The notes beneath the pieces were generated by a model. The model searched no databases, had not been told where the DNA came from, and was given only the letters and a program-made list of their open reading frames with translations. From the IMG/VR virus record IMGVR_UViG_3300006310_000001: a DNA stretch of 64,000 nucleotides; one strand, 5' to 3'. Positions 1 to 64,000 of the stretch are shown here, in pieces. The translations under genes and the position numbers were made by a program. Numbering within the stretch: the first letter of the stretch is position 1; each line of letters opens with the position of its first letter. The DNA is from a virus.

Positions 1-333
1 TAAAGCGTATGTGTCTAACTCAACATCACCGTTTTCTATGGCATTTTCTAAACCGTCATAGTCATCATAAACAACTTTTGCAACATATTCAGTTTTATCT
101 GAATCTGTATAATTGGCGTCTGTCATATAGGTTTCAACACCGTTTTTTTCTTCTGCTAAGTCTTTATTGATTTTACTATAATCAATTCCGCAATCACTTA
201 ATTTAGTGTCTGCTTCTTCTTGATTTTTAGCAAGACAATCTTGTTCTATGCATAAAGTATAATAAGTTTTCTTTCTGTATAGGTTTTTACCGATATCGTC
301 TTTTCCGATATATTGGTCTGTTATATTACTCAT
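1..333 (-). CDS. hypothetical protein, runs off window start (MSNITDQYIGKDDIGKNLYRKK...)
   Basis: Not in track; 111 open codons from ATG at 333, ATGA overlap with stop of 330..569. Confidence 0.7.
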   Translation of the reverse strand, partial: MSNITDQYIGKDDIGKNLYRKKTYYTLCIEQDCLAKNQEEADTKLSDCGIDYSKINKDLAEEKNGVETYMTDANYTDSDKTEYVAKVVYDDYDGLENAIENGDVELDTYAL

Positions 334-569
334 ATTGTTCCTCCGTTTCTTAATTGTTGTACTTGATTTTGTCTATCTGCAATTGTAAGGTCAATCCACT
401 CTTCTATATTATCAGGAGAGTCTAGTCCTTCCATTGCAATGTTATAATTTGTTTCATTAAGTTTCTTTAAAGCAACTTCTTTAGTCATTTCACCGTCTAA
501 TAACTTGCTTTCAACTTTACTTAAAAATTCAGTTGCTTGGTCCCAAGCGAGATTTTTAGTTGCACTCAT
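330..569 (-). CDS. hypothetical protein (79 aa)
   Basis: ORF coupled to both neighbours; downstream of sigma70-type promoter. Confidence 0.7.
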   Translation of the reverse strand: MSATKNLAWDQATEFLSKVESKLLDGEMTKEVALKKLNETNYNIAMEGLDSPDNIEEWIDLTIADRQNQVQQLRNGGTI

Positions 570-1024
570 TAGTTTAGTCCTTTCATTTGTTCTACTTTTC
601 TTTTTATTGGGTTTAATTTATATGTTAATTCTTTATTAAAATCTTTTCTGAAAGATTGTCTGTCATAAGATTGACCGTAATCATTAAACATTGATTTATT
701 GTCTTCTGCAACATCACCGAATACTTGTTCATATGTTTTATAATATTCATCTTGGTCTATTAATTCAACTTTAGTTACGTTTTGAAAGTTAACAGCAGGT
801 TCTTTATAATTCCAATCACAATATTTAAGAATTTTCATCTTCATAGATTTTGTATTGAATTTGTCTTTGAATTTATATGGAACGTTTCTATAGATAGTTT
901 CGTATGCATAAAAGAATTCTTGGTCATCTGGATCAATATATTCTCTTAAATAAACTACATTAAAAGTATAGTCAACGTCATTTAATTTTACTTGATTTGT
1001 TTTTTTCATAGTGTTTATTTTCAT
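569..1024 (-). CDS. hypothetical early protein (151 aa)
   Basis: First ORF after promoter at 1036-1064. Confidence 0.7.
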   Translation of the reverse strand: MKINTMKKTNQVKLNDVDYTFNVVYLREYIDPDDQEFFYAYETIYRNVPYKFKDKFNTKSMKMKILKYCDWNYKEPAVNFQNVTKVELIDQDEYYKTYEQVFGDVAEDNKSMFNDYGQSYDRQSFRKDFNKELTYKLNPIKRKVEQMKGLN

Positions 1025-1035
1025 AGTATGTGTAT

Positions 1036-1064
1036 ACTATACAGGAGTTTTTCGGGAGAGTCAA
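1036..1064 (-). promoter_or_regulatory. sigma70-type early promoter TTGACT-N17-TATAGT
   Basis: -35 at 1059-1064, -10 at 1036-1041, 17-bp spacer. Confidence 0.75.
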
Positions 1065-1120
1065 TAGTTAATTTACGTTGATTTTACTGACTTTTTAGAG
1101 ATATTTGTTCTTGTTTTGTT

Positions 1121-1798
1121 CTAATTCCACAATTTCTTGACCCATTCTTGGTCTGAATCGTGTGGTAAAGGTCTTCCGTGAAATACTGCAACTTTCGCTT
1201 TTTCTTTCTTTTCAAACTTCCAACCTGACTTATGAAATCTAGGGTCTTTTCTACTATGCCATTTATAAGAATATGTCCATTCGTCTGGCATAACCTTTAA
1301 ATTCTTACTATTTTTAACTAATTTGGACATTGCGTTTTGGTCACCTTGCAATTTCATTAAATTAGATTTATCTTCTAAAAACTTATTCCATACTAATTTA
1401 GTTGCAACTTCATTATTGAATTTCATTATACTTGAATTATACTCTTTCGTTGCTAGGTTGAAATCGTTTATTACACCAAATGTCATATCATCACCAAATG
1501 TCGCTAATTCATTGATGTTATCTAAAATCACTACATCTAAATCCATATATAAACAAGGACCTTTTAATTCTGACTCTTCTCTAAATAACTGCATTTTATT
1601 CCACCAACCGTCATAAGTTGAATCTCTAAACTTTCTAAATTCTATGTCACCTTTTAATATCTTTTGAGGTTTTACGTGGTCTGAAAAACATATAAACTTA
1701 TGGGGTATGGTTAAATGTCTTTTAACCATATTGTATAGCACTTGTACATAATCTAGTGAATACTTTGTTCCATAATATACACAGCAAAAATTTATCAT
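1121..1798 (-). CDS. GT-A glycosyltransferase (GT8-like)
   Basis: CVYYGTKY...GWWNKMQLF...YMDLDVVI (DxD), GDQ and VFHG motifs. Confidence 0.75.
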   Translation of the reverse strand: MINFCCVYYGTKYSLDYVQVLYNMVKRHLTIPHKFICFSDHVKPQKILKGDIEFRKFRDSTYDGWWNKMQLFREESELKGPCLYMDLDVVILDNINELATFGDDMTFGVINDFNLATKEYNSSIMKFNNEVATKLVWNKFLEDKSNLMKLQGDQNAMSKLVKNSKNLKVMPDEWTYSYKWHSRKDPRFHKSGWKFEKKEKAKVAVFHGRPLPHDSDQEWVKKLWN

Positions 1799-2310
1799 AC
1801 ACTATTCCAAGAAATCATTATCCTATCTCCTGGTCCTTTAAAAGGATAAACACAATGTAATAAAGTAGAAGGCCAAACGAAGTAATCTCCATCTTTTGGA
1901 CTCCAACTAAACACTTTATTATTTGATACCCAATTCATATTACCTTGTGGTTGTGTCAATTTAGGTACTTTTAAATAAAGACCACCAGATATACCATTTT
2001 TCACTTCCTGATGACCGTGGAGCATATGGAAATCTCCTTCTCGCATTAAACCTGCCCAAACTTCCATTATTTTTCTATCTTTTGATTCATATTCATAAGT
2101 TATCTTATTAATTAAATCCCATACTTTTTCATTAAAAGGAACCCTTTTCATTTTTCCATTTTGAAGAGTTGTTTTTTGTATCTGTTCTAAAAAATCTCCT
2201 GTATCAGTTTCTTCTTCTAACAAAGCACAAATATAATCTGTTATAGGTACGTCTTTTATATTACCTCGTAACATAGCAATGCCTTCTTCTCCAAATGGTT
2301 TAATTATCAT
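1795..2310 (-). CDS. putative 2OG-Fe(II) oxygenase (TIGR02466-like)
   Basis: HMLHGH, ISGGLYL, WPSTLLHCV, RIMISWN. Confidence 0.7.
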   Translation of the reverse strand: MIIKPFGEEGIAMLRGNIKDVPITDYICALLEEETDTGDFLEQIQKTTLQNGKMKRVPFNEKVWDLINKITYEYESKDRKIMEVWAGLMREGDFHMLHGHQEVKNGISGGLYLKVPKLTQPQGNMNWVSNNKVFSWSPKDGDYFVWPSTLLHCVYPFKGPGDRIMISWNSV

Positions 2311-3128
2311 ACGTTTTGTTCTTGTAATGTTCTATAAGCAGTTCCATCTGTAATTTCAGATATTGTAAATTGATTTTCTGCAATCATCTTTAACCATTCT
2401 GTTATAGTCTTTCGTCCTGGTCTCATTGGTTTGTTTATAAACTTTATATCTTTTGATGAAACAAATGACGCTATATTTCGTTGATGGCATATTACAGGTA
2501 CTTGATTTAATATTGAATCAATAGCAGATAAACTCATATTGGTTACCAAACAATGAGCATTTTTTAAGTCTTCTTTAATATCTGTATTCCAAAACTCATT
2601 ACCAGGTCTAGGTTTATTTCTAAATCTAACTGGTTTATCTGTATGTTCTGCTATCTGTTTTGTTGCTTGTTCAACCCATTGTGATTGGCTCATACCATTG
2701 ATTTGGTAAGTTACCGTTTCAGAAGAAGGTGCTACTAGTATATGAGTTGTTTCTCCAGTATTCCACCCTTTAAACTGTACATCAATCCCTTGATGCTCTA
2801 GTTTCTGTAATCTTGAACCAGGTCCAACTTTGCACCTAATCGTGTGTATATTACCTTTACATATTCTAAAATATGTCTTATCGTAATCGTGTATTTTAGG
2901 TTCTGGATATCTTGTAATTTGTTGTGTTAAATAACCAACATCTACGTACCACCATTCCTCACCACTCTCCATACATTTACGTATTTCTTTTCTATTCTGT
3001 CCAGCTAACCCCCAAAAAAAGTGAACAGGTTTATCTGTATCAGTCCAACCTTTTTCTATGGCAGGAAATAACTGTTTACTTAAACATTTATCCCAAGGTA
3101 TATTATGCGTTATTATCATAAGTTTCAA
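2307..3128 (-). CDS. capsule-polysaccharide-modification (KpsS-like / GT-B) family protein
   Basis: WWYVDVGY...YFR, ILVAPS, VRFRNKP, CLVTNMSLSAIDSILNQVPV; paralogous to 4155..4907. Confidence 0.5.
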   Translation of the reverse strand: MKLMIITHNIPWDKCLSKQLFPAIEKGWTDTDKPVHFFWGLAGQNRKEIRKCMESGEEWWYVDVGYLTQQITRYPEPKIHDYDKTYFRICKGNIHTIRCKVGPGSRLQKLEHQGIDVQFKGWNTGETTHILVAPSSETVTYQINGMSQSQWVEQATKQIAEHTDKPVRFRNKPRPGNEFWNTDIKEDLKNAHCLVTNMSLSAIDSILNQVPVICHQRNIASFVSSKDIKFINKPMRPGRKTITEWLKMIAENQFTISEITDGTAYRTLQEQNV

Positions 3129-4158
3129 ATACTGTATTCAATGATTGGTTACATCTAACAAAACTTGCACATTTAGGAATATCTTTTAGTCGTCTTGCAC
3201 CAATATAGGTACAACTTGACCTAACACCCCCTAATATATCTTCTATTGTTTCTTTAACAGCACCTCTATCAGGTAATATTACTGCTCGTCCTTCATTACC
3301 TCTATAACCGTCTTTTCGTTTTCCGTGTACTTCTCTTGCTCTATCAGAAGACATCCCATAAAACTCTCTTTTACCATCTTTACTTTCTACTTCACTTTCA
3401 TTATGTCCTGCTAACATTCCACCTAACATCACAAAATGAGCACCACCACCAAATGCTTTCGCAATATCTCCTGGCATATTACAACCACCATCTGCAACTA
3501 TATGACCACCAACACCATTAGCAGCGTCAGCACACTCTACTACTGCACTAAATTGAGGTACACCTACACCTGCCATTGTTCTTGTTGTACATACACTACC
3601 TGGTCCAATACCTACTTTAACTACGTCTGCACCTTGTATAATTAGTTCTTCGGTCATTTCAGCAGTTACTACATTACCTGCAATTATAGTTTTGTCTGGA
3701 TACTCTTCTCTAACTGCACCAACAAAATCTGAAAAGTTTGTATGGTAACCATTTGCAACATCTACTGTAATAAACTTAACATCTGGAAAACTCTTTAATA
3801 CTTTTTGCATTGTAGTATAATCTTCAGCATTATCATCCCATAATTTACCTGTGCCTGTACATACTGATAGATACTTTAATTTAATACCTTCACCTACTGC
3901 TTTTCTCCATTGTTCTATCGTTGTTGTCTTTGTAATCGTGGTCAACATCTTATACTCTTGTATAACTTTCGCCATACTAAATGTTCCCACTCCATCCATA
4001 TTACTTGCTATTATTGGACAACACTCATATGTTTCACCAGAATTTCTAAATGTAAATGACCTAGTCATTTCTACATCACGTCTTGATGATAATGTTGACC
4101 GTTTAGGTTTCAACAATACGTCTTTATAATCTAATTTTACTTCGTTATCTAATCTCAT
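3103..4158 (-). CDS. guaC: GMP reductase
   Basis: KLDYKDVLLKPKRSTLSSR, DVANG, KVGIGPGSVCTTR, FYGMSS; start moved to MRLDN at 4158 (ATGA overlap). Confidence 0.92.
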   Translation of the reverse strand: MRLDNEVKLDYKDVLLKPKRSTLSSRRDVEMTRSFTFRNSGETYECCPIIASNMDGVGTFSMAKVIQEYKMLTTITKTTTIEQWRKAVGEGIKLKYLSVCTGTGKLWDDNAEDYTTMQKVLKSFPDVKFITVDVANGYHTNFSDFVGAVREEYPDKTIIAGNVVTAEMTEELIIQGADVVKVGIGPGSVCTTRTMAGVGVPQFSAVVECADAANGVGGHIVADGGCNMPGDIAKAFGGGAHFVMLGGMLAGHNESEVESKDGKREFYGMSSDRAREVHGKRKDGYRGNEGRAVILPDRGAVKETIEDILGGVRSSCTYIGARRLKDIPKCASFVRCNQSLNTVFETYDNNA

Positions 4159-4907
4159 TGTACTTTTCTCCAAGCTGTTCCATTTTTTATTTCTGTCATA
4201 GTAAATTGATTTGCTAATAAACTATATATCCAGTTTAATCTAGCAGGTCTTATAGGTTGTTCTATTTTACTAAAATCGGTTAACCCCATTGGTACACCCA
4301 TATTCATTTTATCACAAAATACAGGTACCCCATTTAAAATAGCGTCAACTACAACTGCTGAATTATGAGATACTATAGCATATGCACTTTGTACTTCTTC
4401 TCTTAAAGGTCTGCTACTCTTTTTATCTCTTACTTTAATAGGTCTATCTGTATATTGTTTTAAAGTCTTTATAGTATCATCAACCCAACTACCTATATTA
4501 TGATATGCTATTTGAAAATGAGAAGGTGCTATAATTAAGATATAATTGCCATCACTTTTCCAGGGTTGTAATTTTATATACTGTTTATACTTTTTAATTC
4601 TTTCATTATCTTCATCTGTTAGTTCTTGTATAGTTTGTATATGATAATGATTTTTTGTTAATCTATATATTCTCTCACCAGTTACCTTTGATGGAGAGTG
4701 TCTATTACCATATAAGTAAGCGTGGTCAAAATAATAAAACTCTTTACTTTGTTTCAAAAGTTCGCCTGTGCCTCTTAATATTCCAAAACAAGTAATAGGT
4801 TTATCTATATCAACATCTTTAACATTATGTAATGTTCCTCCTGCACTTGAAACAAAATGTCTTACAATATCATCTGTTGCTGGTCTAGTTAATAATCCTT
4901 GTATCAT
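4155..4907 (-). CDS. capsule-polysaccharide-modification (KpsS-like / GT-B) family protein
   Basis: YYFDHAY...YR, ILIIAPS, IKVRDK, IVSHNSAVVVDAILNGVPVF. Confidence 0.5.
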   Translation of the reverse strand: MIQGLLTRPATDDIVRHFVSSAGGTLHNVKDVDIDKPITCFGILRGTGELLKQSKEFYYFDHAYLYGNRHSPSKVTGERIYRLTKNHYHIQTIQELTDEDNERIKKYKQYIKLQPWKSDGNYILIIAPSHFQIAYHNIGSWVDDTIKTLKQYTDRPIKVRDKKSSRPLREEVQSAYAIVSHNSAVVVDAILNGVPVFCDKMNMGVPMGLTDFSKIEQPIRPARLNWIYSLLANQFTMTEIKNGTAWRKVQ

Positions 4908-5581
4908 TTAACCATATTTGTTTCAGTTGTTTCTTCCTTTAATTTTAACCATTCTTCTGCATAATCACAATTTAAATAATCTACAAACCAAGGTCCACCT
5001 TCTGTAAAATGGACGTTCTTAACATCATCTTTCTTTTGATATTCTCCACTTAACCAATTCCACTCTAAAGGTAGTTCACCAATCATATTATCATTTTCTA
5101 ACCATTTAAATTGGTGTAGTTGTAATCCTGTTGCACTATTCACATAATCTGGTGTTAGTGCTGTACACTTATCACAATTCATCAACATAAAACTTGACCA
5201 ATTTTTCTTTTCATACTTTGTTTGAGGTTGACCTAAAAACTTCTTTGTCTTTCTTGGTATATAATCGTGCTTACACACTTGTACAGCATATTTCTCATCC
5301 CTTAATCTCCATAACTCAGCAATATCTGTTAACATTAACTGGTCACAATCCATAAACAATGCCCACCCCTTATAATTCATAAGGTGAGGTACTATAAATC
5401 TACTAAAACTAAATTCAGTTGATTCTATATTACTACGTTCTCTAGTAAAATTATCTTTTATATTTTTTAAATATATTGGTGTAATAGATACAGGTCTGGT
5501 ACTATGTTTTAATATACTATATGCAAGTACATTAAAAGCAACCTTCTCTTTACTATCATACCCAATAAAAATATTAATCAT
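4904..5581 (-). CDS. GT-A glycosyltransferase (GT8-like)
   Basis: IFIGYD, STEFSFSRF, FMDCD, KNWSSFML, LPLEWN, HFTEGGPWF. Confidence 0.8.
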   Translation of the reverse strand: MINIFIGYDSKEKVAFNVLAYSILKHSTRPVSITPIYLKNIKDNFTRERSNIESTEFSFSRFIVPHLMNYKGWALFMDCDQLMLTDIAELWRLRDEKYAVQVCKHDYIPRKTKKFLGQPQTKYEKKNWSSFMLMNCDKCTALTPDYVNSATGLQLHQFKWLENDNMIGELPLEWNWLSGEYQKKDDVKNVHFTEGGPWFVDYLNCDYAEEWLKLKEETTETNMVK

Positions 5582-5583
5582 TA

Positions 5584-5820
5584 CTATTTCGTTTTTATAG
5601 GCATTCTTATATTTTTACGCAACGCTCTTACTAACTCACCTAACTTATCAATAATCGCTATCGCATCCTCATCCGTAATATAATGTCGTTGCTCTTTAAG
5701 TTCATCATATTCTCTTAAAGGAATCGTAACAGTTCTATTAAGTTGTGTTTCATTTTCATATGTCAAGTTATGAGCATTGTCTTGGTCATCTACGCCGTTT
5801 GTCATCTGTTTCTTCTCCAT
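5584..5820 (-). CDS. hypothetical protein (78 aa)
   Basis: ORF in coupled operon. Confidence 0.65.
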   Translation of the reverse strand: MEKKQMTNGVDDQDNAHNLTYENETQLNRTVTIPLREYDELKEQRHYITDEDAIAIIDKLGELVRALRKNIRMPIKTK

Positions 5821-6575
5821 TCTGGACTATTTGCTTGTTTTTTTCTTTGTCCTTTTCTATGGTCTATATATGGGTTAAGAAACGTATCTCTTGCCATTAT
5901 ATGTCCATTTCTACCATCCCCTAGTGGTTTTTCACTATACCTGGGATCGTTTTTAAACATTTGCCTAGTACCGTCCAATGTATGGCAATCTGTCCAAAAA
6001 TTCTTTCCTAATTTCTTTATTGTATATACTTTATCTGTTATATACCATTTTTTATATTCACGAAAAAAGTCATCTACTACACGACTTCTATTATTAAATG
6101 CAACAAAACCTGTTTCTGTATATTGTGATGGTCTATGATAAAATGATAAAAATGTTAAATCTGGTAAACAGTTCTGATACCAAGAGTCGTGTATTGTGTC
6201 CATAAACTTACAATCACTATCTACATAATATATTTTAGTTCCCCAACCTCTTGCTGCTGATTGAGCAAATACTTTATAACTAAATCTTACCGCTTCTTCA
6301 TAAAAATTATTTGCTGTTCTATGTTTATTTCTTTGAACAAAATCTTTACAATCTGGTTCAAAGTCAAATAAATTATAATAATGTACTCTATCTACTTTAG
6401 GATATAAATTTGGATTATCTTCAACAAAAACATACATATGTGGTTTTTGATTTGTTGCCACGTATGAGTCAATTAATTGATGAGCATAATCATCATATAA
6501 TCTTTTATTAAATGTTGTACAAAATATGTATGGGGCTAATCCCCTAGTTGGTCCGTATGCTCCGAGTCCGCTCAT
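5802..6575 (-). CDS. putative GT-A glycosyltransferase
   Basis: RFSYKVFA, YVDSD (DxD), ETGFVAFN, DHRKG; start moved to 6575 (ATGA overlap with gmd stop). Confidence 0.55.
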   Translation of the reverse strand: MSGLGAYGPTRGLAPYIFCTTFNKRLYDDYAHQLIDSYVATNQKPHMYVFVEDNPNLYPKVDRVHYYNLFDFEPDCKDFVQRNKHRTANNFYEEAVRFSYKVFAQSAARGWGTKIYYVDSDCKFMDTIHDSWYQNCLPDLTFLSFYHRPSQYTETGFVAFNNRSRVVDDFFREYKKWYITDKVYTIKKLGKNFWTDCHTLDGTRQMFKNDPRYSEKPLGDGRNGHIMARDTFLNPYIDHRKGQRKKQANSPEWRRNR

Positions 6576-7621
6576 ATACAATTCTCTGGAGCATCCCAAA
6601 GTCTTGGTACTCCTGATTGATGGTCACTACAATATCTACCTACATCAGCGTCAACCATTTCTTTCATTAAACTCTCTACATTATGTTTATGTTCCCAACC
6701 TAATACTTCTCTTGCCTTACTAGCATCCCCTTGTAATACATCTACCTCAGCAGGTCTTAAATGTTTCTTATCAGTAGTAATAATTAATTGATTGCCGTCT
6801 GTAAAACACTTACCATCTTTCCAATAATGTTTTATTCCTTTATAATCTAATGCCATATCTGCAAATTCTTTTACTGTATGAATTTCACCAGTTGCTAATA
6901 CATAGTCATCTGGTTTATCGTGTTGTAGCATTTGCCACATACCTCTAACAAAATCCTCAGCGTGTCCCCAATCTCTTTTTGCATTTAAATTTCCTAAAAC
7001 AATTGGTCTTCCTTCTTGCAACCAATGTGCTAAACCTTTTGATATCTTTCTAGTTACAAAGTCCTCACCTCTATGTGGACTTTCGTGATTAAATAAAAGA
7101 CCACAACAAGCAAACATATCATACGCTTCTCTATAATTAATTGTTATATGATGAGCATATAGTTTTGCAACACCATATGGTGACCTCGGCCAGAATTTTG
7201 TTGTTTCTTTTTGTGGCGTTTCAAATACTTTTCCATACATTTCACTTGTACTTGCTTGATAGAATTTTATTTTAGGATTTACTTGTCTTATACTTTCTAG
7301 TATTCTCAAAGGACCCATTGCGTCTATTAGAGTAGCAAGTTCTGGTTGTTTAAATGATAACCATACAAATGATTGAGCAGCTAAATTATATACTTCGTCT
7401 GGTTGAGATTCCTCTATTGCTCTTCTTATATTCGCTTGGTCTATTACATCAAGTTCAACAAACTCTATTTGGTCTGTAATACCCATTTCATCTAGTCGCC
7501 AATGTTTTGGTGATGTACTTCGTCTTTGTCCACCAAATACTTTATAACCTTTTTCTAATAACAATTTAGCAAGATAAGCGCCGTCTTGTCCAGTTATACC
7601 TGTAATCAATGCTCTTTTCAT
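6572..7621 (-). CDS. gmd: GDP-mannose 4,6-dehydratase
   Basis: ALITGITGQDGAYLA, YNLAAQS, YQASTSEMYG, RSPYGVAK, LFNHESP, RDWGHA. Confidence 0.95.
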   Translation of the reverse strand: MKRALITGITGQDGAYLAKLLLEKGYKVFGGQRRSTSPKHWRLDEMGITDQIEFVELDVIDQANIRRAIEESQPDEVYNLAAQSFVWLSFKQPELATLIDAMGPLRILESIRQVNPKIKFYQASTSEMYGKVFETPQKETTKFWPRSPYGVAKLYAHHITINYREAYDMFACCGLLFNHESPHRGEDFVTRKISKGLAHWLQEGRPIVLGNLNAKRDWGHAEDFVRGMWQMLQHDKPDDYVLATGEIHTVKEFADMALDYKGIKHYWKDGKCFTDGNQLIITTDKKHLRPAEVDVLQGDASKAREVLGWEHKHNVESLMKEMVDADVGRYCSDHQSGVPRLWDAPENCI

Positions 7622-8772
7622 TTTATGTCCTTTGTTATGTGATATACCATATCAATATTTTCTTTTAAATCTCTTATATCATTTCCTATAAACAAACCAT
7701 TGTTATGAATATAATCTGCATTTGGACAACTATTATTATAATAATCAAGATAATCTATTACAGGATTGTTCATAAAATTACCTGCAACAATAGGTCTACA
7801 CTCTACTCCGTTTTCTGTAAGTTTCTTAACAAGTTGGTCTCTTTTGCCTTCATATTCATCAACTAACAAAATGGAAAATCCAAACCAACTAGACTCTCCT
7901 ATTTCTTTTTGTAATTGTACACCTGGCATTTCTTCAAACTTATGTTGAAAATAGTTTGCATTACGAATTCTTTGTGTTCTCATTTCTTGTTCTTTTTTAA
8001 GTTGTACACTTCCAATTGCACCACTCATTTCTAAAGGTCTTACACTATAACCTGGAGTTACAAACGTAAAACTATCTTTAAACTTATCACCTGTCTTTTT
8101 ATAAATCTTATTATCGTCTGGTAAATCTCTACACCAACCGTGTGCTCTTAATGACCTTAAATAATCAGCGTCATCTTTATTTCTACAAGCAATCATTCCA
8201 CCTTCCATTGTTTGTAAGTGATGTGAAAAGAAGAAAGAAAAACTACCTAAATCAGCAAACGTTCCACAATATTCATAGTTATATGTCTGAGCACCTAAAC
8301 TCTCACAATTGTCCTCTATTAACATAAGGTTGTGTTCTCTAGCAATATGCATTAATGAATAATGGTCACAGGAGTTACCTAAAAGATTAACTGCAAATAT
8401 AGCGCAAGTATCGTCATTAATTGCTTCTCTAACTTTATTAGGGTCTATATTTAAAGTTTCTCTATCTACATCTACAAAATTTAATTTGAAACCGTATTGT
8501 TGTAATGGAAAGTATGTTGTTGACCAAGAAACAGCAGGTACAATTATATTACCACCTTTTTTATATTTTAATTTTAACAATGCTATCATTAATAGATTAG
8601 CAGTTGAACCACTATTAACCATAACTGCGTCATTACATCTAAAATATTTGGCAAACTCTTGCTCAAACTTCTTAACGTAAGGACCCATTGTATATCGCCC
8701 ACTTTTTATGACTTCTTGTATTGCGTGTAACTCTTTATGATCCCAAGTATCACTAGCTAATTGATATTTCAT
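7618..8772 (-). CDS. DegT/DnrJ-family PLP enzyme, ColD-like GDP-4-keto-6-deoxymannose 3-dehydratase
   Basis: NSGSTAN, EDNCESLG, SFFFSHHLQTMEGG with His at the usual catalytic Lys position; adjacent to gmd. Confidence 0.8.
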   Translation of the reverse strand: MKYQLASDTWDHKELHAIQEVIKSGRYTMGPYVKKFEQEFAKYFRCNDAVMVNSGSTANLLMIALLKLKYKKGGNIIVPAVSWSTTYFPLQQYGFKLNFVDVDRETLNIDPNKVREAINDDTCAIFAVNLLGNSCDHYSLMHIAREHNLMLIEDNCESLGAQTYNYEYCGTFADLGSFSFFFSHHLQTMEGGMIACRNKDDADYLRSLRAHGWCRDLPDDNKIYKKTGDKFKDSFTFVTPGYSVRPLEMSGAIGSVQLKKEQEMRTQRIRNANYFQHKFEEMPGVQLQKEIGESSWFGFSILLVDEYEGKRDQLVKKLTENGVECRPIVAGNFMNNPVIDYLDYYNNSCPNADYIHNNGLFIGNDIRDLKENIDMVYHITKDIK

Positions 8773-8779
8773 AATTTTC

Positions 8780-10606
8780 CTATATATTCATCTTAAATAC
8801 TTTATACCAAATCGCAAATGCCATTATAGTAAACAGTTCTTTTTGTGAGCGTTGACCAATATTAGGTAATATTTTCTTTTCTCCAGCTTTATTTAAACCT
8901 TTTGACCAACTTTCTCTTTTATTACACATATATTTATCATCTATTTCGGACTGGTTATATTCAAATATTTCTTGCATTTCTTTATTTGATAATACATTCC
9001 TAATATAATCTTTTAATACATTTCTATCATCAGCTCGTTTGCTAAGTCTACCTACAATAAATTCATCTGTAGGAAATCTCCAACCAGTTTTCTCTCTCTC
9101 TAATATTTTTAATGGTAATCTTTTATAATATGCTGTCTTTAATAGTGGTTTATTATAATATGCCCAATTATCTTCCATAAAATTCTTGTTGATTTTATGT
9201 TCACTAGGGATACTTCGTATATAATCTCTAAAAGTTTTATTCATAAAAGGAAATCTTCCTTCTAAACTAAATCTCATACCTAACTTATCATTTCTCATTA
9301 AAAAATCTTCTGATAATGTATTTAAACACTCAATGAACATAAAATCATTTCTTTCATCACCTTGCAAACCACCTTTTGGAAACCAACTATCAAGATACTC
9401 TAATTGTTCTTCGTGTGTTGCCCATAGTTCTTTATTTTTTAATTCTCTATGATTAGCACATAATGCTTTTAACTTCGTTGCCCAATCTGGTTGTCTATGA
9501 TGTTTATAACCAGCAAATAATTCATCTCCACCATCACCACTTAAAGTTACCGTTATGCCTTGATTTTTTATATTTTCATTAACACCATAATATACAGGCA
9601 AACTTTTACTTTGTCTAGGTTCTTCTAAAGCTAACGCTGTATTTTCCCAATTATCTATAAAATATTGTTGATTAATATATGGTTCTCTATGTTCACCACC
9701 ATATGTTGCTGACATTTCTTTTGCCAATATACAATCTTCGTTAGACCTTGATTTCCAATCATAAGTTTCAAACTTTGAACTAAATGTTTTTGGTTTTGTT
9801 TTCCCTAATTGGGACATTTCATAACAAATAGCCGTACTATCAATACCACCACTTAAAAACAATCCAATTTCTCTACGACCCATTAAGGTTTCTTTTACTG
9901 CCTGGTGTAATCTATTTCTAACTTCTTCTTTAATTTTACCTACATTTTTAACATTTCTTAACCCTATTTGTCTATTATTAATATTAGTAGAAATTTTAGC
10001 ACTAGTTACTACGTTCATCTTAACAACTTCACCTGGTACTAATTTTTTAATACCTTTAAACAATGTCAAATAACCAGAATTATATCCTTGTTTATAATAC
10101 TGTTTGAATGCCTCTTTATCTACTTTTCTTTCAAATCCTAATGTTAATAAACTTTTAATCTCGGATGAAAAAGCAAACTTACCATTTATATAACCATAAT
10201 AAAGAGGTTTAGTTCCATTACTATCTCTGGCAATAATTAATTCTTTTGTCTTCTTATTATAGCAAGCAAATGCAAACATTCCATCTAATTTTTCTATAAA
10301 TGATATGCCATATCTTTCTAAACCTAACATTAAAACTTCCGTATCTGTATTAGTTTTAAGTTTAAATTCTTTACCTAGTTCTTTGTAATTGTATATCTCA
10401 CCATTATATACTAACACCCTATCGTTATGAATCCAAGGTTGTTTTGAATTTTCTGTAGTGTCTATGATTGATAATAAATTATGACCTAAAGTAATATCTT
10501 CATCTTGCCAATGTCCATTACCATCAGGTCCTCTATGATGTGCTTCGCACAACATTTCTTTTATCAAACTAGTTGATGACCATAATATTCCGTGTATCGC
10601 ACACAT
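8780..10606 (-). CDS. asnB: asparagine synthase (glutamine-hydrolysing)-like amidotransferase
   Basis: N-terminal Cys, HRGPDG, YNGEIYNY, LSGGIDS, SGDGGDELFAGY, EGRFPF. Confidence 0.9.
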   Translation of the reverse strand: MCAIHGILWSSTSLIKEMLCEAHHRGPDGNGHWQDEDITLGHNLLSIIDTTENSKQPWIHNDRVLVYNGEIYNYKELGKEFKLKTNTDTEVLMLGLERYGISFIEKLDGMFAFACYNKKTKELIIARDSNGTKPLYYGYINGKFAFSSEIKSLLTLGFERKVDKEAFKQYYKQGYNSGYLTLFKGIKKLVPGEVVKMNVVTSAKISTNINNRQIGLRNVKNVGKIKEEVRNRLHQAVKETLMGRREIGLFLSGGIDSTAICYEMSQLGKTKPKTFSSKFETYDWKSRSNEDCILAKEMSATYGGEHREPYINQQYFIDNWENTALALEEPRQSKSLPVYYGVNENIKNQGITVTLSGDGGDELFAGYKHHRQPDWATKLKALCANHRELKNKELWATHEEQLEYLDSWFPKGGLQGDERNDFMFIECLNTLSEDFLMRNDKLGMRFSLEGRFPFMNKTFRDYIRSIPSEHKINKNFMEDNWAYYNKPLLKTAYYKRLPLKILEREKTGWRFPTDEFIVGRLSKRADDRNVLKDYIRNVLSNKEMQEIFEYNQSEIDDKYMCNKRESWSKGLNKAGEKKILPNIGQRSQKELFTIMAFAIWYKVFKMNI

Positions 10607-10608
10607 AA

Positions 10609-11664
10609 TTATCTTTGTAATAACTCCTTTATATAAGGTATAATCAAGTGTGAATTAAATTCTTCCATATCAAATTCTGTATGAGATACCATTTTATACC
10701 AATTTAAAACTTCTAGTGGAGTAGCATAATATATTTTCTCTATCCTATCAATACTAGTATTGTTTAATTTAATTCCAAAATTCCATTTTGAAGTAATACA
10801 AGGTATTCCTAAATTAATAAGTTCAAAAATACTTGTACTTTCTCCTAACACACCACAATAAACTCTATCTACAATAGTTCGTAATTTGGTCTCTCTTGGT
10901 AAAACTTCAACATCTTTCACCAAATCTTTAACTACAATTTTACTTAATGGGTGTGGTTTAACTATAATTTTTCTATTTGTTGCTAGTCTAACTCTTTCAA
11001 CACTAGTTTTAATAAATTCTGGTACAGAAACAGAAGATGTAGGGTCATATTCTAAACCAGGTATAATTAAAACTGCACCATCTTTATTATTTTTCCATTG
11101 ATGTGGTTCTATATTCTGCAACTTTATTTTATTTTTCTTTTCAGTTTTTTCAATCATAGTATGTAATCTTGATGGGTTTGAATTATCAACTTTACACCAT
11201 TTAGTTCTTCCATATGTCCAATGACCTAACCCCATACGATAATATCTTGGACCTGTATTTTTATACCAAGAATCTATGTAATTACATTTTATTCTTGATA
11301 ATGTAGCACTTTCAGTTACAATAACTTTTTTATTATACATCTTTGCTAGTTCTTGAACAAAGACATTTATAAATTCCATTCTTGCACTTCTAACTTCTGT
11401 GCTTGGTCTTCCGTGAGCTAGTTTACTATCTTCAGCATAAATTTTATCTGGTTTCCATTGTCTTGCTGGATTTGTACTACCCCACGTACCATCAACTAGA
11501 TAAGCGTCAGCATTTTTTATCCAATATAAATCTTCTAAAGATATTGGTTTATCTTTTACTTCAACAACTCTATGTACTGACATATCAGATTGTGGATTAG
11601 AATTAATAACTCCACATATTGCTGCCAATGCATTACCCGATCCAAAAGCTACTATCTTTTTCAT
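10609..11664 (-). CDS. KpsS-like / GT-B family protein
   Basis: ESATL...YYRMGL, W...VLIIPG, IIVKPHP, STSIFELINLGIP. Confidence 0.5.
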   Translation of the reverse strand: MKKIVAFGSGNALAAICGVINSNPQSDMSVHRVVEVKDKPISLEDLYWIKNADAYLVDGTWGSTNPARQWKPDKIYAEDSKLAHGRPSTEVRSARMEFINVFVQELAKMYNKKVIVTESATLSRIKCNYIDSWYKNTGPRYYRMGLGHWTYGRTKWCKVDNSNPSRLHTMIEKTEKKNKIKLQNIEPHQWKNNKDGAVLIIPGLEYDPTSSVSVPEFIKTSVERVRLATNRKIIVKPHPLSKIVVKDLVKDVEVLPRETKLRTIVDRVYCGVLGESTSIFELINLGIPCITSKWNFGIKLNNTSIDRIEKIYYATPLEVLNWYKMVSHTEFDMEEFNSHLIIPYIKELLQR

Positions 11665-11981
11665 TATTCATTTTTCACATTATAAAAAGTATATTTAACT
11701 GTTAATTCTTCCCACGCTTTTATAGGTCGTTCAGTATATAAAAAATACTTATTATAATTTTCAACATCTTTAAGTCCTAATTCACCTCTCACCTTTATAC
11801 AGTTTGGTTTATCACTATGATTAATATGACCACCTAAAGGTGTTCTTATAAGTTCATCATTAACAACAATATGACATAAACCTAACTTTACATCTTTCTC
11901 AATAAACTTTGTTGTAAATAATCCTTGACCTTCTATAGAAGATTTTTTAATTATTAATCCGTCTGGTAATGGTTTATACAT
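11664..11981 (-). CDS. SET-domain protein
   Basis: SSIEGQGLF, GHINHSDKPN, IKAWEELTVKY. Confidence 0.8.
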   Translation of the reverse strand: MYKPLPDGLIIKKSSIEGQGLFTTKFIEKDVKLGLCHIVVNDELIRTPLGGHINHSDKPNCIKVRGELGLKDVENYNKYFLYTERPIKAWEELTVKYTFYNVKNE

Positions 11982-12649
11982 TAGCTTGGTCCCATTTTAT
12001 CATCTTTATCTCCATAATGTAAATAAGACATCATAACATATTTTGGTCCACTAATTGGTTTTAATCCAGCGTGTGGATGAGTCCAAAAAGGTGGAAACAC
12101 TAACAATCTTGTTGCTCTTGGTGAAATCATTATATTCTGTTTTGGTAAATGTGTTTCACCGCCTTTTTCAACATCATTAAGATATAAAATAAAAACTAAA
12201 AAACGTTTTGCTGAAAGACCCCTAGAACGGAGTACATCAACGTGTTCTTTAAATTCATCTTTATCATTAGGTAAATATTTTTTTATTCTTATGTTTTCCC
12301 TATCAATTATTGGTGGAAAATGTTCATTTTTTATATTTAAATTCATCATATATCTTTCTTTATACAATTTCAACATATGAAGAAATTTATCTCTAGGTTC
12401 TTTCCAAAAGAGAAGGTTATCAGGTTTGTCTATATCAATTTCAGTAAATTCTTTATGACCAGTTTTAAATGCGTCTACACTAGATTTATTGTAGTTGGCT
12501 ATCTGTTCAAACTTATTAACAATCATTTTACAATCTTCCACGTCCATTGCGTGATTATACACCATCATATTATTCTTAGCAAATTCATCTAATGTAGATG
12601 TTGGCATATCTCTTAAACGTGAATTAAAATTAGGTTTAGTTTTGTCCAT
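11981..12649 (-). CDS. 2OG-Fe(II) oxygenase (prolyl-4-hydroxylase-like)
   Basis: EHVD (HxD), YLNDVEKGGET, FPPFWTHPHAG, KYVMMSY. Confidence 0.8.
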   Translation of the reverse strand: MDKTKPNFNSRLRDMPTSTLDEFAKNNMMVYNHAMDVEDCKMIVNKFEQIANYNKSSVDAFKTGHKEFTEIDIDKPDNLLFWKEPRDKFLHMLKLYKERYMMNLNIKNEHFPPIIDRENIRIKKYLPNDKDEFKEHVDVLRSRGLSAKRFLVFILYLNDVEKGGETHLPKQNIMISPRATRLLVFPPFWTHPHAGLKPISGPKYVMMSYLHYGDKDDKMGPS

Positions 12650-13049
12650 AACTACTCGGTGCCATAAATGTTCGTCTAACTATTGCTGCTTGTTCATCTT
12701 TAGTTTTAACATAATATCCTTCAATATGTGTATATCCATTTTCTTTTGCCCAATACACTCTCTTGTTGCCTGTATGTACTGCAATACCAGGTATAGGAAT
12801 TCCTGAATATGCGTCCTTCGGCCATCTTTTTTCTACTAACCAATAATACTTCATATTAGTATATATGATTGGATACATCATACCTAACCTATCTATACTT
12901 TTCTTAAATCTAGGATATCTTTTCATCATCCAATCATTATCAGCAGTTAACATTAAATTTTCTAATGGTACTTCTACTACTCTTGGAGTTACACCTACTA
13001 AAGGTTCATCTTTACAAGTAACTCTTTTTTTTGCTTTTAATAATTTCAT
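12636..13049 (-). CDS. ParB/Srx-like domain protein
   Basis: VVEVPLENL...SIDRLGMMYPI...HTGNKRVYWAKENGYTHI. Confidence 0.5.
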   Translation of the reverse strand: MKLLKAKKRVTCKDEPLVGVTPRVVEVPLENLMLTADNDWMMKRYPRFKKSIDRLGMMYPIIYTNMKYYWLVEKRWPKDAYSGIPIPGIAVHTGNKRVYWAKENGYTHIEGYYVKTKDEQAAIVRRTFMAPSSYGQN

Positions 13050-13363
13050 ACTTGTAATTCAAAAACATCAAATTCAATGCCTTCTAACTCTTTTGGTTTA
13101 CCTTTAGGATAAGTCGGCCAAAGTTGGAATTCTTCTCCAGTTGTATCACTTTTACAACCTGCAACTAACCAATCCCATTTAAATTCTCCGTCTATAATAA
13201 ACTCGTTCATCACTTCATATCTTCCATCTGGTTTTTGTAAAAGTAATTCTTTTTTACATTCTTCCATATTTTTATACCAACCTTCCATTTGGAAAGTTTG
13301 TTGTGTTTCTATTGGACTATGACCAATTAGATATGCTAATATTAATATTTTAAAGTCGCCCAT
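13046..13363 (-). CDS. hypothetical protein (105 aa)
   Basis: ORF coupled to neighbours. Confidence 0.65.
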   Translation of the reverse strand: MGDFKILILAYLIGHSPIETQQTFQMEGWYKNMEECKKELLLQKPDGRYEVMNEFIIDGEFKWDWLVAGCKSDTTGEEFQLWPTYPKGKPKELEGIEFDVFELQV

Positions 13364-13892
13364 AATTTGCCTTTGCTATATACCAACTATCAACTATGTC
13401 TGATACTGGATTGCCTGCTTTCGCTGTGTCTAATAGTTTCTTTAAATCTGTTTTTGTATCTTTACAAAATTGTTCGTACATCATTTCTTTATCTGCATTA
13501 CCTTTACCTGTAGCAAATTTCTTAACAACACTTGGTACAATAACATTATATTTCCATTTTTGTTCTAATAATCTATATTTAAGTATACCACAATTTTCTG
13601 CTATTTGAAATAGTGCTTGACCTTTAGAACCATAAGAATAGTTTTCTATTGCTATTGTAATCCCACCAGGTTGATATAAACGTAAAACTTTTAAAACCCA
13701 ATCAGAAATTTGAGTAAATCTTTGTATAGGGTCTGTCCACGGTTGATGTTCAGAACCATTTATATTTCCAAATACACCTAAATGTTTCTTTTTATTTGTA
13801 AGGAAATAAAAGCGACTATGCTCAAAAGTAAAGTCTTCTGTTACACATATTGCAGGACTTGTTAAACTATAATCAATCCCAACTTGTTTCAT
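13350..13892 (-). CDS. RuvC-like nuclease / resolvase
   Basis: GIDYSL, IAIENY, VVKKFATGKGNADKEMM, DIVDS acidic tetrad; start moved to MKQVGID. Confidence 0.8.
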   Translation of the reverse strand: MKQVGIDYSLTSPAICVTEDFTFEHSRFYFLTNKKKHLGVFGNINGSEHQPWTDPIQRFTQISDWVLKVLRLYQPGGITIAIENYSYGSKGQALFQIAENCGILKYRLLEQKWKYNVIVPSVVKKFATGKGNADKEMMYEQFCKDTKTDLKKLLDTAKAGNPVSDIVDSWYIAKANYGRL

Positions 13893-14055
13893 CTTCTTCT
13901 CCAATTTCATCTTCTTCATCATCCAGTTCATAACTACAAAATGGACACGACATAGGTTTCATATCTGTTTCTTCATCATCATATTTAATTGTAAATTTAG
14001 TCTTACAATTTCCACAGGTGGTCTCAAATTTCTTTATATCATCATTTAGATCCAT
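13873..14055 (-). CDS. small zinc-ribbon protein with acidic tail
   Basis: CGNC...CPFC. Confidence 0.7.
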   Translation of the reverse strand: MDLNDDIKKFETTCGNCKTKFTIKYDDEETDMKPMSCPFCSYELDDEEDEIGEEDETSWD

Positions 14056-14064
14056 TATATACTT

Positions 14065-15168
14065 TTACAATTTAAATTTCTTGAATTGATCCTTCTGTAC
14101 GTCTTGTTTAATTCCACCTATAACATAACTTTCAATTTCGGTCTCCTGTGGTGCATTTTGTAATGACCTACTATTTAACCAATGGTCAACCCAAGGTAAT
14201 GGATTTGTCTTTTGGTCATATTGTGGGTCTAATCCAATTGCTCTCATACGTCTATTTGCCATATACTCTACATATTGATGTAATAATTTTTCTGAAAGTC
14301 CTATCATAGAACCTTTTGAAAACAAATAAGTTGCCCAACGTTTTTCTTGATTAACTGCTCGTTCATACATTTTATAAACTTCTATTTGTGTATCTTTCAT
14401 TACCTTATTCATAATCTTATCATTTTCATTATCACGATAGTTATTAATTATTCTTTGTGATATTGATAAATGCAAACTTTCATCCCTTGCAATTAAAGAA
14501 AGTATTTTAGCAGAACCTTCTAACATCTTTAATTCTCCAAATGCAAACGAACAAGCAAAAGAAACATAAAATCTTAAACCTTCTAATATATTAACAGTCA
14601 TCAATGTTAAATATAGTTTCTTTTTCAACTCATACATATCAACACTATCTGGTGTTAATTGCCATTTATAACCTAAATTAATTAAATCATCATATGTTTG
14701 TGTTATACTAGTTGCCCTATTTTCAATCTTCTCATCTGTAACTATAGTATCAAAGATTTCACTAGGATTAGGATACAAATTCTTTATAATGTATGTATAT
14801 GAGTGTGAGTGTATGTTTTCAAAGAAGTCCCAAGCAATGACACAACTTTCTAATTCAGGTATTGAAACAAAAGGTAATAATGCCAACGCAGGACCTCTAC
14901 CTTGCACACTATCCATCATTGTTTGATATTTTATATTAGAAGTAAATATAAATTTACTTTGTTCATTTAATTCTCTATAATCTGCAATGTCTTTTTGTAA
15001 AGATACTTCTTCTGGTCTCCAAAAATAACCTAACTGTTGTTGAAACAGTTTATTAAAGATAGGATATTTTAATACATCATATCTTTGTACCTGTAAATCT
15101 TTACCAAAAAACATAGGTTGTTTGGTATAATCTAATTTTTTATCTATATTAAATACACTTTTAGTCAT
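14065..15168 (-). CDS. nrdB: class Ia ribonucleotide reductase beta subunit
   Basis: FWRPEEVSL, DSVQGR, ENIHSHSY, LEGLRFYVSF, RDESLH, APQETEIESY. Confidence 0.96.
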   Translation of the reverse strand: MTKSVFNIDKKLDYTKQPMFFGKDLQVQRYDVLKYPIFNKLFQQQLGYFWRPEEVSLQKDIADYRELNEQSKFIFTSNIKYQTMMDSVQGRGPALALLPFVSIPELESCVIAWDFFENIHSHSYTYIIKNLYPNPSEIFDTIVTDEKIENRATSITQTYDDLINLGYKWQLTPDSVDMYELKKKLYLTLMTVNILEGLRFYVSFACSFAFGELKMLEGSAKILSLIARDESLHLSISQRIINNYRDNENDKIMNKVMKDTQIEVYKMYERAVNQEKRWATYLFSKGSMIGLSEKLLHQYVEYMANRRMRAIGLDPQYDQKTNPLPWVDHWLNSRSLQNAPQETEIESYVIGGIKQDVQKDQFKKFKL

Positions 15169-15832
15169 TTATCGGTTCTAATTGTTCTTGCATTCTTTCT
15201 GATTCTGTTAATTCATAATGGTGGTCATCACTATCACCTGCTGTCCATTTACTTATATTATCTACACTATACTCTCTAGTAGATACTTTATAATCTGGTC
15301 TTTTTGGTTTACTAGGTGTTAATGATTTATCATAAAACAAAACTCTATTATTAGGTTGAGCAGCAAAATGCCCATTATCTAACTTTATTATGTTAAATGA
15401 TTTATGTTGAGAAGGAGTTTCACTATACCCTACATTATTTTCTTTATTCGTTGCACAACAACTATCTATACTAAACATATAATTGCCTTCATATAATTTC
15501 TTACTTGGTGATAGAAACGTACATCTATTGCCACTTACTAATTGTTTCTGTATAATAGTAATATCATAATCAAAACAATCCCATAACTGTAATTCTGGTA
15601 ATGCTATATCTTCTTTTGTTTCTTTCCATACAAAAGCATTTATAGGCAACTTATCATATAGTGCTCCTGTTTCATACAAATAAGTTTCAAAATATAATGC
15701 TCTACCTTGAATACTTTTAACAGTACACCAGATACCTGGTTCAAACTCTCCGTGACCTTTTTCTAAATCATAAAGGTATTGTTTTTTAACTAGTACTTCC
15801 GTATGTGGTACATTTGCACATAAAAATGCCAT
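15161..15832 (-). CDS. hypothetical protein between nrdA and nrdB
   Basis: Long ORF; resembles a marine-phage family from memory (YLYDLEKGHGE, LYDKLP, FAAQPNNR). Confidence 0.75.
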   Translation of the reverse strand: MAFLCANVPHTEVLVKKQYLYDLEKGHGEFEPGIWCTVKSIQGRALYFETYLYETGALYDKLPINAFVWKETKEDIALPELQLWDCFDYDITIIQKQLVSGNRCTFLSPSKKLYEGNYMFSIDSCCATNKENNVGYSETPSQHKSFNIIKLDNGHFAAQPNNRVLFYDKSLTPSKPKRPDYKVSTREYSVDNISKWTAGDSDDHHYELTESERMQEQLEPIND

Positions 15833-15841
15833 AAAGTTCCT

Positions 15842-18157
15842 TTAAATTACGCAGGTTTCACATTCTTCTTCGTCTTTTTTCTCCATTATAGTTTTTGTTT
15901 CTGGCACATCATCTTTCCAACCAATAGGGTGTACAGGTTCCTCTATATCTCTTTTACTATCATATGTATTCTGATAATAGGAAGTCTTCCATCCTAATTT
16001 ATAAGTTGTTAATAAATCTTCCGCCATTATTGATAAAGGTATTTCTCCTTCATCATAATTTTCAGGATTATACGACCAATTACCACTAATTGATTGGTCA
16101 AAGTATTTCTGCATTACTGCTACTATGTTTATATATCCTTCGTTAGATTTCATATCCCATAACAATGTATAATTATTTTTCAATTTTTTATAATCAGGTA
16201 CAACTTGTTTTAAAGTACCTTTCTTACTTTTCTTAACTGAAATATAGTCCCTAGGTGGTTCAATGCCGTTTGTGGCATTACAAACCACGCTAGAGCTTTC
16301 AGAAGGCATTTGAGCTGTGAGTGTGCTATGTCTTAACCCAAATTCCTTAATATCTTTCCTCAAGTCTTCCCATTTATAAGATAGTTTCCTAGATACAATC
16401 TCATCAACTTCTTTTTTATAGGTGTCTATTGGTAAGATACCGTCTGAATACTTTGTTTTAGAAAAGGATTCACATTTGCCCTTTTCTTTTGCTAATTCAT
16501 TACTTGCTCTTAATAGATAATATTGGAATGCTTCTGATAACTTGTCTACTTCTTTACAAGCAGTTTTAGTTTCATAACCAACTCCTAGTGTCGCTAAGTA
16601 ATGAGCAAGACCAATATATCCAATTCCTAAACTTCTTCTATTTCTTGTAGAAATTTCTGCCGCTTTAACTGGATATCTTTGATGGTCTATAACTTCGTCC
16701 AATGACCTTACTGCTAAATCGCATAAGGATTCTAATTCATCTAAATCTTTTAAAAGTCCTACATTAATTGCTGATAATATACACAATGCAATTTCTCCAT
16801 TACCATCTATATGACTTATAGGTGTTGTTGGTAATGTTATTTCTTGACATAAGTTAGACATATAAATTCTATCTTTAAAAGAGGAGTGAGTATTACAATG
16901 GTCTATATTCATAATGTAAATACGACCTGTTTCTGCTCTTTCTTTTAAAATTGCCATAAACAAGTCCTGTGCTTTAAGTTTAGTTTTCCATACACTTGTT
17001 TTTCTTTCTGCCGTTTTATATATTTCATCAAATTCTTTTGTTCCCCACGCTTCATAAAGTTCTGGTACTTCGTGTGGTGAAAATAATGTTATCTCTTCAT
17101 CATTAATAAATCTTTCATAAAATAATTTAGATAACTGTATAGAGTAGTCTAATTTTCTTACTCTATTATCTTCGCTACCTTTATTATTTTTTAATACAAT
17201 AATATCTTCTATTTCTTTGTGCCAAATAGGAAAGTGAACGGTTGCCGAACCTCCTCGTACCCCATTTTGAGTACAACACTTAACAGTTGCTTCAAATTTT
17301 TTAAGAAAAGGAATAACGCCAGTATGTTGTACTTCGCCACCTCTAATACGTGAGTTGATTCCTCTAATTCTTCCTGCATTGATACCAATACCTGCTCTTT
17401 GGGCAACATACTTGCCAATGGCCATATCACTAGAAAAGATACTAGGCAAAGTATCATCAACATCCACCAACACACAACTCGCATACTGCCTAATAGGAGT
17501 TCGTACACCAGCCATAACAGGTGTTGGAATATTAATTTTAAAACGTGAAATAGCGTCATAATACTTTTTAACATAACTCATCCTTTTGTTTTTTGGGTAT
17601 TGTGAAAATAATGTAGCAGATATCATCATATACATAAATTGTGGCGTTTCATAAATTTGTCCTGTACTTCTATCTTGCACTAGATACTTGTCTATGACTT
17701 GTCTTAAACCTGCATATGTAAAAGTATAATCTCTTTCGTGATTTAACCAATTTTCCATTCTATCAAAATCTTTTTTGTCATACCAATTTAAAATTTCTTT
17801 ATCATAGACGCCTTTGTCTATACCATTTTGTACGTGTTGAAAAATATGTGGATGATCCCACATTTTATGAAATAGTTGTTTTCTTAAACTATAGAGTAAT
17901 AGTCTAGCGGCAACATATTGATAATTTGGATTTTCTAAAGTGATTAAATCGTTTGCTGATTTAATTAAGATTTGTTGAATTTCGTTTGTTGATATGCCAT
18001 CATAAAATTGTAGACCACTATTCATTTCTACAGAAGAAGCAGAAACTTGCGTTATATCTTCACACGCATATTCTACCATTTGATGTATCTTCTCAATGTT
18101 TAGAGATTCCTTACCTCTACCATTTCGTTTCACCACACTAATATTTTCATTCACCAT
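15842..18157 (-). CDS. nrdA: class Ia ribonucleotide reductase alpha subunit
   Basis: ATP cone, PTPVMAG, ASCV, SNLCQEI, MPSESSS, KTSYY, C-terminal CETC. Confidence 0.97.
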   Translation of the reverse strand: MVNENISVVKRNGRGKESLNIEKIHQMVEYACEDITQVSASSVEMNSGLQFYDGISTNEIQQILIKSANDLITLENPNYQYVAARLLLYSLRKQLFHKMWDHPHIFQHVQNGIDKGVYDKEILNWYDKKDFDRMENWLNHERDYTFTYAGLRQVIDKYLVQDRSTGQIYETPQFMYMMISATLFSQYPKNKRMSYVKKYYDAISRFKINIPTPVMAGVRTPIRQYASCVLVDVDDTLPSIFSSDMAIGKYVAQRAGIGINAGRIRGINSRIRGGEVQHTGVIPFLKKFEATVKCCTQNGVRGGSATVHFPIWHKEIEDIIVLKNNKGSEDNRVRKLDYSIQLSKLFYERFINDEEITLFSPHEVPELYEAWGTKEFDEIYKTAERKTSVWKTKLKAQDLFMAILKERAETGRIYIMNIDHCNTHSSFKDRIYMSNLCQEITLPTTPISHIDGNGEIALCILSAINVGLLKDLDELESLCDLAVRSLDEVIDHQRYPVKAAEISTRNRRSLGIGYIGLAHYLATLGVGYETKTACKEVDKLSEAFQYYLLRASNELAKEKGKCESFSKTKYSDGILPIDTYKKEVDEIVSRKLSYKWEDLRKDIKEFGLRHSTLTAQMPSESSSVVCNATNGIEPPRDYISVKKSKKGTLKQVVPDYKKLKNNYTLLWDMKSNEGYINIVAVMQKYFDQSISGNWSYNPENYDEGEIPLSIMAEDLLTTYKLGWKTSYYQNTYDSKRDIEEPVHPIGWKDDVPETKTIMEKKDEEECETCVI

Positions 18158-18173
18158 TTTTATTTACACACTC

Positions 18174-19169
18174 CTAACATTTCTTATAATAGTTTAATTT
18201 TGTTAACGCTTCTAATTTGCTAAAGGTATTATTACTTATGATATCTCTCAACTCGCTTATTTTCATTCCATTCATTATCATTTCATTTACATCTTTAAGT
18301 TGTACGTCATTTGGCCAGACTACTACGTTATAATTTTTTTCAATTACAGCGTACATCCTTTTTATGATTTCTTTATTACGAGGTTCGTTATCAAATATAT
18401 ATGTAACTTGGTCACTTGACACTCTCAATGTTAAGTCAGCACCACCTGCTGCTAAACAATTATCTAAAAACAAACTATCAAGTGGACCTTCAACTATGTA
18501 AATATGTTTTTGAAAATTTACACGTTCAAGTCCATATACTTTTTGTTTTGTTTCATCAAGTTTAATAGTAATATATTTTGGTTGTTCTTTTCCAAATGCT
18601 CTGCCTTGGAATGCAAACAACGTACCAGTTACGTCAAAGAAAGGAATTATTAATCTAGGGTGTTCATAACGTTCTTTAAAAGTCCCTGGTTTCACTTTAT
18701 TAGCAAAATTGTGAAATTTGTCAACAAAATAAATTATCTCATAATATTGTGGAGGTATCAATCTCTTTTTTACGTAATCCTTTACAGGATGTCCGTCTTT
18801 TAATGTACTTACTTTAATACAAGAATCTAATAAATTTGTTTCTTTAAATTTTGTTGGTTTAAAGTCAAATTTCGGCTGGGGCGTGGATGGTGCCGATCCT
18901 TTGTATCTCTCTAATAAGTATTCTCCGTATTTTTTGGGATCCAAGAATTTAATGAAATTTGCTAAATTCTGACCCATACCACAATTGTGGCATTTGAAGA
19001 ACATATCATTTTTTACTCTATAAAGATATGCCCTTGCTTTTGTTTTACTCTTCTGCGAGTCTCCACAATGTGGACACCTAAAATTGAAAAGATAATCTGT
19101 CTTCTTTTTAAACTGGCTTAATGCTGAAGAAATGGCATTAATATACTTTAAATCTATATAACTTGACAT
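18174..19169 (-). CDS. 61: DNA primase (T4 gp61)
   Basis: FRCPHCGDS...FKCHNC zinc finger, VEGPLDS TOPRIM, FDNEPRN. Confidence 0.95.
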   Translation of the reverse strand: MSSYIDLKYINAISSALSQFKKKTDYLFNFRCPHCGDSQKSKTKARAYLYRVKNDMFFKCHNCGMGQNLANFIKFLDPKKYGEYLLERYKGSAPSTPQPKFDFKPTKFKETNLLDSCIKVSTLKDGHPVKDYVKKRLIPPQYYEIIYFVDKFHNFANKVKPGTFKERYEHPRLIIPFFDVTGTLFAFQGRAFGKEQPKYITIKLDETKQKVYGLERVNFQKHIYIVEGPLDSLFLDNCLAAGGADLTLRVSSDQVTYIFDNEPRNKEIIKRMYAVIEKNYNVVVWPNDVQLKDVNEMIMNGMKISELRDIISNNTFSKLEALTKLNYYKKC

Positions 19170-19182
19170 AACACTATCTCAT

Positions 19183-19211
19183 AATATACACCATATCACA
19201 AAAAAAGTCAA
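19183..19211 (-). promoter_or_regulatory. sigma70-type promoter TTGACT-N17-TATATT
   Basis: Upstream of primase. Confidence 0.75.
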
Positions 19212-19235
19212 GTCTGTACACGAAAACCTGGTGAC

Positions 19236-19266
19236 AAAAAAATACCCAGGCTATTTTCCTCGGGTA
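19236..19266 (-). terminator. intrinsic terminator closing the curli/FecR operon
   Basis: UACCCGAGG-AAAAUAG-CCUGGGUA followed by U7. Confidence 0.7.
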
Positions 19267-19284
19267 AAAGGTAAGAGTTTTCTA

Positions 19285-19713
19285 TCAGCTCAGCATCTTC
19301 AAAATATGCTCAAAATTACCTGCTACTATCCATCCTATTACTATAGCAGCACCTAATATAATCCATCTATATTTTTCTAATACACCAACTCTAACACCAA
19401 TAGCATTGTAAACTGTTTTAATCTCTAGTAATAAACGTCTTTCAGTTTGTTCTATTTCTCTAGTTAAATCTCTACGTATATTGTCTATTTCACCTGCACG
19501 TTCTTTTAACTTTTCAAATATAACTTCGTCAATTTGTTCTTGTCTATTGATTTTTTCTGAATGGACTGCCAACATAGACTTAATAGATGTTGATACATCT
19601 GTTAATTTGTCTATTGCTGTGTCTAAACGGTTGTGAATTCTATCAAATTCTTCAACGTCTTTTTTGAGTTTAGCAATATCTACTTTTGTTTTAATTCCGT
19701 TATTTTCGTCCAT
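19285..19713 (-). CDS. coiled-coil protein with C-terminal TM helix
   Basis: Heptad-rich body, YRWIILGAAIVIGWIVA anchor. Confidence 0.75.
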   Translation of the reverse strand: MDENNGIKTKVDIAKLKKDVEEFDRIHNRLDTAIDKLTDVSTSIKSMLAVHSEKINRQEQIDEVIFEKLKERAGEIDNIRRDLTREIEQTERRLLLEIKTVYNAIGVRVGVLEKYRWIILGAAIVIGWIVAGNFEHILKMLS

Positions 19714-19805
19714 TAGAAATCTCTATCTATCCACTTGTAAATACTCCAATTCATATAGAGTAATAGACCCATTATTAACCAAAAATTAATTGTTCCCCAA
19801 TCCAT
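19713..19805 (-). CDS. 30-aa single-TM microprotein (MDWGTINFWLIMGLLLYMNWSIYKWIDRDF)
   Basis: Not in track; TAATG-coupled at both ends. Confidence 0.65.
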   Translation of the reverse strand: MDWGTINFWLIMGLLLYMNWSIYKWIDRDF

Positions 19806-19936
19806 TATACGTTTCTCCATTGTGTTGGCAACCACCATTCGGTGTACCAATGTTTAAATTGTGCTGGATTTCTGCCCATAATAAAAATACACCAAAATCC
19901 TTTTATTAATTCCTTTATTGCTATTAACCTACTCAT
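19805..19936 (-). CDS. 43-aa Trp-rich microprotein (MSRLIAIKELIKGFWCIF...)
   Basis: Not in track; TAATG-coupled at both ends. Confidence 0.6.
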   Translation of the reverse strand: MSRLIAIKELIKGFWCIFIMGRNPAQFKHWYTEWWLPTQWRNV

Positions 19937-22056
19937 TAATCCGTTTGTATGATTGTAATATTTTCTTGGCTGGAACTGCTGCCAATATCAATGTGTTGTG
20001 CTTCTTTATCTTGTAAAATTTGAACGTCTGCCTCGTCAGCAGTTTCAATTTTTAAATAAGCACGGTGGTTGTCATTATATCTATTTATAATTGAGTAGCC
20101 GCTAACAGACGTATCAACATCAGCGTCATAAGTGTTGCTACCTGTTGTATATCTTCCTGTTAATGTTTCAGAAGTTTTTACATCACCTTCTGTTGTTGTA
20201 GTAGTTTGAGTAATATCTCCTGTGGTGTAATTTAATATTTCACCACTAGTTGTTGTTGTCGTTTCTGATTTTGAATTGTCAACCCATTCTGTTCCACAAG
20301 AAGCATTTGCTTTGTCCCAATAGTATCCCCAATTAACACAATCATTTTCATTATCTATATCTGCTAACCATAATTCTAATTCAGCGTCTATGTCATAATC
20401 ATCCTCATAACTATATTCATCTTCCAATGTTGTAGAATCATCTCCTGTATCATCATATGAACCTGTGTACCACCAACTAGATGTATTGTCATAAAATTTT
20501 TGCCAATCTGAATTGGTCCATTCAGAAACATATTTGTCTTTTAAACTTGCCATCTTCCAAGGTTTAGGTTGTCCAGAACACCACTCTGGTTTGTCCCAAG
20601 TACCACACCAACCATACCATTTTTTAAATAATTTTCTAGCTCCTTTTTCCCAACTATCATAATCTTTAAACAATGTCCAATCGTCTTCGTACCAAGCGTT
20701 TAAATAATCTATATAACTCTGGTTACACCAAGATGTATCCCAACCATTATAATCACAATAGTTTTCTATTGTTAACGTTGGTGGTCCACCTGCCGCTATG
20801 TAATCTGCATTATTATAATATTCATTTGATAAATCAAAATCTTCCCAAGTGTATCCAACAACTGTTGATGTTGCTTCTTCTTCAACTGTTTCAGTTACAT
20901 CTTCTTCCTTTACATCATAAGAAGTTAATCCATATTTTTCTAACGTATCATTATACTCATCATAATAAGCATCCCAATCAACTTTATCCCAATCAACCTC
21001 TTCCCAATTAATAGTATCCCAAGTACAATCTGAGCAACCTATTGCGTCAAAGTATGCTTGATCCATTTCAGCGTACATAGTTTTAGCTGTATCCCAATCC
21101 ATTTTCTGTTCACCAGTAGCATCCCATACTGATATTTGATTATCTTCATCAATGTATCCCCAATCTTTTAAATCTTCTTCCCATTCATCATAATAAGAAG
21201 TATCAACTTCCGATTCTTTTCCTGCTTGGTCTACTGCTGATTCTTCATAACTATAACTATCATCACTTCCAGAAGTACCTAAATCGGAAGTAGTGTCATA
21301 TGTATCATATGTTTCTGTAATTGAACTCTCTTCAGAAATAATAGCTTCTTCCATTTTTTGTAATTGTTCATTGTTTTCTGCTCTATCAAATTGTTGGTCG
21401 TGTTTCTTTTTTATATCATCATCAATACTATCAATATCAAACAAATTCTTTTTCTGATTGTTATCCAATGCTGATGGAGTTTTAATCATAACATCTGAAC
21501 CAACTACAGTTACAGAAGTGTATACGTTAGTTAATGTTTGAGAACCTGCGTCATTGGTTACGGTTACTTGTCCTACATCACCAGAACTATCTGGAAGTAA
21601 TGTAATTGTTGTTTGACCTGAAGTATCTACTGTACCTGAAAAGGCAGTACCTTGCATAGTTATAGTTGCTGTTGGTGTAACTAATTCAACCTCACCACCT
21701 AATTTTTTTACATCTCCTGATTCATATGTAAATGTACCAACATTAATTGATATGTTCATTGCAATTTCAATTGGTATAACAGACGTATCAAAAGCAAATT
21801 CATCAATGATTAATTCTGTATTCGGACCCATTGTAAATTTAGTATCATCTTTATAATGTAAAATCATTCCACCATCTTCTCCTGTTTGGAGAAAATCGTT
21901 CATTTCTAATAGGTAACCTTTAATTACTTCTTCGGTACGTCCATCTCTTTCGTTCCAAGTTTGACCCATTTTATCAAAAACAGAACCAATAGTAACTGCT
22001 AATGCTTGTGTAGTAAATAGTATCAGAAACGATACTATGAATAAAAGTTTTTTCAT
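19936..22056 (-). CDS. exported FecR-domain protein with long acidic Trp/Tyr-rich extension
   Basis: Signal peptide; LQTGEDG..FTMGPNTEL..VTPTATITMQGTAF FecR-type fold; C-terminal ITIIQTD. Confidence 0.8.
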   Translation of the reverse strand: MKKLLFIVSFLILFTTQALAVTIGSVFDKMGQTWNERDGRTEEVIKGYLLEMNDFLQTGEDGGMILHYKDDTKFTMGPNTELIIDEFAFDTSVIPIEIAMNISINVGTFTYESGDVKKLGGEVELVTPTATITMQGTAFSGTVDTSGQTTITLLPDSSGDVGQVTVTNDAGSQTLTNVYTSVTVVGSDVMIKTPSALDNNQKKNLFDIDSIDDDIKKKHDQQFDRAENNEQLQKMEEAIISEESSITETYDTYDTTSDLGTSGSDDSYSYEESAVDQAGKESEVDTSYYDEWEEDLKDWGYIDEDNQISVWDATGEQKMDWDTAKTMYAEMDQAYFDAIGCSDCTWDTINWEEVDWDKVDWDAYYDEYNDTLEKYGLTSYDVKEEDVTETVEEEATSTVVGYTWEDFDLSNEYYNNADYIAAGGPPTLTIENYCDYNGWDTSWCNQSYIDYLNAWYEDDWTLFKDYDSWEKGARKLFKKWYGWCGTWDKPEWCSGQPKPWKMASLKDKYVSEWTNSDWQKFYDNTSSWWYTGSYDDTGDDSTTLEDEYSYEDDYDIDAELELWLADIDNENDCVNWGYYWDKANASCGTEWVDNSKSETTTTTSGEILNYTTGDITQTTTTTEGDVKTSETLTGRYTTGSNTYDADVDTSVSGYSIINRYNDNHRAYLKIETADEADVQILQDKEAQHIDIGSSSSQENITIIQTD

Positions 22057-22424
22057 TTCTGAAACACCTCATCTAAATCATTATAAAACGATTGTTTATC
22101 TGCATACCCTATTATTCTTGTTAATTCTTTTCTACCATTCCATATTATAAATGTTGGTGTTCCTCTAATAGGTTTAATTCTTCCTTCAGCATATGCTTCT
22201 TTAAACCAGTTAGGTTGATTATATAAATTAATAATAACTAAAGGTAAATCTTCATACTCATAGTCAACTCCTACCTCTTGTAAAAAGTTTTGGCATATAC
22301 CACACATAGGATTGTGTGCCATTAATAATTCATTTGCTTTCGCTGATGATATGCCTAATATTAATAATACAGTAACACAAATTATTATTGCCCACTTTTC
22401 CCAAGTGTTGTGAAATAGTTTCAT
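22053..22424 (-). CDS. exported thioredoxin-fold protein (SoxS-like)
   Basis: Signal/TM segment, CGIC, GTPTF, RIIGY. Confidence 0.75.
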   Translation of the reverse strand: MKLFHNTWEKWAIIICVTVLLILGISSAKANELLMAHNPMCGICQNFLQEVGVDYEYEDLPLVIINLYNQPNWFKEAYAEGRIKPIRGTPTFIIWNGRKELTRIIGYADKQSFYNDLDEVFQK

Positions 22425-22552
22425 TTAAATTTCTTCTTCTTTTCTTTTCTTTTCCATTTTTCTGGATAGTAATTGTGGATTAGTGTACAGATTATGCCAC
22501 CTGATAAACATATTGTACCAAATATTAAAAAGAAAGCGACAAACCCTTTCAT
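22421..22552 (-). CDS. 43-aa TM microprotein with basic tail
   Basis: Not in track; MKGFVAFFLIFGTICLSGGIICTLI...KRKRKKKKFK fills the gap exactly. Confidence 0.6.
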   Translation of the reverse strand: MKGFVAFFLIFGTICLSGGIICTLIHNYYPEKWKRKEKKKKFK

Positions 22553-23641
22553 TTAACACCCGCCAGTTATCGTATTAGTATAATCTGCTGTTTGATTGTT
22601 TCTGTTATATGAATAGGTACAACTATCATTACCGTCTTGATTCACGTGTAAAGTATAGTCGTATATTGAATCACCTGATACATAAAGATAAGCATAGTTG
22701 TCATCATTAAGTTGTTTAAGGTTAACAATTGCGTCATCTGTATAGATATAAACTTTTGCTACATTATCATCACCATTTGCATAGTAAGTAAATGTATTAT
22801 CGTTTCCAACAGTAACCGTTTTCATCCAATTGTCATCACCTCTTTGTATCATTCTTACGTGACTACCTGTGCAACAGGAGTGAACATCTAAAATATTTGA
22901 ATCACCTATGATATCGTGAACTTGGTAGTTACTTTCGCCCCAAATTCCTGTGTGTACTCTATTAGAATTTCCTATAATGTAAAAATCTATTGTTGCACCT
23001 TCACTACCTGAATCATCTGCAAAGATTCCGTGAGAAGCAACATCTGGACCTATCATTATATTTGCCTTGTCAGAACCAACCATACCTTTTGATTCTGCTC
23101 TGTTACTATAAAATTCTACATCATTTGAATCTCCATTAATCAATACATATAAGAAGTGTGAATCACCGTGAGAATTCATCCAAAAATCATTTGAGTCTCC
23201 TACAATATCTAAATCAAGGTGTGTATCCTGTACATCATCACTTGTATTTGTATCTATCTCTACTATGTTTGATGAACCTGTAATATCAATGTCATAATAG
23301 TGTCCATCTGCGCCTACATCATCTAAATCTAATCTTAATACATTGGAACTACCTACAGCATAATAATCAAAGGTCATATTAGAACCCATAAATGCTCTAT
23401 GGTTGCTATCTTTAGCAACATTATTGTCACCTATTTGTTTAATTATAAGAGTAAGATTTGGTCCGTTGACTAAAAAAGGATATGATGTGCTTAACCCAAC
23501 CATATTACCAGTACCATCTTGTTTGATGTAGATGGAACCATCATCATCTTGGTTAACTTGCCAAATATATACTGAATTTCCTGCTAGACAATTAATCGTT
23601 GTCGCTAGAAGAATCACTAGAGCCATTATCATTTTCTTCAT
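22553..23641 (-). CDS. exported curlin-like repeat protein (CsgA/CsgB-like)
   Basis: Signal peptide plus about a dozen GxxN-type repeats (QDGTGN, QIGDNN, VGSSN, TGSSN, VGDSN, NGDSN, IGNSN, IGDSN, RGDDN, NGDDN); next to csgG. Confidence 0.7.
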   Translation of the reverse strand: MKKMIMALVILLATTINCLAGNSVYIWQVNQDDDGSIYIKQDGTGNMVGLSTSYPFLVNGPNLTLIIKQIGDNNVAKDSNHRAFMGSNMTFDYYAVGSSNVLRLDLDDVGADGHYYDIDITGSSNIVEIDTNTSDDVQDTHLDLDIVGDSNDFWMNSHGDSHFLYVLINGDSNDVEFYSNRAESKGMVGSDKANIMIGPDVASHGIFADDSGSEGATIDFYIIGNSNRVHTGIWGESNYQVHDIIGDSNILDVHSCCTGSHVRMIQRGDDNWMKTVTVGNDNTFTYYANGDDNVAKVYIYTDDAIVNLKQLNDDNYAYLYVSGDSIYDYTLHVNQDGNDSCTYSYNRNNQTADYTNTITGGC

Positions 23642-24590
23642 TTGTGTTCTCCTTTTCTTTTAACTCGTCTTGAATCTTTTTCTTACGTTCTTCTTTTTGG
23701 TTTTCTTTTTCTAATAGATAATCTTCGTATGTTTTCTCTACATTAGGTTCTTGTTGTTCTATAACTACTTCAACCTTTTCTTCTGTAATGACTTCTGCGT
23801 CTGACTCTTCAACAATAACTGGCTTTTCAATTTCCCATAAGCCTTTTTCGTCACCTTCTTTTATCAATTCTACTATACCTTTTTCTATTGCTTTTCTTAC
23901 TGCAAAGGTAACAGGTTCATTTCTTGCAACACCAACCTCTAACTCTAATAACAATGTATCAGCGTCAAAGTATTTGAATATATCTCCACCAGTTTCACCT
24001 GAAATTATAGTTTTCTCAACTACTATTGATATTACTACTTCACCAGTTTGTACATTAACTAATCTTAAAATAATAGTAACTACATCTTGTCGCCATTGTT
24101 TATGTGCTTGAATGCCTAAAATTCTTGCACCATAACCGCCTGTCTTTACATCACTATCATAACCTATAATTCCACCTGTAAGATATGCACCTGCAAACAA
24201 TAGTGGAGGTAAAGATTGTGCTTTATCACCATCAACTTGTTGTCTTGTAGAACGTATTAATTTTCGTTCTTGTAATAGACTTGGCAAACTTGCTCGTTCT
24301 ACTACTCTAAACCATTTGCCATCGCCTGCGTCTTGTAATGCTTTAATTAATATTTGATATGCACCTTGAGTTACTGCCGTACTCATTGTTGCATAATTGC
24401 CACCTGGTTTCTTTTGACCAGTTAAATCCATAAAATCATACACAGCAATTACAACAGGTTCACCGACAGGTGATTCTATTGTAGTTAAATTTTTAACTGC
24501 TGGTATTTGTTTTCTAACATCAAAGTCTGGCTTACCTGCACAACTAACTAACAATAATGTTAACAAAAATATTGCTATACTTCTAAACAT
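23592..24590 (-). CDS. csgG: curli secretion channel CsgG-family lipoprotein
   Basis: Lipobox LVSC, AVYDFMDLTGQKKP, STAVTQG, WFRVVER..L..ER..IR, GGIIGYD. Confidence 0.9.
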   Translation of the reverse strand: MFRSIAIFLLTLLLVSCAGKPDFDVRKQIPAVKNLTTIESPVGEPVVIAVYDFMDLTGQKKPGGNYATMSTAVTQGAYQILIKALQDAGDGKWFRVVERASLPSLLQERKLIRSTRQQVDGDKAQSLPPLLFAGAYLTGGIIGYDSDVKTGGYGARILGIQAHKQWRQDVVTIILRLVNVQTGEVVISIVVEKTIISGETGGDIFKYFDADTLLLELEVGVARNEPVTFAVRKAIEKGIVELIKEGDEKGLWEIEKPVIVEESDAEVITEEKVEVVIEQQEPNVEKTYEDYLLEKENQKEERKKKIQDELKEKENTNEENDNGSSDSSSDND

Positions 24591-25042
24591 TAATCTTCCT
24601 TCGGCATAGTAAATGTCGTTACTGTTCCATCCGTTTCAGTAACAGTCACTACTACGTTACCTGTTCCTGAAGGTGTTGTCCACTCAACAAGTTCTCCACC
24701 AATTGGTGATGTAAATGAACCTGTATCTTGTTGTAGACCATCAGCACCAAATATATTTGTTGTAATTTGTTTTGCTAGTGCTGTATAGAACCTTGATTCT
24801 AAATTTGCTTTGAATTTTGCTACTGCTGTATTTTTAGCATCCTCTTTGACTTTATCAGCCGCTGCTTTTTCAGCTGCTTTTATAGCGTCTTTACGAGTCT
24901 TCTCTATATTTTCTACAGTTAAATAGTGTGATGATTTTCCTTCCCCACTAAAGGATGGACTATCAAATTTAAATGTTAATTCACTTGCATTTGCTATAGA
25001 ATATAATGATAATACTGCTAATATTGTAATGATTATTCGCAT
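24590..25042 (-). CDS. csgF: curli assembly protein CsgF-like
   Basis: Signal peptide then ELTFKFDSPSFSG; directly upstream of csgG. Confidence 0.8.
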   Translation of the reverse strand: MRIIITILAVLSLYSIANASELTFKFDSPSFSGEGKSSHYLTVENIEKTRKDAIKAAEKAAADKVKEDAKNTAVAKFKANLESRFYTALAKQITTNIFGADGLQQDTGSFTSPIGGELVEWTTPSGTGNVVVTVTETDGTVTTFTMPKED

Positions 25043-25065
25043 TTTCCTTCTCTCTTTGATGTATA

Positions 25066-25073
25066 TATTTATA
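25066..25073 (-). promoter_or_regulatory. T4-type late promoter TATAAATA
   Basis: Exact consensus 24 bp upstream of csgF. Confidence 0.75.
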
Positions 25074-25097
25074 AGATATCTGTACTAAATAGTACGT

Positions 25098-26753
25098 ATG
25101 ATTAAAATATTGACGAAAACGTGGGCAGTATATTTGACGTTGATTATATTACTTGGAATATATATATCAAATCCTATCTTGCTACAGTCAGCAAAACTAA
25201 ACACCTTTGATTTCTACCAAACATTTGGTAAGAATTATGAATCCAAGAGTTTAGTACTAGTAGACATATCAGACAAAGCATTAGAAAAGAATGGGCAATG
25301 GCCGTGGAAGAGAGATTTACTTGGTCGTGTCATAATCAATGCATATAAAAATGGTGCCGCTCTTGTAGTTCTGCAAGTAGTCTTCCCACATAAAGATAGA
25401 TTAGGTGGTGATGAAATGTTTTTGAAAATGATTTCAAAATATCCAATCATACTTACTGAAACCGATACTGTAAAAAATCTTATTAGTATCTCACGTAAAG
25501 CAATAGCAATAGGTAATGTATCTGCACCAGTTGATATAGATGGCACTATAAGAAAACTACCTCTTGATAAATCCATACCTGAAGTTATCTTAAAAGTTAT
25601 TAATGCAAAAACTTTAGCAGAAGATACTATTTGGATTGATTTCAGACATAATATTCCTAGAATAGATTACACCGATAAAGATTGGTCATCTGTAAAAGGT
25701 AAAATAGTTTTCATAGGTACAACATTCCAAGGTTCAACATTTGTTACTACTCCTAATGGATTAAAAAACACACACGAAATTATGGCAATCAGTACAGAAA
25801 CTTTATTGTCAGGTAATTTTATTAGTAGACCTTATTGGTTACCATATAGTGAATTTGCTTTTATACTATTAGGTGCTCTATTCTTTCTCATAGTTATACC
25901 TAGATGTGGTGTAATGTGGTCTGCGATATGGTTTGGTGGATACTTATTTGATTTAACACTTGCAAGTTCTTATCTATGGACGCAACACTTAATCATAACT
26001 GATTGGTTCAGTCCACTTGTAATAGGGTCTGTAATATGGGGTCAGTTAACATACAATAACTATTCAAAAGAAAATAAATTAAGACTACAAATTAAGAAAC
26101 AATTTGAACACTATCTATCTCCAGATATGGTTAAGAAACTACAAAAGAATCCATCTCTATTAAAACTTGGTGGTGAAAGAAAAGTAATGACGTTTTTGTT
26201 TTCAGACATACGTGGCTTTACTCCTATATCGGAATCTATGAAAGGTAATCCAGAAAAACTTACCAAGTATGTTAATAAGTTCTTGACTGTAATGACTGAT
26301 ATAATATTAAAAAATGGTGGTACTATTGATAAGTATATGGGTGATTGTATAATGGCATTTTGGAACGCACCCCTAGACAATCCAAATCATCAAAGACTAG
26401 CAGTACTATCTGCATCCCAAATGAAAAAAACAGTTGAAGAAATGAATAAGAGTGGAGAGTTTGACCCACCTTTAAAGATTGGTATAGGTATCAATACTGG
26501 TGAGTGTCTTGTAGGTAATATGGGGTCTGAACAACGTTTTGATTATTCTGTTATTGGTGACGCTGTTAATTTGGCAAGTAGATTGGAAGGTAAGAGTAAA
26601 GATTTTGATACTACAATAGTAATATCTCAACATACTGCTGAAGGTATTGACTTTGTTCCATTGGCAAGACCAGATGGATTTAAATTCTATAAACTAGGTA
26701 TCTCTACTGTAAAAGGTAAAAAAGAAAAGGTTAATTGTTTTTCTATTAAATAA
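25098..26753 (+). CDS. CHASE2-domain membrane adenylate cyclase (class III)
   Basis: N-terminal TM, GQWPWKR CHASE2, 3 TM helices, FSDIRGFT, DKYMGD, FDYSVIGDAVNLASRLE. Confidence 0.92.
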   Translation: MIKILTKTWAVYLTLIILLGIYISNPILLQSAKLNTFDFYQTFGKNYESKSLVLVDISDKALEKNGQWPWKRDLLGRVIINAYKNGAALVVLQVVFPHKDRLGGDEMFLKMISKYPIILTETDTVKNLISISRKAIAIGNVSAPVDIDGTIRKLPLDKSIPEVILKVINAKTLAEDTIWIDFRHNIPRIDYTDKDWSSVKGKIVFIGTTFQGSTFVTTPNGLKNTHEIMAISTETLLSGNFISRPYWLPYSEFAFILLGALFFLIVIPRCGVMWSAIWFGGYLFDLTLASSYLWTQHLIITDWFSPLVIGSVIWGQLTYNNYSKENKLRLQIKKQFEHYLSPDMVKKLQKNPSLLKLGGERKVMTFLFSDIRGFTPISESMKGNPEKLTKYVNKFLTVMTDIILKNGGTIDKYMGDCIMAFWNAPLDNPNHQRLAVLSASQMKKTVEEMNKSGEFDPPLKIGIGINTGECLVGNMGSEQRFDYSVIGDAVNLASRLEGKSKDFDTTIVISQHTAEGIDFVPLARPDGFKFYKLGISTVKGKKEKVNCFSIK

Positions 26754-26835
26754 ATGTTAATATCAAATAACAACTTAACCCTATAACTATTCCTAATACT
26801 GCAACAACACCTGCTAAGGTATATATTGTCTTCAT
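26746..26835 (-). CDS. 29-aa single-TM microprotein
   Basis: Not in track; MKTIYTLAGVVAVLGIVIGLSCYLILTFI; ATGA-coupled; 3' end overlaps cyclase stop. Confidence 0.55.
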   Translation of the reverse strand: MKTIYTLAGVVAVLGIVIGLSCYLILTFI

Positions 26836-26996
26836 TTTTTGTCTGTTAACTTATTAATAAGTTCAAACGCTACTTTAACTTTCTCTTCCAACACTTTAAT
26901 TCTATAGTGTGATTGTGCTAAAGTAACTATCAATAACACAAATGCTACTAGCATCGGCCAAAGTCTACTCAACATTAATACTGCTTCACTATCCAT
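26832..26996 (-). CDS. 54-aa TM plus short coiled-coil protein
   Basis: Not in track; MDSEAVLMLSRLWPMLVAFVLLIVTLAQSHYRIKVLEEKV...; coupled both ends. Confidence 0.7.
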   Translation of the reverse strand: MDSEAVLMLSRLWPMLVAFVLLIVTLAQSHYRIKVLEEKVKVAFELINKLTDKK

Positions 26997-27181
26997 TACT
27001 GTACTATTTCATCTCCTGTTTTTACATTGGGTCTTGGTTTCTCACAAACAGAACAATCACATTTACTACAAATAATAGTTACTGTCTTTTGATTTCGTAA
27101 TCCATCTGGACTAGAAGTAATATACTCCATTAACTTTTCAGGACAATGAGCTTCCCTACCACAATTTTTACATTTTTCCAT
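26996..27181 (-). CDS. small Cys-rich putative zinc-binding protein
   Basis: CKNCGREAHC...CSKCDCSVC. Confidence 0.7.
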   Translation of the reverse strand: MEKCKNCGREAHCPEKLMEYITSSPDGLRNQKTVTIICSKCDCSVCEKPRPNVKTGDEIVQ

Positions 27182-28377
27182 TACTTTTTAAACTTTGTTG
27201 CCTCTTCTGAACCGCCTGTTGCTGTTCCTTTTGTATAAGAATGAGCACCCATACCTGCAAGGTCTCCATCTTTAACAATTAAATATTGATTTCTTATTTC
27301 TGTTCCATCAAATAAACACTCTAGTATTTCTCTTACACCAGCAGCATATCTTGTTTGTGCTGATAGTGAAGTACCTGAAGTGTGTGGTGTCATACCGTGG
27401 TTAGGCATTGTTCTCCATACGTGGTCATTAGGTGCTGGTTGTGGAAACCATACATCACCTGCATAACCGCTTAATTGTCCTGACTCTAATCCTCTAGCAA
27501 CAGCATCCTTATCACAAATTTTTCCTCTTGCTGTATTAATTATGTACGCACCTTTTTTGCACTTACTAATTAAATCATCATTAAACATATGTTCAGTTTC
27601 AGGATGTAAAGGACAACTTATATTAATCACATCACATACTGCAACTAACTCCTCAACTGAATTGTGATATATTAAATTTAATTCTTTCTCTTTATCTTCT
27701 GGCAATCTATGCTTATCAAAGTAATGTAGGTGTACATCAAATGGTTTCATCTTTCTTAACATATCATAACCTATACGTCCAGCAGCAATTGTACCTATAT
27801 GCATACCTTCTACGTCATAAGAACGTTTAACTGCGTCAGCTATATGCCAACCACCTTCGTTAACTATTCTATGTTGATTATGATAATCTCTAACTAGTGC
27901 TAGTATCATCATAACAATATGTTCTGCAACACTTCTACTATTACAATAAGTTACTTCAACTACATCAACTTTATGATCCATAGCCGCTTGTAAATCTACG
28001 TGGTCTGAACCAATACCTGCTGTAATTGCCATCTTTAAATTTGGAGCACTCTCTATTCTTTTTCTATTTAAATAGTACGGCCAGAATGGTTGTGATATGA
28101 CTACATCTGCGTCAACTAGTTCTTTATCTGCAACGCAACCATCTGCGTCTTTATCAGAAGTAACTACTAACGTATGTCCTGCGTCTTCTAAAAACTTTCT
28201 TAATCCTAATTCACCTGACACACATCCTAATAAATCACCTGGTCTAAAATCAATACCCTTTGGTGTAGGTAGTGTCATTCCATCTGGATACTTTTCTAAT
28301 TTTGGTAAGTCTTTGACTGGATATGATTTTGGCATTCCATCTTTAGGGTCGTCATATAATATACATAATATTTTCAT
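27181..28377 (-). CDS. fdh: NAD-dependent formate dehydrogenase (metal-independent)
   Basis: LGCVSGELGLRKFLE, SQPFWP, TAGIGSDHVD, AAGRIG, YFDKHR, NTARG, VWFPQPAP, PHTSG, GAHSY. Confidence 0.95.
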   Translation of the reverse strand: MKILCILYDDPKDGMPKSYPVKDLPKLEKYPDGMTLPTPKGIDFRPGDLLGCVSGELGLRKFLEDAGHTLVVTSDKDADGCVADKELVDADVVISQPFWPYYLNRKRIESAPNLKMAITAGIGSDHVDLQAAMDHKVDVVEVTYCNSRSVAEHIVMMILALVRDYHNQHRIVNEGGWHIADAVKRSYDVEGMHIGTIAAGRIGYDMLRKMKPFDVHLHYFDKHRLPEDKEKELNLIYHNSVEELVAVCDVINISCPLHPETEHMFNDDLISKCKKGAYIINTARGKICDKDAVARGLESGQLSGYAGDVWFPQPAPNDHVWRTMPNHGMTPHTSGTSLSAQTRYAAGVREILECLFDGTEIRNQYLIVKDGDLAGMGAHSYTKGTATGGSEEATKFKK

Positions 28378-28380
28378 TAT

Positions 28381-28557
28381 CTATTTTCCTCTATTAATTG
28401 TTCTCTTAACTAAATCAACAGTACTTTTACTAATATCTTTAGTCCTTGTTAATAAACCACTACCTAGCTTTTCTATTGTTGCTCTAGTTTTTATCGTTGT
28501 TTGTTTATATTTTCCTGTTTTTGGATCATACTTTTGCTGTAAAAATTGCATTACCAT
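28381..28557 (-). CDS. 58-aa basic protein
   Basis: Not in track; MVMQFLQQKYDPKTGKYK...; TAATG-coupled upstream. Confidence 0.55.
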   Translation of the reverse strand: MVMQFLQQKYDPKTGKYKQTTIKTRATIEKLGSGLLTRTKDISKSTVDLVKRTINRGK

Positions 28558-28928
28558 TATTCCTTCTCCTTTTCTTTTTTCTTATCATCTGGTTCATAAT
28601 ATTCTTTATATTGGTCAAGTAAATCATTAGTGTGTTTCAAGTGTGCTCTTATTTGAGCAAAGTTTTTTGCAATTAATTGAAAGTCCTTATCACTCAATCC
28701 AAATAGTACTGGATCAAGTCCTTGTTCTTCCATCTTTTGGAATACTTCTTCTGCATTGTCAGAAGTAATTATAATCCACCTCAACTTTTCAAGTTCAGGC
28801 ATAGTAGGTTTAACTAAATCTAATTTCTGTCTAGGTTCTTCTAACTTAAATATTTTAAGTTGTTTCTCACCAATTGAACAACCAGTAAGTATTAGAACAG
28901 CAATGATACTAATTATTATACGGTACAT
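28557..28928 (-). CDS. lipoprotein, putative o-spanin
   Basis: Start moved to MYRIII; lipobox LTGC; overlaps 3' end of i-spanin-like gene. Confidence 0.6.
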   Translation of the reverse strand: MYRIIISIIAVLILTGCSIGEKQLKIFKLEEPRQKLDLVKPTMPELEKLRWIIITSDNAEEVFQKMEEQGLDPVLFGLSDKDFQLIAKNFAQIRAHLKHTNDLLDQYKEYYEPDDKKKEKEKE

Positions 28929-29385
28929 AATTTGGGTTGGCAATGCTTGGACATTCCCTATTAATTTCTGATTTTTTAGTTGCGTTAATTTCTTTTTCGG
29001 TAAGTGGTGAACCACCTGCTATCTCTACACAACGGATTGCTTTATCACTAGCACCGTTAATAATTCTTTGTATAGTTTCTGTTTTTTCTATGGCGAGTTT
29101 ACCAAAGTCACGACCTTTTTTATTAAATCTTTTATCTAAATCATCTAAATCTTTTTTAAGAGCTGAAACAAGTTCGTTCATCTTGTTGTTTGCTTTTAAA
29201 ATTTCTTTAAAGTCTTCTTGTTGCTTAGCAATGAGTTCCTTTTGAGAACTCACTGCTTCTTCCAATTTGATTTGATTCGCTTTTAAAATGGCATTATCGG
29301 ATCGTAACTTCATTACATACATACCTGCACCTGCAAGTCCTGTAATCATCACAACTACCATCGCCATTTTTAAATAACCAAACAT
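28909..29385 (-). CDS. putative i-spanin
   Basis: N-terminal TM, long coiled coil, C-terminal Cys pair. Confidence 0.6.
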   Translation of the reverse strand: MFGYLKMAMVVVMITGLAGAGMYVMKLRSDNAILKANQIKLEEAVSSQKELIAKQQEDFKEILKANNKMNELVSALKKDLDDLDKRFNKKGRDFGKLAIEKTETIQRIINGASDKAIRCVEIAGGSPLTEKEINATKKSEINRECPSIANPNYVPYNN

Positions 29386-29391
29386 AACTTT

Positions 29392-29550
29392 CTAGTCTTT
29401 CTTTAGAACTGCCCAAGCTCCGTAAGCAATTGCCGCCCAAGCAGCAATTTTAGCAACTGGACTGAAAAACAAAACTACAACGCCTAATCCTATTAATACT
29501 CCACCGTGTAGTGATGTTAGTTCTTTTAGTCTTCCTGTTATAAAACCCAT
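29392..29550 (-). CDS. 52-aa two-TM protein, holin candidate
   Basis: Not in track; good RBS; two hydrophobic helices and charged tail KKD. Confidence 0.6.
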   Translation of the reverse strand: MGFITGRLKELTSLHGGVLIGLGVVVLFFSPVAKIAAWAAIAYGAWAVLKKD

Positions 29551-29565
29551 ATTGGTTCTCCTTTT

Positions 29566-30147
29566 TTATTTTATCTTGGCACCAACTTTTCGGTGCTTAT
29601 TCCAAGCCAAAAAACCACCTAGTCTTAAAGAATAATATGCTAGATAGTTCATAAGATAGAATCCATTTACTCCGATATTAATATCTCTAAAGATTTCATC
29701 TGCTCTTTTTTGAGATATAACACCAAGGGTATCTGCCTTATTTATTTTTAATAGTGTTTGATATTTATAAGCATAATCGTGTACCAAACCACCCATTAAA
29801 AGTACTCCTACTGGTGATAAAAATGTATGCAAGAATTTTGGTATACTTGCACCGTCAAATTTAAATCCAGCTGGTATCGTATATTTTATATCGTTTAATT
29901 CGTATTCAAAATCTTCTGCAATTTCCCAATTTCTTGTAGTGAGTATCCACAAAAGAATTCCTTTAAAAAAACCTTTGCCTTTTGTTCTTATTGGCAACGC
30001 TCTCATAACTGGCATTTTATTATATGTAAAGTTATGACATTTAGGTTTCTTCTTATCAAATAAATTGATAATTAATCCTGCTATAATAACTAAAATTACT
30101 ATTGTCCACATCCAAAACTTCATTGCTAAACTTATTATTAGTTCCAT
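29566..30147 (-). CDS. DUF1353-like protein with N-terminal TM
   Basis: IPAGFKFDGASIP, LVHDYAY, RADEIF. Confidence 0.8.
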   Translation of the reverse strand: MELIISLAMKFWMWTIVILVIIAGLIINLFDKKKPKCHNFTYNKMPVMRALPIRTKGKGFFKGILLWILTTRNWEIAEDFEYELNDIKYTIPAGFKFDGASIPKFLHTFLSPVGVLLMGGLVHDYAYKYQTLLKINKADTLGVISQKRADEIFRDINIGVNGFYLMNYLAYYSLRLGGFLAWNKHRKVGAKIK

Positions 30148-30148
30148 A

Positions 30149-30442
30149 TTATTTCTTTCTAGTTTTTATACTAGACGTTGGTTGTGCTCCTCTTACGTGA
30201 ACCATACCGCCCATAGTATTTTCTTTCTTTTTATTTCTTGGTTCTACTTTTGGATCAGCAGACAAAAAAGGTCTTTGATTTACTGCTGTTGTATAAGCAG
30301 CGTGTAATCCAACACCTCTAACATTTTTTCCACCTGCTCTTTTTTTAGGTGGTGTATCACCTAAACTTGCTATAGGTTGTGTATTTGAATAGTTTCCTAT
30401 TCTAACACCTGTTGTACCTATAAATTCTTTAAAACTTTTCAT
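30149..30442 (-). CDS. small basic putative internal head protein
   Basis: N-terminus MKSFKEFIGTT resembles T4 IPI MKTFKEFTSTT. Confidence 0.6.
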   Translation of the reverse strand: MKSFKEFIGTTGVRIGNYSNTQPIASLGDTPPKKRAGGKNVRGVGLHAAYTTAVNQRPFLSADPKVEPRNKKKENTMGGMVHVRGAQPTSSIKTRKK

Positions 30443-30765
30443 ACTCTTGCTTTTTCTTTAATAGTTTTTTTTCTTTTAGGTGTTTCAATTTTAATTTCTT
30501 CTTTCACAACTCCACTTATTTCATCAATCTTATTTTCAAGTTTATTTAACACTTTATAAACACCTTTCAATACAACATTGTTATTGTCTTCACTCTCTTG
30601 TACTTTTCTTTTTAAAGTACCCATAACTCTTTTCTTACCAGTTGGATTCATATCTACACCACCGTGTGCTACTGCATTTGCTGGTGCGTCTTCTTTTTTT
30701 TCTTTATCATCAATCTTGTTGATGAGTTCGTCCATCATATCTTTATAATGTTTTGGCATACTCAT
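30439..30765 (-). CDS. putative virion protein (EDAPAN module)
   Basis: Late block; KEDAPANAVAHGGVDMNP. Confidence 0.6.
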   Translation of the reverse strand: MSMPKHYKDMMDELINKIDDKEKKEDAPANAVAHGGVDMNPTGKKRVMGTLKRKVQESEDNNNVVLKGVYKVLNKLENKIDEISGVVKEEIKIETPKRKKTIKEKARV

Positions 30766-31222
30766 ACTCCGATACTAGTTTATTATTTTGTTCATATATA
30801 CCTACACCTAGACAAGTCATTACTGGTTCATCTTCTATGTCTGGTATATCTCTTACTTCATTTAACATAGTTTCATACTGGTTAGTTTCTTTTAAATATG
30901 AAACTACACCTGCTTCTATTGCGTCTTTGTGTACCATTAACTGTTTATCTTCTCTCAATATCATTGCCATAGCACCAAAAAAAGAACCAAACCTACTACC
31001 TAATCCTACTTTTGCAAATAATCTTTTCATATTAAAAACAAACCTATGTAAATAAGTATATGCTTTTTTATCTTTACTTGCTTGCAATGTCTTATTAGGT
31101 CTTAATACTTTACCTTTCTTATCAATGATACCTTGTTTAAATGCTTCTTGCTTCTCCCAAGGTGTTATCAATAGTTTAACTACTCGGTAAGTTATTAACA
31201 TATCTATTGCTCTACTTGCCAT
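30743..31222 (-). CDS. T4-like phage hypothetical protein
   Basis: KLLITPWEKQEAFKQGIIDKKG, HRFVFNMKRL; family recalled from T4-like phages. Confidence 0.7.
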   Translation of the reverse strand: MASRAIDMLITYRVVKLLITPWEKQEAFKQGIIDKKGKVLRPNKTLQASKDKKAYTYLHRFVFNMKRLFAKVGLGSRFGSFFGAMAMILREDKQLMVHKDAIEAGVVSYLKETNQYETMLNEVRDIPDIEDEPVMTCLGVGIYEQNNKLVSEYEYAKTL

Positions 31223-31584
31223 TACAGTTCCTTTAACATTTGTTTTATCTTTTCATCTTCGTCTACATCAGGCATTTCGTGTTCATAAAGTAATTTAAGA
31301 TAGCTCAATACCGTTTTCATTACTGACCAATATTCTCTATCTATCTTAAACAATAACAAAGTTATTGCTACGTCTGCACCAAAAACATTTTGTAATACTA
31401 CAATGTGATTAATAATTAATCTTATTTTAACATCACCTGTAGTTTTATACTTACGAAATAACCTTTTAAGATATTTAAATCGTTTTATATCTTCCAAAAA
31501 CTCTACATTATCTTCCAATGTAGGATTGCTATAATTTTTCTGAGCAAATAGCAACCAATTATCTCTGGTTATTTCCTCAAACAT
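31222..31584 (-). CDS. T4-like phage hypothetical protein
   Basis: NYSNP...EFLEDIKRFKYLKRL...RLIINHIVVLQNVFG. Confidence 0.7.
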   Translation of the reverse strand: MFEEITRDNWLLFAQKNYSNPTLEDNVEFLEDIKRFKYLKRLFRKYKTTGDVKIRLIINHIVVLQNVFGADVAITLLLFKIDREYWSVMKTVLSYLKLLYEHEMPDVDEDEKIKQMLKEL

Positions 31585-31589
31585 CTGAC

Positions 31590-32015
31590 CTACACCAATT
31601 TAGCGTAGACCTTTGATGTTCCGTTTTTCAAAGTTTCATAATTAACTTCTAAATTTAGACCGCCAGATTTTTTGTGTGATATACCATCATCATTTAAATC
31701 AGAACCATCTGTATCTTTTCCAAACCTTCCACCAAATTGACTAACTTTCGCACTAACTTTTCCAGATGTTCCTTCCATATTAACTGGTGATACTGTTAAA
31801 CCAATTCGGTTTAGTTTTTCTCTCAAACTATCTACCGCTTGTTGTGGTTTAAGGTATTCCATATCTCCTATAGAACCTACAAAAGCATTAACTCTATTTA
31901 ATACTTCTGGATCGGAAACGTTATGAGCGCCTAAATTACCATCTTCAACAGCATTAGATGTAGCTGTGCCAACCATCTTGCCGTCTTCTGTTATGTGTTG
32001 TTTAAACGTTTTCAT
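31590..32015 (-). CDS. putative internal head protein
   Basis: N-terminus MKTFKQHITE|D. Confidence 0.65.
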   Translation of the reverse strand: MKTFKQHITEDGKMVGTATSNAVEDGNLGAHNVSDPEVLNRVNAFVGSIGDMEYLKPQQAVDSLREKLNRIGLTVSPVNMEGTSGKVSAKVSQFGGRFGKDTDGSDLNDDGISHKKSGGLNLEVNYETLKNGTSKVYAKLV

Positions 32016-32130
32016 TTTTTTCTTTTCCCTTTTCTTTTGCTGTGTCCTCTTTAGGACAATCAGCTATTACTTCTTCCTCAAAATCGTCCAAGTCTTTATC
32101 TTCATTAAAAATCTTAAACTTTTTTAACAT
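32002..32130 (-). CDS. 42-aa acidic microprotein (MLKKFKIFNEDKDLDDFEEE...)
   Basis: Not in track; overlaps both neighbours. Confidence 0.5.
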   Translation of the reverse strand: MLKKFKIFNEDKDLDDFEEEVIADCPKEDTAKEKGKEKNENV

Positions 32131-32326
32131 CTTCTGTTTTAACTGGATTATCTCCAGTCATTCCTATTAACTTATTAACTTGTTGAATAGCGCCATTGAT
32201 TGCATTTAAATTTGCTTTCATCTGACCCAAATCAATTTCAACTTGTTTTATATTTTTTGCCAACTTATCAAAATCTACTTGTAGACCTTGTTTTTCTTCG
32301 TTAAGTTGCCCAATACTTATAGTCAT
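32114..32326 (-). CDS. small coiled-coil protein
   Basis: Heptad pattern; RBS AAGGAG. Confidence 0.7.
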   Translation of the reverse strand: MTISIGQLNEEKQGLQVDFDKLAKNIKQVEIDLGQMKANLNAINGAIQQVNKLIGMTGDNPVKTEDVKKV

Positions 32327-32348
32327 AATTATCTCCTTATATTATATA

Positions 32349-32810
32349 TTATGCAACTGCGTATCCGAAACCTGCAATTACGTTCCAATTTGAATTTTTA
32401 AATAATAAAGTAACTGTTTCACCTGACGCATTTAAAGCGATGTTTGTTCCACCTCTTAAATTTGTTGGTGTTATAGTTATTACGTTAGTACCTGCTGTTG
32501 ATGTATTAATAACAGTTTTAACTTGACCGCTTGAGCCATCTGCTAATGATACTGCACCTGTTCCAGTAGTTGCGTTAACTTCTGTTACTGCACTTTCTAC
32601 ATCTGCTACTAATGGATCAACTCCATTTGCTGTTAATGTTTGGGATGCTTGAGCAAGACCTAAAAACGTTGGTACGTTATTAAATACATTTGCTGCTGAT
32701 ACTTTTTTGTTTATCGGTGTGCCTGATGGATCATCTATTACGTGAAACAGGTCTACACTTGCTATTGCGTTACCTAAATCGGTAAGCTGGGTGACTTTTT
32801 TATCTGCCAT
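32349..32810 (-). CDS. putative virion structural protein
   Basis: MADKKVTQL start, beta-rich Thr/Gly/Ala composition, late promoter upstream. Confidence 0.65.
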   Translation of the reverse strand: MADKKVTQLTDLGNAIASVDLFHVIDDPSGTPINKKVSAANVFNNVPTFLGLAQASQTLTANGVDPLVADVESAVTEVNATTGTGAVSLADGSSGQVKTVINTSTAGTNVITITPTNLRGGTNIALNASGETVTLLFKNSNWNVIAGFGYAVA

Positions 32811-32870
32811 TTGTTTCTCCTATTAACCCTTTCGGGAATGCTACTGTAGGTAATTCCTACATCATAATAT

Positions 32871-32878
32871 TATTTATA
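32871..32878 (-). promoter_or_regulatory. T4-type late promoter TATAAATA
   Basis: Exact consensus, intergenic. Confidence 0.75.
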
Positions 32879-32879
32879 A

Positions 32880-32901
32880 GGGCAACCCTAGAGGATTGCC
32901 C
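32880..32901 (-). terminator. terminator-like hairpin
   Basis: GGGCAAUCC-UCUA-GGGUUGCCC, 9 bp with one GU; weak U tract. Confidence 0.55.
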
Positions 32902-32916
32902 CTACGTTATTGATTA

Positions 32917-33207
32917 TTAAGCGTCAGCTGAATTAGTCAATGCAACAAGAGTTTCTTGTGATACACGACCTGCTCTGCCACCTGAACCAGTTGTTTTTAA
33001 ATTCCAACCTGCGTGAGCTACTTTTCCATCTGATACTTCACTATCTTTGTAATTAAACAATCCGATAGTAACACCTGTGATGAAATTGTCAGCAGTTGCG
33101 TCATTAAAAAGGTTCGTACGGTGAACACTAGTAAACGGCAATCTAATTGCCGCTACTGCCCATAAGGGTGCTCCAGCCGCTTCGTCTTTATTAGTGTGAC
33201 TTGACAT
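32917..33207 (-). CDS. T4-like virion structural protein
   Basis: HAGW...GSGGRAGRV..ETLVA motif; late promoter. Confidence 0.65.
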   Translation of the reverse strand: MSSHTNKDEAAGAPLWAVAAIRLPFTSVHRTNLFNDATADNFITGVTIGLFNYKDSEVSDGKVAHAGWNLKTTGSGGRAGRVSQETLVALTNSADA

Positions 33208-33263
33208 ATTATTCTCTCCTTTAATATTTTATGTTAAAGTACTCAATTCTTAATATATGTGTA

Positions 33264-33271
33264 TATTTATA
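33264..33271 (-). promoter_or_regulatory. T4-type late promoter TATAAATA
   Basis: Exact consensus, intergenic. Confidence 0.75.
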
Positions 33272-33284
33272 AGAAAAAGGTGTG

Positions 33285-33779
33285 TTAGAAACCTAATTGT
33301 TTTAGCTGTCTTATTGAATTAGACGCTGAAGTATGATATATTCCTATACCACCACGACTTGTAAATGCATCCGTATTAGGTTTATAATCGTCAACTAATA
33401 CTGCAGGACTTCTGTATCCTGTTTGAGCATAATTTTGTTTCTGACTTCTTAAAACTAAATTAACTCTTGCACCACTTAAACCTAATTGACTTCTGCACCA
33501 TTTACTTTTACCTGGTATACAGTTCGGGTCTATATCACGCTTAACATACGCTGATAATATATCTGGCTTATGTTTTTTGATATAGTTCCACAATTGTTTA
33601 CCATCAGAAATCCAAGGTAATCTTTCCCAAAAAGTTTTATCATTTCTGATTGGGTTCCATTTTTCTTTTTTTGTTAGGGACATCCATTTACTGATAGGGA
33701 CTCCTGTTGCTTTCTCGGCACCTTTTTTAAAGTCTGCCAATACGCCGTCCATATCACAATAGAGTTTAGGAAGAGGCAT
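33285..33779 (-). CDS. HAD-superfamily 5'(3')-nucleotidase-like phosphatase
   Basis: YCDMDGVLADF, ILSA, GKSKW, LVDDYKPN. Confidence 0.85.
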   Translation of the reverse strand: MPLPKLYCDMDGVLADFKKGAEKATGVPISKWMSLTKKEKWNPIRNDKTFWERLPWISDGKQLWNYIKKHKPDILSAYVKRDIDPNCIPGKSKWCRSQLGLSGARVNLVLRSQKQNYAQTGYRSPAVLVDDYKPNTDAFTSRGGIGIYHTSASNSIRQLKQLGF

Positions 33780-33796
33780 AATCTGAATTGCCTCCT

Positions 33797-35206
33797 TTAA
33801 TTAGTATAACTTATCTCTGGATCAGTTTCAATTTTTGAAGCAGGGTTACCAGTCATAGTTCTACCTTTGGTAGGTTCATCTTTCTTTTTAGCAAGTTTTG
33901 CTTTTTCTGCTTTTTCTTTAAGTCTTGCTCTTAAAGTTTCATATTTTAGTTTGTAAGGACTTACTGCTTCTTTTTTAACTTCGTCTTTGTCTTCTTTGTC
34001 TTCTTTTTTTTCTGCTTTATCTCTTAAAAGTTTTTGTGCTAGTCCAACTGTTAAAGGAACTTCTCCTGTTTCTTTATCTGCAACAGGTTTAATTACTTTA
34101 TTTTTTTCATTTTCTAATTTTGCTTTTAATATATTTACTTGACCTTGCAACGTTAAAATTTGTTTCTCTTGTGCTGCTGGGTCTTTAGCACTTGGTCCAT
34201 CTTTACTATCTTTAGAATCCCTTGTTGCTCTTATCTTTGCAATCTTTACACCTGGTTTATTATCTTTTGCAATAGGTGGAATTTTGCTTTCATTTCTTGT
34301 AGGTAACAGTACAGAATCTCCTCTTGTTGCTGTTTCATTAGCTGCTTTATTCCAAATATTTCTAATAGTATTTTCTAAATTTACTGATGGTTCTGGTTTA
34401 TCACTACCAATAACATCTTTCTTTGGTTCTTTTTTATCTTCTGTAGTAGATACATTTGCTGTACTAAACTTAACTTCTTTTTTCTTATCAGCCATTTTAG
34501 ATACTTCTCCAGCGTCAATCGTTTCTTGCATATCTTCTGTAGGTCTTTGTGATTCTACACCTGATATTGCAAAAGGTGTATCTGTATCATATCCTTCTGC
34601 AAGTTTCCATCCTTTTGCTAAATATTCTTTTTCTTTAGTCTTATCTATTACGATAGTCTTGCCGTGTTTAGAAACCATTGTTTCTTTTTTAGGGTCTTTA
34701 AGTTGTCTTGGTAATTCTTCTTCTATATCTTTGCCTTTAGGTTCTTTCTCACTAACTCTATAACCAAATCTATATTTTTTCCTAACACCACTTGAAGCAG
34801 TACCTCTTCTTGAAGATGAATTAGCTCCACCTGGCATTGCTTCTGAAACAGTTTCTTCCGACATTGCTTCTTGTCTTGCTAAATTCTTGTCGTTTGCTAA
34901 ATGAGGTTTGATTCTATTGCCATTATATGCTCTTTTATTTTCAGGTATCTTTTCTACTTTACCACCTTTGTCAATAAAGTCTTTCATCAACTGCTCATCA
35001 GCGTGTTTTCCTGTAGAAGGTTTCCATTCTTCTTCTACTTTATTAAAAAATGCTATCTTTTCTTTAGGTGTCATTGAACCAATACCACCCATAGTATTTT
35101 TTAATGCTTCAGCGAATTTCTTTTTATAACCTTCTTGTTTATACTTCGCTTGATGTTTATATACCACATCCTCAATACTGCCTGGTTTTTGTTTTAAATA
35201 TGCCAT
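33797..35206 (-). CDS. large charged putative head protein (469 aa)
   Basis: Start moved to MAYLKQ just downstream of GATAAATA; many (V/L/I)xE sites. Confidence 0.7.
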   Translation of the reverse strand: MAYLKQKPGSIEDVVYKHQAKYKQEGYKKKFAEALKNTMGGIGSMTPKEKIAFFNKVEEEWKPSTGKHADEQLMKDFIDKGGKVEKIPENKRAYNGNRIKPHLANDKNLARQEAMSEETVSEAMPGGANSSSRRGTASSGVRKKYRFGYRVSEKEPKGKDIEEELPRQLKDPKKETMVSKHGKTIVIDKTKEKEYLAKGWKLAEGYDTDTPFAISGVESQRPTEDMQETIDAGEVSKMADKKKEVKFSTANVSTTEDKKEPKKDVIGSDKPEPSVNLENTIRNIWNKAANETATRGDSVLLPTRNESKIPPIAKDNKPGVKIAKIRATRDSKDSKDGPSAKDPAAQEKQILTLQGQVNILKAKLENEKNKVIKPVADKETGEVPLTVGLAQKLLRDKAEKKEDKEDKDEVKKEAVSPYKLKYETLRARLKEKAEKAKLAKKKDEPTKGRTMTGNPASKIETDPEISYTN

Positions 35207-35210
35207 AATA

Positions 35211-37148
35211 CTATTTATCTCCTCGTTTATGCTGGGACCACAATCTTTCAAAAGTCATTTTAGCACCTACGTGCTCGTCCTTTTTAATTGCCTTAGCAAT
35301 TTCGTGACCTTTTACTATCGTTGATTTTTTCAACGGTGTTCCGCTATCCTTTTTAATCTCTTTTGCCTTTGCCATACCTATTGCATATGCTTTGTCATCA
35401 TCTTCTACTAATTTTGATATGTGTGGTATGTCTGCCGCTTTAATTGCAAGTTGTGTAGGTATATCCATTCTCTTAATCATTTGTTTAACAGCGTCGGTTA
35501 CATCTGTTGCTTTTTTATTCTTCCATACACCCTTAATATTAGCAATTTGTTTATCACTCATTTTACTTTGTAAATATCCACTATCTTCTTTTATTTTTCC
35601 ATAAGATGGATCATAACTATGAGTCATAGAATATTCTATATCTCCGACTCTATCTTTTGGTCCAGCTGGTTCTACTTCAATATCATCTGGATCTTCAATA
35701 CTTCCACCACCACCTGGTCCTATGTTTCTTTTCTTTCTATGTTTATCTAATTCTTTTTCCCATTTTCTTTCAGCATCCTGTTTACTAGACGCACTAATAA
35801 TCATTTTAAATCTATCTTGACCAGATATGTTTTTATATCCTGTAATACCAGAAATTGCCCACCTGCCTTCTTTAATTACTTTAGCTGATTTAGTCTTACT
35901 CATATCACCTGTTTTATACCAACTAATATATTTTTCTGCTTCAGCAGGTGTATTATATTTACCAATAACTAATTTACTTCCATCTGTTTTTGTAATCTGT
36001 ACTGTATATGCTTCTTTATATACATCAATTTCTACTGGATCAAAACCACCAGGTCTACCAACAGACCTCTTTCGTTTATTCCACAACTCAGCAAATTTAT
36101 CTGCTAATTTATCTGCTTGTTTTTGTGCGTCTTTATCATTAGAAGCATTTAATGTTCCTTCATCTTCTTGATCCCCACCATCATTACCGTAATCGGATGA
36201 TATCTTAATATTATAATTATATTTTGCTTCTGTAGCAATTTGTTTGCCTTCTGGTTCTGGTAATCTTTGTTCAACAGGTGATGTATTTCTACCCATTTTA
36301 TCAATCTTAAATCCCTTACTTCTTAATTTCTGTGCTCTGTTTTGTAAATCTTGTAAAGTTTTTGCGTCTTCAAAACCTGCGTGTTTACCGTACTTATCAC
36401 TATAAGACAATCTAAATTCTGCTTTTTCATCAAGCTGTTCTCTTCTCATTTGTGCCAATTGGGCAGCATTAGCTCCGTGTTTTGAAATGAGTCTTGCTTG
36501 CGCTAACATTGACACAAATGGAATCTTTGCTTTTAATAACTTTATTAAAAGCGGTTTGCTCTTATCAAACTTATCAAAAATTTTCATAAGTTTGTTTGCA
36601 TTAATTCCACTTATAGTTTTACCTTGTAATCCTGCGTAATCTTTTTTCAAACTTGCTATTTGAGTGTCAGTAAATTCAGCAAATACTTCTTCACCTAAAA
36701 TAGTTTTTACAGTTGATACTTTTAGTTTTAATCTTTTAGCAATCTCTTCTTTAGATTTACCTTCTTGATCCATCGTGTAGATATCTTTCATTCTACCTTC
36801 ATCAAGTTCTTCTAGTTGTTCTTCTTTATTCAACCATTCGCTATGTTTTTTACCTGGGTGTACTTTTGAACAATCGTGTTCTTCACCTAAAATTGATTTA
36901 GGCATTATTGCTACATCACCATTAGTTTTTTCTACTTCTTTTTTTAGTAATGATTTAGCTTTTTCCACATCCGCTCTTGGAAGGAATAAGATACCGTATG
37001 AAAATCTAGTACGACCAATGCCGTGTTTCTTTAAAAAAGTTTGGACTCCCCACTCAAAACCTTCGCTCATTTTATAGCGAGTCAAACTCATAGGTTCTCT
37101 ATACCTACTTTGTTTCCACTTTTCTAATTGTTCTTTTAAGTCGCCCAT
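35211..37148 (-). CDS. modular putative internal head protein (645 aa)
   Basis: Start moved to MGDLKE; repeated hydrophobic-x-E junctions. Confidence 0.7.
   Translation of the reverse strand: MGDLKEQLEKWKQSRYREPMSLTRYKMSEGFEWGVQTFLKKHGIGRTRFSYGILFLPRADVEKAKSLLKKEVEKTNGDVAIMPKSILGEEHDCSKVHPGKKHSEWLNKEEQLEELDEGRMKDIYTMDQEGKSKEEIAKRLKLKVSTVKTILGEEVFAEFTDTQIASLKKDYAGLQGKTISGINANKLMKIFDKFDKSKPLLIKLLKAKIPFVSMLAQARLISKHGANAAQLAQMRREQLDEKAEFRLSYSDKYGKHAGFEDAKTLQDLQNRAQKLRSKGFKIDKMGRNTSPVEQRLPEPEGKQIATEAKYNYNIKISSDYGNDGGDQEDEGTLNASNDKDAQKQADKLADKFAELWNKRKRSVGRPGGFDPVEIDVYKEAYTVQITKTDGSKLVIGKYNTPAEAEKYISWYKTGDMSKTKSAKVIKEGRWAISGITGYKNISGQDRFKMIISASSKQDAERKWEKELDKHRKKRNIGPGGGGSIEDPDDIEVEPAGPKDRVGDIEYSMTHSYDPSYGKIKEDSGYLQSKMSDKQIANIKGVWKNKKATDVTDAVKQMIKRMDIPTQLAIKAADIPHISKLVEDDDKAYAIGMAKAKEIKKDSGTPLKKSTIVKGHEIAKAIKKDEHVGAKMTFERLWSQHKRGDK
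35212..35219 (-). promoter_or_regulatory. late promoter variant GATAAATA
   Basis: One mismatch to consensus, 6 bp upstream of ATG at 35206. Confidence 0.5.
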
Positions 37149-37149
37149 T

Positions 37150-37572
37150 TTATTTAAATATGTTTTGTCTTTTGAAATTGTATGATAAACTATGTCTGCT
37201 GTATAAGTGTCCACCGTGTGTGTCAAATACACGATTTAATGAGTCCATATACTTTCTATCTAAAACGTTTCCTCTAGCACCTTTTGCTGGAGCATTAATA
37301 CCAGCTGCCTTCAAAACATCTCCTGTTACCTTATCTACGAAGGCGTGGATACTTCTCTTTTGTCCTCGTTCCGTATCCCAAATTTTGATATACTTACCAC
37401 CAACACTTGTAGCTACATCACGTTTTTGGTCTCTATATAAATTGGCAAATTGTGGGTGTCTTTTGATTTTTTCCCTAGCGATTTTAAGGTAATCATCAAC
37501 TCCCTTTAAGACCATAGCCGAACTTTCTGCTACGTATAGTTTTTGTACGTATTCTTTGAATTTAGTTGCCAT
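37150..37572 (-). CDS. phage protein with capsid-targeting-like N-terminus
   Basis: MATKFKEY...YVAE|S; GGKYIKI..SIHAFVDKVTGDVLKAA..APAKGARGN. Confidence 0.7.
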   Translation of the reverse strand: MATKFKEYVQKLYVAESSAMVLKGVDDYLKIAREKIKRHPQFANLYRDQKRDVATSVGGKYIKIWDTERGQKRSIHAFVDKVTGDVLKAAGINAPAKGARGNVLDRKYMDSLNRVFDTHGGHLYSRHSLSYNFKRQNIFK

Positions 37573-37580
37573 TTCTCTCT

Positions 37581-40322
37581 CTAAAGTTTCTCAATCATCT
37601 TAGCGACTACTTCGTTTAGTTTCGCTTTCCACTCTTCTTTATAACGTTGTTTATATTTATCTATTGTTGAATCTTGGTTTGACCATTCTTTTACTTCCTT
37701 TGTAGTTAATTTATCCTCACCAACTTTAGCATCCGTTGCCTTACCTGGGCGTGATATGTATGTATCAGTAGGTTTTCCTCGGTCTTTTGAGTCAACAGGA
37801 GGTGCATCCTCTTTTTCTCCTGGTGTCATCTGTTTACAATGATTAGCATAGTCAGCACCTATTTCATAACTATCTCTAATTGCTGTGTAAGGTTTAGGTA
37901 CTGGTATTGTTTCAACTGCTTCAAATCCATAATCAACATCTAGGTTGTATTCTCTTAACATTGGTTCTTTGTCAGCAGCAATTGGTATACAATCCCATAT
38001 CCAGCATTTGTGTAAATTATTATTCGTATCTTCTAGTACAACATAGTTCGTACCTCTTCGTACTACCTTACCTTGTTTATCTTCTTTAAGATACTTGACT
38101 TGGTCTCCAATATTAAATATCATCTCCCTAACGTATAGGTCTCTAACTTGTTTCTGTTCAAACTGTCCTAATGTCATAACAGGTTTTGAAATATCTGGTT
38201 TATAGTCTTCTCTTATACCCATACCTTTTCTTACTGCTTTAAACAGTCCATCAACATCTCTAAAATGAGATGGTAGTCCTCTCTTAAATGACGCTACATC
38301 ACCTTTTTGAGCAGCATCCCTCATCTTGCTCGCACTCATACCTGAAGCGCCCTCAGCGTCTGGATCACGCTCTCCAGCAGATATAACATCTATTGTTTTG
38401 AAGTTATAGAATCCGTGTCTATTCTTTTCATTGTTATATTTTTTAAGTATCGTTTCAAATTCTCTTACTCTATCACTACCTACTACAAATTTAAGAACAT
38501 TATGCCCTTTGTTATATAACATAGTAGCAATATCTAATATCATATTTGTTGTATTAATTTCAATGTTTCTAGCATATTGTGGAAATATCTTTTTCATCCA
38601 AGATAATTTTTCTCTAGGAGATAATGGATTCTTTTTACTATCTTCTGACCTACTGATATAGATTTTATAATTTCTATCTGCTCTTACAACTTTATTAATA
38701 AGTTTTTCGTGACCTATTGTTGGAGGATTAAATCTTCCAAATGTAATTGCAATAGATTTTTCTCCTACTGCTTCTGATTTTAAACTTTTTATTTCTGCGT
38801 CTGTTACCTTTTCATCTTCTAATATTTTTTTACATTTGTAAAAGAATTTTGTGTAATGAAATTTCTCCAAATACTTATAGACAACATTTTTAGGTAACTT
38901 ATGAGCGATACCATATTTTTTAATCTCTTCTGGTGTCAAAGGTCTATTAAATAAATCTCTTCTTGCCTGCATAAGGTTATCACCCATTTCGGACATCTTC
39001 TTTATAGCATCCTCTATCTCTTCTAATTTCTCAGCAGTTTTTATATGTAAATCTAATACATCATTTGGTTTTAATTCTTTTAACTCTTCATAGTCAACTA
39101 TATCTCTTTGTAATTCTCCTTTAACTACATCTAGTTCTGCCACTTTCTTTTGAAATTCTGCCTCATATACTTTAGGATCAAACGTTTGTGCTGGAGGTCT
39201 CTTATCAAATTTCTGTTTGAATACATCATAAACTCCTATAGAAGTTGCAAGATGAGCGTCATTTACTTTAGGGTCTGTTTGAACATAATAATTAATCGGG
39301 TGTTGCGTACCTGGTACTAACTTACCACTAACTTCTCCTACAGATTGTCTTGCTTCTAAACCAACTGTTTCTCTATCTTTTTCTGGTATGTCTATCAATA
39401 CATCAATATCTAAATCTGCGTCATTTCTATATCTCTTTCCAAGAATAGAACCTATTAATTTTACTGACACAACAGGACCCCATTTTGAAAAATGATTTGC
39501 ACCTGCTTTAATCATATCAAAAACTTTTGGTTTTAATTTTGGATTTTCTGTTTCAGCATTATCAAATACACCAACAGCATATCTACTTCTAGGTACATCT
39601 ATAATACTTTCTCCCATTACCAATCTTCTACCAACACTAAACATTGTATTCTTAAACATTTGTTCTCTTGACATCCAATTTTTTGCAATATGACTTTTAA
39701 CTGGTGCTCTCATATATCGTCTAACTAATCTATCACAACCTGCTAATGTTGCTGTTACCAATTCTTTATCTGACCTATTGTTATCTACTACAATAAAATT
39801 TGATTGACCAAATAATCTTTGAAACTTACCTATATTAGATTGTACTTTCTCCCAAGATGTTTGCACAACATATTCTGGTATTTGTCTACTTCTTATTTTA
39901 TTTCTTTCTAACGCAACAGGTAATGTTGTGTTAACAAATATCATATAACAATCATAACCTAATGCGTGTAGCATATTATATTCGGAACTTATTCTTCCAT
40001 AATCTCTTCCAGTTGCGTCAATAACTAAACCTAATCTGCCCCCTACATAGGTATGTAATTGTTTCATCATTGTACCTTTTGCTCTGGCTCTTATAAGGTC
40101 TCTAAAATATGCTTCTTGGTCAGGCATTTTGTCTGAAAGACCTGCCTGTTTTAATGCTCTTTCAAATATTGTATCTGAATTAACAAACTTTAATCCAGTT
40201 CCAGCAAATGCGGAAGAAGCGATAAAGGTTTTTCCTGAACCTGGTCCACCTGCCATAAAAAAGGCTTTAAATATACCTGGATCGTATACACCTTCTTGTA
40301 ATAAAAATTCTTTAAACTTCAT
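37581..40322 (-). CDS. multidomain P-loop kinase / Pol-beta nucleotidyltransferase / HIGH cytidylyltransferase-like protein
   Basis: GGPGSGKT (~aa 25-32); GSILGKRYRNDADLDIDV (~aa 290); TFGRFNPPTIGH (~aa 526) and MSASKMR. Confidence 0.8.
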   Translation of the reverse strand: MKFKEFLLQEGVYDPGIFKAFFMAGGPGSGKTFIASSAFAGTGLKFVNSDTIFERALKQAGLSDKMPDQEAYFRDLIRARAKGTMMKQLHTYVGGRLGLVIDATGRDYGRISSEYNMLHALGYDCYMIFVNTTLPVALERNKIRSRQIPEYVVQTSWEKVQSNIGKFQRLFGQSNFIVVDNNRSDKELVTATLAGCDRLVRRYMRAPVKSHIAKNWMSREQMFKNTMFSVGRRLVMGESIIDVPRSRYAVGVFDNAETENPKLKPKVFDMIKAGANHFSKWGPVVSVKLIGSILGKRYRNDADLDIDVLIDIPEKDRETVGLEARQSVGEVSGKLVPGTQHPINYYVQTDPKVNDAHLATSIGVYDVFKQKFDKRPPAQTFDPKVYEAEFQKKVAELDVVKGELQRDIVDYEELKELKPNDVLDLHIKTAEKLEEIEDAIKKMSEMGDNLMQARRDLFNRPLTPEEIKKYGIAHKLPKNVVYKYLEKFHYTKFFYKCKKILEDEKVTDAEIKSLKSEAVGEKSIAITFGRFNPPTIGHEKLINKVVRADRNYKIYISRSEDSKKNPLSPREKLSWMKKIFPQYARNIEINTTNMILDIATMLYNKGHNVLKFVVGSDRVREFETILKKYNNEKNRHGFYNFKTIDVISAGERDPDAEGASGMSASKMRDAAQKGDVASFKRGLPSHFRDVDGLFKAVRKGMGIREDYKPDISKPVMTLGQFEQKQVRDLYVREMIFNIGDQVKYLKEDKQGKVVRRGTNYVVLEDTNNNLHKCWIWDCIPIAADKEPMLREYNLDVDYGFEAVETIPVPKPYTAIRDSYEIGADYANHCKQMTPGEKEDAPPVDSKDRGKPTDTYISRPGKATDAKVGEDKLTTKEVKEWSNQDSTIDKYKQRYKEEWKAKLNEVVAKMIEKL

Positions 40323-41537
40323 TTATTTCCATCCTTTTGGCAACGTAAAGTTTGCCCTACTAAATTCTAATCTATCTACTATTTTTACTGCACCTGCTAC
40401 TCTATCTACTGCAACATATCCTTCAGGTGCTGTTACTCTATATCCTGTTCCAGTTTTAATGTAGTGTCCTATCTGTTGAATTTGATTCATCTTTTGTATC
40501 AATGTGTTCTTCGCATTACCTAAAGTTACGTGACTTGCAATTGCCATATATAGACCTGATTTATTTTGATTAATAAATCTTAATCCATCTGCTAATATAT
40601 CTCTATATTTTTGTTTTGCTTTTTCAGTTTTTCTTTGGTCTATTTCTGTCTTCAAAATGTTTTCATAATAATCTCTAAACATATCTTGCAAGACTCTAAC
40701 CTTTGCCATACTGCCTTTATTATTTCTAATGTAATGATTGAAAAATGCTTTTAATCTAAACCCTACAGATAAAGGGTCACTAGCACGACTAGTCATTTCA
40801 TCTAATATCTTACTTGCTCTACCTAAAGAACCTTCTGCCATTCTTAATTGAGCATCAAATTTTCCTAGTTCTGATTTAGTAAAAGTAATAGAACCAGAGT
40901 CATCCTTATATTCAGCACTCGCAACCCATACTCTTGCATTACCTGACCCTCTAACATTACCAAAACTTGCATTTAAACTTTTCATATCTTTACCAGTATA
41001 CATTGTATGAAATACTATACCCATTTTAGCACGAGCAATCTTCTTACCAATATTGCTACTTGCCTGTACTGCATATGTGATTGTATTTGGTGTAAAGGTT
41101 ATCATTTTTTCACCATCAATTGAAGCTGATTTTTTATCGTTAGTGAATAATAAATCACCTTGTAAAATTTGTTTAATGTTTAGACTAGATAAATGATTAA
41201 GACATACTGATAGTTTTTGAGCAACAGGACCAGAATGGTTCCGTCTTATGTCTGCTGTTGTGTAATTGATTTTAGGGGTTACGTTGAATATTGATTTTGT
41301 ACCAACAAAGAATTTACCGTTTTCAGGATTGACCCCACATATAATAGCAGGTGCCCCATCCCATTTAACAGTAGTATTGATTTTTGCTCCCGAGTGACCT
41401 GCGAGCATATCTCTTACTGATTTTAGAAAGTTAATTGCGTTAACTCCACCAGATGAACCTCTATTGATTATATCATCTTCTAGGTGTTCTAGGTGTGTGT
41501 TCTTATCGTTTGTTGTAAAACCTTTAAAACTAAACAT
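40323..41537 (-). CDS. ATP-dependent ligase-like protein (DUF6267-like)
   Basis: TVKWDG (KxDG), QGDLL, IVFH, PEGYV, VKIVDR. Confidence 0.65.
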   Translation of the reverse strand: MFSFKGFTTNDKNTHLEHLEDDIINRGSSGGVNAINFLKSVRDMLAGHSGAKINTTVKWDGAPAIICGVNPENGKFFVGTKSIFNVTPKINYTTADIRRNHSGPVAQKLSVCLNHLSSLNIKQILQGDLLFTNDKKSASIDGEKMITFTPNTITYAVQASSNIGKKIARAKMGIVFHTMYTGKDMKSLNASFGNVRGSGNARVWVASAEYKDDSGSITFTKSELGKFDAQLRMAEGSLGRASKILDEMTSRASDPLSVGFRLKAFFNHYIRNNKGSMAKVRVLQDMFRDYYENILKTEIDQRKTEKAKQKYRDILADGLRFINQNKSGLYMAIASHVTLGNAKNTLIQKMNQIQQIGHYIKTGTGYRVTAPEGYVAVDRVAGAVKIVDRLEFSRANFTLPKGWK

Positions 41538-41601
41538 TATTCCTCATTTATTCCATTAGTATAATCTATATTCACATATCCATTAACAAATCATATACTA
41601 C

Positions 41602-41609
41602 TATTTATA
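41602..41609 (-). promoter_or_regulatory. T4-type late promoter TATAAATA
   Basis: Exact consensus upstream of ligase-like gene. Confidence 0.75.
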
Positions 41610-41647
41610 CTATTTTACTACGTGAAAAAGATTGATTACGATTTCAC

Positions 41648-41676
41648 TAGATTGTCCCATCCAAAACTGATAGTAT
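41648..41676 (+). promoter_or_regulatory. extended -10 sigma70-type promoter TAGATT-N17-TAGTAT (TGn present)
   Basis: -10 ends 7 nt before ATG at 41683. Confidence 0.5.
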
Positions 41677-41682
41677 ATACAT

Positions 41683-41883
41683 ATGAAACCACACGAAAAA
41701 GACTTTGACATTTTACAAGAGGAAATTCAAAAAGTTTTAGATAAAGCTGAAACGAAAATGAATACTCTTATAGATGATTATAGTACAAAGTATGAAGATG
41801 AAGATGACGCTGTACAAATTCAAACTTATGATTTAAGTTCTTTGTTCAGACAGTTATCTGACTTTGTTGAAGACCATATATAA
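41683..41883 (+). CDS. small acidic helical protein (66 aa)
   Basis: 18 D/E versus 7 K/R; fills gap; stop abuts stop of 41884..43299. Confidence 0.7.
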   Translation: MKPHEKDFDILQEEIQKVLDKAETKMNTLIDDYSTKYEDEDDAVQIQTYDLSSLFRQLSDFVEDHI

Positions 41884-43299
41884 TTAAAAACATTCTTTAT
41901 CTAATAATTTTTTGAAATCTGGATGAAGAGTGCCAGTAAATTGTGGTTGTTGACCAAATTTACCTTTATATCTTAATTCTAAATCTAATACTTTTTGGTC
42001 GTCACCTTTCATTAACCACATTTTAATTTTTGCTGCCTTGTCTATTGTATCACCCTTAACAGGTTTACCGTCTTCATCTACTTCATCTCTCAATTTAATA
42101 TTCCAATTTTTATTCTTAAATTCTTTTTGCTGAATTCTATTATAACCACAAAGTAAAGTATTAATTGGAAAATTTGTTGAATCATTTATACTTACCCTAC
42201 CTTTTGGAGTAACTCTACCTATACCTTGTGTTACTTGAAAATCAAACTCCGATTCATCTACATCTTGTTTCTTTAATTTATTATATAAATTAACTTTTAA
42301 AATAACATCAATAAGTGCTTCTGCAAATTTTTCAGAATGCTCATCCAATATTTTTAGTACCCCTTGCCAATATTTACTTTTACCTCCACCATATAAAGCT
42401 TGATTAAAATACTGCCTCACTTTCCATTTAGCTTCTGGATATTCTTCTTTAGGTATTGCAAATAATATTTCTGCTAATTTTTTATCTCCCGCCAACGACA
42501 TATTAAAAACTGGTTTTACTATTCCACCATTTTTTATAGATATTAGTCTTATATTTCCAGACTTAAATGGATGTTTAATTTTCATATTAAATATATCTTC
42601 ATCACTTGTTGGCATTGTCATCCCTCTCAATTGCAATAATTTACCTTTTCCAATTATTTTTTTAAGTAACCCAGCAAAAAATTTATGTTTTTGTTTGTCA
42701 AGTACTTCCAATAATTTCTCAAAATCTTTATCACCTGCCACAACTGTATCAAAAGCTTTATTAATAAGTGGTGGTGGTTTCGCTGCTGGTGTAGGTTTTT
42801 TCTTTAAAGAAATACCATAATATTTTTTTACTTTTGCTTTAGCAGAATTATTTTCAACCAATATATCAGCAGAATTATAATTAAAACTTCCTTCTGGTAA
42901 AGAAAACTTTTCAATCTCACTCGGCCATTTAGAGCCAGTCATAAAAACTTTTTTAGTTGGTTGAGTACCACCTTTTTTTCTAGCAAAACCACGAATACCT
43001 AATGCCGCTGATAAACCAACAGCAAAATTATCTAATACTTTATTATCTGGATTACTTGCTTTCTTGTCAGTAATTAAATTCATAAACCCTTGTTGTTGGC
43101 TACCATCTGTAAAAACAACCTGCCCAACTTTAGCTTTAGGTTTACCAATCTTCATAAGTGATTTAGCTTCTTCTAGTTTTGCTAATAAATCATCCCTAGT
43201 TAATTCACCTGAATTAAATCCTGACTGTAATTCTTTTAGTTCATCTGTAGTGAACATTAATGCTGCCGCTGTACAGATTTCTGAAATTTCGTATGCCAT
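41884..43299 (-). CDS. putative PD-(D/E)xK restriction-endonuclease-like late protein
   Basis: N-terminal EISE helix; NSADIL...YYGISLKK. Confidence 0.55.
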   Translation of the reverse strand: MAYEISEICTAAALMFTTDELKELQSGFNSGELTRDDLLAKLEEAKSLMKIGKPKAKVGQVVFTDGSQQQGFMNLITDKKASNPDNKVLDNFAVGLSAALGIRGFARKKGGTQPTKKVFMTGSKWPSEIEKFSLPEGSFNYNSADILVENNSAKAKVKKYYGISLKKKPTPAAKPPPLINKAFDTVVAGDKDFEKLLEVLDKQKHKFFAGLLKKIIGKGKLLQLRGMTMPTSDEDIFNMKIKHPFKSGNIRLISIKNGGIVKPVFNMSLAGDKKLAEILFAIPKEEYPEAKWKVRQYFNQALYGGGKSKYWQGVLKILDEHSEKFAEALIDVILKVNLYNKLKKQDVDESEFDFQVTQGIGRVTPKGRVSINDSTNFPINTLLCGYNRIQQKEFKNKNWNIKLRDEVDEDGKPVKGDTIDKAAKIKMWLMKGDDQKVLDLELRYKGKFGQQPQFTGTLHPDFKKLLDKECF

Positions 43300-43314
43300 A
43301 TTCTCTCCTATGAC

Positions 43315-43322
43315 TATTTATA
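43315..43322 (-). promoter_or_regulatory. T4-type late promoter TATAAATA
   Basis: Exact consensus 16 bp upstream of ATG. Confidence 0.75.
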
Positions 43323-43328
43323 TTGGAA

Positions 43329-43586
43329 TTATTTAGATTGGAAACACAGGTGTTTAACTATACCACCGTTCTCTTGCCAGACTTTATTCTTATTTTGGAA
43401 CTTCGCTAACTTGTCAGCATCCTCTTCAAAAAAGAATTCTGATAATACAGAACCAGTTGGTTTCTCTATGACGTGCCAAACTATTTTCTTACCTTTCTTA
43501 ACTAACTTCTTTTCGTAAGAAAGTTTATAGGTATACTTTGCTGGTCTCTTATCGCCTCTACTGAACCTTACTTTTTGTTTTTTCAT
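43329..43586 (-). CDS. hypothetical basic protein (85 aa)
   Basis: Coupled ORF. Confidence 0.7.
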   Translation of the reverse strand: MKKQKVRFSRGDKRPAKYTYKLSYEKKLVKKGKKIVWHVIEKPTGSVLSEFFFEEDADKLAKFQNKNKVWQENGGIVKHLCFQSK

Positions 43587-44224
43587 ATACTTTCCAAATA
43601 ATAATAACTACATCCTTGACCGTGCATTCCATAGTTAGGATCATATATTTTATGTTTAACATTAAAATAATTTTTAATGTGATTAGTAAATACAAACTGA
43701 CTATACCCAAACACAGGCATAGTTAAGTCTTCATTTATAGTAAAAATAGGATTAGATGTATGGTCTTCCTTATTGAAAACTCTAATAAACATTTTTCCTG
43801 AATTTTTTAATATTCTATGATACTCTTTTATAATGGATAGAGTATCTTCTGGATAGTTCACGTGGAAAGCTCCAGCGTCAATAAGAAAATCAAAACTATT
43901 TTCTTCAATCTCATCTAATTTTCTTATATCTCCAACAAGAAATTTTCCTTTTGGTAAACGCTTTTGAGTTCTTTCTATCACCGTTTGTGAAAAATCTACA
44001 CCTGTTACCTCAAACCCCTCGGCTATAAGCCATTCAGAATTTCTACCATCTGCACATCCACAATCCAAAACCTTTAAATTTTTTTCAAAATTATAATACT
44101 TTATAAAATCAACCACGTGACCATCTTGTAGCTTTCGCTCCATACTAGGATTTTTATAATCCCAAGGTCCACCAGTTGGGTGTTGTTTAAAAAATTTATC
44201 CCATTCTTCAACTAAACTTTTCAT
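43583..44224 (-). CDS. class I SAM-dependent methyltransferase
   Basis: VLDCGCADG, GVDFS, GDIR, FDFLIDAGAFH. Confidence 0.88.
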   Translation of the reverse strand: MKSLVEEWDKFFKQHPTGGPWDYKNPSMERKLQDGHVVDFIKYYNFEKNLKVLDCGCADGRNSEWLIAEGFEVTGVDFSQTVIERTQKRLPKGKFLVGDIRKLDEIEENSFDFLIDAGAFHVNYPEDTLSIIKEYHRILKNSGKMFIRVFNKEDHTSNPIFTINEDLTMPVFGYSQFVFTNHIKNYFNVKHKIYDPNYGMHGQGCSYYYLESI

Positions 44225-44409
44225 ATCATCTTACTACTATCTATTAATTGTGGTTCTTGTTTTTTCTTCACTACTTTTTTTACTACCTTCTTTTCTTTTT
44301 TCTTTTTCTTTGCACCAAAGATTCTTTCGTGTCCATCTTTGTATGCTTTATTTACTGGTCTCCAAGCACCATCAAATACTTTTCCTTTAACGCCTACTTT
44401 CATTCCCAT
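44221..44409 (-). CDS. small Lys-rich protein
   Basis: Coupled ORF. Confidence 0.6.
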   Translation of the reverse strand: MGMKVGVKGKVFDGAWRPVNKAYKDGHERIFGAKKKKKEKKVVKKVVKKKQEPQLIDSSKMI

Positions 44410-44410
44410 A

Positions 44411-44932
44411 TTACTTCCAATATGTGTTAAAACTTAATACAGTCCTTTCTTTACTTTTATTAATACTATCTCCTGAACCGTGCATTAAAAAACTCGGCCA
44501 CATTGCCATCATTCCTTTTGTAGGTGTTATTTGATAAGTTTCTTTTGTAAAAGAAAAAGGGTTTTGAAAAACTAACTTGCTACTATTTTCATCTACTTTT
44601 AAAAATATAACACCAGAGCAAATTGAATTAGGATGACTATGATAGTTTAGTGTACTATCTTCACCTTGTATATTGCACCAAGAGTCTTGCATTCTTTGAT
44701 TGGGTGTATAAACTTCGTTCATAATTTTATCTTCTATATCTTTATGATAGTCTAAAATATAAGCATTGCCTCCCATATTAACATATGTTGTTTTAGCATT
44801 ACCTTTAAAGTAATCATACTGCCCTAAATCTTCTTTATTAATGCTATTAATTAATTTATCTATTTCTGTATCATTTAGAAAATTATATTTCTCATATATA
44901 TCTACTGTAAAAATAGTTTTCTTTCTCATCAT
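44411..44932 (-). CDS. putative 2OG-Fe(II) oxygenase (TIGR02466-like)
   Basis: SWCN, HSHPNS, SGVIFL, WPSFLMHG, RTVLSFN. Confidence 0.8.
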   Translation of the reverse strand: MMRKKTIFTVDIYEKYNFLNDTEIDKLINSINKEDLGQYDYFKGNAKTTYVNMGGNAYILDYHKDIEDKIMNEVYTPNQRMQDSWCNIQGEDSTLNYHSHPNSICSGVIFLKVDENSSKLVFQNPFSFTKETYQITPTKGMMAMWPSFLMHGSGDSINKSKERTVLSFNTYWK

Positions 44933-46296
44933 ACTTTAAAATCTGAAAACTTATCGTAAGCAGTTTTCTCTTCTTTTGTTTCCTTTTGATTAGAGTCAAC
45001 TATGTTTTGTGCTGTTTGACCTACATCATACAATCTCATTTTAGGTCTATCAACCCCTATAATAAATGACCTATTAATTCCTGGGTCATTATATCTATTC
45101 TTCAATTGTTTAATCTTTAACTGACCTAATGCTTCTAAATCATCATTGGATATTATTGCAAACATAAAGTCTGCTGTTGCTGGCAATCCAAAACTTTCTG
45201 CCGTATCTTCTAGTCCTATGTCTGTACTCATAAATCCAGTTCTTGTTGTTTGTGTAGCAGAAAACAAAGGTACATTAAATTCTACTGCAAGTCCTCTTAA
45301 TTCTTCTGCAATTGCTTTGATATAGAAATAAGAACCTATGTTGCCACCTTTAAATCTACTTGACGCACATATATTTAAATAATCTATGAACACTACATCT
45401 GCTTTAAAACTTTTCTTTAATGCAAGTTCATTAAACAATGCTCTAAAGTGTCCACTATGAGCAGCGGCAGTTGGATATTCTTTAATAATTAATTTACCAC
45501 CAGTCTTCTTTCTTATCTTATCTATCTTATTATCATATAACTCTTTTGGCATTGTATGTAAATCGTCCATAGTTACATCTAATAAGTTTGCGTCAATTCT
45601 TTCAGCAATTCTTTCTTCTGCCATTTCTAAAGTGATATACAATACATTTAAACCTTGTGCCAAATAAGCACTTGCACAATGACACATAAACAAAGACTTA
45701 CCTACACCTGTACCTGCCAATGCAATATTCAAAGTCTTACTTGGAACACCACCCTTGGTTGCTCTATTCATATAATCTAAATCAAATTGATATTTTGTTT
45801 CTTTAGTATGATACCATTTAAATCTTCTATCAGCGTCATCTATATAATCGTGACCAATATGTTGGTCAAATGATACTGCTAATGCGTCTGCTAGTATGCC
45901 TGGTATCGCTTCTGGCGTTCTCTTGCTATCTTTCTTATCTAATATTCTAATACCATCTAGTACAGCATTATGTACTGCTCTATCTTTACAAAACTTTTCT
46001 GTAGTATCTAACAACCATTGTGGATCGGAATCTAATTTAGTTATAGAATTAATATTATCTTTTAATGTATTATGTTCATCTTCATTAACATCTTTTCTTT
46101 GTCCTAATTCAATTAAGATTGCTTCTTTTGTTGGAAGATTATTATACTTCTCAACAAACTTATATATTTCTGTAAATAAAATCTTATCAGTTCTTAATGG
46201 AAAATAATCTTCTTTTAAAAAAGGCAATACTTTTCTAGCATACTCTTCTTGAAAGAAGAGGTTATTTAATATAGTTGTTTCTAATCTTTCGCTCAT
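44929..46296 (-). CDS. 41: replicative DNA helicase (T4 gp41)
   Basis: AGTGVGKS, TLEMAEE, IKEYPT, DYLNI, SATQTTR, ESFGLPATAD. Confidence 0.96.
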   Translation of the reverse strand: MSERLETTILNNLFFQEEYARKVLPFLKEDYFPLRTDKILFTEIYKFVEKYNNLPTKEAILIELGQRKDVNEDEHNTLKDNINSITKLDSDPQWLLDTTEKFCKDRAVHNAVLDGIRILDKKDSKRTPEAIPGILADALAVSFDQHIGHDYIDDADRRFKWYHTKETKYQFDLDYMNRATKGGVPSKTLNIALAGTGVGKSLFMCHCASAYLAQGLNVLYITLEMAEERIAERIDANLLDVTMDDLHTMPKELYDNKIDKIRKKTGGKLIIKEYPTAAAHSGHFRALFNELALKKSFKADVVFIDYLNICASSRFKGGNIGSYFYIKAIAEELRGLAVEFNVPLFSATQTTRTGFMSTDIGLEDTAESFGLPATADFMFAIISNDDLEALGQLKIKQLKNRYNDPGINRSFIIGVDRPKMRLYDVGQTAQNIVDSNQKETKEEKTAYDKFSDFKV

Positions 46297-46847
46297 ACGT
46301 AATGCAAATAACTTCCTATTATATATTTTGGTTCTTCTATTGGTTTATGTCCTATATGTTTATGAGTCCACAAAGGTGGAAACATTAATAATCTACCTGG
46401 CTTTGGTTCAACTTTCAAATCATATTCAGGAAAAGAGGTTTGACCTCCCTTATTTTTTTTTAAATATAAAAAGAATACAAGAAATCTTTTTGCACTTGCA
46501 TAGTCCATAACATCAACGTGTTCTTTAAATTCATCTTGATTATTAACTTCATATTTCTTAAAACGGATTTGTTCAAATCCAAATTTATTCGGCCATTGGT
46601 GCGTCATATCTATATTATTATCTTCACAATACTTATCAACATATGGTCTTAATACTTTGTATATTATGTCCACATATTCTTGCCAATCTGAATGTAAATT
46701 TATATTAATTTCTGTAAAAGACCTATGACCTTTTAATTCTGTTTTAGTCCATTGATGTTTTGAATCTTCAAACTTATCAATCAAATGTTGACATTGATTT
46801 GGTTCTAATGCACCATCATAAACATTAATAAAATTTTTATTTTCCAC
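46293..46847 (-). CDS. 2OG-Fe(II) oxygenase (prolyl-4-hydroxylase-like)
   Basis: EHVD, YLKKNKGGQT, FPPLWTHKHIG; paralog of 11981..12649. Confidence 0.8.
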   Translation of the reverse strand: MENKNFINVYDGALEPNQCQHLIDKFEDSKHQWTKTELKGHRSFTEININLHSDWQEYVDIIYKVLRPYVDKYCEDNNIDMTHQWPNKFGFEQIRFKKYEVNNQDEFKEHVDVMDYASAKRFLVFFLYLKKNKGGQTSFPEYDLKVEPKPGRLLMFPPLWTHKHIGHKPIEEPKYIIGSYLHYV

Positions 46848-47145
46848 TTTTTATTTTCTCATCTAATAATTCTATCAATAAGTCACCAATATAATCTATA
46901 AATTCTTTATTGTCAAGTGTATCCATATCATTGGGATTTTTTATTACTGTATAATCAAACTTCATAGGCAAAGTTCCATCTGGATTCTCATCTTTTCCAA
47001 ACCCAACCTTGCCGTAATGGAAGATTATATCTTTATATTTACCTTCTGTTATTTTGATACAAGAGAAATCATCTTTATCTCTTTGTACAAATACGTAAGG
47101 TTTACTCTTCTGATCCGTAGGTAAATTTGTGTCTTGCGTGTTCAT
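46837..47145 (-). CDS. hypothetical protein in the T4 gp40 position
   Basis: Between uvsX and 41; homology to gp40 not evident. Confidence 0.7.
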
Positions 47146-48124
47146 CTATCTTATCTAATACTTCCTTTGTAAAATACTTATCTGGATTATCATTAACTTG
47201 TTTACCAAATACTTTAGAACCATCTGGCATTTCATATCTTGTTGATACTTTCTTAAAGATACCTGCCTCTTCTCCTAGTTCTAATAGTCCATAATGCTTA
47301 TCCAAACCGTGTTTATAAGTTAACTTAACATCCACTTTAGCATTTTCTTTAGTAATTCTTGATTTATATATTTTACAATGAATAATATTTCCAATAACCT
47401 CGGTACCCAATTTCTCTTTTCGTTTACCAAGATAGATGATTGTTGAAGCAGCGTATTTCAATCCTGAACCGCCACCCATTTCTTTTTGTGGGAACATTGA
47501 ACCAATAACATCATACGTGTGATTGGTCATTAACAAAGGAACATTTGCTTGTCCTAGTTTAAGTGTTAAAACTCTAAATGTAGATTTGACAATTTGTGAC
47601 CTTGTCATATCTCTTGTTTCTTTACCTTCTGCTGTGTCTGTCATTTCTTTTGTAGTAGATAGCATTCCTAAACTATCTAACACAAACATTAAAGGTTGTC
47701 TATCTTTTTCTTCTTGTTCTAAATATTTGTCTACTATTTTAATTGCCTGCGCTCTAAATTCTTGTACTGTTGATACTGGTACTACTACAACTCTTTTACT
47801 ATCAACACCTCTTGACTCTATCATATCTTTTGATACTGCATTTTCTGATTCAAACAGAACAACGCCTGCGTCTTTGTCTTTATCTAAAAATCGTTTGAGA
47901 ATACCTAATGCGAAAAATGTTTTACCAGTTGCTGCCTCACCTGCAATTGCTGTAATACGGTTGCCTGGTAACCCACCGTAAATTGAACCTGAAAGAAGAG
48001 CATTAAAAGAATAAGAACCTGTATCTATAAATGAAGTTACATCACCTGCTGTGATACCTTCACTTGCTAAACTAGCAAATTCATTTCCTGTTTCTTTAAT
48101 AATCTCTTTTAGAAAGTCTTTCAT
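47102..48124 (-). CDS. uvsX: RecA-like recombinase UvsX
   Basis: [32 protein letters not shown]. Confidence 0.95.
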
Positions 48125-48269
48125 ACTCTTTATATTCCTCTTCTGAATAATTTAATACATAAAATTTTATATTATTAATATAACATAATTCCTTCACCGA
48201 GTCAAGTTCCTTTGGTAGAAAGTTATGACTAATGTAATCATCTGGTCTTCTATAAATCGTTATTCTCAC
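48096..48269 (-). CDS. 57-aa hypothetical protein (GTG start, [12 protein letters not shown]...)
   Basis: Not in track; overlaps both neighbours. Confidence 0.5.
48177..48205 (-). promoter_or_regulatory. sigma70-type promoter TTGACT-N17-TATATT with TGn
   Basis: Upstream of uvsX. Confidence 0.75.
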
Positions 48270-48540
48270 GATACTTTTTCCATCCTAAAGGTATATACCA
48301 TAGTATAATAACTATCGGTATGGAAATAACAACCCAAAAGTGCTGTGGGTGTTTATAATATACCATCATACCAATAATACTTCCTATATCTATAACGCTA
48401 TGTATAGAAATCCACCAACCATAGGTTAGTTTCTCTATAATTTTCTTTCGTAAATTTCTTAAATAGGAACAGTAATGCCTTGACATAGCAAAACCATCAT
48501 TGATGATGAATATAACCAAACATAAATAAAAGTAATCCAT
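48250..48540 (-). CDS. small membrane protein
   Basis: Three hydrophobic segments. Confidence 0.7.
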   Translation of the reverse strand: MDYFYLCLVIFIINDGFAMSRHYCSYLRNLRKKIIEKLTYGWWISIHSVIDIGSIIGMMVYYKHPQHFWVVISIPIVIILWYIPLGWKKYRENNDL

Positions 48541-48545
48541 ATTAT

Positions 48546-48553
48546 TATTTATA
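48546..48553 (-). promoter_or_regulatory. T4-type late promoter TATAAATA
   Basis: Exact consensus 6 bp upstream of 48540; overlaps a stop codon. Confidence 0.55.
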
Positions 48554-49778
48554 TAAACGCCTCTAACGTCCCTACTCTTGCGTGTTTAAATAAGTCTATC
48601 TTCTCTCCAAAACACCAAATATTCTCAATATAAGTCATTGCCATAAAGACATTCAACTCTTCTTTTGTTTTAAACTTTTTAGTACCTTGTGGTCTTTGCA
48701 TAATCCTCATACCAATTTGACCTAAAAACTTATCTTTAAATCTATCAACTAGTTCATCACTTGACCTATATCTAGTACCCTTAATCTTTGGATCCATAAT
48801 ATTAACAAACATAAATTTTGATTTACTCATTGTCTTTTCTGCAACTGGAAGATAAAAACTATCTCTCCATTTATCATACTCATTAAACTTATGCCAAGAT
48901 TGTAGTTCTTCTTTATCACCACCTTTATTATATTGTTCAGTACTAAAATAAGGTGGACTTGTAAACGCACAATCTATATCTGGTAGTTCGTTATAAGGTA
49001 AATCTTCTGCACCACAATTCCATATCTTAACAGTTTTATTTTTAAAGAATTTACTATACTCTTCTATTTGTTTTTGATAATTCTTATACGTATTTGGATT
49101 AGGGTCGCAACCATAATAATGTGTTGCCTTACTAGCAAAGAAACCAGCTAGTCTATCTCCCCAACCACAACTCGTATCTAATACTGTTTCTGCATTGGTC
49201 ATATCGTATATTGTTTTTGCAACAACTGGTTTAAATTGTGTTGCAACATATGTACCTAATCTTATTGCTTCTCTATAACTATTTGGTGATAAATCTTTGG
49301 TACTATTCACACCTCTCCATAATGCACCTAAACATTTCCATATATCTTTTGCATTACCATTTTTAAAAACTTCAATTGGTGCTCTAAAACTATAACTTGA
49401 ACAATTTAATCTTAACTCTTGATGAAAATAATTACTACACTTATTATATATTGATGGAGCGTCAATTAGTCCTAGACCATATTTTGAATAAGGATACTTA
49501 TAGTCATCATACTTTTCAAATATATCTTTATGACTTTGTTCATTAGGTGTACAAAGTTTGCTAGTATCAAACTTACTTAATTTTATTATATTATCTTTCA
49601 TAACATCATATGAAATTTTATTTAAAGGAAATTCTGGTCTATGTTCAGCAATATATTCTGCTAATAGTTCTCTAAATTTTTCTTTACCTATTTCATCTGT
49701 CCAATTTTTAAATTGAATAGAGTCCATAATAGGCAATCTATTTTCGTCTGCGAATTGTTTAAGGTCTAGGTTTTTCAT
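48549..49778 (-). CDS. DNA amino-methyltransferase (SPPY, N4-C/N6-A type)
   Basis: VLDTSCGWG followed by FTSPPYF. Confidence 0.8.
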   Translation of the reverse strand: MKNLDLKQFADENRLPIMDSIQFKNWTDEIGKEKFRELLAEYIAEHRPEFPLNKISYDVMKDNIIKLSKFDTSKLCTPNEQSHKDIFEKYDDYKYPYSKYGLGLIDAPSIYNKCSNYFHQELRLNCSSYSFRAPIEVFKNGNAKDIWKCLGALWRGVNSTKDLSPNSYREAIRLGTYVATQFKPVVAKTIYDMTNAETVLDTSCGWGDRLAGFFASKATHYYGCDPNPNTYKNYQKQIEEYSKFFKNKTVKIWNCGAEDLPYNELPDIDCAFTSPPYFSTEQYNKGGDKEELQSWHKFNEYDKWRDSFYLPVAEKTMSKSKFMFVNIMDPKIKGTRYRSSDELVDRFKDKFLGQIGMRIMQRPQGTKKFKTKEELNVFMAMTYIENIWCFGEKIDLFKHARVGTLEAFI

Positions 49779-49854
49779 TGTTCCACATTAATAATAAACA
49801 TAAAGGTATTGCATAAATTAATAATACAAATAACATTGATAATAAAATTGTCAT
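49759..49854 (-). CDS. 31-aa single-TM microprotein
   Basis: Not in track; MTILLSMLFVLLIYAIPLCLLLMWNNEKPRP; ATGA-coupled. Confidence 0.55.
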   Translation of the reverse strand: MTILLSMLFVLLIYAIPLCLLLMWNNEKPRP

Positions 49855-50762
49855 ACAAAAAACGGATTCACTTTCTTTAATCTCTTCTCTATGTCTTTAA
49901 AATAATTCTTTTCTCTTTCTATCAAGTAATACTTACGACCTTCTAATAACGCCGCTTCACCAGTAGTACCTGTACCTGCAAATGGATCCAATACTGTTCC
50001 ATCTTTAGGTGTAACTAACTTAACAAGATATCTCATTAACTCTAATGGTTTAACTGTAGGGTGTTCTGTATTTCCTTTTTCTTTTTTACTTGCCTTGGCA
50101 CAATAAAAATACTTTGCCCATTCTTCATAATATGATCCATCGTGTATAACATTAGCAGGATATCTTCCTTCTATTTTTTCTCCTGTACCTGTTTTCTTTA
50201 AACCTAATTTATAAATTGCTTCTTTATGTTTTTTAGGTTCTCTTCTGTTTTTAGTTGTGTCCCACTCGTATCCAGGTACTCTACTCTCATCTATGTTTAA
50301 ACTTTTATTAACTCCTTTACGTGCCATTACTATAGGTTCGTGACCAGGTTTTAAATAGTTTTTTCTTTTAGGAAATCCACTACCATACATCCAATTAATC
50401 ATATCAAATATTTCAAACCCAGCGTCTTCTACTGCAACTGCCATTCTATGATAGTTTCTAGTGGCAGCAAATGATAAGAGTACTGCACCTGGTTTCATAA
50501 CTCTTAATACTTCTTTCCAAAAATCTTTATTAAATGCTATATCACCACCGTCCCAAGTCTGTCCCATAAATCCTTTCGCCGCTCTATGATAAGGTCCATT
50601 ACGTCCTTCTTTCTCATCTTTATTATTAATGCCTTTTTGACCTGGACCAAATCGTTTAAGTATAGACGCCAAATGATATGGTGGATCAGTTACACACGAA
50701 TCAAATCTATTATCTTCAAGTGTTTTTAAATGTTCTAAACTTTCTGCGTTTTTAATATCCAT
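49851..50762 (-). CDS. beta-class DNA N6-adenine/N4-cytosine methyltransferase
   Basis: TDPPY near N-terminus, HPTVKP, VLDPFAGTGTT near C-terminus. Confidence 0.9.
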   Translation of the reverse strand: MDIKNAESLEHLKTLEDNRFDSCVTDPPYHLASILKRFGPGQKGINNKDEKEGRNGPYHRAAKGFMGQTWDGGDIAFNKDFWKEVLRVMKPGAVLLSFAATRNYHRMAVAVEDAGFEIFDMINWMYGSGFPKRKNYLKPGHEPIVMARKGVNKSLNIDESRVPGYEWDTTKNRREPKKHKEAIYKLGLKKTGTGEKIEGRYPANVIHDGSYYEEWAKYFYCAKASKKEKGNTEHPTVKPLELMRYLVKLVTPKDGTVLDPFAGTGTTGEAALLEGRKYYLIEREKNYFKDIEKRLKKVNPFFV

Positions 50763-50883
50763 ATGCCTTACCTAAAAATCTCACTACTAATAAGAATATA
50801 ATAAACTGGTAGAGTTTTATATTAGTATTCTGTGCTAGAAAACCTCCAAACAATACAGCAAAAAACATTATAAAGTTATTCAT
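50752..50883 (-). CDS. 43-aa hydrophobic microprotein
   Basis: Not in track; MNNFIMFFAVLFGGFLAQ...; overlaps both neighbours. Confidence 0.55.
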   Translation of the reverse strand: MNNFIMFFAVLFGGFLAQNTNIKLYQFIIFLLVVRFLGKAYGY

Positions 50884-51835
50884 TATTCTCCTTAAACCAA
50901 CTTATATATTTTCTAATACCATATTCAATATCTATTTTTGGTTCCCATCCTGTTATTTTTTTCAATTTACTATTATCTAAAGTATCTCTAGTTGGATAAA
51001 AAGAATCCGAATCTTTAATATTTAATTTACAACTAAACTGTCCCATACAATCTTTAACAATTCTTGCCGCTTCTACTATAGTTCTACCTCGTCCTCTTGA
51101 ACAATTAAAAATCTGATTTACAGCACCTTTATGCAATGCACCGTGTATAAATGCTTCTGCAACTTCTGAAACATCTGTAAAATCTAATTTACTATGAACA
51201 CCATTAACATCAATTTCACTTTTTTCTATAGCACTTTTTGCCATTTTACTTATAACTCTTATAATCATATCTCTTGTTCCATATATTGCACTAGGTCTTA
51301 ATATAGAATATTCTAATTCATAATCCTTATTAAAAGATTTAATCATTTGTTCGCCTGCTAATTTATAAGAACCATAAAGTGTTTTAGGGTCTGTTGGATG
51401 AAATTCATCTGGTGCTTGTGTTAAAAAATCACCATACACCATACTTGAAGACGCATATACAATTCTTTTTACTTTATGTTTAACACACAATTGTAAAATC
51501 TTTAAAGTACCAGTAATTGCTGTTTTAGTTTCTTGTTCAATATTACCTAATAACATATTAGCATTAGGACAACTTGCTAAATGTATAACTATATCAGGTT
51601 TAAAACTTTCAAATACAGTTTCAGATTTTAAAATATCTCTTAAATATATATTATCTGCCTTAGCATATTTTATTCTTTGCGCTAATACTTTCCTATACAA
51701 TCTAACATCATAGTATTTGTAATCTGTATAGTTGTCTATTACACCTACGGTATGACCTAACTTTTTTAATATATGTGATATGTGGCAACCAATAAATCCG
51801 TGACCACCTGTTATTAAGATTTTATAGTTTTCCAT
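50876..51835 (-). CDS. NAD-dependent nucleotide-sugar epimerase/dehydratase
   Basis: ITGGHGFIG, ASSSMVYG, YGSYK (YxxxK), RPSAIYG. Confidence 0.9.
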   Translation of the reverse strand: MENYKILITGGHGFIGCHISHILKKLGHTVGVIDNYTDYKYYDVRLYRKVLAQRIKYAKADNIYLRDILKSETVFESFKPDIVIHLASCPNANMLLGNIEQETKTAITGTLKILQLCVKHKVKRIVYASSSMVYGDFLTQAPDEFHPTDPKTLYGSYKLAGEQMIKSFNKDYELEYSILRPSAIYGTRDMIIRVISKMAKSAIEKSEIDVNGVHSKLDFTDVSEVAEAFIHGALHKGAVNQIFNCSRGRGRTIVEAARIVKDCMGQFSCKLNIKDSDSFYPTRDTLDNSKLKKITGWEPKIDIEYGIRKYISWFKENNE

Positions 51836-52365
51836 TTTATATTCTCTTGTTCAATTAACACTTCTAAACACAACCAACATTTATCATCCCAATTTTTATG
51901 TGTATGGTGTGTCATTATTGTATCATTTTCTGGTACTTTAATTTCTTCCACAACGTTATCTTTAACTTTCATCAAATCAATTACATTTTTACTATCAGAA
52001 ACTTTTTTAAATCCCATATCATATAACAACTTATAATCACCATCAAATTTATTCCACGGTGGAACAAAACAAGAATAAAATTGCTTCTTAAATAATGATT
52101 CTAACATACTTTTACCTGTTTGTATATCTAACCTATCAAACTTTTCAAATTTTGGTTTATCTTTATCTGCACTATTAATATGTTTCCAACCGTGCTGTAC
52201 TACAGTTACATTAGGATATTTTTTAATTAATTCTACAAGATTAAATTTTATACTACCAGGAATAACTGCCAACATTACTGGTATCCTTTTTGTAAGTTCT
52301 AAAAATCTACGAGTGCTTTGTGTCAACTCAAAACAATCATCATCCCTTAAAATTAATTCACGCAT
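51814..52365 (-). CDS. polysaccharide deacetylase-like protein
   Basis: LRDDD, LAVIP, VQHGWKH, FVPPWN, MTHH. Confidence 0.75.
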   Translation of the reverse strand: MRELILRDDDCFELTQSTRRFLELTKRIPVMLAVIPGSIKFNLVELIKKYPNVTVVQHGWKHINSADKDKPKFEKFDRLDIQTGKSMLESLFKKQFYSCFVPPWNKFDGDYKLLYDMGFKKVSDSKNVIDLMKVKDNVVEEIKVPENDTIMTHHTHKNWDDKCWLCLEVLIEQENIKWKTIKS

Positions 52366-53279
52366 ATTTTCTCCAATAATTGTTTTGTCTTTTGTACACC
52401 GTTCATATCTGGTTTAGTTTTCATATTATCTACAAGTCTTGCTCTTGTAGTTTGTTCTTGTTCTCCAAATTGGTCTACATATGGAATAAATTTTGCAGGT
52501 GTATCAGTCATCCATAAGTCCATAACTGTATTATATCCTGCCTGACTAATAGATAGTTTATGTTTAGCAAGTAAATCTCTAAAATTTTTAACATTATAAA
52601 CTATCTTTACTTTTTTCTTATCACTTGCCCATTGTTTAAATTTTTCTAAATGTTCTTTTGGATAATTAGGACCAACAGAAAAAGTCCAATCTGTTCCATC
52701 ATATAATTCCATTGCCTTATCAAAAACTTCTTCTGCAACTCTACCACCTCCAGCAGATACAACTGTACCATTTCTTTTCTGTGGTTCTGGTTTATATGTG
52801 TCAGTTACATAACCTGTATAGTAAACAGGTGGATCAATTAAATTTAAATGTTCAAAACTTTCATCTAACTCAATAAAATTTTTATCTCCGTGTACAAGTA
52901 TAACGTCAATATATTCATTTGCCCACTCAACAGTTCTAGCAGGAAATCTTGTTGGCTTTTTACCTCCTTTAAATGGATAACAAATATCTCTAATAGATGA
53001 TACAATTTTTACATTATTATTTACAGACTTTAATAAAAATTCCATACCAGAATCAAACCATTCATATCTCATAAAAGGAAATCCATCCAATAATATAACA
53101 TCTGGTTTATAATCATTTATTATTTCTAATTGCTTAGTAAATATTGTTCTTCTTTCATCATCTGTAAATGTACCAGTTATATATTCAAACTTACAATCAT
53201 CAAGACCTTTTCTTATATTATTACATCTAACATAATGTCCATTACCTATTTGACTTTGACAAAAAATATATACTTTCAT
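52353..53279 (-). CDS. GT-B glycosyltransferase (GT28 C-terminal-like)
   Basis: GNGHYVR, DGFPF, VLVHGD, SAGGG, SISQAGYNT, EQTTRA; start moved to 53279 (ATGA with 43 stop). Confidence 0.8.
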   Translation of the reverse strand: MKVYIFCQSQIGNGHYVRCNNIRKGLDDCKFEYITGTFTDDERRTIFTKQLEIINDYKPDVILLDGFPFMRYEWFDSGMEFLLKSVNNNVKIVSSIRDICYPFKGGKKPTRFPARTVEWANEYIDVILVHGDKNFIELDESFEHLNLIDPPVYYTGYVTDTYKPEPQKRNGTVVSAGGGRVAEEVFDKAMELYDGTDWTFSVGPNYPKEHLEKFKQWASDKKKVKIVYNVKNFRDLLAKHKLSISQAGYNTVMDLWMTDTPAKFIPYVDQFGEQEQTTRARLVDNMKTKPDMNGVQKTKQLLEKICVN

Positions 53280-55765
53280 CCTAAAAACGCTTCCAGACTT
53301 GCTTTCTTTTCGTGTTCCCAACCTATTGAGTTTAATATAAATCTCATAGGGTCTAGGAAAGTTTTCTCAAATTGTACTTCATAATCAATATACTCTTGTA
53401 GATTAAACTCTTTTGGTAGTTTAGTTATATAACTAATCACATCAAACTTAAATGGATTTGCTTGTAGTAATTTAATAAACTTAATCTTATCTCCTTCTTG
53501 TATATAAGGATACTTATTCTGCAATCCAAATTCTTTTATTTGATGATTATAAATCAAAGAACCTTTAACGTGTATTGGTGTACCTTTGATAAACACATCT
53601 TTACTACTAGCATATTTTCTCATATTATTACAAGACCTTGGAAATGATATCTGCTCAGCAGACATACTCATAAATTCTTTTTTGAAACCTGCAATGAAAG
53701 TATGTAAATCAGATTGTTCTTTTGACATAATTATTTTAATTGCTTCTTTAATCTTACCTCGGCATACTTGTGGAGTTGAAGATTTAATTGCCTCTACACC
53801 CATAATCTTTAGTTTAGGTTCAGACAATCTTACATCTTCCTCATCTAATACATTTAACATATATCTTTTTTTCGCAACCCATATACCTTTGTTCGCAATA
53901 ACTTCACGTGCCATAACCATTGCGTTCTTAAATGCGTTTGTATAGTCTGCAATGTCTTCAAATTGTTTTGCGATAAACGGTTCTAATTTATTATCACATA
54001 CCTTAGCAAGAAAATCACATACTTGTTGGTCTGTTTTATCTTTACAAGTCTTCTCTACAAGTTTATCAAACGATACATAAATTGAATCTGTATCAGACGC
54101 TAGTACATAATCTATTTCATTATGTGTTTGTAATATTTGATTTAGATATTCATTTACTTTTTGTTCTACAAATCTAATAATGAATTGTCCTGCTGTAGTT
54201 ACAGCACTTGCTTGTGCTATATCATAATATCTAAAGTACTGATTACCTATTGCACCATAACAACTGTTTAATGCAATCTTTCTTGCCCATTGTACATTAT
54301 GACATCTAGCAATTTCTTTTTTTAATTCGTTTGTTGGATTCTTTTGATATTCTCTTTGTGCTTTTAACTCACGTTTCTTATATATCACACGGTCTTTATA
54401 AATCTTTTCAATCATTTCAGGTAAGAACCCTTGACTATCTCTTTTAAACATTGCACCGTTAGGTGTTATACAAGCACCTTCAGTTTTTAAATAATCTAGG
54501 GGTGTCTTCTTACTCAACATTTTATTCACAGAAACACCAGATGGTTTAACACCTAATATTTTTTCGGGAGAAATATTATATTGTACAATAATATGTGGAT
54601 AAAGAGAGTTGATATCAAAAGACACCACCCATTTTTGCATACCTAATCTAGGTTCTTTCACATACGCACCTTCATATTTGGTGTCCTTTATGTGGTCTTC
54701 CCTAGGTGGTACACAAATCTTTTTTGTCATCAAGTGGTTTGCGATTAATGTATCCCAAACTCTCACCTGTGAGAAAATATCGTTATAGTTTACTTTAGTT
54801 TCATACGCAAAGGTTAAAGATAAATCAATTAACCCTAACTTGTCTTCTAAACCATCAACTATTTCTACGTCTTGAATATTATACTCTACGAATTTTTGAA
54901 AATCTTTTGTATAGAAATCTTTAAATGTTGGATATGGATTTTCTACTTTAGTTTCACCTAATTCAGTTTCACCTATAAAAGATAATCTATAACTCTCTTG
55001 TCTTACTGGTATAAACCATTTATATAAATCAAGATAATCTAACATTGCAATACCAAACAATGAATAATATGTATTAGGTCTACCTCTTATAATTATTTCT
55101 TCTTTATGTATTAAGTTCCAAGGCGACATTCTACTTGCAACTTTAGCACCTGCAACTAATTGAATTCTATTCATCAAGTATGGTAGGTCAAAGAATTTAG
55201 TATTCCAACCTGTAATAACATCTGGATAGTTCTTCAACCAGAATTTCATAAACTCCATTATTAAATGTCTTTCATCTGTACATTTAATATAAGTTACGTC
55301 TGTACGTAAAGTTTTAAACTCACCAACACCCCACGTTATAATTTGTTTGTTTGATTGATTTTTAACTGTAATACATAATAGTTCTTCAACTGGAGTATTT
55401 ACTTCTGGAAATCCATTTTCACAGGTACATTCTATATCTAATGTAAATATTTTAATTAATTCTTTTGACCACTTAACTTGTTTTGTATACTTTTCATTGA
55501 TGTATTGATAATGAAATCTATCAAGTCCATAGACTGGTGCATTTTTAGTAGCGACATCACGTTTAAATCTACGAGCAGCGTCAATAGATGAAAAAGTAAT
55601 AGGTCTTAAATTATGTCCTTGTAATGATTTAAATTCTTCTTGATGTTGTGATACTGAATATAATGTTGGAGAAAAATTAATCCTCTCTTTAAACTCTTTG
55701 CTATCTCTTACACCTCTAACAAGTAGTTTGCCTTTATGTTCTATTACATTTTTATAAAAGTTCAT
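53276..55765 (-). CDS. 43: family B DNA polymerase (T4 gp43)
   Basis: DIE exonuclease, GWNTKFFD, SFDINSLYP, KIALNSCYG, SDTDS. Confidence 0.97.
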   Translation of the reverse strand: MNFYKNVIEHKGKLLVRGVRDSKEFKERINFSPTLYSVSQHQEEFKSLQGHNLRPITFSSIDAARRFKRDVATKNAPVYGLDRFHYQYINEKYTKQVKWSKELIKIFTLDIECTCENGFPEVNTPVEELLCITVKNQSNKQIITWGVGEFKTLRTDVTYIKCTDERHLIMEFMKFWLKNYPDVITGWNTKFFDLPYLMNRIQLVAGAKVASRMSPWNLIHKEEIIIRGRPNTYYSLFGIAMLDYLDLYKWFIPVRQESYRLSFIGETELGETKVENPYPTFKDFYTKDFQKFVEYNIQDVEIVDGLEDKLGLIDLSLTFAYETKVNYNDIFSQVRVWDTLIANHLMTKKICVPPREDHIKDTKYEGAYVKEPRLGMQKWVVSFDINSLYPHIIVQYNISPEKILGVKPSGVSVNKMLSKKTPLDYLKTEGACITPNGAMFKRDSQGFLPEMIEKIYKDRVIYKKRELKAQREYQKNPTNELKKEIARCHNVQWARKIALNSCYGAIGNQYFRYYDIAQASAVTTAGQFIIRFVEQKVNEYLNQILQTHNEIDYVLASDTDSIYVSFDKLVEKTCKDKTDQQVCDFLAKVCDNKLEPFIAKQFEDIADYTNAFKNAMVMAREVIANKGIWVAKKRYMLNVLDEEDVRLSEPKLKIMGVEAIKSSTPQVCRGKIKEAIKIIMSKEQSDLHTFIAGFKKEFMSMSAEQISFPRSCNNMRKYASSKDVFIKGTPIHVKGSLIYNHQIKEFGLQNKYPYIQEGDKIKFIKLLQANPFKFDVISYITKLPKEFNLQEYIDYEVQFEKTFLDPMRFILNSIGWEHEKKASLEAFLG

Positions 55766-56090
55766 CTGGTCTCAAATGGAGAATTAAACCGTCAAGGTCT
55801 TTAGTAAGTTTTATTTGACAACTTAATCTACTAACACCTGGTTTATATCCTCTTTCATATTCTAATTGTTCTTCTTCTATTGATAAGTCTTCTGGTTGTG
55901 GTACTTTGTCTATCCACTTCTCATCAACATATACGTGGCACGTACAACACATACAATTACCACCACAATCGGCAGGAATTTCTGGTATTGGTACGTGTGA
56001 TTCAAATTTCGCTGCCTCCATTGCACTCAAACCTTCTTTAGTCTGAACACGAATCTTGGATCCGTCCCTTACAAAATATACATCTATCAC
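55752..56090 (-). CDS. fdx: ISC-type [2Fe-2S] ferredoxin
   Basis: CGGNCMCCTCHVYV, SRLSCQI. Confidence 0.9.
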   Translation of the reverse strand: MIDVYFVRDGSKIRVQTKEGLSAMEAAKFESHVPIPEIPADCGGNCMCCTCHVYVDEKWIDKVPQPEDLSIEEEQLEYERGYKPGVSRLSCQIKLTKDLDGLILHLRPDELL

Positions 56091-56422
56091 TTATCTAATG
56101 TAGGCAAACCTGTTTCAGTTATTAACTGTTTTTTAGGTGTTACAATAGATGAAGTACTACTGACATAGTTTTGTTTAATATGTTCTTTTGGTTTTGTTAT
56201 AGATACAACTTTATCTGCGTTGACTTCAACAATATCTCCATCTGAATATGGAGCATAAGGCGTCATCATCAACTGTATAGGTTGTCCCTTTGCTGATTGT
56301 GTTGGTATGATAACGTACCCTTTATGTATTGTGATAACTTTTGAACCTACTGTAATTTTTCCGATAACATCTTCTCCAGTTATCAATCTACAGATTAAGA
56401 TTTCAGTTTCGCTAAGTGCCAT
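56087..56422 (-). CDS. hypothetical protein, possible Sm-like fold
   Basis: RLITGEDVIG...PYAPYS. Confidence 0.7.
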   Translation of the reverse strand: MALSETEILICRLITGEDVIGKITVGSKVITIHKGYVIIPTQSAKGQPIQLMMTPYAPYSDGDIVEVNADKVVSITKPKEHIKQNYVSSTSSIVTPKKQLITETGLPTLDK

Positions 56423-56441
56423 TATATTTCTCCTTGATTAT

Positions 56442-56470
56442 AATATATCATAGAATTAAAAATTAGTCAA
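56442..56470 (-). promoter_or_regulatory. sigma70-type promoter TTGACT-N17-TATATT with TGn
   Basis: Upstream of the fdx-43 unit. Confidence 0.75.
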
Positions 56471-56780
56471 TGTTAGTTCTAGGTATGAACGGTGAATAAC
56501 CTCGTTCTTCTGCTTTTTGGTCGTCTTCTCCTACAATGGCTTGGACTTCAGGAACATAATGCTTAAGCATATCTTCCACACCTTGATGTAATGTTTGTTT
56601 AGACATTGCACATCCTGAACAACTACCTGCTAGTTCTAATTTTGCAACACCTAAATCCATATCAAAGTCTAAATAATTTATAAACCCACCGTGCTGAGCC
56701 ACAGCAGGAGCAACTTTATCTTCCAAGATAAATTTAATGTCCTTTGCTATCTCTTCTTTACTTCTGGTTATTTCAACCAT
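56463..56780 (-). CDS. NifU/NfuA C-terminal-domain Fe-S carrier
   Basis: VAPAVAQHGG, GSCSGC. Confidence 0.9.
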   Translation of the reverse strand: MVEITRSKEEIAKDIKFILEDKVAPAVAQHGGFINYLDFDMDLGVAKLELAGSCSGCAMSKQTLHQGVEDMLKHYVPEVQAIVGEDDQKAEERGYSPFIPRTNID

Positions 56781-56793
56781 TGTAGTCCCTTCT

Positions 56794-56997
56794 TTATTGT
56801 CTTTGTAAATTTACTGCTGAATTACCTTTTTGTGTTTCAGTAATTTCAAAAGTTAGTTCATCGCCTTCATTAAGTTCCAGGTTTGCTGCTTTAGCCGCTG
56901 AGGAATGTACAAAAACATCCTTCTCATTGTCTTCTCTAGCAATAAAACCATAACCTTTTGTTGGGTTAAACCATTTTACTTTTCCGTTTATACTCAT
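56794..56997 (-). CDS. cspA: cold-shock protein
   Basis: GKVKWFN, KGYGFI (RNP1), VFVH (RNP2); start moved to MSING. Confidence 0.93.
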
Positions 56998-56998
56998 C

Positions 56999-58411
56999 TT
57001 ATTTTTTATCTTCTCCTTTCTTGTCATCTAAACTATACTTTGTAGTTATTATATATTTACGATTCGGATTAACCATTACGTTAAAACGATTCATTGTTTC
57101 TCTATCAAATAATATTTTAGATTTTTCATCCCTATCATCTAGGGTAAATTCTACTTCTTTGTAATATCCACCTGCAAATTCTACATCAAGTTTTATTACT
57201 AATCTTTCTTCTTTATAATCTCTTAATCCGCCTACTTCAATTGTTTGCTTACGCACTATATCGTTTGTAAGTGTCTTGCCTTCTAATGACCAAGTAACTT
57301 TACCACCGCCTTTTTTTATTTTATCAGCGTGTATAACAGACGTACCAGAGTTACCTGTATCAAACTTACCTACTATACGTCCAAATGGATGTATATGGAC
57401 AACTTCTTTATATCCACACTCGGTAGGTACTTTCTTCCAGTTATCTCTATCTTCAAAATATTGTACTATTTCTTTACTTAAATTTCTATGTGTTGCCTCT
57501 TCTATACCTTCTGTACCTGGTGAAGAGTTAACTTCAATAACAAATGGTGATTCTTTTACTCTATCTTCCGAAGGAATAAAGTCTACTGCTACCCATTGAC
57601 CATCTACTGCCTTCGCCGCTTTTAAACTTTCTTCTGTTTCTATTTTTGTTAGTGTTAATTCTTCTACTTCTGCACCTCTTGATACATTACTTCTGAAATC
57701 TCCTGGTACAACTTTTCTTTTCATAGCAGCAAATACTTTACCTTGCAATACTAATACTCTAGCATCCCATTTAGTTTTTATATATTGTTGCAATAGTATA
57801 TCAGAATCTTCATCTTGTTTATTAAGTAATTGTACTATTGAATCTAATGATTTTTCTGATTCAATAAACAAGACACCAACACCTTTTGAACCTCTTAATG
57901 TCTTTAAGATAACAGGAAACTTTTCTTCCAAACTTTCAAATGATTGTATTGAATTTTCTGGATCAGTTACCAATACTGATTTAGGTTGTTTAATACCATA
58001 GTCTGCTAATCTTAATGAAGTTCTATATTTGTCAGCACACATACTAATACATTGTCTACTGTTAATTACACACACTTGGTGTTTTTCTAATCTTGATACC
58101 AAGTCCATCCAACTATCTCTACGTACTACTGAACCTCTTACAATAGCAACTGTATCTTTTGCTGATACTCTAAATCCTTTTTTGTCATCTTGATTATGGA
58201 AATACATTTCTCCATCATCTTCAACGGTTACATACCCACCAGTATTTCTATAGATGTATGACTTATGACCAAGCTTATCTGCTTGTTTCATTAAGTTCTT
58301 TGCTGTATGGAAATTTAAATCATCTTCAGGTTCATCTGATATAATGATTAATCTATATGATCCAGAAGTTTTTGCTTCTGTTATGTAATCTTTGAATTTT
58401 GGTATCTGCAT
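56999..58411 (-). CDS. rimK: RimK-like ATP-grasp ligase fused to retropepsin-like (RimB-type) protease
   Basis: [39 protein letters not shown]; then KFDTGNSG (DTG). Confidence 0.85.
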
Positions 58412-58879
58412 TTATTCATCACTCATTGGACTCGTAGTTGGTGTTGTTTTAAATTCTTTTTTCTTGTCGTCCACTTTCTTCCCAATGTTGTACTTAGCAG
58501 ATAACGTCCACTCTTTCTTTTCTTTAAATGGTAATACTTTTATCTGACTCAATGGTGCTTTATCTTCTGTTATATCCTTTTTAACTATATCAATTAAGTT
58601 CCAATCTTGTAATAATAAAGATATGGTATTTCTTCTTTGAATATCGTTTTGAGTTAATGTAGATTTTTTACCATCTAATGCAAATAATTCCTTGAAATGG
58701 ACTATATAATATTTGCCTTGCTTGTGTAATATATGACAAGATTGATATAATGTTTTATCTTTACGACTCGCCACACCTATTCTTGTTAACGTTTCCCTGA
58801 CTTTTAAAAAATCATCAGGTTGTTTAATGGTCACCTCAAGCATATCGCCTTGTGACCAACTAATAATATCCTCACTCAT
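58412..58879 (-). CDS. regA: translational repressor RegA
   Basis: DFLKVRETLTRIG, LYQSCHILHKQG.YYIVHFKE, WTLSAKY. Confidence 0.95.
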   Translation of the reverse strand: MSEDIISWSQGDMLEVTIKQPDDFLKVRETLTRIGVASRKDKTLYQSCHILHKQGKYYIVHFKELFALDGKKSTLTQNDIQRRNTISLLLQDWNLIDIVKKDITEDKAPLSQIKVLPFKEKKEWTLSAKYNIGKKVDDKKKEFKTTPTTSPMSDE

Positions 58880-59271
58880 TTAAACTTTCTCCCACCTTGT
58901 ATAAGGTTTAATTTAAGTCTTTCAATTTGGTCATCTGTAAGTATGTTGAGTACTTCCTTTGCTTTTGTATTGCTATATCCATAATACTTTTTTACAATGT
59001 CTAGGTTCTTCAACTTGGTTTTTGATAACCACCTACCTCCAAATCGCCTTTTCTTTCGTATACTATTTATTAAATAGTGAAATTGCATACGTTTAGATAG
59101 AAAGTGTAGTCCGTTCATTTCATTACTATGCATTATGGTATCATAGAACATAGATAGACAACGGTTAATTACAAAGGGTGGGTACTTCTTTTCCCAAGTC
59201 GGGTCTGGTGTGTCTAATAAATTCTCTTTTGATTCATTAATAGCTTTAAGATAATCTTTTAGTTCGTACAT
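58876..59271 (-). CDS. 62: clamp loader small subunit (T4 gp62)
   Basis: YPPFVINRCLS, ANEMN-like SNEMN, YYGYS..KA; upstream of regA. Confidence 0.9.
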   Translation of the reverse strand: MYELKDYLKAINESKENLLDTPDPTWEKKYPPFVINRCLSMFYDTIMHSNEMNGLHFLSKRMQFHYLINSIRKKRRFGGRWLSKTKLKNLDIVKKYYGYSNTKAKEVLNILTDDQIERLKLNLIQGGRKFK

Positions 59272-59692
59272 AATTTGTGCTGTATCTTCTCAATAACATT
59301 TTCTCTTTACCTTCAATGTCTGTTAATTTTGTGATAGCTGGTTGCAATCTTTTTATTTCGTATCTAATATCTCCATTATTCATCTGACCTGTGGTATATC
59401 TAAAACCTTTGTCTACTTTATATAGTGAAGATACATTACTTGCTGATGTAGGACACTCTACAATATAAAACCCATCCATACATTTTTTAAGTTGATTCGT
59501 TTTAAGAGTAAAACAATCTTTAGTATAATAGCGAGTTTGTGTTTTAACTTCAACTCGTTCACCTTCTACTAATAAATCTTTATGACTATCAAAAGGATCA
59601 ATAGAGTGTTCTACTACTTTACCTGCCCTAGAATAGTAATTACTTACTATCTTTTCACCTATTTGACCGAGTACTGCTTTTCTATCCATCAT
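59246..59692 (-). CDS. putative PD-(D/E)xK nuclease-like protein
   Basis: GQIGEKIV...HKDLLVEGERVEVKTQ. Confidence 0.6.
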   Translation of the reverse strand: MMDRKAVLGQIGEKIVSNYYSRAGKVVEHSIDPFDSHKDLLVEGERVEVKTQTRYYTKDCFTLKTNQLKKCMDGFYIVECPTSASNVSSLYKVDKGFRYTTGQMNNGDIRYEIKRLQPAITKLTDIEGKEKMLLRRYSTNYVRTKRLS

Positions 59693-59693
59693 T

Positions 59694-60326
59694 TCATCTT
59701 GCCCCTTTTTTTATATTAGCAATATGCTCCATAGGTTGTAAATTACTCCAATGAAAACATATGCGTTGCTGTTCTGGATCGGTTAAATTAAATTTAGAAC
59801 ACGCTTCAATATGGTCTACATCCCAACCTCCTCTACCATAATTCTCTTTTGTCATCCAAGGTTCAAATTTAGATTCTAAATGAGTCCATAATTCATCAAT
59901 TGTACAACCAAGTAATTCCATAGTTGAAGCTGACTTATCTTTACCTTTTAAAAGTTTATACAATCTGCTTCGTAAAGAATCAACTATTCTATAATTGGGA
60001 TCCGTTAGGCGTTTATTCTTGTCCCATCCTCTTCTCCATTCATCTATTCGGTCTTTATTTTTTAATTTCCATTCTTTTTTATGTTTTTTTACTTCGGGTC
60101 TACTATCGTATTCTTTTTTATGTTTTTTTATTTTTTCTTTATTTTTTAAACGGTATTCTCTTGAATATTTTTTATACCATTCTCTATATTTTAAACGGTA
60201 TCTTTTATAGTATTCTTTTTTACGTTCTTTATTTTTTAAATACCATCTTTTATCGTATTCTTTTTTACGTTCTTTATTTTTTAAATGGTATTGTTTATAG
60301 TATTCTTTTCTATTATTTGCTTTCAT
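59694..60326 (-). CDS. HNH-type endonuclease with repetitive basic N-terminus
   Basis: LLGC..DEL..HLE, ENYG, WDVDHI, FHWSNLQPM...N. Confidence 0.8.
   Translation of the reverse strand: MKANNRKEYYKQYHLKNKERKKEYDKRWYLKNKERKKEYYKRYRLKYREWYKKYSREYRLKNKEKIKKHKKEYDSRPEVKKHKKEWKLKNKDRIDEWRRGWDKNKRLTDPNYRIVDSLRSRLYKLLKGKDKSASTMELLGCTIDELWTHLESKFEPWMTKENYGRGGWDVDHIEACSKFNLTDPEQQRICFHWSNLQPMEHIANIKKGAR
60156..60309. repeat. 45-bp coding tandem repeat (15-aa KEYxKxxxLKNKERK units)
   Basis: 60201-60245 and 60246-60290 nearly identical; degenerate flanking units. Confidence 0.8.
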
Positions 60327-61270
60327 TATTTAAACTTACAGTTTGCCATTACTTCTGTTAAACAAGCGACCATATTAATCTCTTGGTCTGCTACAAAAGC
60401 TGCCTTGTATTGATACCCAGCAATAACTAAAACTGCCTGTGGTATAGATTGTGGTTGTAAATGTTTGTATAGTATTTCATATACCTTTGAAAATAATGCT
60501 GATGGTTCTTTATCTAGGTTTTGTATAACCCATTTTCTCATATCATTAAATCTTTTTTCTTTTAAAATTGCGATAAGTTGTTTAGTATCTGCTTCAGTTA
60601 AACTGAATAATATACCACTATCAATCTTACCTCTTACTGAATATCGTTGAAGTTCATTAATAGTTCTTCTAAAATCTGGAAAGTATTTCTGTATTAATTC
60701 TGCAATTACTTTTTTATCAAACTCTATCACTTCTTCTGTTAAGATACCACACAACCTATTCATAAGTTGTGTCATTATTTTAATTTTATCACCATTAGTA
60801 ATCGCAAAATCAATAACAGTACATCTACTATGCAATGCTGGTAATATCTTATTCTTATAATTACAAGTAAAGATAAATCTACAATTCTTATAAAATGTTT
60901 CTATGAAATTTCTTAATGCAGGTTGAACGGACTCTGGATTCATATAGTCCGCCTCATCAAGTATAACAACTTTATGACTTGCTGTTTCAGTTAAAGATAC
61001 AGTTGACGCAAAGTTTTTAATCTTATTTCTTAACGTATCTATCTGTCTACCTTCGTCTGATCCATTAATGATAATGTAATCAACACTTAACTCTTCACAT
61101 AAAGCACGTGCTACAGTAGTCTTACCTGTACCTGCTGTACCTGATAGTAATAGGTTTGGGAGTTCTTTTTGATTTATAAACTGTTTAAAAGTTTCTTTTA
61201 GTTCATTGGTTAAAATACAATCTTCAATTTTTCTTGGTCTGTACTTCTCAACCCATAAATTTTCTGCCAT
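60326..61270 (-). CDS. 44: clamp loader large subunit (T4 gp44)
   Basis: LWVEKYRP, GTAGTGKT, DEAD, SRC, YFPDFRR. Confidence 0.96.
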   Translation of the reverse strand: MAENLWVEKYRPRKIEDCILTNELKETFKQFINQKELPNLLLSGTAGTGKTTVARALCEELSVDYIIINGSDEGRQIDTLRNKIKNFASTVSLTETASHKVVILDEADYMNPESVQPALRNFIETFYKNCRFIFTCNYKNKILPALHSRCTVIDFAITNGDKIKIMTQLMNRLCGILTEEVIEFDKKVIAELIQKYFPDFRRTINELQRYSVRGKIDSGILFSLTEADTKQLIAILKEKRFNDMRKWVIQNLDKEPSALFSKVYEILYKHLQPQSIPQAVLVIAGYQYKAAFVADQEINMVACLTEVMANCKFK

Positions 61271-61283
61271 AATATATTCACTT

Positions 61284-61403
61284 TCATATAATCAACCCTA
61301 TCAATACTCCTATTATAATACCTTCCAGCCAAAATGCCCACCTATGTGAACCTCTTGCTGTATGTTTACAAATAAAAGTACACGTCCAGTCTTTTACTGA
61401 CAT
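61284..61403 (-). CDS. 39-aa microprotein with C-terminal TM
   Basis: Not in track; MSVKDWTCTFICKH...GIIIGVLIGLII fills the 45-44 gap. Confidence 0.55.
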   Translation of the reverse strand: MSVKDWTCTFICKHTARGSHRWAFWLEGIIIGVLIGLII

Positions 61404-61405
61404 AA

Positions 61406-62071
61406 TTAAAACTCACTATCTGGTTCTAATGCTATCCAATATTGTACTGGTTTATTTCTATTAACAAAATGACTTATTCTTTGTTTAGAAATTGCAATAT
61501 CATAATCATCTGGTATGATTTTTAAATTTTCTGCTTTGAAATATGCTACAAAAGTTTTATCAGTTGTACCTACTACAGCAGAATAATCGTTAGATGATTT
61601 ATTCTTTTTATCAGTTGCAATCATTGTAATGTTTTTACCATCACCTTTTACTGCAATGTCTGGTAAGTTCAATGTAACTATACCTTTCAATAAGTCATTA
61701 AAACATTTACCCTTTAATGTAAAAGTTACATACTTATCAGGCATATTAATTGATTTAGTTGGTGCTACAATTACTGATTTATCTGCAAAGAAATACTTAA
61801 CAGATTGTCTTGAATTGGCGTCTGATATAACCAATTTGTTAGTACCATTAAATTTGATATCTGATTTAGAAAATAATTCAACTGCTCTTAAAAATTCTGG
61901 TAAATCATATATCGCAAATTCTTGCTCAAATTTATTATCTATGTCTGCTTCAGCAAGAATATTCTTTAAAGTAGAAATAGTTTGTAGTTGCTTTCCTGGT
62001 TTAACTAAAATGTTCTTATTAATTTCAGAAAAATTTTTTAAAATTGCAACTGTACTGTTTGATAGATTCAT
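61406..62071 (-). CDS. 45: sliding clamp (T4 gp45)
   Basis: LKNFSEIN, FAIYDLPEFL, YWIALE. Confidence 0.95.
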   Translation of the reverse strand: MNLSNSTVAILKNFSEINKNILVKPGKQLQTISTLKNILAEADIDNKFEQEFAIYDLPEFLRAVELFSKSDIKFNGTNKLVISDANSRQSVKYFFADKSVIVAPTKSINMPDKYVTFTLKGKCFNDLLKGIVTLNLPDIAVKGDGKNITMIATDKKNKSSNDYSAVVGTTDKTFVAYFKAENLKIIPDDYDIAISKQRISHFVNRNKPVQYWIALEPDSEF

Positions 62072-62101
62072 ATCAACTCCTTCATAATTTAATCATACTG
62101 T

Positions 62102-62130
62102 AATATATCACCAACCTCACATAAAGTCAA
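62102..62130 (-). promoter_or_regulatory. sigma70-type promoter TTGACT-N17-TATATT with TGn
   Basis: Upstream of gene 45. Confidence 0.78.
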
Positions 62131-62136
62131 TGTTGG

Positions 62137-62523
62137 TTACTGAACAGGACAGTTAGGATTTTCTGTTAAGTCTATAATAGTAGCATTTGCTGTAACCAAT
62201 TGGTCTGCTAATTGAGTTGCTACTGCTTCTGCTGTATTTAACTCCGACTCTATTGTCGCTAATTCACTATTTTGTTCTGTTAATACAACTTTAATTGAAC
62301 CTAATTCAAGTTCATATGCTTGTACTGTACCTTCCAATAATGCAATACTATCCAAGTATTCTGCTTCTACAGTAGAAATACCTACCTCAGCGTTTGCTAA
62401 TAAAGCTAGTGCTTTATCTTTTTTATTTTTTAAGTCTACAGTAATAATCAATAACGCAACTATAGCGATAACTGCTGCTACTGCTGTTCCTGATATCTTA
62501 TTTTTTATATCTTTAAGTTTCAT
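62137..62523 (-). CDS. N-terminal TM plus coiled-coil protein
   Basis: AVAAVIAIVALLIITV then acidic heptads. Confidence 0.7.
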   Translation of the reverse strand: MKLKDIKNKISGTAVAAVIAIVALLIITVDLKNKKDKALALLANAEVGISTVEAEYLDSIALLEGTVQAYELELGSIKVVLTEQNSELATIESELNTAEAVATQLADQLVTANATIIDLTENPNCPVQ

Positions 62524-62726
62524 TTCTTTTCCTTCTTATCAATTAATTCGCAAGTAATCTCATCTGCTTGTAACCCAGCATTGCCATCAAATATCCATAC
62601 GTAAGAATAGTGAACCTGGTCACCTTTTGCTACGCACTTTTTACCGAATGCTATACTTGGATTTTTTATGCTTGAACAAGCGCTTAAGAGAATCAAACTC
62701 ATTAAAATCACTAATATTTTATTCAT
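62520..62726 (-). CDS. small lipoprotein
   Basis: Start moved to MNKILV (RBS GAGGA); lipobox LSAC. Confidence 0.75.
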   Translation of the reverse strand: MNKILVILMSLILLSACSSIKNPSIAFGKKCVAKGDQVHYSYVWIFDGNAGLQADEITCELIDKKEKK

Positions 62727-62744
62727 AATTTCCTCATTTAGTTT

Positions 62745-62773
62745 ATTATATAACAATAGTATTTATAAGTCAA
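62745..62773 (-). promoter_or_regulatory. composite promoter TTGACT-N17-TATAAT with late TATAAATA in the spacer (62760-62767)
   Basis: Both motifs exact. Confidence 0.78.
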
Positions 62774-62787
62774 TGTTGGTTAGGCCC

Positions 62788-62820
62788 AAAAAAAATAGCG
62801 GCGGTTTTACCCGCCACTAT
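62788..62820 (-). terminator. intrinsic terminator after hsp20
   Basis: AUAGUGGCGG-GUAAAA-CCGCCGCUAU, 10 bp, then U run. Confidence 0.9.
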
Positions 62821-62833
62821 CTATATTACGTTA

Positions 62834-63283
62834 TTATTTAACGTCTATTGTTTTTAGTTTCTTTTCTTCTGGAATAATCTTCTCCATAGAAACTTTTAAC
62901 AGTCCATCTTTCAGTTCAGCACCTTTGACTTTTACATCATTAGCGATTGTGAAAGACCTTTTAAAGTATCTTTTAGAGATACCTTTATGTAATACTTCAC
63001 CATCTTCATCCTTGTCAGAAGATTCATCTTCCTTCTTGGTTTCAATAGTTAGCATACCGTTTTCAACATTGACAGTAATGTCTTTCTTGTTGAATCCAGC
63101 TAATGCAACTTCAATATCGTAAGTATTCTTACCTGACTTAACTATATTGTATGGTGGGTAACTAGGTTGTATATCGTTGATGAAATCGTCATCAAACATT
63201 GAACCGAAATGGTCAAAGATTGAATCGAATCCAACCGATACTGGTCTTAACCTGTTAAAAATAGATAATGCTTTATTGGTCAT
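62834..63283 (-). CDS. hsp20: small heat-shock protein (Hsp20/IbpA family)
   Basis: SYPPYNI, EVALAGF, LHKGISKRYFKRSF, AELKDGLL. Confidence 0.95.
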   Translation of the reverse strand: MTNKALSIFNRLRPVSVGFDSIFDHFGSMFDDDFINDIQPSYPPYNIVKSGKNTYDIEVALAGFNKKDITVNVENGMLTIETKKEDESSDKDEDGEVLHKGISKRYFKRSFTIANDVKVKGAELKDGLLKVSMEKIIPEEKKLKTIDVK

Positions 63284-63342
63284 AAAAACCTCCTTTTATT
63301 AAGCAAAGTTATCGTTTATGAGTCCCTTAATGGCAACTCACT
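63284..63342 (-). promoter_or_regulatory. ROSE-like RNA thermometer candidate in hsp20 5' UTR
   Basis: Hairpin UGAGUUGCC/GGGACUCA, then CUUUGCUU paired to AAGGAG(G) with bulged G. Confidence 0.55.
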
Positions 63343-63349
63343 ACTACTT

Positions 63350-63377
63350 ATATATGTAGTTTCCTACAATATACAAG
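63350..63377 (-). promoter_or_regulatory. RpoH-like promoter CTTG-N17-CATATAT (also readable as sigma70-like)
   Basis: One mismatch to alphaproteobacterial CTTG-N17-CYTATNT. Confidence 0.4.
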
Positions 63378-63384
63378 TAGCGCC

Positions 63385-63615
63385 GATGGATTTATTTTTA
63401 ATAGTATGAATCCACCAAAATATCTATCGTAGTGTCCGCTATTGGTATTGAAACCTTTGGACCTTCTATGGGTTTTAGAGTCTCCCCAAACTCCCACAAA
63501 ACTCGTAATTCATTGAGGTTTTGTTATAGTAGACCTCAAACTACTACCAACTTTCAGATATTAAATCTGCAGGTGTTGGCACCCTTCCACGCCCCAGGAC
63601 TTATGAACTGCCTGG
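63385..63615 (-). ncRNA. candidate structured non-coding RNA (~230 nt)
   Basis: GC-enriched intergenic region with at least six stems and an upstream TTACAC-N17-TATATT / AATAAATA; strand inferred. Confidence 0.45.
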
Positions 63616-63649
63616 TATAATATATTTATTCAAGCACAGGCGTGTAATT

Positions 63650-63853
63650 CTATAATCTATTCTGTATCAATTTCAACTTCTTTTTCCAGTTCTTGATACC
63701 TTCTTTTTTCTTTTCTCTTTTAATTTCTGATGGTTTTCTATAGTACTGCTTTAATCTATAGTCTTTTAGTATACCTGCTTTAAGTACTTTCTTCTTAAGC
63801 ACTCTCATAGCTTTCTCTACATTACCGTGTCTTACTTCAACTGTTATTGCCAC
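63650..63853 (-). CDS. rpsU: ribosomal protein bS21
   Basis: VEKAMRVLKKKV...YYRKPSEIKR. Confidence 0.9.
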   Translation of the reverse strand: MAITVEVRHGNVEKAMRVLKKKVLKAGILKDYRLKQYYRKPSEIKREKKKEGIKNWKKKLKLIQNRL

Positions 63854-64000
63854 GTTCTTTTACCCTCCTCTCCGCTTCATTAATAATCTTATGTGTATCA
63901 GTTGTACACTCCTCTTTCATTTTTCCTTCTTTTCTAATCTTATCCATTTCTATTCTAATATATTCTTGGTGTCTGGATTGAACCAAACTATCTTCTAATT
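63837..64000 (-). CDS. 3' end of a hypothetical protein entering from window end
   Basis: 54 open codons ending in TGA overlapping rpsU start. Confidence 0.55.
   Translation of the reverse strand, partial: LEDSLVQSRHQEYIRIEMDKIRKEGKMKEECTTDTHKIINEAERRVKERGNNS

Follow-up and report, generated by a model that had tools for sequence, protein, structure and literature searches.

Gene content of the module

The window analyzed here, a 64-kb stretch of viral DNA, comes from a phage of the marine T4-like, SAR11-phage type. Judged from its sequence, it carries a late-expressed gene set for the curli (type VIII) secretion pore together with a genuine curlin subunit, a FecR-domain protein, and a sensor adenylate cyclase. 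Table 1 lists the features. The sequence-only reading that preceded this work had listed the elements of the locus from the late promoter to the terminator, and every item is found where it was placed. Its description of the operon as self-contained does not hold, as the divergent CHASE2 adenylate cyclase, which lies outside the stretch it had delimited, belongs to the conserved module.

Table 1. Features of the curli-type locus and its borders, in window coordinates
Feature	Position	Strand	Basis or remark
CHASE2 sensor adenylate/guanylate cyclase, 551 aa	25098–26753	+	divergent
T4-type late promoter TATAAATA	25066–25073	-	exact match, 24 nt 5' of csgF ATG
csgF, T8SS outer cap/chaperone, 150 aa, signal peptide	24590–25042	-	Pfam PF10614 1.5e-13; phrog_35372 2e-34
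csgG, outer-membrane lipoprotein pore, 332 aa	23592–24590	-	Pfam PF03783 5.6e-49; NCBIfam CsgG 3.6e-49
CsgA-type curlin, 362 aa, signal peptide	22553–23641	-	G-x-x-N strand-turn-strand repeats, ~12–13
43-aa membrane microprotein, variable insert	22421–22552	-	hydrophobic N-terminus, basic tail
Exported thioredoxin-fold protein, 123 aa, variable insert	22053–22424	-	CGIC, signal-like N-terminus
Exported FecR-domain protein, 706 aa	19936–22056	-	homologue Pfam matches, model vs FecR/PupR
Internal TATAAATA	20082–20089	-	within FecR gene 3' end
Two micro-ORFs, mutually overlapping	19805–19936 and 19713–19850 (19713–19936)	-	ORFs
DUF7201 coiled-coil protein, C-terminal membrane helix	19285–19713	-	Pfam DUF7201 6.3e-15
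Intrinsic-terminator-like hairpin, U7	~19236–19266	-	8-bp bulged stem
Sigma-70-like early promoter TTGACT-17-TATATT for primase-like gene	19183–19211	-	marks downstream boundary

All products of the module except the cyclase carry signal peptides, and CsgG has a lipobox (its N-terminus ends in LVSC). The Pfam match of CsgF spans the full length of the family (profile positions 2–132 of 132), and the csgF stop overlaps the csgG start. Residues 5–257 of CsgG align with the E. coli CsgG structures (3e-46); its constriction loop is part of the alignment, with the residues there changed, and its C-terminal tail is acidic/basic and variable. The locus therefore has the CsgG lipoprotein pore of a T8SS and a CsgF encoded together with csgG. 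Among the ORFs of the cluster, Pfam and NCBIfam gave no match to CsgE, CsgC/CsgH, or a CsgB-like nucleator; CsgE is also lacking according to PMC9599517.

The gene that follows csgG encodes a protein in which the signal peptide precedes 12 G-x-x-N motifs at spacings of 11, 22, or ~25 residues, with the Q-x-G-x-x-N curlin signature retained in the first and last repeats. When the family profile is compared with the PDB, the sole significant match is E. coli CsgA (8enq, 6.1e-5), and NCBIfam CsgA is matched at 2.5e-5. Pfam Curlin_rpt is matched by 9 of the 21 family members at E ≤0.01 (best 4.5e-7, 30.1 bits), the curlin of the window itself lying under the threshold (15.8 vs 20.7 bits). Structure prediction, which had been proposed as a check on this gene, gives an AF2 model (pLDDT 74, pTM 0.77) whose best structural match is Pontibacter korlensis CsgA (8c50; Z 25.8 over 277 residues, 23% identity), with the next match 7.7 Z units lower at Z 18.1; the superposition on 8c50 has a high rmsd of 8.8 Å. 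A Foldseek search with the model returned no PDB match. The CsgA profile, NCBIfam, the Curlin_rpt matches of relatives, and the fold bear out the earlier call of a curli set with a real curlin-like subunit, that is, an exported protein built from curlin repeats. Its identity is 30% with HTVC008M gp016 (annotated CsgB) and 27% with Melnitz gene 103. These cultured relatives each have two curlin genes; searched with the curlin-family profile, the 64-kb window and the nearest 90-kb record yield a single gene each, and no separate CsgB-type nucleator was found. Two non-repeat loops (residues 190–205 and 255–262) and a conserved C-terminal Cys pair (C341, C362) could mark a capped, non-polymerising solenoid.

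The 706-aa protein has no Pfam match of its own. Nine of its 15 homologues match Pfam FecR (PF04773, best 3.4e-8), and Foldseek places its model with the anti-sigma periplasmic domains 4m0h/4m0n and PupR 6ovk (1e-4 to 8e-4, probability 1.00), so that its assignment as a FecR protein is upheld by both the homologues and the fold. Residues 6–239 are 29% identical to HTVC008M gp017. A FecR-like beta domain (~50–185) is followed by an acidic linker, a Trp/Tyr/Cys-rich domain (~283–535), and a beta-rich C-terminus that terminates in ITIIQTD; eight Cys residues are conserved. The C-terminus and several curlins have a short strand motif, h-x-h-x-Q-x-[D/N], in common. A cleavable-looking signal peptide stands directly before the FecR-like domain, with no N-terminal cytoplasmic domain. 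The protein thus has a domain in common with FecR and not the regulator architecture of cytoplasmic anti-sigma part, anchor, and ECF sigma link.

Two occasional inserts separate the curlin and FecR genes. The 43-aa ORF has no family match in Pfam or phrog and is found by tblastn only in four lineages (L001/L002, L010/L011, L007, and L017/L018). Its neighbor has the fold and the CxxC of a thioredoxin-fold oxidoreductase, with a marginal Pfam score (Thioredoxin_2 4.2e-6, 27.5 bits vs a cut-off of 27), and the Atlas clusters nearest to it are Thioredoxin_2 proteins, some of them viral. The complete gene occurs only in L001/L002 and L010/L011; in L003 and L024–26, 30 codons of it survive, fused to the FecR gene. 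The thioredoxin had been suggested to handle the Cys pairs of the exported proteins. Those pairs are conserved in all relatives; because the thioredoxin is present in a minority of them, it is an accessory and not a requirement.

The cyclase matches Pfam CHASE2 (1.3e-26, residues 15–262) and Guanylate_cyc (5.4e-22, residues 364–550), and it combines the periplasmic CHASE2 domain, membrane helices, and catalytic domain of a CHASE2-class III nucleotidyl cyclase. Bacterial homologues are 30–44% identical, and a FecR-domain ORF lies beside the related cyclase in ~20 of 80 bacterial loci, in several of them immediately upstream on the same strand.

Promoters and the downstream genes

Among 31 distinct upstream regions from related viral contigs, 27 have the late promoter motif TATAAATA ~30 nt before csgF, and three of the other four have CATAAATA at the site. 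Nine copies of TATAAATA occur in the window, all on the coding (minus) strand, where 17.6 would be expected on both strands; copy number by itself is therefore no proof of a late promoter. The conserved position of the motif does support placing the csgF-csgG set behind a late promoter, as had been claimed, and this T4-type element is predicted to drive csgF, csgG, the CsgA-type curlin, and the exported FecR-domain protein. The tight coupling noted earlier is seen in gene junctions that overlap by 1–4 nt or abut, and in an overlap of 50 nt between csgG and the curlin start.

At the other end of the set, the folding z-score of the hairpin is only -0.81 and a consensus scan missed it; it is kept in L017, L019, and L024, where both arms of the stem have changed. 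Beyond it comes the primase-like gene, which has TTGAC...TATA[TG]T in front of it in each of the related loci examined. Conservation of the hairpin and the separate early promoter agree with the proposal that the terminator ends the set.

A further TATAAATA lies within the FecR gene, which allows for more than one transcript. Many relatives have TATAAATA or CATAAATA at the matching spot in the 3' part of this gene, and the internal copy is possibly a late promoter for the downstream genes, or else a by-product of Ile-Ile-Asn codons. There is, in our estimate, an even chance that the 5.8-kb stretch consists of two units, a late csgF-to-FecR unit and a late unit, unrelated to curli, in which the micro-ORFs and DUF7201 are expressed from the internal TATAAATA. 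The recurrence of [T/C]ATAAATA at this place argues for two units, as does the finding that DUF7201 has a TATAAATA of its own in loci with the cyclase between it and the FecR gene (L030, L039). Further in favor, DUF7201 and the micro-ORFs are 96–99% identical to those of L010 while the T8SS genes differ strongly, and DUF7201 does not adjoin the module in HTVC008M or Melnitz. In favor of a single unit, no terminator separates the FecR gene from DUF7201 in the window, which makes read-through likely, and Ile-Ile-Asn codons may be the only cause of the internal motif.

The coiled-coil membrane protein of the sequence-only reading is thus present, as DUF7201; its own TATAAATA and its place in the conserved backbone, outside the variable cassette, argue against membership of the module. 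It is probably a late gene of the phage backbone and a neighbor of the T8SS genes. As to the micro-ORFs, wide conservation is confined to the final ~30 codons of the 45-aa ORF, a membrane peptide of ~30 aa.

Conservation, prior record, and proposed function

Across 49 related viral contigs from IMG/VR the conserved core consists of csgF, csgG, the curlin, the FecR protein, and the CHASE2 cyclase. Every viral locus with enough sequence to judge has the cyclase beside the module, in one of two placements: upstream of csgF and divergent from it, or downstream of the FecR gene in the same orientation. By this gene order it is an obligate neighbor. A full-length curlin likewise follows csgG in every locus of sufficient length; across lineages the curlins are only 36–88% identical, with ~360 codons intact. 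In HTVC008M and Melnitz the order is csgF-csgG-curlin-FecR-curlin-cyclase. Phages that are otherwise near-identical differ in the exported proteins, in a cassette-like pattern. Outside the viruses, a Caulobacteraceae MAG (L053) has csgF-csgG-curlin-curlin-FecR-CHASE2 cyclase in one row.

The T8SS module, including curlin, FecR protein, and cyclase, is real and already known, having been published in 2020–2022 (Wittmers 2022, PMC9599517; Zaragoza-Solas 2020; GenBank HTVC008M, Melnitz). PMC9599517 describes CsgA/B, FecR, and adenylate cyclase in both myo- and podo-pelagiphages and reports metatranscriptome support for their expression; pelagimyophages carry csgF/csgG (PMC7029224), as the sequence-only reading had stated. 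A surface amyloid for aggregation, exclusion, or tethering is likewise a hypothesis already in print (PMC7029224, PMC9599517). The present data add modestly to this record: the late promoter kept in 27 of 31 upstream regions, the Caulobacteraceae MAG with the same csgF-to-cyclase set, and the cassette-like divergence of exported proteins between near-identical phages.

We consider it very probable that the locus is the T8SS set known from marine phages of the SAR11 and OM43 types, in a variant with a single curlin, and that it works as follows. Late in infection, CsgG would form an outer-membrane pore in a host without curli genes, with CsgF capping it. The curlin, with its ~13 repeats, would leave the cell as an unfolded chain, then fold and probably stack into beta-solenoid fibres on the infected cell. 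The FecR-domain protein and the cyclase are most likely a periplasmic sensor pair that would convert an envelope or outside cue into cAMP; bacteria, too, have FecR-domain proteins paired with CHASE2 sensors. Where present, the thioredoxin-like protein would aid disulfide formation in the Cys-bearing exported proteins. Candidate purposes of the fibres are cell aggregation ("sibling capture"), superinfection shielding, and receptor masking. Counting against fibres is the report of Buchholz et al. (PMC9004378), who saw no clumping of Melnitz-infected cells. The single curlin gene, the cluster without a CsgB-like nucleator, CsgE, or CsgC/H, and the CsgG constriction residues unlike those of E. coli were also counted against the fibre explanation.

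Some of these observations would be expected if the curlin-like protein were exported and did not polymerise, acting at the surface or in the periplasm as a capped monomeric beta-solenoid that serves as adhesin, receptor mask, or decoy, with the FecR protein and cyclase sensing export or an outside cue. The conserved loops and the C341/C362 pair, the missing CsgB-type nucleator, and Melnitz infection without clumping all fit such a monomer, and so does the cassette-fashion divergence, as expected of a surface arms race. Nevertheless, Q-x-G-x-x-N is kept in the first and last repeats, the top fold match is a fibre-forming CsgA, and many-repeat CsgA homologues are known, and we regard a monomeric solenoid as unlikely. 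Less probable still is that the working product is the CsgG/CsgF pore as such, either a lysis-timing channel (pinholin- or secretin-like) or a route for solute uptake, with the curlin as plug or leftover. This was put forward for Melnitz and pelagimyophages (PMC9004378, PMC7029224), and both late expression, which suits a lysis role, and the altered constriction loop speak for it. Those papers, however, assumed that there is no curlin gene, whereas a conserved full-length curlin follows csgG and one is annotated in Melnitz itself; a relic would not hold ~360 codons intact over lineages so divergent. Moreover, holins do not act in the outer membrane, where CsgG sits.

Beyond the export of fibres, the module may be a signalling-coupled surface device, an extension that we offer as doubtful. 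Here the FecR protein, whose C-terminal motif recurs in several curlins, would bind or sense the curlin or the pore in the envelope, CHASE2 would switch the cyclase, and cAMP would report or control late export. The module would have been captured en bloc, which is suggested because all six genes already stand in this arrangement in at least one Caulobacteraceae genome, and its exported parts would be exchanged as allelic cassettes. If this is true, the cassette exchange would point to an arms race at the cell surface, for example the exclusion of competing phages.

Comparison with known systems

The closest counterparts are the T8SS of pelagiphages and methylophages (HTVC008M gp014–019; Melnitz genes 99–104; PMC9599517, PMC7029224), where the same five gene types are clustered in a T4-like marine phage, again with a host type that lacks curli genes. 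Their two curlins flank the FecR gene, whereas the window has one 362-aa curlin before it, and the FecR protein of the window is twice as long (706 vs ~368 aa) through an acidic Trp/Tyr/Cys-rich insert. The window also differs in its divergently transcribed cyclase, in the thioredoxin-like gene and 43-aa membrane ORF between the curlin and FecR genes, and in its surroundings, the module adjoining primase-like and nrdA genes rather than ssb.

With E. coli curli (csgBAC/csgDEFG) the phage set has in common the CsgG pore, a full-length CsgF, and a subunit with a G-x-x-N (partly Q-x-G-x-x-N) ladder. In contrast, CsgB, CsgC, CsgD, and CsgE are not found in the phage set, the curlin has ~13 repeats rather than 5, the CsgG constriction residues differ, and the genes stand under a late promoter and are linked to FecR and a cyclase. 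The many-repeat CsgA of P. korlensis (8c50) is closer in length and repeat number. The phage curlin is set apart from it by the two non-repeat loops and the C-terminal Cys pair, and the rmsd between them reflects either a differing twist or curvature or an imprecise model.

Caulobacteraceae L053 has the same gene set on one strand in a bacterial context of 52–65% GC, flanked by glycosyltransferase, peptidase, and TonB receptor genes. In a tree whose branches are long and which does not give the direction of transfer, the L053 CsgG falls with those of the phages and is separated from seven others of alphaproteobacterial origin (97/93 support). The L053 proteins are only ~34% identical to those of the phage (cyclase), its two curlins are short, and a PycTM-family gene follows its cyclase. 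Finally, the pairing of an exported FecR-domain protein with a membrane sensor that has a periplasmic CHASE2 domain, encoded side by side, recalls the Burkholderia BiofilmReg operon, in which a FecR protein is paired with a CHASE2 kinase (PMC5192318). The phage output is a class III cyclase instead of a histidine kinase, and the phage FecR protein has no LysM domain and a large extra domain; compared with true FecR, it is without the cytoplasmic anti-sigma part.

Gene order at the curli locus and its pore genes

The window has a GC content of ~31%, is AT-rich and carries nearly all of its genes on the minus strand. Because of its weak DNA matches to the Pelagibacter phages HTVC008M and Mosig, we assign it to a T4-like marine myophage of the pelagimyophage type. 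The sequence-only reading had described a self-contained late operon for curli-like secretion, and all of the elements that it listed are present on the minus strand from 25073 to 19236, where neighbouring genes abut or share 1-4 nt.

Features of the curli locus in the window
Feature	Position	Strand	Basis or remark
TATAAATA late promoter motif	25073-25066	-	exact motif
csgF	24590-25042	-	Pfam CsgF model
csgG	23592-24590	-	match to solved E. coli CsgG
362-aa repeat protein (curlin)	22553-23641	-	profile and structural evidence
43-aa hydrophobic ORF	22421-22552	-	
Thioredoxin-like protein, 123 aa, CGIC	22053-22424	-	
706-aa FecR-domain protein	19936-22056	-	
Two micro-ORFs, mutually overlapping	between 706-aa gene and DUF7201 gene	-	
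DUF7201 coiled-coil protein	19285-19713	-	
Bulged hairpin then U7	19236-19266	-	
CHASE2-class III cyclase	25098-26753	+	sole sizeable plus-strand gene

At the level of sequence, the gene identities, the signal peptides and a lipobox are established. CsgG matches the solved E. coli CsgG (3e-46), and its constriction loop aligns with that of the E. coli protein, the Tyr, Asn and Phe residues there being replaced. The Pfam CsgF model is matched end to end by the window CsgF. Just past the cyclase lies an intact NAD-dependent formate dehydrogenase gene, 27181-28377 (-) (NCBIfam PRK07574, 4.5e-196, above cut-off).

The repeat protein and the FecR-domain protein

Profile comparisons and a predicted structure clearly point to the 362-aa repeat protein being a true CsgA-type curlin. 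Taken alone, the sequence is sub-threshold against Pfam Curlin_rpt (15.8 bits, cut-off 20.7), and single-sequence phmmer against PDB sequences returned nothing useful for it or for the 706-aa protein. More than 300 close relatives are found in metagenomes, many with precomputed PF07012 matches, and 9 of the 21 members of our curlin family alignment match Curlin_rpt at E <=0.01 (best 4.5e-7). An exhaustive representative search gave 40 relatives only, mostly fragments of the same family together with a few distant curlin-repeat proteins that are also above the Pfam threshold. When the family profile is compared with PDB sequences, the one significant match is E. coli CsgA (8enq, 6.1e-5), and the NCBIfam CsgA model matches residues 218-318 (2.5e-5). 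The G-x-x-N spacing is 11, 22 or ~25 residues, and the fuller Q-x-G-x-x-N curlin signature is kept in the first two repeats and the last. The AlphaFold model consists of ~12-13 strand-turn-strand units in a row (pLDDT 74, pTM 0.77). Since Foldseek gave no PDB match for this model at E <=0.001, an exhaustive VIA-align comparison was needed; the top match is Pontibacter korlensis CsgA (8c50; Z 25.8, 277 residues, 23% identity), while the remaining beta-helices reach Z <=18 and identity <=12%. BLASTP pairs HTVC008M gp016 with the window curlin at 1e-9, and phmmer with gp016 and gp018 against the six frames of the window found nothing at E <=1.

The 706-aa protein itself has no Pfam match; Pfam FecR is matched by 9 of its 15 homologues. 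HTVC008M gp017 and the N-terminal third of the protein share 29% identity, and the model of the 706-aa protein matches periplasmic FecR/PupR domains, with a whole-protein pTM of 0.28 and a structural match for the FecR-like domain only. The cytoplasmic anti-sigma part is absent, and the protein therefore shares a domain with FecR and is not a FecR regulator. Residues ~283-535 form an acidic Trp/Tyr/Cys-rich domain with eight conserved Cys that has no recognisable relative, a structural search of the model being without a match there. A FecR protein with a second curlin fused to it is ruled out by the C-terminal motif, whose counterpart is the C-terminus of the short HTVC008M FecR protein; the extra ~350 residues are therefore an internal insert. 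Nor do profile comparisons support a curlin repeat at the C-terminus: hhalign of the two families aligned signal peptides only, and Pfam gave no Curlin_rpt match when four FecR proteins were searched over their C-terminal 110 residues.

A short C-terminal motif, h-x-h-x-Q-x-[D/N], is common to the FecR-domain proteins of three distant module versions and to several curlins. It occurs at window 19939-19965, in gp017, gp016 and gp018 of HTVC008M (L050) and in the FecR protein and second curlin of a Caulobacteraceae MAG locus (L053), in the forms ITIIQTD, ITINQTN, INVTQD, IDIIQRD, ATVTQN and ITITQ. As there is no profile support for homology, we treat it as a motif-level observation.

Extent, transcription signals and variation of the module

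The window's proteins were mapped onto 49 loci retrieved from IMG/VR with CsgG, and the conservation of the module is plain from these sequences, the constant gene set being csgF, csgG, the curlin, the FecR protein and the cyclase. Two placements occur for the cyclase: divergent and upstream of csgF, as in the window, or immediately downstream of the FecR gene in the same orientation (loci L016, L028, L030, L032, L034, L039 and L047); since it belongs to the constant set at either placement, it is a member of the module. A full-length thioredoxin gene is confined to L001 and L002, which are identical to the window, and to L010 and L011. L003 and L024-26 retain no more than its first 30 codons, which provide the FecR protein with its signal peptide; this in-frame fusion of ~30 codons (L024 7477-7566, L003 7173-7262) resembles what a deletion of the remaining thioredoxin gene would leave behind. 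The 43-aa ORF is found in four lineages. DUF7201 always adjoins a primase-like gene, is preceded at 14-29 nt by a separate TATAAATA where the cyclase intervenes, and is missing from the modules of HTVC008M and Melnitz, another cultured relative. It is therefore a backbone late gene that happens to abut the module.

In 27 of 31 distinct upstream regions the T4-type late promoter motif TATAAATA is conserved ~30 nt ahead of csgF, regardless of the context further upstream, and CATAAATA is present in three of the four regions that do not have it. The nine copies in the whole window, all on the minus (coding) strand, are about half the 17.6 obtained from dinucleotide shuffles, which suggests that the motif is avoided where it is not used. 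A second copy lies within the 3' end of the FecR gene (20082-20089); [T/C]ATAAATA recurs at this gene end in relatives, and it coincides with Ile-Ile-Asn codons. The hairpin and T-run 3' of DUF7201 are kept among closer relatives with both sides of the stem changed, and a consensus terminator scan did not report the hairpin at 19236-19266. A sigma-70-like promoter, TTGAC(T/A)-17-TATA(T/G)T, precedes the primase-like gene in all lineages examined (TTGACT-17-TATATT in the window, 19183-19211 (-)), and this conserved element would provide a clean early/late boundary. Such signals give good support for late expression of the module, and a single 5.8-kb transcript is plausible.

DNA identity between window 15625-27188 and positions 5391-17128 of L010, a near-identical phage (also G001), varies sharply along the locus. 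It is 96-100% in the cyclase, the 43-aa ORF and thioredoxin, the micro-ORFs, DUF7201, the primase-like gene and nrdA, 75-86% in csgF/csgG, 62-82% in the FecR gene and 61-66% in the curlin. The two phages form a recombination mosaic, with exported parts that evolve much faster than their surroundings and behave as exchangeable alleles.

Bacterial counterparts, proposed function and known systems

A FecR-domain ORF lies beside a related cyclase in ~20 of 80 bacterial loci, in several immediately upstream on the same strand, and a FecR/CHASE2-kinase operon has been described in Burkholderia (PMC5192318). From gene neighbourhood, FecR and the CHASE2 cyclase appear to be a native gene pair. FecR domains are common in 401 alphaproteobacterial genomes, and that search showed no more than this. 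The Caulobacteraceae MAG locus (L053 2992-10084) carries csgF-csgG-curlin-curlin-FecR-CHASE2 cyclase on one strand among ordinary bacterial genes; seven other alphaproteobacterial loci for type VIII (curli) secretion (T8SS) have no FecR or cyclase within 9 kb. A PycTM-family (Pycsar effector) gene comes after the L053 cyclase. The L053 CsgG clusters with phage CsgGs (97/93) on long branches, and this locus would fit as donor or as recipient.

In the mechanism that we propose, the pore would assemble in the host outer membrane and the curlin would be exported and stack. The FecR-CHASE2 pair may sense, with cAMP as the output, and the thioredoxin may aid disulfides. SAR11 and OM43, which to our knowledge have no curli genes, rank with the most abundant bacteria of the ocean. 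A secretion pore and fibre subunit supplied by the phage would give the infected cell a new surface property that could affect aggregation, superinfection and carbon export, an idea already in the literature.

Several observations count against fibre formation: the 64-kb window has a single curlin gene and no nucleator, Pfam and NCBIfam identify no CsgE or CsgC among the cluster ORFs, the curlin contains loops outside the repeats and a terminal pair of Cys, and no clumping was seen with Melnitz (PMC9004378). For that phage, described without csgA/B, a lysis-timing pore was proposed (Buchholz et al. 2022, PMC9004378). All loci that extend far enough have a conserved curlin downstream of csgG, and this weakens the idea that the CsgG/CsgF pore acts alone, for lysis. 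Export of the curlin is what we favour, and the fuller reading, in which an alphaproteobacterium was the source of a signalling-coupled, fast-evolving surface device captured en bloc, strikes us as unlikely.

csgF/csgG with unidentified neighbours were reported in pelagimyophages by Zaragoza-Solas et al. 2020 (PMC7029224), who proposed 'sibling capture'; both that paper and the Melnitz paper (PMC9004378) state that they found no CsgA/B. Wittmers et al. 2022 (PMC9599517) described CsgA/B-type curli repeat proteins, FecR and adenylate cyclase in podo- and myo-pelagiphages, showed that the T8SS genes occur globally and are transcribed, and considered aggregation, defence against superinfection and uptake. 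In GenBank, HTVC008M gp016 carries the label 'curlin-associated protein / CsgB'. For Melnitz, the label 'curlin associated repeat protein' is given to genes 101 and 103, which flank a FecR gene and precede a cyclase. As the module was thus reported and labelled, the finding is already known; the sequence-only interpretation was largely right, in that a curli set with a curlin subunit is present, and had been published. Our profile and structural evidence for a CsgA-type curlin adds support to the published idea, and the conserved late promoter, the complete bacterial locus, the apparent FecR-CHASE2 native pair and the recombination mosaic are smaller additions.

L053 has the same gene set as the modules of the cultured phages, in which FecR instead sits between two curlins. 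The second curlin of HTVC008M, gp018 (L050 3682-5007), carries a PA14 domain (2.7e-6) in addition to five curlin repeats (5.2e-8), a make-up that would fit an adhesive role, and has no counterpart in the window. Compared with the phage modules described, the window is distinguished by having a single long curlin, a FecR protein of doubled length, a cyclase that is transcribed divergently and, as an optional insert, the thioredoxin and microprotein genes.

Follow-up and report, generated by a model that had tools for sequence, protein, structure and literature searches.

The window, as we call the whole 64,000-nucleotide stretch of viral DNA analyzed here (IMG/VR record IMGVR_UViG_3300006310_000001), contains the pelagimyophage version of a known phage T8SS-FecR-cyclase region and belongs to a marine T4-like (SAR11-type) phage. 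We give an even chance to the explanation that this block is an envelope module, acting late in infection, in which a FecR-domain protein and a CHASE2 cyclase form a sensor pair of alphaproteobacterial origin that signals via cAMP.

The genes for CsgF, CsgG, a curlin-like protein, a small thioredoxin-like protein, and a 706-amino-acid FecR-domain protein lie on the minus strand, and the cyclase gene is the only large plus-strand open reading frame (ORF) in the window, where ORFs of ≥120 amino acids number 4 on the plus strand versus 60 on the minus strand. Their positions agree with the ORF placement in the earlier note, including the head-to-head arrangement of csgF and the cyclase gene, whose ATG codons are separated by 55 bp (25043-25097). 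Export signals or transmembrane segments are present in every part of the block, and CsgE, the periplasmic gate, is absent from its ORFs. That the block arose by misassembly or as a host-phage chimera, a concern raised with the original proposal, has practically no probability and is refuted by the uniform GC content (29 to 35%), by the T4-type genes on either side (those for primase, RNR, helicase, and DNA polymerase), and by the occurrence of the same block in two phages in culture, HTVC008M and Melnitz; no point in favor of such an origin was found.

The earlier note regarded the arrangement as an undescribed system, which it is not: the csgFG cluster was first noted in PMC7029224, and the same module, FecR and cyclase included, was published for pelagiphages in 2022 (Wittmers et al., PMC9599517) and is annotated in HTVC008M and in the GenBank entry of Melnitz. 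The block shares with the published region the gene families (CsgF, CsgG, curlin-repeat, FecR-domain, and adenylate cyclase), the phage group, and the location between replication genes of T4-like marine phages. It differs in that the cyclase gene is inverted and moved to the operon head, a second curlin gene is missing, the FecR protein is doubled in length and has an acidic insert of ∼350 amino acids containing 8 Cys, the CHASE2 domain is ∼60 amino acids shorter, CsgG has a charged tail, and a thioredoxin-like gene is inserted. The suggested co-occurrence check across phages showed conserved linkage. Among viral loci, csgG is followed by FecR in 66/66, the cyclase gene is present in all 25 csgG loci with enough flanking sequence, in several different positions, and well over 100 viral contigs, besides two cultured phages, keep csgFG, FecR, and the cyclase linked. 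The cyclase gene occurs in at least four arrangements: downstream, adjacent and divergent (the window), distant and divergent (L186), and upstream and co-directional (L214).

CsgF (150 amino acids; 24590..25042, minus strand) matches PF10614 (1.5e-13) and phrog_35372 (2e-34) and has a signal peptide, which leaves LTFKFDSPSFSGEG as the mature N-terminus. CsgG (332 amino acids; 23592..24590, minus strand) matches PF03783 (5.6e-49), is 48% identical to the HTVC008M CsgG, and has the lipobox LVSC and an E/K-rich C-terminal tail (residues 255 to 332). Judged by their sequences, the CsgG lipoprotein and CsgF form a curli-type outer-membrane channel. The neighboring protein of 362 amino acids (22553..23641, minus strand), with a signal peptide and 5 Cys, is similar to the HTVC008M "CsgB" gp016 (1e-9) and belongs to a family of which 9 of 22 members match Curlin_rpt. 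It was modeled as a β-solenoid (pLDDT 76), with Pontibacter CsgA (8c50) as the top structural match (Z 23.7, 22% identity, rmsd 9.1 over 270 amino acids), and this Sec-exported, curlin-repeat-like protein is likely the T8SS substrate. The thioredoxin-like protein (123 amino acids; 22053..22424, minus strand) matches PF13098 at 27.5 bits (cut-off, 27) and has a CGIC motif and, at its N-terminus, an anchor or signal. A full-length copy was found only in the window; L002 retains a 30-amino-acid trace (90%) at the same position, and elsewhere only the signal peptide recurs.

These proteins could also constitute a fiber module, in which CsgG and CsgF export the curlin-like protein as a surface amyloid, for cell aggregation ("sibling capture") or for shielding the infected cell from other phages, with FecR and the cyclase serving as auxiliary regulators of this process or being unrelated to sensing. 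We consider this unlikely but worth serious attention: it was proposed in PMC7029224 and PMC9599517, CsgG and CsgF look canonical, a curlin-like protein with a CsgA-like solenoid model is present, and FecR is tied to csgG in all 66 loci. However, no clumping was seen in Melnitz-infected cultures (PMC9004378), with a T4-type late promoter the operon has no need of transcriptional control by cAMP, and the retention of a cyclase with a periplasmic sensor beside the block through several rearrangements is left unexplained.

The 706-amino-acid ORF (19936..22056, minus strand) gave no Pfam FecR match of its own even at E ≤ 10, a caveat to the earlier designation as a FecR protein. The designation stands by homology and fold, because the ORF is 29% identical (8e-21) to HTVC008M gp017, itself matching PF04773 at 1.2e-8, because 31 of the 39 aligned family members (alignment A2) match PF04773, and because the fold modeled for its N-terminal domain resembles the PupR cell-surface signaling domain (6ovk/6ovm; Z 15.7, rmsd 2.5 over 138 amino acids). 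A signal peptide is followed by this FecR/PupR-like domain (∼21 to 212), an acidic middle region with 8 Cys (213 to 650), and a conserved C-terminal β module (651 to 706); no STN-type subdomain was detected. Although its periplasmic domain is predicted to share the fold of FecR/PupR anti-sigma regulators, the phage protein is Sec-exported by a cleavable signal peptide and has neither a cytoplasmic anti-sigma domain nor a transmembrane segment, and the block contains no ECF sigma factor and no TonB-dependent transducer. The model also resembles the LapA/MpIBP retention module (5ix9, Z 11.1; bioRxiv 10.1101/198937, PMC5550230), on which residues 20 to 118 superpose (74/76, rmsd 2.3); as in LapA, the N-terminal domain, predicted to be folded, precedes a long stretch of flexible chain (218 to 280, pLDDT < 50). 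Unlike LapA-type adhesins, the phage protein is not a T1SS substrate and lacks an RTX C-terminus, and the only pore in the phage operon is CsgG, versus a TolC-like protein for T1SS adhesins. Both modeled resemblances are new here, and the 5ix9 match may simply be the β-sandwich sub-fold shared by FecR domains.

The cyclase (551 amino acids; 25098..26753, plus strand) is a receptor-type class III adenylate cyclase with an N-terminal transmembrane segment, a periplasmic CHASE2 domain (Pfam CHASE2, 1.3e-26), a hydrophobic block (∼247 to 316), and a cytoplasmic catalytic domain (Guanylate_cyc, 5.4e-22), and shares 33% identity with HTVC008M gp019 across the full length. The earlier description of a complete membrane cyclase with intact metal-binding, ATP-specifying, and catalytic residues is borne out: D370 (FSD), K412 (DKY), D416 (GD), D482 (FDY), N491, and R495 are all present, align to Pseudomonas aeruginosa CyaB (3r5g, 2e-32), and are invariant across 39 viral homologues. 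Thus equipped with every residue needed for cAMP synthesis, the enzyme is probably active. The identification of its sensor domain as CHASE2, from sequence comparison, is new here, CHASE2 not being mentioned in PMC9599517; each phage genome checked encodes exactly one CHASE2 protein, and the viral cyclases are 29 to 43% identical to alphaproteobacterial ones. The intact catalytic core, the varying position and strand of the gene between relatives, and the location in a known hypervariable island (PMC7029224) would also suit an independent auxiliary cyclase that floods the cell with cAMP, reprogramming host metabolism or jamming cyclic-nucleotide-based defense, and that lies near csg genes only because cyclase and csg genes alike are late accessory genes for membrane-targeted products, located in a variable region. 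We regard this as improbable: a free-running enzyme needs no conserved periplasmic CHASE2 domain, and the motifs are invariant in the 39 homologues, the cyclase accompanies csgG in each of the 25 loci with enough flank, and the FecR-CHASE2 pairing also exists in bacteria outside the phage context.

Late-type promoter motifs in the 55-bp gap face both csgF and the cyclase gene, in keeping with the claim of late expression, and the block would accordingly be transcribed late in infection. The T4-type late promoter motif TATAAATA (25066..25073, minus strand) ends 23 nt before the csgF ATG; the window has nine such sites, every one of them on the minus strand. In 18/18 myophage-clade loci, (T/C)ATAAATA precedes csgF by ∼30 nt, and the late motif before csgF is invariant in alignment A5. 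The late-promoter-like motif ACTAAATA (25084..25091, plus strand), whose function is presumed, departs from the consensus and lies 6 nt before the cyclase ATG, so near that the mRNA would be nearly leaderless; xxTAAATA is conserved 6 to 25 nt upstream of the cyclase gene in each of the 13 divergently arranged loci. Late promoters and the lack of CsgE among the ORFs of the block would also fit a lysis-timing pore, as hypothesized for Melnitz (PMC9004378), in which CsgG/CsgF are turned into a gated channel of the outer membrane, similar to a pinholin or secretin, whose opening is set by the cyclase and FecR, analogous to T4 lysis inhibition as the earlier note suggested. This seems very improbable, since a CsgG channel in the outer membrane cannot depolarize the inner membrane, a cargo-like curlin protein is kept in the operon, and the conserved block contains no holin, endolysin, or spanin gene.

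The sensor-pair explanation draws on the bacterial relatives of the cyclase. A FecR-domain ORF lies within 10 kb of 41 of 80 alphaproteobacterial-type CHASE2 cyclase loci, often immediately upstream, and csg genes were found near these 80 loci only in one phage-like contig. By gene neighborhood, FecR and CHASE2 cyclase thus form a module of two genes in Alphaproteobacteria, without csg genes, and this is a new point. The adjacency in bacteria stated in the earlier note also agrees with the Campylobacterota gene clusters of a CHASE2 cyclase and a FecR-domain outer-membrane protein (PMC9239204), which additionally hold a phosphodiesterase and a TPR protein, and with the pair cyaD1-smc02177 of Sinorhizobium meliloti (PMC5498481), where CyaD1 lacking CHASE2 is constitutively active. 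Like these pairs, the phage block combines a CHASE2 class III cyclase with a neighboring secreted protein that has a PF04773 domain and a C-terminal part that varies. However, csgG, csgF, and curlin genes are missing from the bacterial loci, where the FecR proteins have cadherin/Ig/RTX-like or TPR regions in place of the acidic region and C-terminal β module of the phage protein.

In the proposed mechanism, the pair would have been acquired from Alphaproteobacteria, and the periplasmic FecR domain, as a putative accessory partner of CHASE2, would switch an otherwise auto-inhibited cyclase according to the state of the envelope or the secretion apparatus, so that the infected cell would make cAMP late in infection. 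According to PMC9599517, the phage T8SS genes are always accompanied by FecR but only often by the cyclase, so that FecR may work for the secretion system and not for the cyclase. Searches for a cNMP-binding domain gave none in HTVC008M, in a relative estimated to be 100% complete (G002), in three incomplete relatives (G001, G003, and G004), or, with a makeshift profile, in the window. In 2.3 Mb of related viral loci the only cNMP-binding ORF (PF00027) was in L165, head-to-head with csgF; this gene is a new point and would count toward a cAMP signaling character. As no cAMP reader was found in HTVC008M, G002, or the window, the reader is presumably a host protein. The lack of a reader in these phages, the Pfam miss of the window's FecR protein, and the off-consensus ACTAAATA were counted against the sensor-pair view.

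The S. meliloti pathway NsrA-CyaK/CyaD1/D2-Clr has a known cAMP reader, Clr, whereas none is known for the phage block. According to PMC7529298 and PMC13001267, the CHASE2 cyclases of S. meliloti need the outer-membrane protein NsrA, in line with the earlier statement that Sinorhizobium CHASE2 cyclases respond to envelope-level signals; NsrA is described as a β-barrel receptor, not a CsgG channel as in the phage block. In this pathway, an outer-membrane protein is required for an inner-membrane CHASE2 cyclase to make cAMP on an external signal, which is a precedent for outer-membrane-to-cytoplasm signaling via CHASE2.

The block lies in an AT-rich setting (GC content of 29 to 35% throughout the window) in which nearly all genes are on the minus strand, with 60 open reading frames (ORFs) of ≥120 amino acids on that strand versus 4 on the plus strand. 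Five of its genes are on the minus strand: csgF (nucleotides 24590 to 25042; PF10614, 1.5e-13), csgG (23592 to 24590; PF03783, 5.6e-49), a curlin-like ORF of 362 amino acids that resembles the "CsgB" of the cultured pelagiphage HTVC008M (22553 to 23641), a thioredoxin-like ORF of 123 amino acids with a CGIC motif (22053 to 22424), and an ORF of 706 amino acids with a FecR domain assigned by homology and fold (19936 to 22056). The sole large plus-strand gene encodes a protein of 551 amino acids with a CHASE2 domain and a class III cyclase domain, and it stands head-to-head with csgF across 55 bp, so that ORF calling bears out the divergent membrane cyclase that the earlier note had placed next to csgF. 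A T4-type primase gene (18174 to 19169) and RNR flank the block on one side, and helicase and DNA polymerase genes flank it on the other; the uniform GC content and the T4-type replication genes on both flanks rule out a host-phage chimera. Just past the cyclase, a D-2-hydroxyacid/formate dehydrogenase-like gene (27181 to 28377, minus strand; 2-Hacid_dh_C, 1.6e-48) is 93% identical in one relative's locus (L003). The thioredoxin-like ORF is present as a full copy only in the operon of this window, with a trace of 30 amino acids in a second relative (L002). Its residues 1 to 31 (signal or anchor) share 65% identity with the N terminus of an ORF of 145 amino acids, unrelated in its remainder, that is located upstream from csgF in a third (L021, 3350 to 3787, plus strand), and judged by sequence the shared N terminus looks like an exchanged signal-peptide module.

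The earlier note had presented this block as the strongest candidate for an undescribed system, a view that does not hold. Pelagimyophages have been known to carry a csgFG cluster since 2020 (PMC7029224), a role in lysis timing was suggested for the pelagiphage Melnitz in 2022 (PMC9004378), and the full set, including curlin, FecR, and adenylate cyclase genes, was described in the same year for pelagiphages of the myo and podo types, together with metatranscriptome expression (PMC9599517). Every gene of the module is also annotated in the Melnitz GenBank record. A claim of discovery is weak because the gene block has already been published. In the published region, CsgF, CsgG, curlin-repeat, FecR, and adenylate cyclase genes are clustered, as they are in the window; the published region also has a histidine kinase gene upstream (in podophages) and a second curlin gene, whereas the window has the cyclase upstream from csgF instead and contains no second curlin ORF. 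None of the loci inspected had a histidine kinase gene upstream from csgF; the ORFs preceding csgF in three of them (L037, L050, and L077) are only ∼90 to 105 amino acids long, and the two scanned in L037 were without a Pfam match. The window is thus a rearranged member of a known module of unexplained function. What is added here is the identification of the sensor as CHASE2, the bacterial origin of the FecR-cyclase pair as a two-gene unit, promoter evidence, fold matches, and a cyclic nucleotide-binding gene in one relative.

Relatives of the cyclase gave at least 600 matching stretches in IMG/VR viral contigs, and wherever the flanking sequence was sufficient, csgF, csgG, curlin-like, and FecR genes were found beside it, with one exception. 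In that viral contig (L051), a FecR-type ORF of 1,299 amino acids (2519 to 6418) is located 3.6 kb upstream from the cyclase, and no csgF or csgG was found within 10 kb. Approached from the csgG side, a FecR ORF followed in all 66 loci, and a CHASE2 cyclase was present in all 25 csgG loci with 8 kb of sequence downstream and 6.5 kb of it upstream. The linkage of cyclase, FecR, and csg genes, which the earlier note had proposed as a check across pelagimyophage genomes, is conserved. HTVC008M and Melnitz have the usual order, csgF-csgG-curlin-FecR-(second curlin)-cyclase, with all genes on one strand; in the clade of the window, the cyclase has been shifted to the opposite end and inverted. Two other arrangements were seen, one with the cyclase divergent at 3.7 kb upstream and one with it co-directional upstream (L186 and L214, respectively). 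The cyclase has remained beside the block despite several rearrangements, which points to a functional link.

The catalytic domain of the cyclase can be aligned with Pseudomonas aeruginosa CyaB (PDB entry 3r5g). The two metal-binding aspartates (D370 and D416), the residues specifying ATP rather than GTP as the substrate (K412 and D482), and the transition-state asparagine and arginine (N491 and R495) are all present and are invariant in 39 viral homologues, confirming the intact catalytic residues described previously for this ORF. By these residues the protein is a class III adenylate cyclase (PF00211), with synthesis of cAMP as the predicted activity. The CHASE2 domain (PF05226; residues 15 to 262) scored 94.2 bits against a curated cutoff of 26.3, and its motifs GQWPWxR and DR..D are likewise invariant in the 39 homologues. 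Hydrophobic segments cover residues 1 to 32 and 247 to 280, the latter running to about residue 316 by eye; a hydrophobic N terminus and a hydrophobic block following CHASE2 indicate the usual receptor topology. Each phage genome checked encodes exactly one CHASE2 protein.

The nearest cellular cyclases (29 to 43% identical) are mostly alphaproteobacterial, and 41 of 80 cellular cyclase loci have a FecR-type ORF no more than 10 kb away, in many cases immediately before the cyclase. This agrees with the statement in the earlier note that CHASE2 cyclases often stand beside FecR genes in bacteria, and with published cases: in Campylobacterota, genes for a CHASE2 cyclase and for an outer-membrane protein with a FecR domain occur in clusters (PMC9239204), and in Sinorhizobium meliloti, a FecR-domain gene adjoins cyaD1, whose product is constitutively active without CHASE2 (PMC5498481). 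In addition, the outer-membrane protein NsrA is needed for signaling by a CHASE2 cyclase (PMC7529298, PMC13001267). Seven FecR partners were scanned, and all proved to be genuine PF04773 proteins that differ in their C-terminal regions (cadherin/Ig repeats with an RTX-like end, TPR, or none). In the window and its relatives, too, one block encodes both a secreted FecR-domain protein and a CHASE2 cyclase. Only one of the 80 cellular cyclase loci contains csg genes, a 46.6-kb contig of a "Bacteroidetes bacterium" MAG (L084, RGCF01000015.1) with csgF-csgG-curlin-FecR-cyclase in the phage order; this contig is probably of phage origin and was binned into the MAG. The restriction of csg genes to this one phage-like locus suggests that phages joined a bacterial pair of FecR and CHASE2-cyclase genes to a curli secretion set. 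Giant proteins of 1,200 to 3,000 amino acids are encoded directly upstream from some CHASE2 cyclases, for example in Bradyrhizobium centrosematis (L102, 4769 to 9847); they are adhesin-like, combining a FecR domain at the N terminus with cadherin/Ig repeats and an end of weak RTX character. No type I secretion system (T1SS) genes were found within 10 kb of the giant Bradyrhizobium FecR protein, which leaves its reading as a LapA-like adhesin uncorroborated.

The phage FecR-domain ORF itself did not match Pfam FecR (PF04773). Its assignment is based on its N-terminal 240 residues, which are 29% identical to the HTVC008M protein gp017, itself a FecR match; on its aligned relatives, 31 of 39 of which match PF04773; and on its predicted fold, which resembled the PupR cell-surface signaling domain in two independent structural searches (Z score of 15.7, root mean square deviation [rmsd] of 2.5 over 138 amino acids). 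The signal peptide looks cleavable and ends in ALA-VT, the FecR domain begins right after it, and residues 1 to 28 form the only hydrophobic segment. FecR-type anti-sigma regulators, in contrast, carry a cytoplasmic anti-sigma domain at the N terminus and have one transmembrane segment, both of which are absent here. The signal peptide and the lack of a further hydrophobic segment indicate a secreted protein that shares the FecR domain and is not an anti-sigma factor. The family is built of a FecR-like N-terminal domain, a strongly acidic middle, and a conserved C-terminal beta module of ∼60 amino acids. In the short forms, the middle spans about 117 amino acids and its net charge is about −26; in the clade of the window, it spans about 460 amino acids, has a net charge of about −98, and contains eight cysteines. 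The acidic insert gave no usable match in the Protein Atlas, and a fold search with the whole model as the query returned nothing above a Z score of 4.5 for residues 281 to 480 or 599 to 704. A reading of the C terminus (...NITIIQTD) as a curlin half-repeat was dropped, as a profile-profile comparison of the two alignments concerned (A3 versus A4) gave a probability of 3% and an E value of 0.013.

CsgG has a lipobox (LVSC), and we take its N-Y pair to occupy the position of the Escherichia coli N55-F56 constriction. CsgF has a signal peptide, and its mature N terminus, LTFKFDSPSFSG, presumably corresponds to the E. coli channel-binding motif TFQFRNPNFGG, which it resembles. In the clade of the window, CsgG ends in an E/K-rich, low-complexity tail of ∼80 residues (residues 255 to 332; 23592 to 23826, minus strand), whereas the CsgG of HTVC008M-type phages is shorter and lacks this tail. 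The curlin-like protein matched Curlin_rpt at just 0.014, and within its family 9 of 22 members match, at best with 2e-5. Its model is an all-beta solenoid (pLDDT of 76). When 48,161 solved chains were searched with it, the curli subunit CsgA came first (8c50; Z score of 23.7, with an identity of 22% but an rmsd of 9.1); generic beta-helix proteins rank below it (Z score of ≤17). Among the ORFs of the block, there was no match to the CsgE gate, the CsgC chaperone, or the CsgD regulator. CsgE is also missing from the published pelagiphage type VIII secretion region (PMC9599517).

The motif TATAAATA occurs nine times on the minus strand of the window and never on the plus strand, and ATAAATA occurs 15 times versus once, a total below the chance expectation of 17.6. 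Other than at sites where it acts as a late promoter, the motif appears to be avoided. One TATAAATA ends 23 nucleotides before the csgF start codon and is followed by a good ribosome-binding site, and (T/C)ATAAATA is found ∼30 nucleotides upstream from csgF in all 18 myophage-clade loci. Late expression of the operon is, as far as promoter sequences can tell, well supported. A motif xxTAAATA facing the cyclase is conserved in the gap of the 13 divergent loci (ACTAAATA in the window, 25084 to 25091), which makes late expression of the cyclase plausible, with weaker support than for the operon.

How the secreted and membrane parts might communicate is suggested by one fold match. Residues 20 to 118 of the FecR model superpose on 74 of the 76 residues of the retention module of the MpIBP/LapA adhesins (5ix9; Z score of 11.1, rmsd of 2.3), a module thought to act as a periplasmic plug while the remainder of the adhesin is threaded through an outer-membrane pore (bioRxiv 10.1101/198937, PMC5550230). 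The CsgGF lumen of Melnitz is predicted to be positively charged (PMC9004378). The retention-module fold, the flexible acidic region, and this positive lumen suggest, as a hypothesis, a tether running from the surface to CHASE2. In such an arrangement, the FecR N-terminal domain would plug the pore from the periplasm and contact CHASE2, the acidic middle would pass through the CsgG/CsgF channel, and the C-terminal beta module would lie outside, on or beside the curlin fiber; a pull on the tether, its occupancy, or its loss would then switch cAMP synthesis. If true, this would make the block a genuine outside-in sensor, with the type VIII pore as its base. LapA-type substrates, however, use a T1SS with a C-terminal RTX signal and have no Sec signal, whereas the FecR protein has a Sec-type signal peptide and no RTX repeats, and the 5ix9 match may reflect a mere shared subfold. 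We consider a pore-threaded, LapA-like tether, drawn as it is by analogy, to be improbable.

A reader of the cAMP was sought among the phages themselves. No cyclic nucleotide monophosphate (cNMP)-binding domain was found in HTVC008M, in a complete relative of 171 kb, or in three other contigs that are large but incomplete. With a makeshift profile derived from 20 bacterial cNMP domains, a single match was obtained in 2.3 Mb of viral loci and the window, an ORF of 228 amino acids in L165 (510 to 1196, minus strand; confirmed by Pfam, PF00027, 7.9e-18) that is head-to-head with csgF (1196 to 1645, plus strand) and stands, relative to csgF, where the window has its cyclase. The block of at least one relative thus carries its own cyclic-nucleotide reader. 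Nothing useful was found in the literature on SAR11 and cAMP.

The hosts of these phages are some of the most abundant marine bacteria, and the module, with its ≥600 matching stretches, is very common in the phages infecting them. As the hosts are without curli genes, the phage adds a new envelope structure and a second-messenger sensor to the infected cell. Knowing the signal of the cyclase and the reader of its cAMP would explain a widespread phage function, and the signal would in addition provide a ligand or partner for CHASE2, a sensor domain for which few signals have been established.

Follow-up and report, generated by a model that had tools for sequence, protein, structure and literature searches.

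A three-domain kinase, Pol-beta nucleotidyltransferase and HIGH-motif fusion protein as probable capsid-targeted cargo of a T4-like marine myophage

On the minus strand of the 64-kb window (the whole stretch of viral DNA that was analysed), a reading frame of 913 codons runs uninterrupted from 40322 to 37581, giving a protein of 913 aa on translation of the window. The open reading frame proposed at 37581-40322 in the first-pass annotation is therefore real, with its strand settled as minus; a plus-strand reading of the interval was ruled out by stops throughout. That annotation had also placed three catalytic signatures in a single chain, and a motif search of the protein recovered every motif quoted, namely GPGSGKT at residues 26-32, GS at 291-292 with DLDID at 303-307, and GRFNPPTIGH at 529-538 with SASKMR at 663-668. 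The leader MKFKEFLLQE occupies residues 1-10, and the candidate cleavage sites (the slash marking the bond that would be cut) are VMGE/S at 235-239, KSE/A at 515-518 and IRE/D at 703-706. The features of the locus, in the direction of reading, are:

41602..41609, minus strand: TATAAATA, T4 late-promoter-like, 65 nt upstream of the DUF6267 start
40323..41537, minus strand: upstream gene DUF6267, 404 aa (Pfam PF19782, E 1e-122)
40293..40322, minus strand: N-terminal leader MKFKEFLLQE, residues 1-10, T4 capsid-targeting-like, ending L-x-E
39609..40292, minus strand: P-loop kinase domain, residues 11-238, with Walker A GPGSGKT at 40227-40247; AAA_33
39606..39611, minus strand: junction E238/S239 (LVMGE/SIID), a remnant of where the leader of the second gene ended; candidate site for the prohead protease
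38772..39608, minus strand: Pol-beta-type NTase domain, residues 239-517, with GS...DLDID at 39402-39452
38208..38771, minus strand: HIGH-motif adenylyltransferase-like domain, residues 518-705, with GRFNPPTIGH at 38709-38738 and SASKMR at 38319-38336
37584..38207, minus strand: C-terminal region, residues 706-913, drawn from model secondary structure, pLDDT and conserved columns
37150..37572, minus strand: downstream gene DUF7717, 140 aa, with a leader-like start MATKFKEYVQKLYVAE/S

The TATAAATA motif has nine matches in the window, all on the minus (coding) strand, with the next one downstream at 33271, and scans of the gene block for sigma-70-type promoters and terminators gave results at chance level. 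The block ends with a HAD-family gene, and the locus is surrounded by replication genes (UvsX, gp41 helicase and DNA polymerase). Head genes and a prohead protease were not found within the 64-kb window, and megablast found nothing matching the locus among cultured phages. The gene encoding the 913-aa protein has 2123 homologues at E <= 1e-5, and is evidently both under selection and abundant.

The domain identities first read from the motifs, a P-loop kinase, a Pol-beta NTase and a HIGH adenylyltransferase-like domain, agree with the evidence from Pfam, PHROG and conservation, and for the HIGH domain also from fold; single-sequence searches of all three domains against the PDB gave weak or irrelevant matches only. 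The kinase is matched by Pfam AAA_33 over residues 22-162 (45.7 bits, cut-off 27, E 1e-11), and its homologues hold GxxGxGK31, D50, D102, R144 and R146 invariant, with R140, R144 and R146 of the 'RNxxRxR' motif conserved. The Walker A motif, a catalytic Asp around 20 residues further on, lid arginines and the above-cut-off score together place the domain in the AAA_33/zeta/PNK kinase group. Against the PDB, the kinase profile retrieved zeta toxin (1.4e-7, N-terminal half), PSTK (7.6e-7), CthPnkp (7e-4) and dephospho-CoA kinase (8e-4), with zeta toxin and PSTK, a tRNA kinase, lying equally close to the domain. The score of the query itself against Zeta_toxin PF06414 was 20.4 bits, below the cut-off of 22.3; some close relatives carry a precomputed PF06414 label. 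In phage Atu_ph07, the kinase sits behind a domain with a YRGM motif.

The NTase core lies at around residues 252-380 with a pLDDT of ∼90 in the structure model, and is followed by a long helical hairpin. The signature hG[GS]-x9-13-Dh[DE]h is present as G291-S292 with D303-L-D305 10 residues on, and among 67 distant stand-alone relatives G291 is conserved in 100%, D303 in 94% and D305 in 97%, with H341, R454, K483 and Y490 joining these three as conserved positions family-wide. The relatives reach Pfam NTP_transf_2/Polbeta, and the query itself falls below the Pfam cut-off. Structure prediction with Foldseek, which the first-pass annotation had named as a check for each domain, bore out the HIGH domain and gave only weak matches for the NTase (best E 6e-3), of which the top ranks were nearly all Pol-beta NTases (AAD(9), AadA, LinB, CdnE, Cid1 and MNT), the MNT-type matches within this weak list having a probability of 0.90-0.94 and a TM of 0.5. 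Two VIA structure searches with the middle-domain model returned coiled-coil hairpins only, which are uninformative on the NTase core; neither Foldseek nor VIA found a close solved relative, and a profile of the NTase and HIGH domains together matched only PPAT in the PDB (E 0.2-0.3). The family forms 613 clusters in a representative metagenome library and has no tblastn match in 50,697 cultured-phage records. In some relatives the NTase is joined to a region with weak PARP/Tpt1/Arr-like ADP-ribosyltransferase signatures, and Pfam scans of four giant NTase-containing proteins returned almost nothing.

The HIGH domain carries TIGH at residues 535-538 and the second motif MSASKMR at 662-668, as is characteristic of HIGH-motif nucleotidyltransferases. 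Its fold is Rossmann-like and matches PPAT (VIA Z 14.3 over 149 residues, rmsd 2.8; Foldseek 3l92, E 3e-6) and archaeal NMNAT/NadM (Z 13.2-13.6; Foldseek 9e-6), and on the model it appears PPAT-like and NMNAT-like in equal measure. PHROG 'cytidyltransferase' families 395/3041 cover residues 502-841 (E 1e-67), and PF01467 CTP_transf_like scores 18.2, just below its cut-off of 21. The best NCBIfam match is the NadR NMNAT domain (E 3.8e-7), which is far under the cut-off: the NMNAT equivalogs TIGR01526 and TIGR01527 gave 29.7 bits against 341 and 14.1 against 181, and the CoaD equivalog TIGR01510 gave 20 bits against 103, so that only the fold-level PPAT match is strong. The homologue is already labelled NMNAT-like in the cyanophage literature, and a literature search for 'cytitidyltransferase' found nothing. 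The C-terminal region is modelled as a small five-stranded beta-barrel (∼741-780), disordered linkers and conserved terminal helices, and belongs to the cyanophage 'cytidyltransferase' family up to around residue 851.

The upstream neighbour, DUF6267, has as invariant residues K58-W-D-G, Q126-x-D128, E372-G-x-V and K385-x-V-x-R. The order of these motifs is that of the covalent nucleotidyltransferases (DNA/RNA ligases), suggesting a ligase-like protein; single-sequence and profile searches of the PDB gave no ligase match, and the clusters retrieved by feature searches of the ESM-Atlas were either DUF6267 or unnamed viral ones. In 469 phage records DUF6267 and the cytidylyltransferase are neighbours, and in phrog_455 they form one fused protein; DUF6267 is evidently a conserved partner of the HIGH domain. 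A second homologue search retrieved only sequences >93% identical and added no diversity, and nothing was found in the literature under 'DUF6267'.

In related loci on viral contigs, the kinase and the NTase+HIGH part are most often separate: in 46 of 80 they are encoded side by side as two genes, both of which have a leader, and the fusion occurs in only four of the 80, which are the closest relatives. The leaders of the separate genes in most relatives are 9-14 residues long and end hydrophobic-x-Glu, and in the two-gene relatives the second protein begins M[KR]FKD[YF]IKE/SIIDIPR; some NTase relatives are leaderless and start directly with MSILD. Comparison of these genes shows the 913-aa protein to have arisen by the joining of two neighbouring, widely conserved genes, one for the kinase and one for NTase-HIGH, and the fusion is a recent, lineage-specific gene join, which the first-pass annotation had missed.

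The capsid-targeting sequence of T4, MKTYQEFIAE, is cleaved after its Glu (PMC8442874). MKFKEFLLQE resembles it, both being ∼10-residue leaders of the pattern MK-x-[YF]-x-[ED]-[FY]-[IL]-x-E. The core motif occurs 10 times in the 72 proteins of the window, with five of the 10 occurrences within the first 10 residues, and the leader is common to the 913-aa protein and four further window proteins. At the leader end, L-Q-E/G, E10 is invariant and G11 nearly so among kinase homologues from five phage groups; those of S13 (T4-family), jumbo phage RsoM2USA and Atu_ph07 retain either the leader or an internal E/G junction. The capsid-targeting leader claimed at first pass is thus T4-like, repeated in the window and portable between proteins. 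The claim of Glu cleavage sites between domains held best for VMGE/S, which coincides with the leader/mature junction of the separate NTase+HIGH proteins, and less well for the other two. VMGE/S is well supported as a site because the fusion junction LVMGE/SIID is the exact end of the second gene's leader; Glu is present here in 118 of 121 sequences, with L, I, F or M at P3. In the 913-aa protein P3 at this junction is Met and not Leu/Ile, which counts against the reading of capsid-targeted cargo. At KSE/A, Glu is again found in 118 of 121 sequences and a clean L-x-E in 31, which leaves it plausible as a cleavage site, and the candidacy of IRE/D (Glu in 37 of 121) is weak.

The 913-aa protein probably serves a T4-like marine myophage as an enzyme cargo that is made late and targeted to the capsid. 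Since its N-terminus resembles the head-loading tag of T4, the protein would probably be packed into the virion beforehand and injected along with the DNA. Packaging is also made likely by the detection of a HIGH homologue in two cyanophage virion proteomes, that of S-CREM2 (ORF154, 3 peptides, the authors noting possible carry-over of abundant proteins) and that of S-SZBM1 (S-SZBM1_140, 2 peptides), both detections covering homologues of the HIGH part only, without kinase or NTase, and by a gp21-type prohead protease in relatives. The S-SZBM1 homologue begins MRFRQFIIE/A. The protease (PF03420, Peptidase_S77) is encoded by HTVC008M, Melnitz and contig G003, all of which also carry the gene cluster of the 913-aa protein, and was found neither in the 64-kb window nor in the nearest record, G001, a 63% fragment. 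Beta-galactosidase has been packaged and delivered by the capsid-targeting route of T4 (PMC9026906), so that protein size would be no bar; a literature search on the capsid-targeting sequence together with cyanophages returned only this T4 review. The late-promoter-like motif TATAAATA at the head of the block was counted in favour of late cargo. As a counter-point to packaging, short N-termini rich in Lys, Phe and Glu may have another role.

Mechanistically, the leader would dock the 913-aa protein onto the scaffolding core of the prohead, as in T4 IPI-III and Alt, and a gp21-type prohead protease would cut it off after Glu10. The same protease would probably cleave after Glu238, the old leader end, freeing the kinase from the NTase-HIGH part, and the products would stay inside the capsid until they pass into the cell together with the DNA, ahead of phage gene expression. 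The chemistry is the least certain step, and may consist of ATP-dependent phosphorylation and two nucleotidyl transfers on nucleotide-like substrates.

In T4, the capsid-targeted internal proteins are mostly small inhibitors, together with one enzyme, Alt, which provides a precedent for a packaged enzyme. IPI, IPII, IPIII and Alt share with the 913-aa protein a Glu-ending leader of ∼10 residues carried on unrelated proteins in T4-type phages with a gp21-type protease, which for the 913-aa protein was seen in relatives. The 913-aa protein differs from them in being a 105-kDa chain of three nucleotide-handling enzymes and in having a second, internal leader-end junction derived from gene fusion; moreover, the phages here are marine Kyanoviridae-like myoviruses, and the cargo role is predicted from sequence. 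A further counterpart is the 'cytitidyltransferase' core gene of the cyanomyoviruses (PHROG 395/3041; S-SZBM1_140 and S-CREM2 ORF154), to which residues 517-851 are homologous at 37-39% identity. It likewise lies just downstream of DUF6267, has the same leader type and is seen in virion proteomes; unlike the 913-aa protein, however, it is without the kinase and Pol-beta NTase domains.

Of the places in which the protein might act, the alternative to the virion is the cytoplasm, where it would be an unpackaged late or replication-associated enzyme, with an N-terminal motif that serves translation or folding and with contamination behind the virion detections. The replication gene neighbourhood and the carry-over raised by the S-CREM2 authors are in keeping with this, and a recognisable DNA or RNA ligase is absent from five complete genomes that carry the DUF6267-HIGH pair, so that the cluster could act in cytoplasmic replication or repair. 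Such an enzyme is nevertheless unlikely, as the conservation of the leader, with its hydrophobic-x-Glu end, is at the protein level; unrelated proteins carry it, some relatives do without it, and it is kept as an internal junction after fusion, whilst the homologue was detected in two independent virion proteomes and a late-promoter-like motif stands at the head of the block.

As to what a packaged protein would do, the leading guess, itself tentative, is a role alongside its ligase-like neighbour DUF6267 in healing or sealing broken RNA or DNA ends. As in T4 Pnk with RNA ligase and in bacterial Pnkp/Hen1, the kinase shows two features of the PNK/PSTK group, an Asp general base and the RNxxRxR...VP motif; the gene is putatively co-transcribed with DUF6267 and its ligase-like motifs, and a HAD-family gene closes the block. 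Those systems differ in that none of the recognised ligase, phosphoesterase and methyltransferase domains occurs here and in having no counterpart of the HIGH domain, and the T4 repair enzymes are early cytoplasmic proteins rather than head cargo. A close second guess, somewhat doubtful, is the NadR- or CoA-synthase-like making of an ADP-linked cofactor such as NAD+. Held with the same doubt is its injected form, put forward at first pass as NAD+ restoration, in which the kinase would phosphorylate a riboside or nucleotide precursor and the HIGH domain would adenylylate the product (NMN to NAD+, or phosphopantetheine to dephospho-CoA), refilling, ahead of phage expression, a pool destroyed by NAD-depleting host defences. 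The PPAT and NMNAT/NadM fold matches (Z 14.3 and 13.2-13.6), the NadR NMNAT domain as top NCBIfam match (E 3.8e-7), the NMNAT-like label in the cyanophage literature and the dephospho-CoA kinase in the kinase profile search (8e-4) are all consistent with it, and NadR (NMNAT with ribosylnicotinamide kinase) and CoA synthase (PPAT with dephospho-CoA kinase) also pair a HIGH domain with a P-loop kinase in one chain. In the 913-aa protein, however, the two domains stand in the opposite order with a Pol-beta NTase between them, scores are far under all equivalog cut-offs (29.7 against 341), and the kinase is nearer to zeta/PSTK/PNK than to the NadR kinase. Cyanophages do not preserve the pairing and keep the HIGH domain without kinase or NTase, so that a relay from kinase to adenylyltransferase does not form the conserved core; a scan of the 10 larger ORFs of the window gave no Nampt-like or other NAD-salvage gene, and cofactor synthesis leaves the Pol-beta NTase and the conserved DUF6267 partner unexplained. 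The least probable reading is an injected host-takeover or toxin-like modifier, in which a kinase of zeta-like type and an NTase that AMPylates or nucleotidylates would work on host metabolites or proteins in the style of Alt, which in T4 ADP-ribosylates RNA polymerase. Among solved structures the kinase profile does match zeta toxin best, the weak structural neighbours of the NTase include small-molecule adenylyltransferases and the MNT antitoxin, which AMPylates its toxin, and both the PARP/Tpt1/Arr-like fusions of NTase relatives and the YRGM-motif domain of Atu_ph07 would suit a modifier, but all of these similarities are weak or sub-threshold (20.4 against 22.3 for Zeta_toxin in Pfam).

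A broader proposal, more speculative than cofactor synthesis, is that kinase, NTase, HIGH domain and DUF6267 form a capsid-borne modular kit for a series of reactions not described before, carried out within seconds of the start of infection; it might, for example, resynthesise a depleted cofactor, or repair tRNA that has been cleaved or phage DNA that has been nicked, and thereby let infection proceed despite shutdown of translation or metabolism by host defences. New cargo would be added to such a kit by gene fusion, with protease cuts at the retained leader junctions.

The loading tag of T4 would here mark large metabolic-type enzymes, and its carriers, relatives of pelagiphage HTVC008M and of the cyanomyoviruses, are among the most abundant ocean phages. 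Such tagging would account for the 'cytidylyltransferases' and kinases that recur in cyanophage virion proteomes, and the comparison of split and fused genes offers a concrete prediction of where the protease cuts. The Pol-beta NTase, with its 613 metagenome clusters against none in 50,697 cultured-phage records, is an uncharacterised family. If these enzymes do counter NAD depletion or RNA cleavage, they would represent a new class of pre-packed counter-defence.

The 913-aa protein is encoded by a single unbroken ORF of 913 codons, which runs on the minus strand from its start at 40322 to a stop codon at 37581-37583. The first-pass annotation placed a real gene at this position; on the plus strand, 37581-40322 has stops throughout. 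The motifs quoted for the kinase, nucleotidyltransferase (NTase), HIGH domain, junctions and leader were all found in the protein, and the three catalytic signatures do represent three domains: a kinase, a probable Pol-beta NTase and a HIGH adenylyltransferase. They are located by residue as follows, a slash marking a candidate cut after Glu:

N-terminus, leader MKFKEFLLQE
26-32, GPGSGKT
235-239, candidate junction VMGE/S
291-292, GS, and 303-307, DLDID
515-518, candidate junction KSE/A
529-538, GRFNPPTIGH
663-668, SASKMR
703-706, candidate junction IRE/D
C-terminal region after the HIGH domain, a predicted small beta-barrel, then conserved terminal helices

With 2123 homologues in public metagenomes at E <= 1e-5, many of them 75-97% identical, the gene is real and abundant. 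The window is AT-rich (31% G+C), and its T4-type replication genes (UvsX, gp41-type helicase) are ordered as in Pelagibacter phage HTVC008M; it is therefore assigned to a marine T4-like (Kyanoviridae-like) myophage. Its metabolic genes, all on the minus strand, include an IMPDH/GMP-reductase-family protein (3103-4173), an asparagine-synthase-type amidotransferase (8780-10606) and a D-2-hydroxyacid/formate-dehydrogenase-type NAD-binding enzyme (27181-28377).

Among 80 related viral-contig loci, the kinase and the NTase plus HIGH domains are two adjacent genes in 46, and the three-domain fusion occurs only in the four closest relatives (L002-L005); by this distribution the protein arose recently, when two genes were joined. 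In split loci the kinase gene starts with, for example, MKKLNQILRE/GVYDPGIFKAFF and the second gene with M[KR]FKD[YF]IKE/SIIDIPR, and the fusion junction (...LVMGE/SIIDVPR) coincides exactly with the former end of the second gene's leader. Of 121 family members, 118 keep Glu238, with L, I, F or M at P3; this residue belongs to the leader rather than the fold, since some distant NTase relatives are leaderless and start at MSILD. Of the proposed cleavage sites, VMGE/S is thus well placed at a leader end, but the other two are weaker: Glu517 (KSE/A) is conserved in 118/121 with a clean L-x-E in only 31, and Glu705 (IRE/D) is present in only 37/121.

The direction of cargo into the head by a capsid-targeting sequence (CTS) is textbook knowledge for T4. 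There, the leader MKTYQEFIAE loads IPI-III into the prohead and gp21 cuts after Glu (PMC8442874; PMC9026906), and the CTS has been proposed to let T4-like phages load varied proteins (review, PMC9026906). MKFKEFLLQE shares this pattern, in agreement with the capsid-targeting leader first claimed, and the motif is enriched at N-termini in the window: the core [FY][KRQ][EDQ][FYH][ILVM] occurs 10 times in 72 window proteins (19,204 residues), with five occurrences within the first 10 residues. Besides the 913-aa protein, the owners of an N-terminal core motif are:

30149-30442, minus strand, 97-aa ORF starting MKSFKEFIGT...
31590-32015, minus strand, 141-aa ORF with leader MKTFKQHITE/D
37150-37572, minus strand, DUF7717 protein with leader MATKFKEYVQKLYVAE/S
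56999-58411, minus strand, RimK-like ATP-grasp protein with a Zn_protease-like C-terminus and a CTS-like leader, then /A

The leaders use different codons, so their conservation is at the protein level, and these four proteins are candidates for further head cargo. The leader or E/ junction pattern of this family recurs in kinase homologues of other phages. In Cronobacter phage S13, a member of the T4 family, the homologue starts MNFKEFCQLDE/A and its gene follows a lysozyme gene and tRNA cluster at a distance of a few genes. In Ralstonia jumbo phage RsoM2USA (L092, 1094-4235) it is one of four consecutive genes with CTS-like leaders (MRLKQFLME/A, MKFSDYILE/S, MNQTFKQFLTE/T and its own MTTFKEYLLE/G). 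In Agrobacterium phage Atu_ph07 (L090, 486-5090), three paralogues starting MRWEQLxE/MKWNDLNE share a (Y)RGM motif; one has an internal kinase domain, and the kinase homologue has an internal ...EVTE/GVND junction. We found no paper that connects leaders of the CTS type with the cyanophage cytidylyltransferase, or with such kinases and NTases.

Predicted packaging of the 913-aa protein is supported indirectly, by homologues, relatives, promoter context and T4 precedent. Two independent virion proteomes include HIGH-domain homologues, ORF154 in S-CREM2 and S-SZBM1_140 (start MRFRQFIIE/A), the latter with its neighbour ORF139; the S-CREM2 authors noted that cyanophage virions frequently contain kinases and cytidyltransferases, and cautioned of carry-over. 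HTVC008M, Melnitz and a contig with the same cluster all carry a gene for a gp21-type protease (PF03420). All nine window matches to the T4 late-promoter consensus TATAAATA lie on the coding (minus) strand, at:

20089, 25073, 29769, 32878, 33271, 41609, 43322, 48553 and 62767

Five of these precede a start codon by 16-65 nt, one of them that of the DUF6267 gene by 65 nt. As the window scan gave no further match between that one and 33271, the arrangement fits a single late transcription unit of DUF6267, the 913-aa gene and downstream genes. A lone 66-aa plus-strand ORF (41683-41883), opposite in orientation to nearly all other window genes, lies between a 471-aa gene and this promoter. Size is no obstacle to packaging, given that T4 packages and delivers beta-galactosidase via the CTS route (PMC9026906).

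Residues 11-238 form a P-loop kinase domain, the kinase first annotated being recovered by Pfam AAA_33 (45.7 bits, cut-off 27). The family profile matches zeta toxin (1.4e-7) and the tRNA kinase PSTK (7.6e-7), then adenylate kinases, the C. thermocellum Pnkp kinase and dephospho-CoA kinase (~1e-3) and T4 Pnk (0.01); the Walker A lysine, D50, D102 and an RNxxRxR lid are invariant in homologues.

The model of residues 239-517 has an alpha/beta core (pLDDT ~90), then a long helical hairpin at low confidence. Foldseek gave weak matches, the top ranks being nearly all Pol-beta NTases (ANT(9), AadA, LinB, CdnE, Cid1, MNT). G291, D303 and D305 are 94-100% conserved in 67 stand-alone relatives (26-45% identity), as are H341, R454, K483 and Y490, and relatives reach Pfam NTP_transf_2/Polbeta; the domain looks like an active but unclassified Pol-beta NTase. 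The family comprises 613 clusters in a 1.8-billion-protein representative library, with zero tblastn matches in 50,697 cultured-phage records and no PHROG family covering it. Members also lie inside giant proteins of 1500-3974 residues (relatives P0204, P0221, P0235, P0243 and P0252), possibly polyproteins of multi-enzyme cargo; weak matches to ADP-ribosyltransferases of the PARP/Tpt1/Arr type occur in some of them, and others have an N-terminal FDFDDTLAKT motif that may mark a HAD-type phosphatase domain.

Residues 518-705 are modelled as a compact HIGH-motif adenylyltransferase fold, as first proposed, with PPAT (Z 14.3) and archaeal NMNAT (Z 13.6) tied. The best NCBIfam match is the NadR NMNAT domain, far under that model's cut-off, and the cyanomyovirus counterpart of residues 517-851 is the core gene annotated 'cytitidyltransferase'.

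The leading, though tentative, reading of these activities is that RNA or DNA ends are healed and sealed, drawing on the PNK/PSTK-like kinase, the NTase, the ligase-like neighbour DUF6267 and a HAD-family gene closing the block. The kinase with a PPAT/NMNAT-like domain would also suit NadR- or CoA-synthase-like cofactor synthesis, which we rate only slightly less likely; against it, the 10 larger window ORFs scanned included no Nampt-type gene. Alt-like host modification, to which the zeta-like kinase and the fusion of NTase relatives to weak ADP-ribosyltransferase signatures would point, seems the least likely of the three.

The DUF6267 and HIGH-domain pair is a conserved core in cyanophages and pelagiphages, adjacent in 469 phage records and fused in phrog_455; pelagiphage-like lineages add the kinase to this core, and it is only among uncultured ones that the Pol-beta NTase joins. 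In DUF6267 (40323-41537, minus strand), K-W-D-G, E-G-x-V and K-x-V-x-R are invariant and follow one another as motifs I, IV and V do in ligases, but the DUF6267 profile retrieved no ligase from the PDB. Five complete pair-bearing T4-like phage genomes (L001, L082, L083, L084 and L086) encode no recognisable ATP-dependent or NAD-dependent DNA ligase or Rnl2-type RNA ligase, which keeps the ligase idea alive: judging by its motifs, DUF6267 could be the ligase that cyanomyoviruses and pelagimyoviruses seem to lack.
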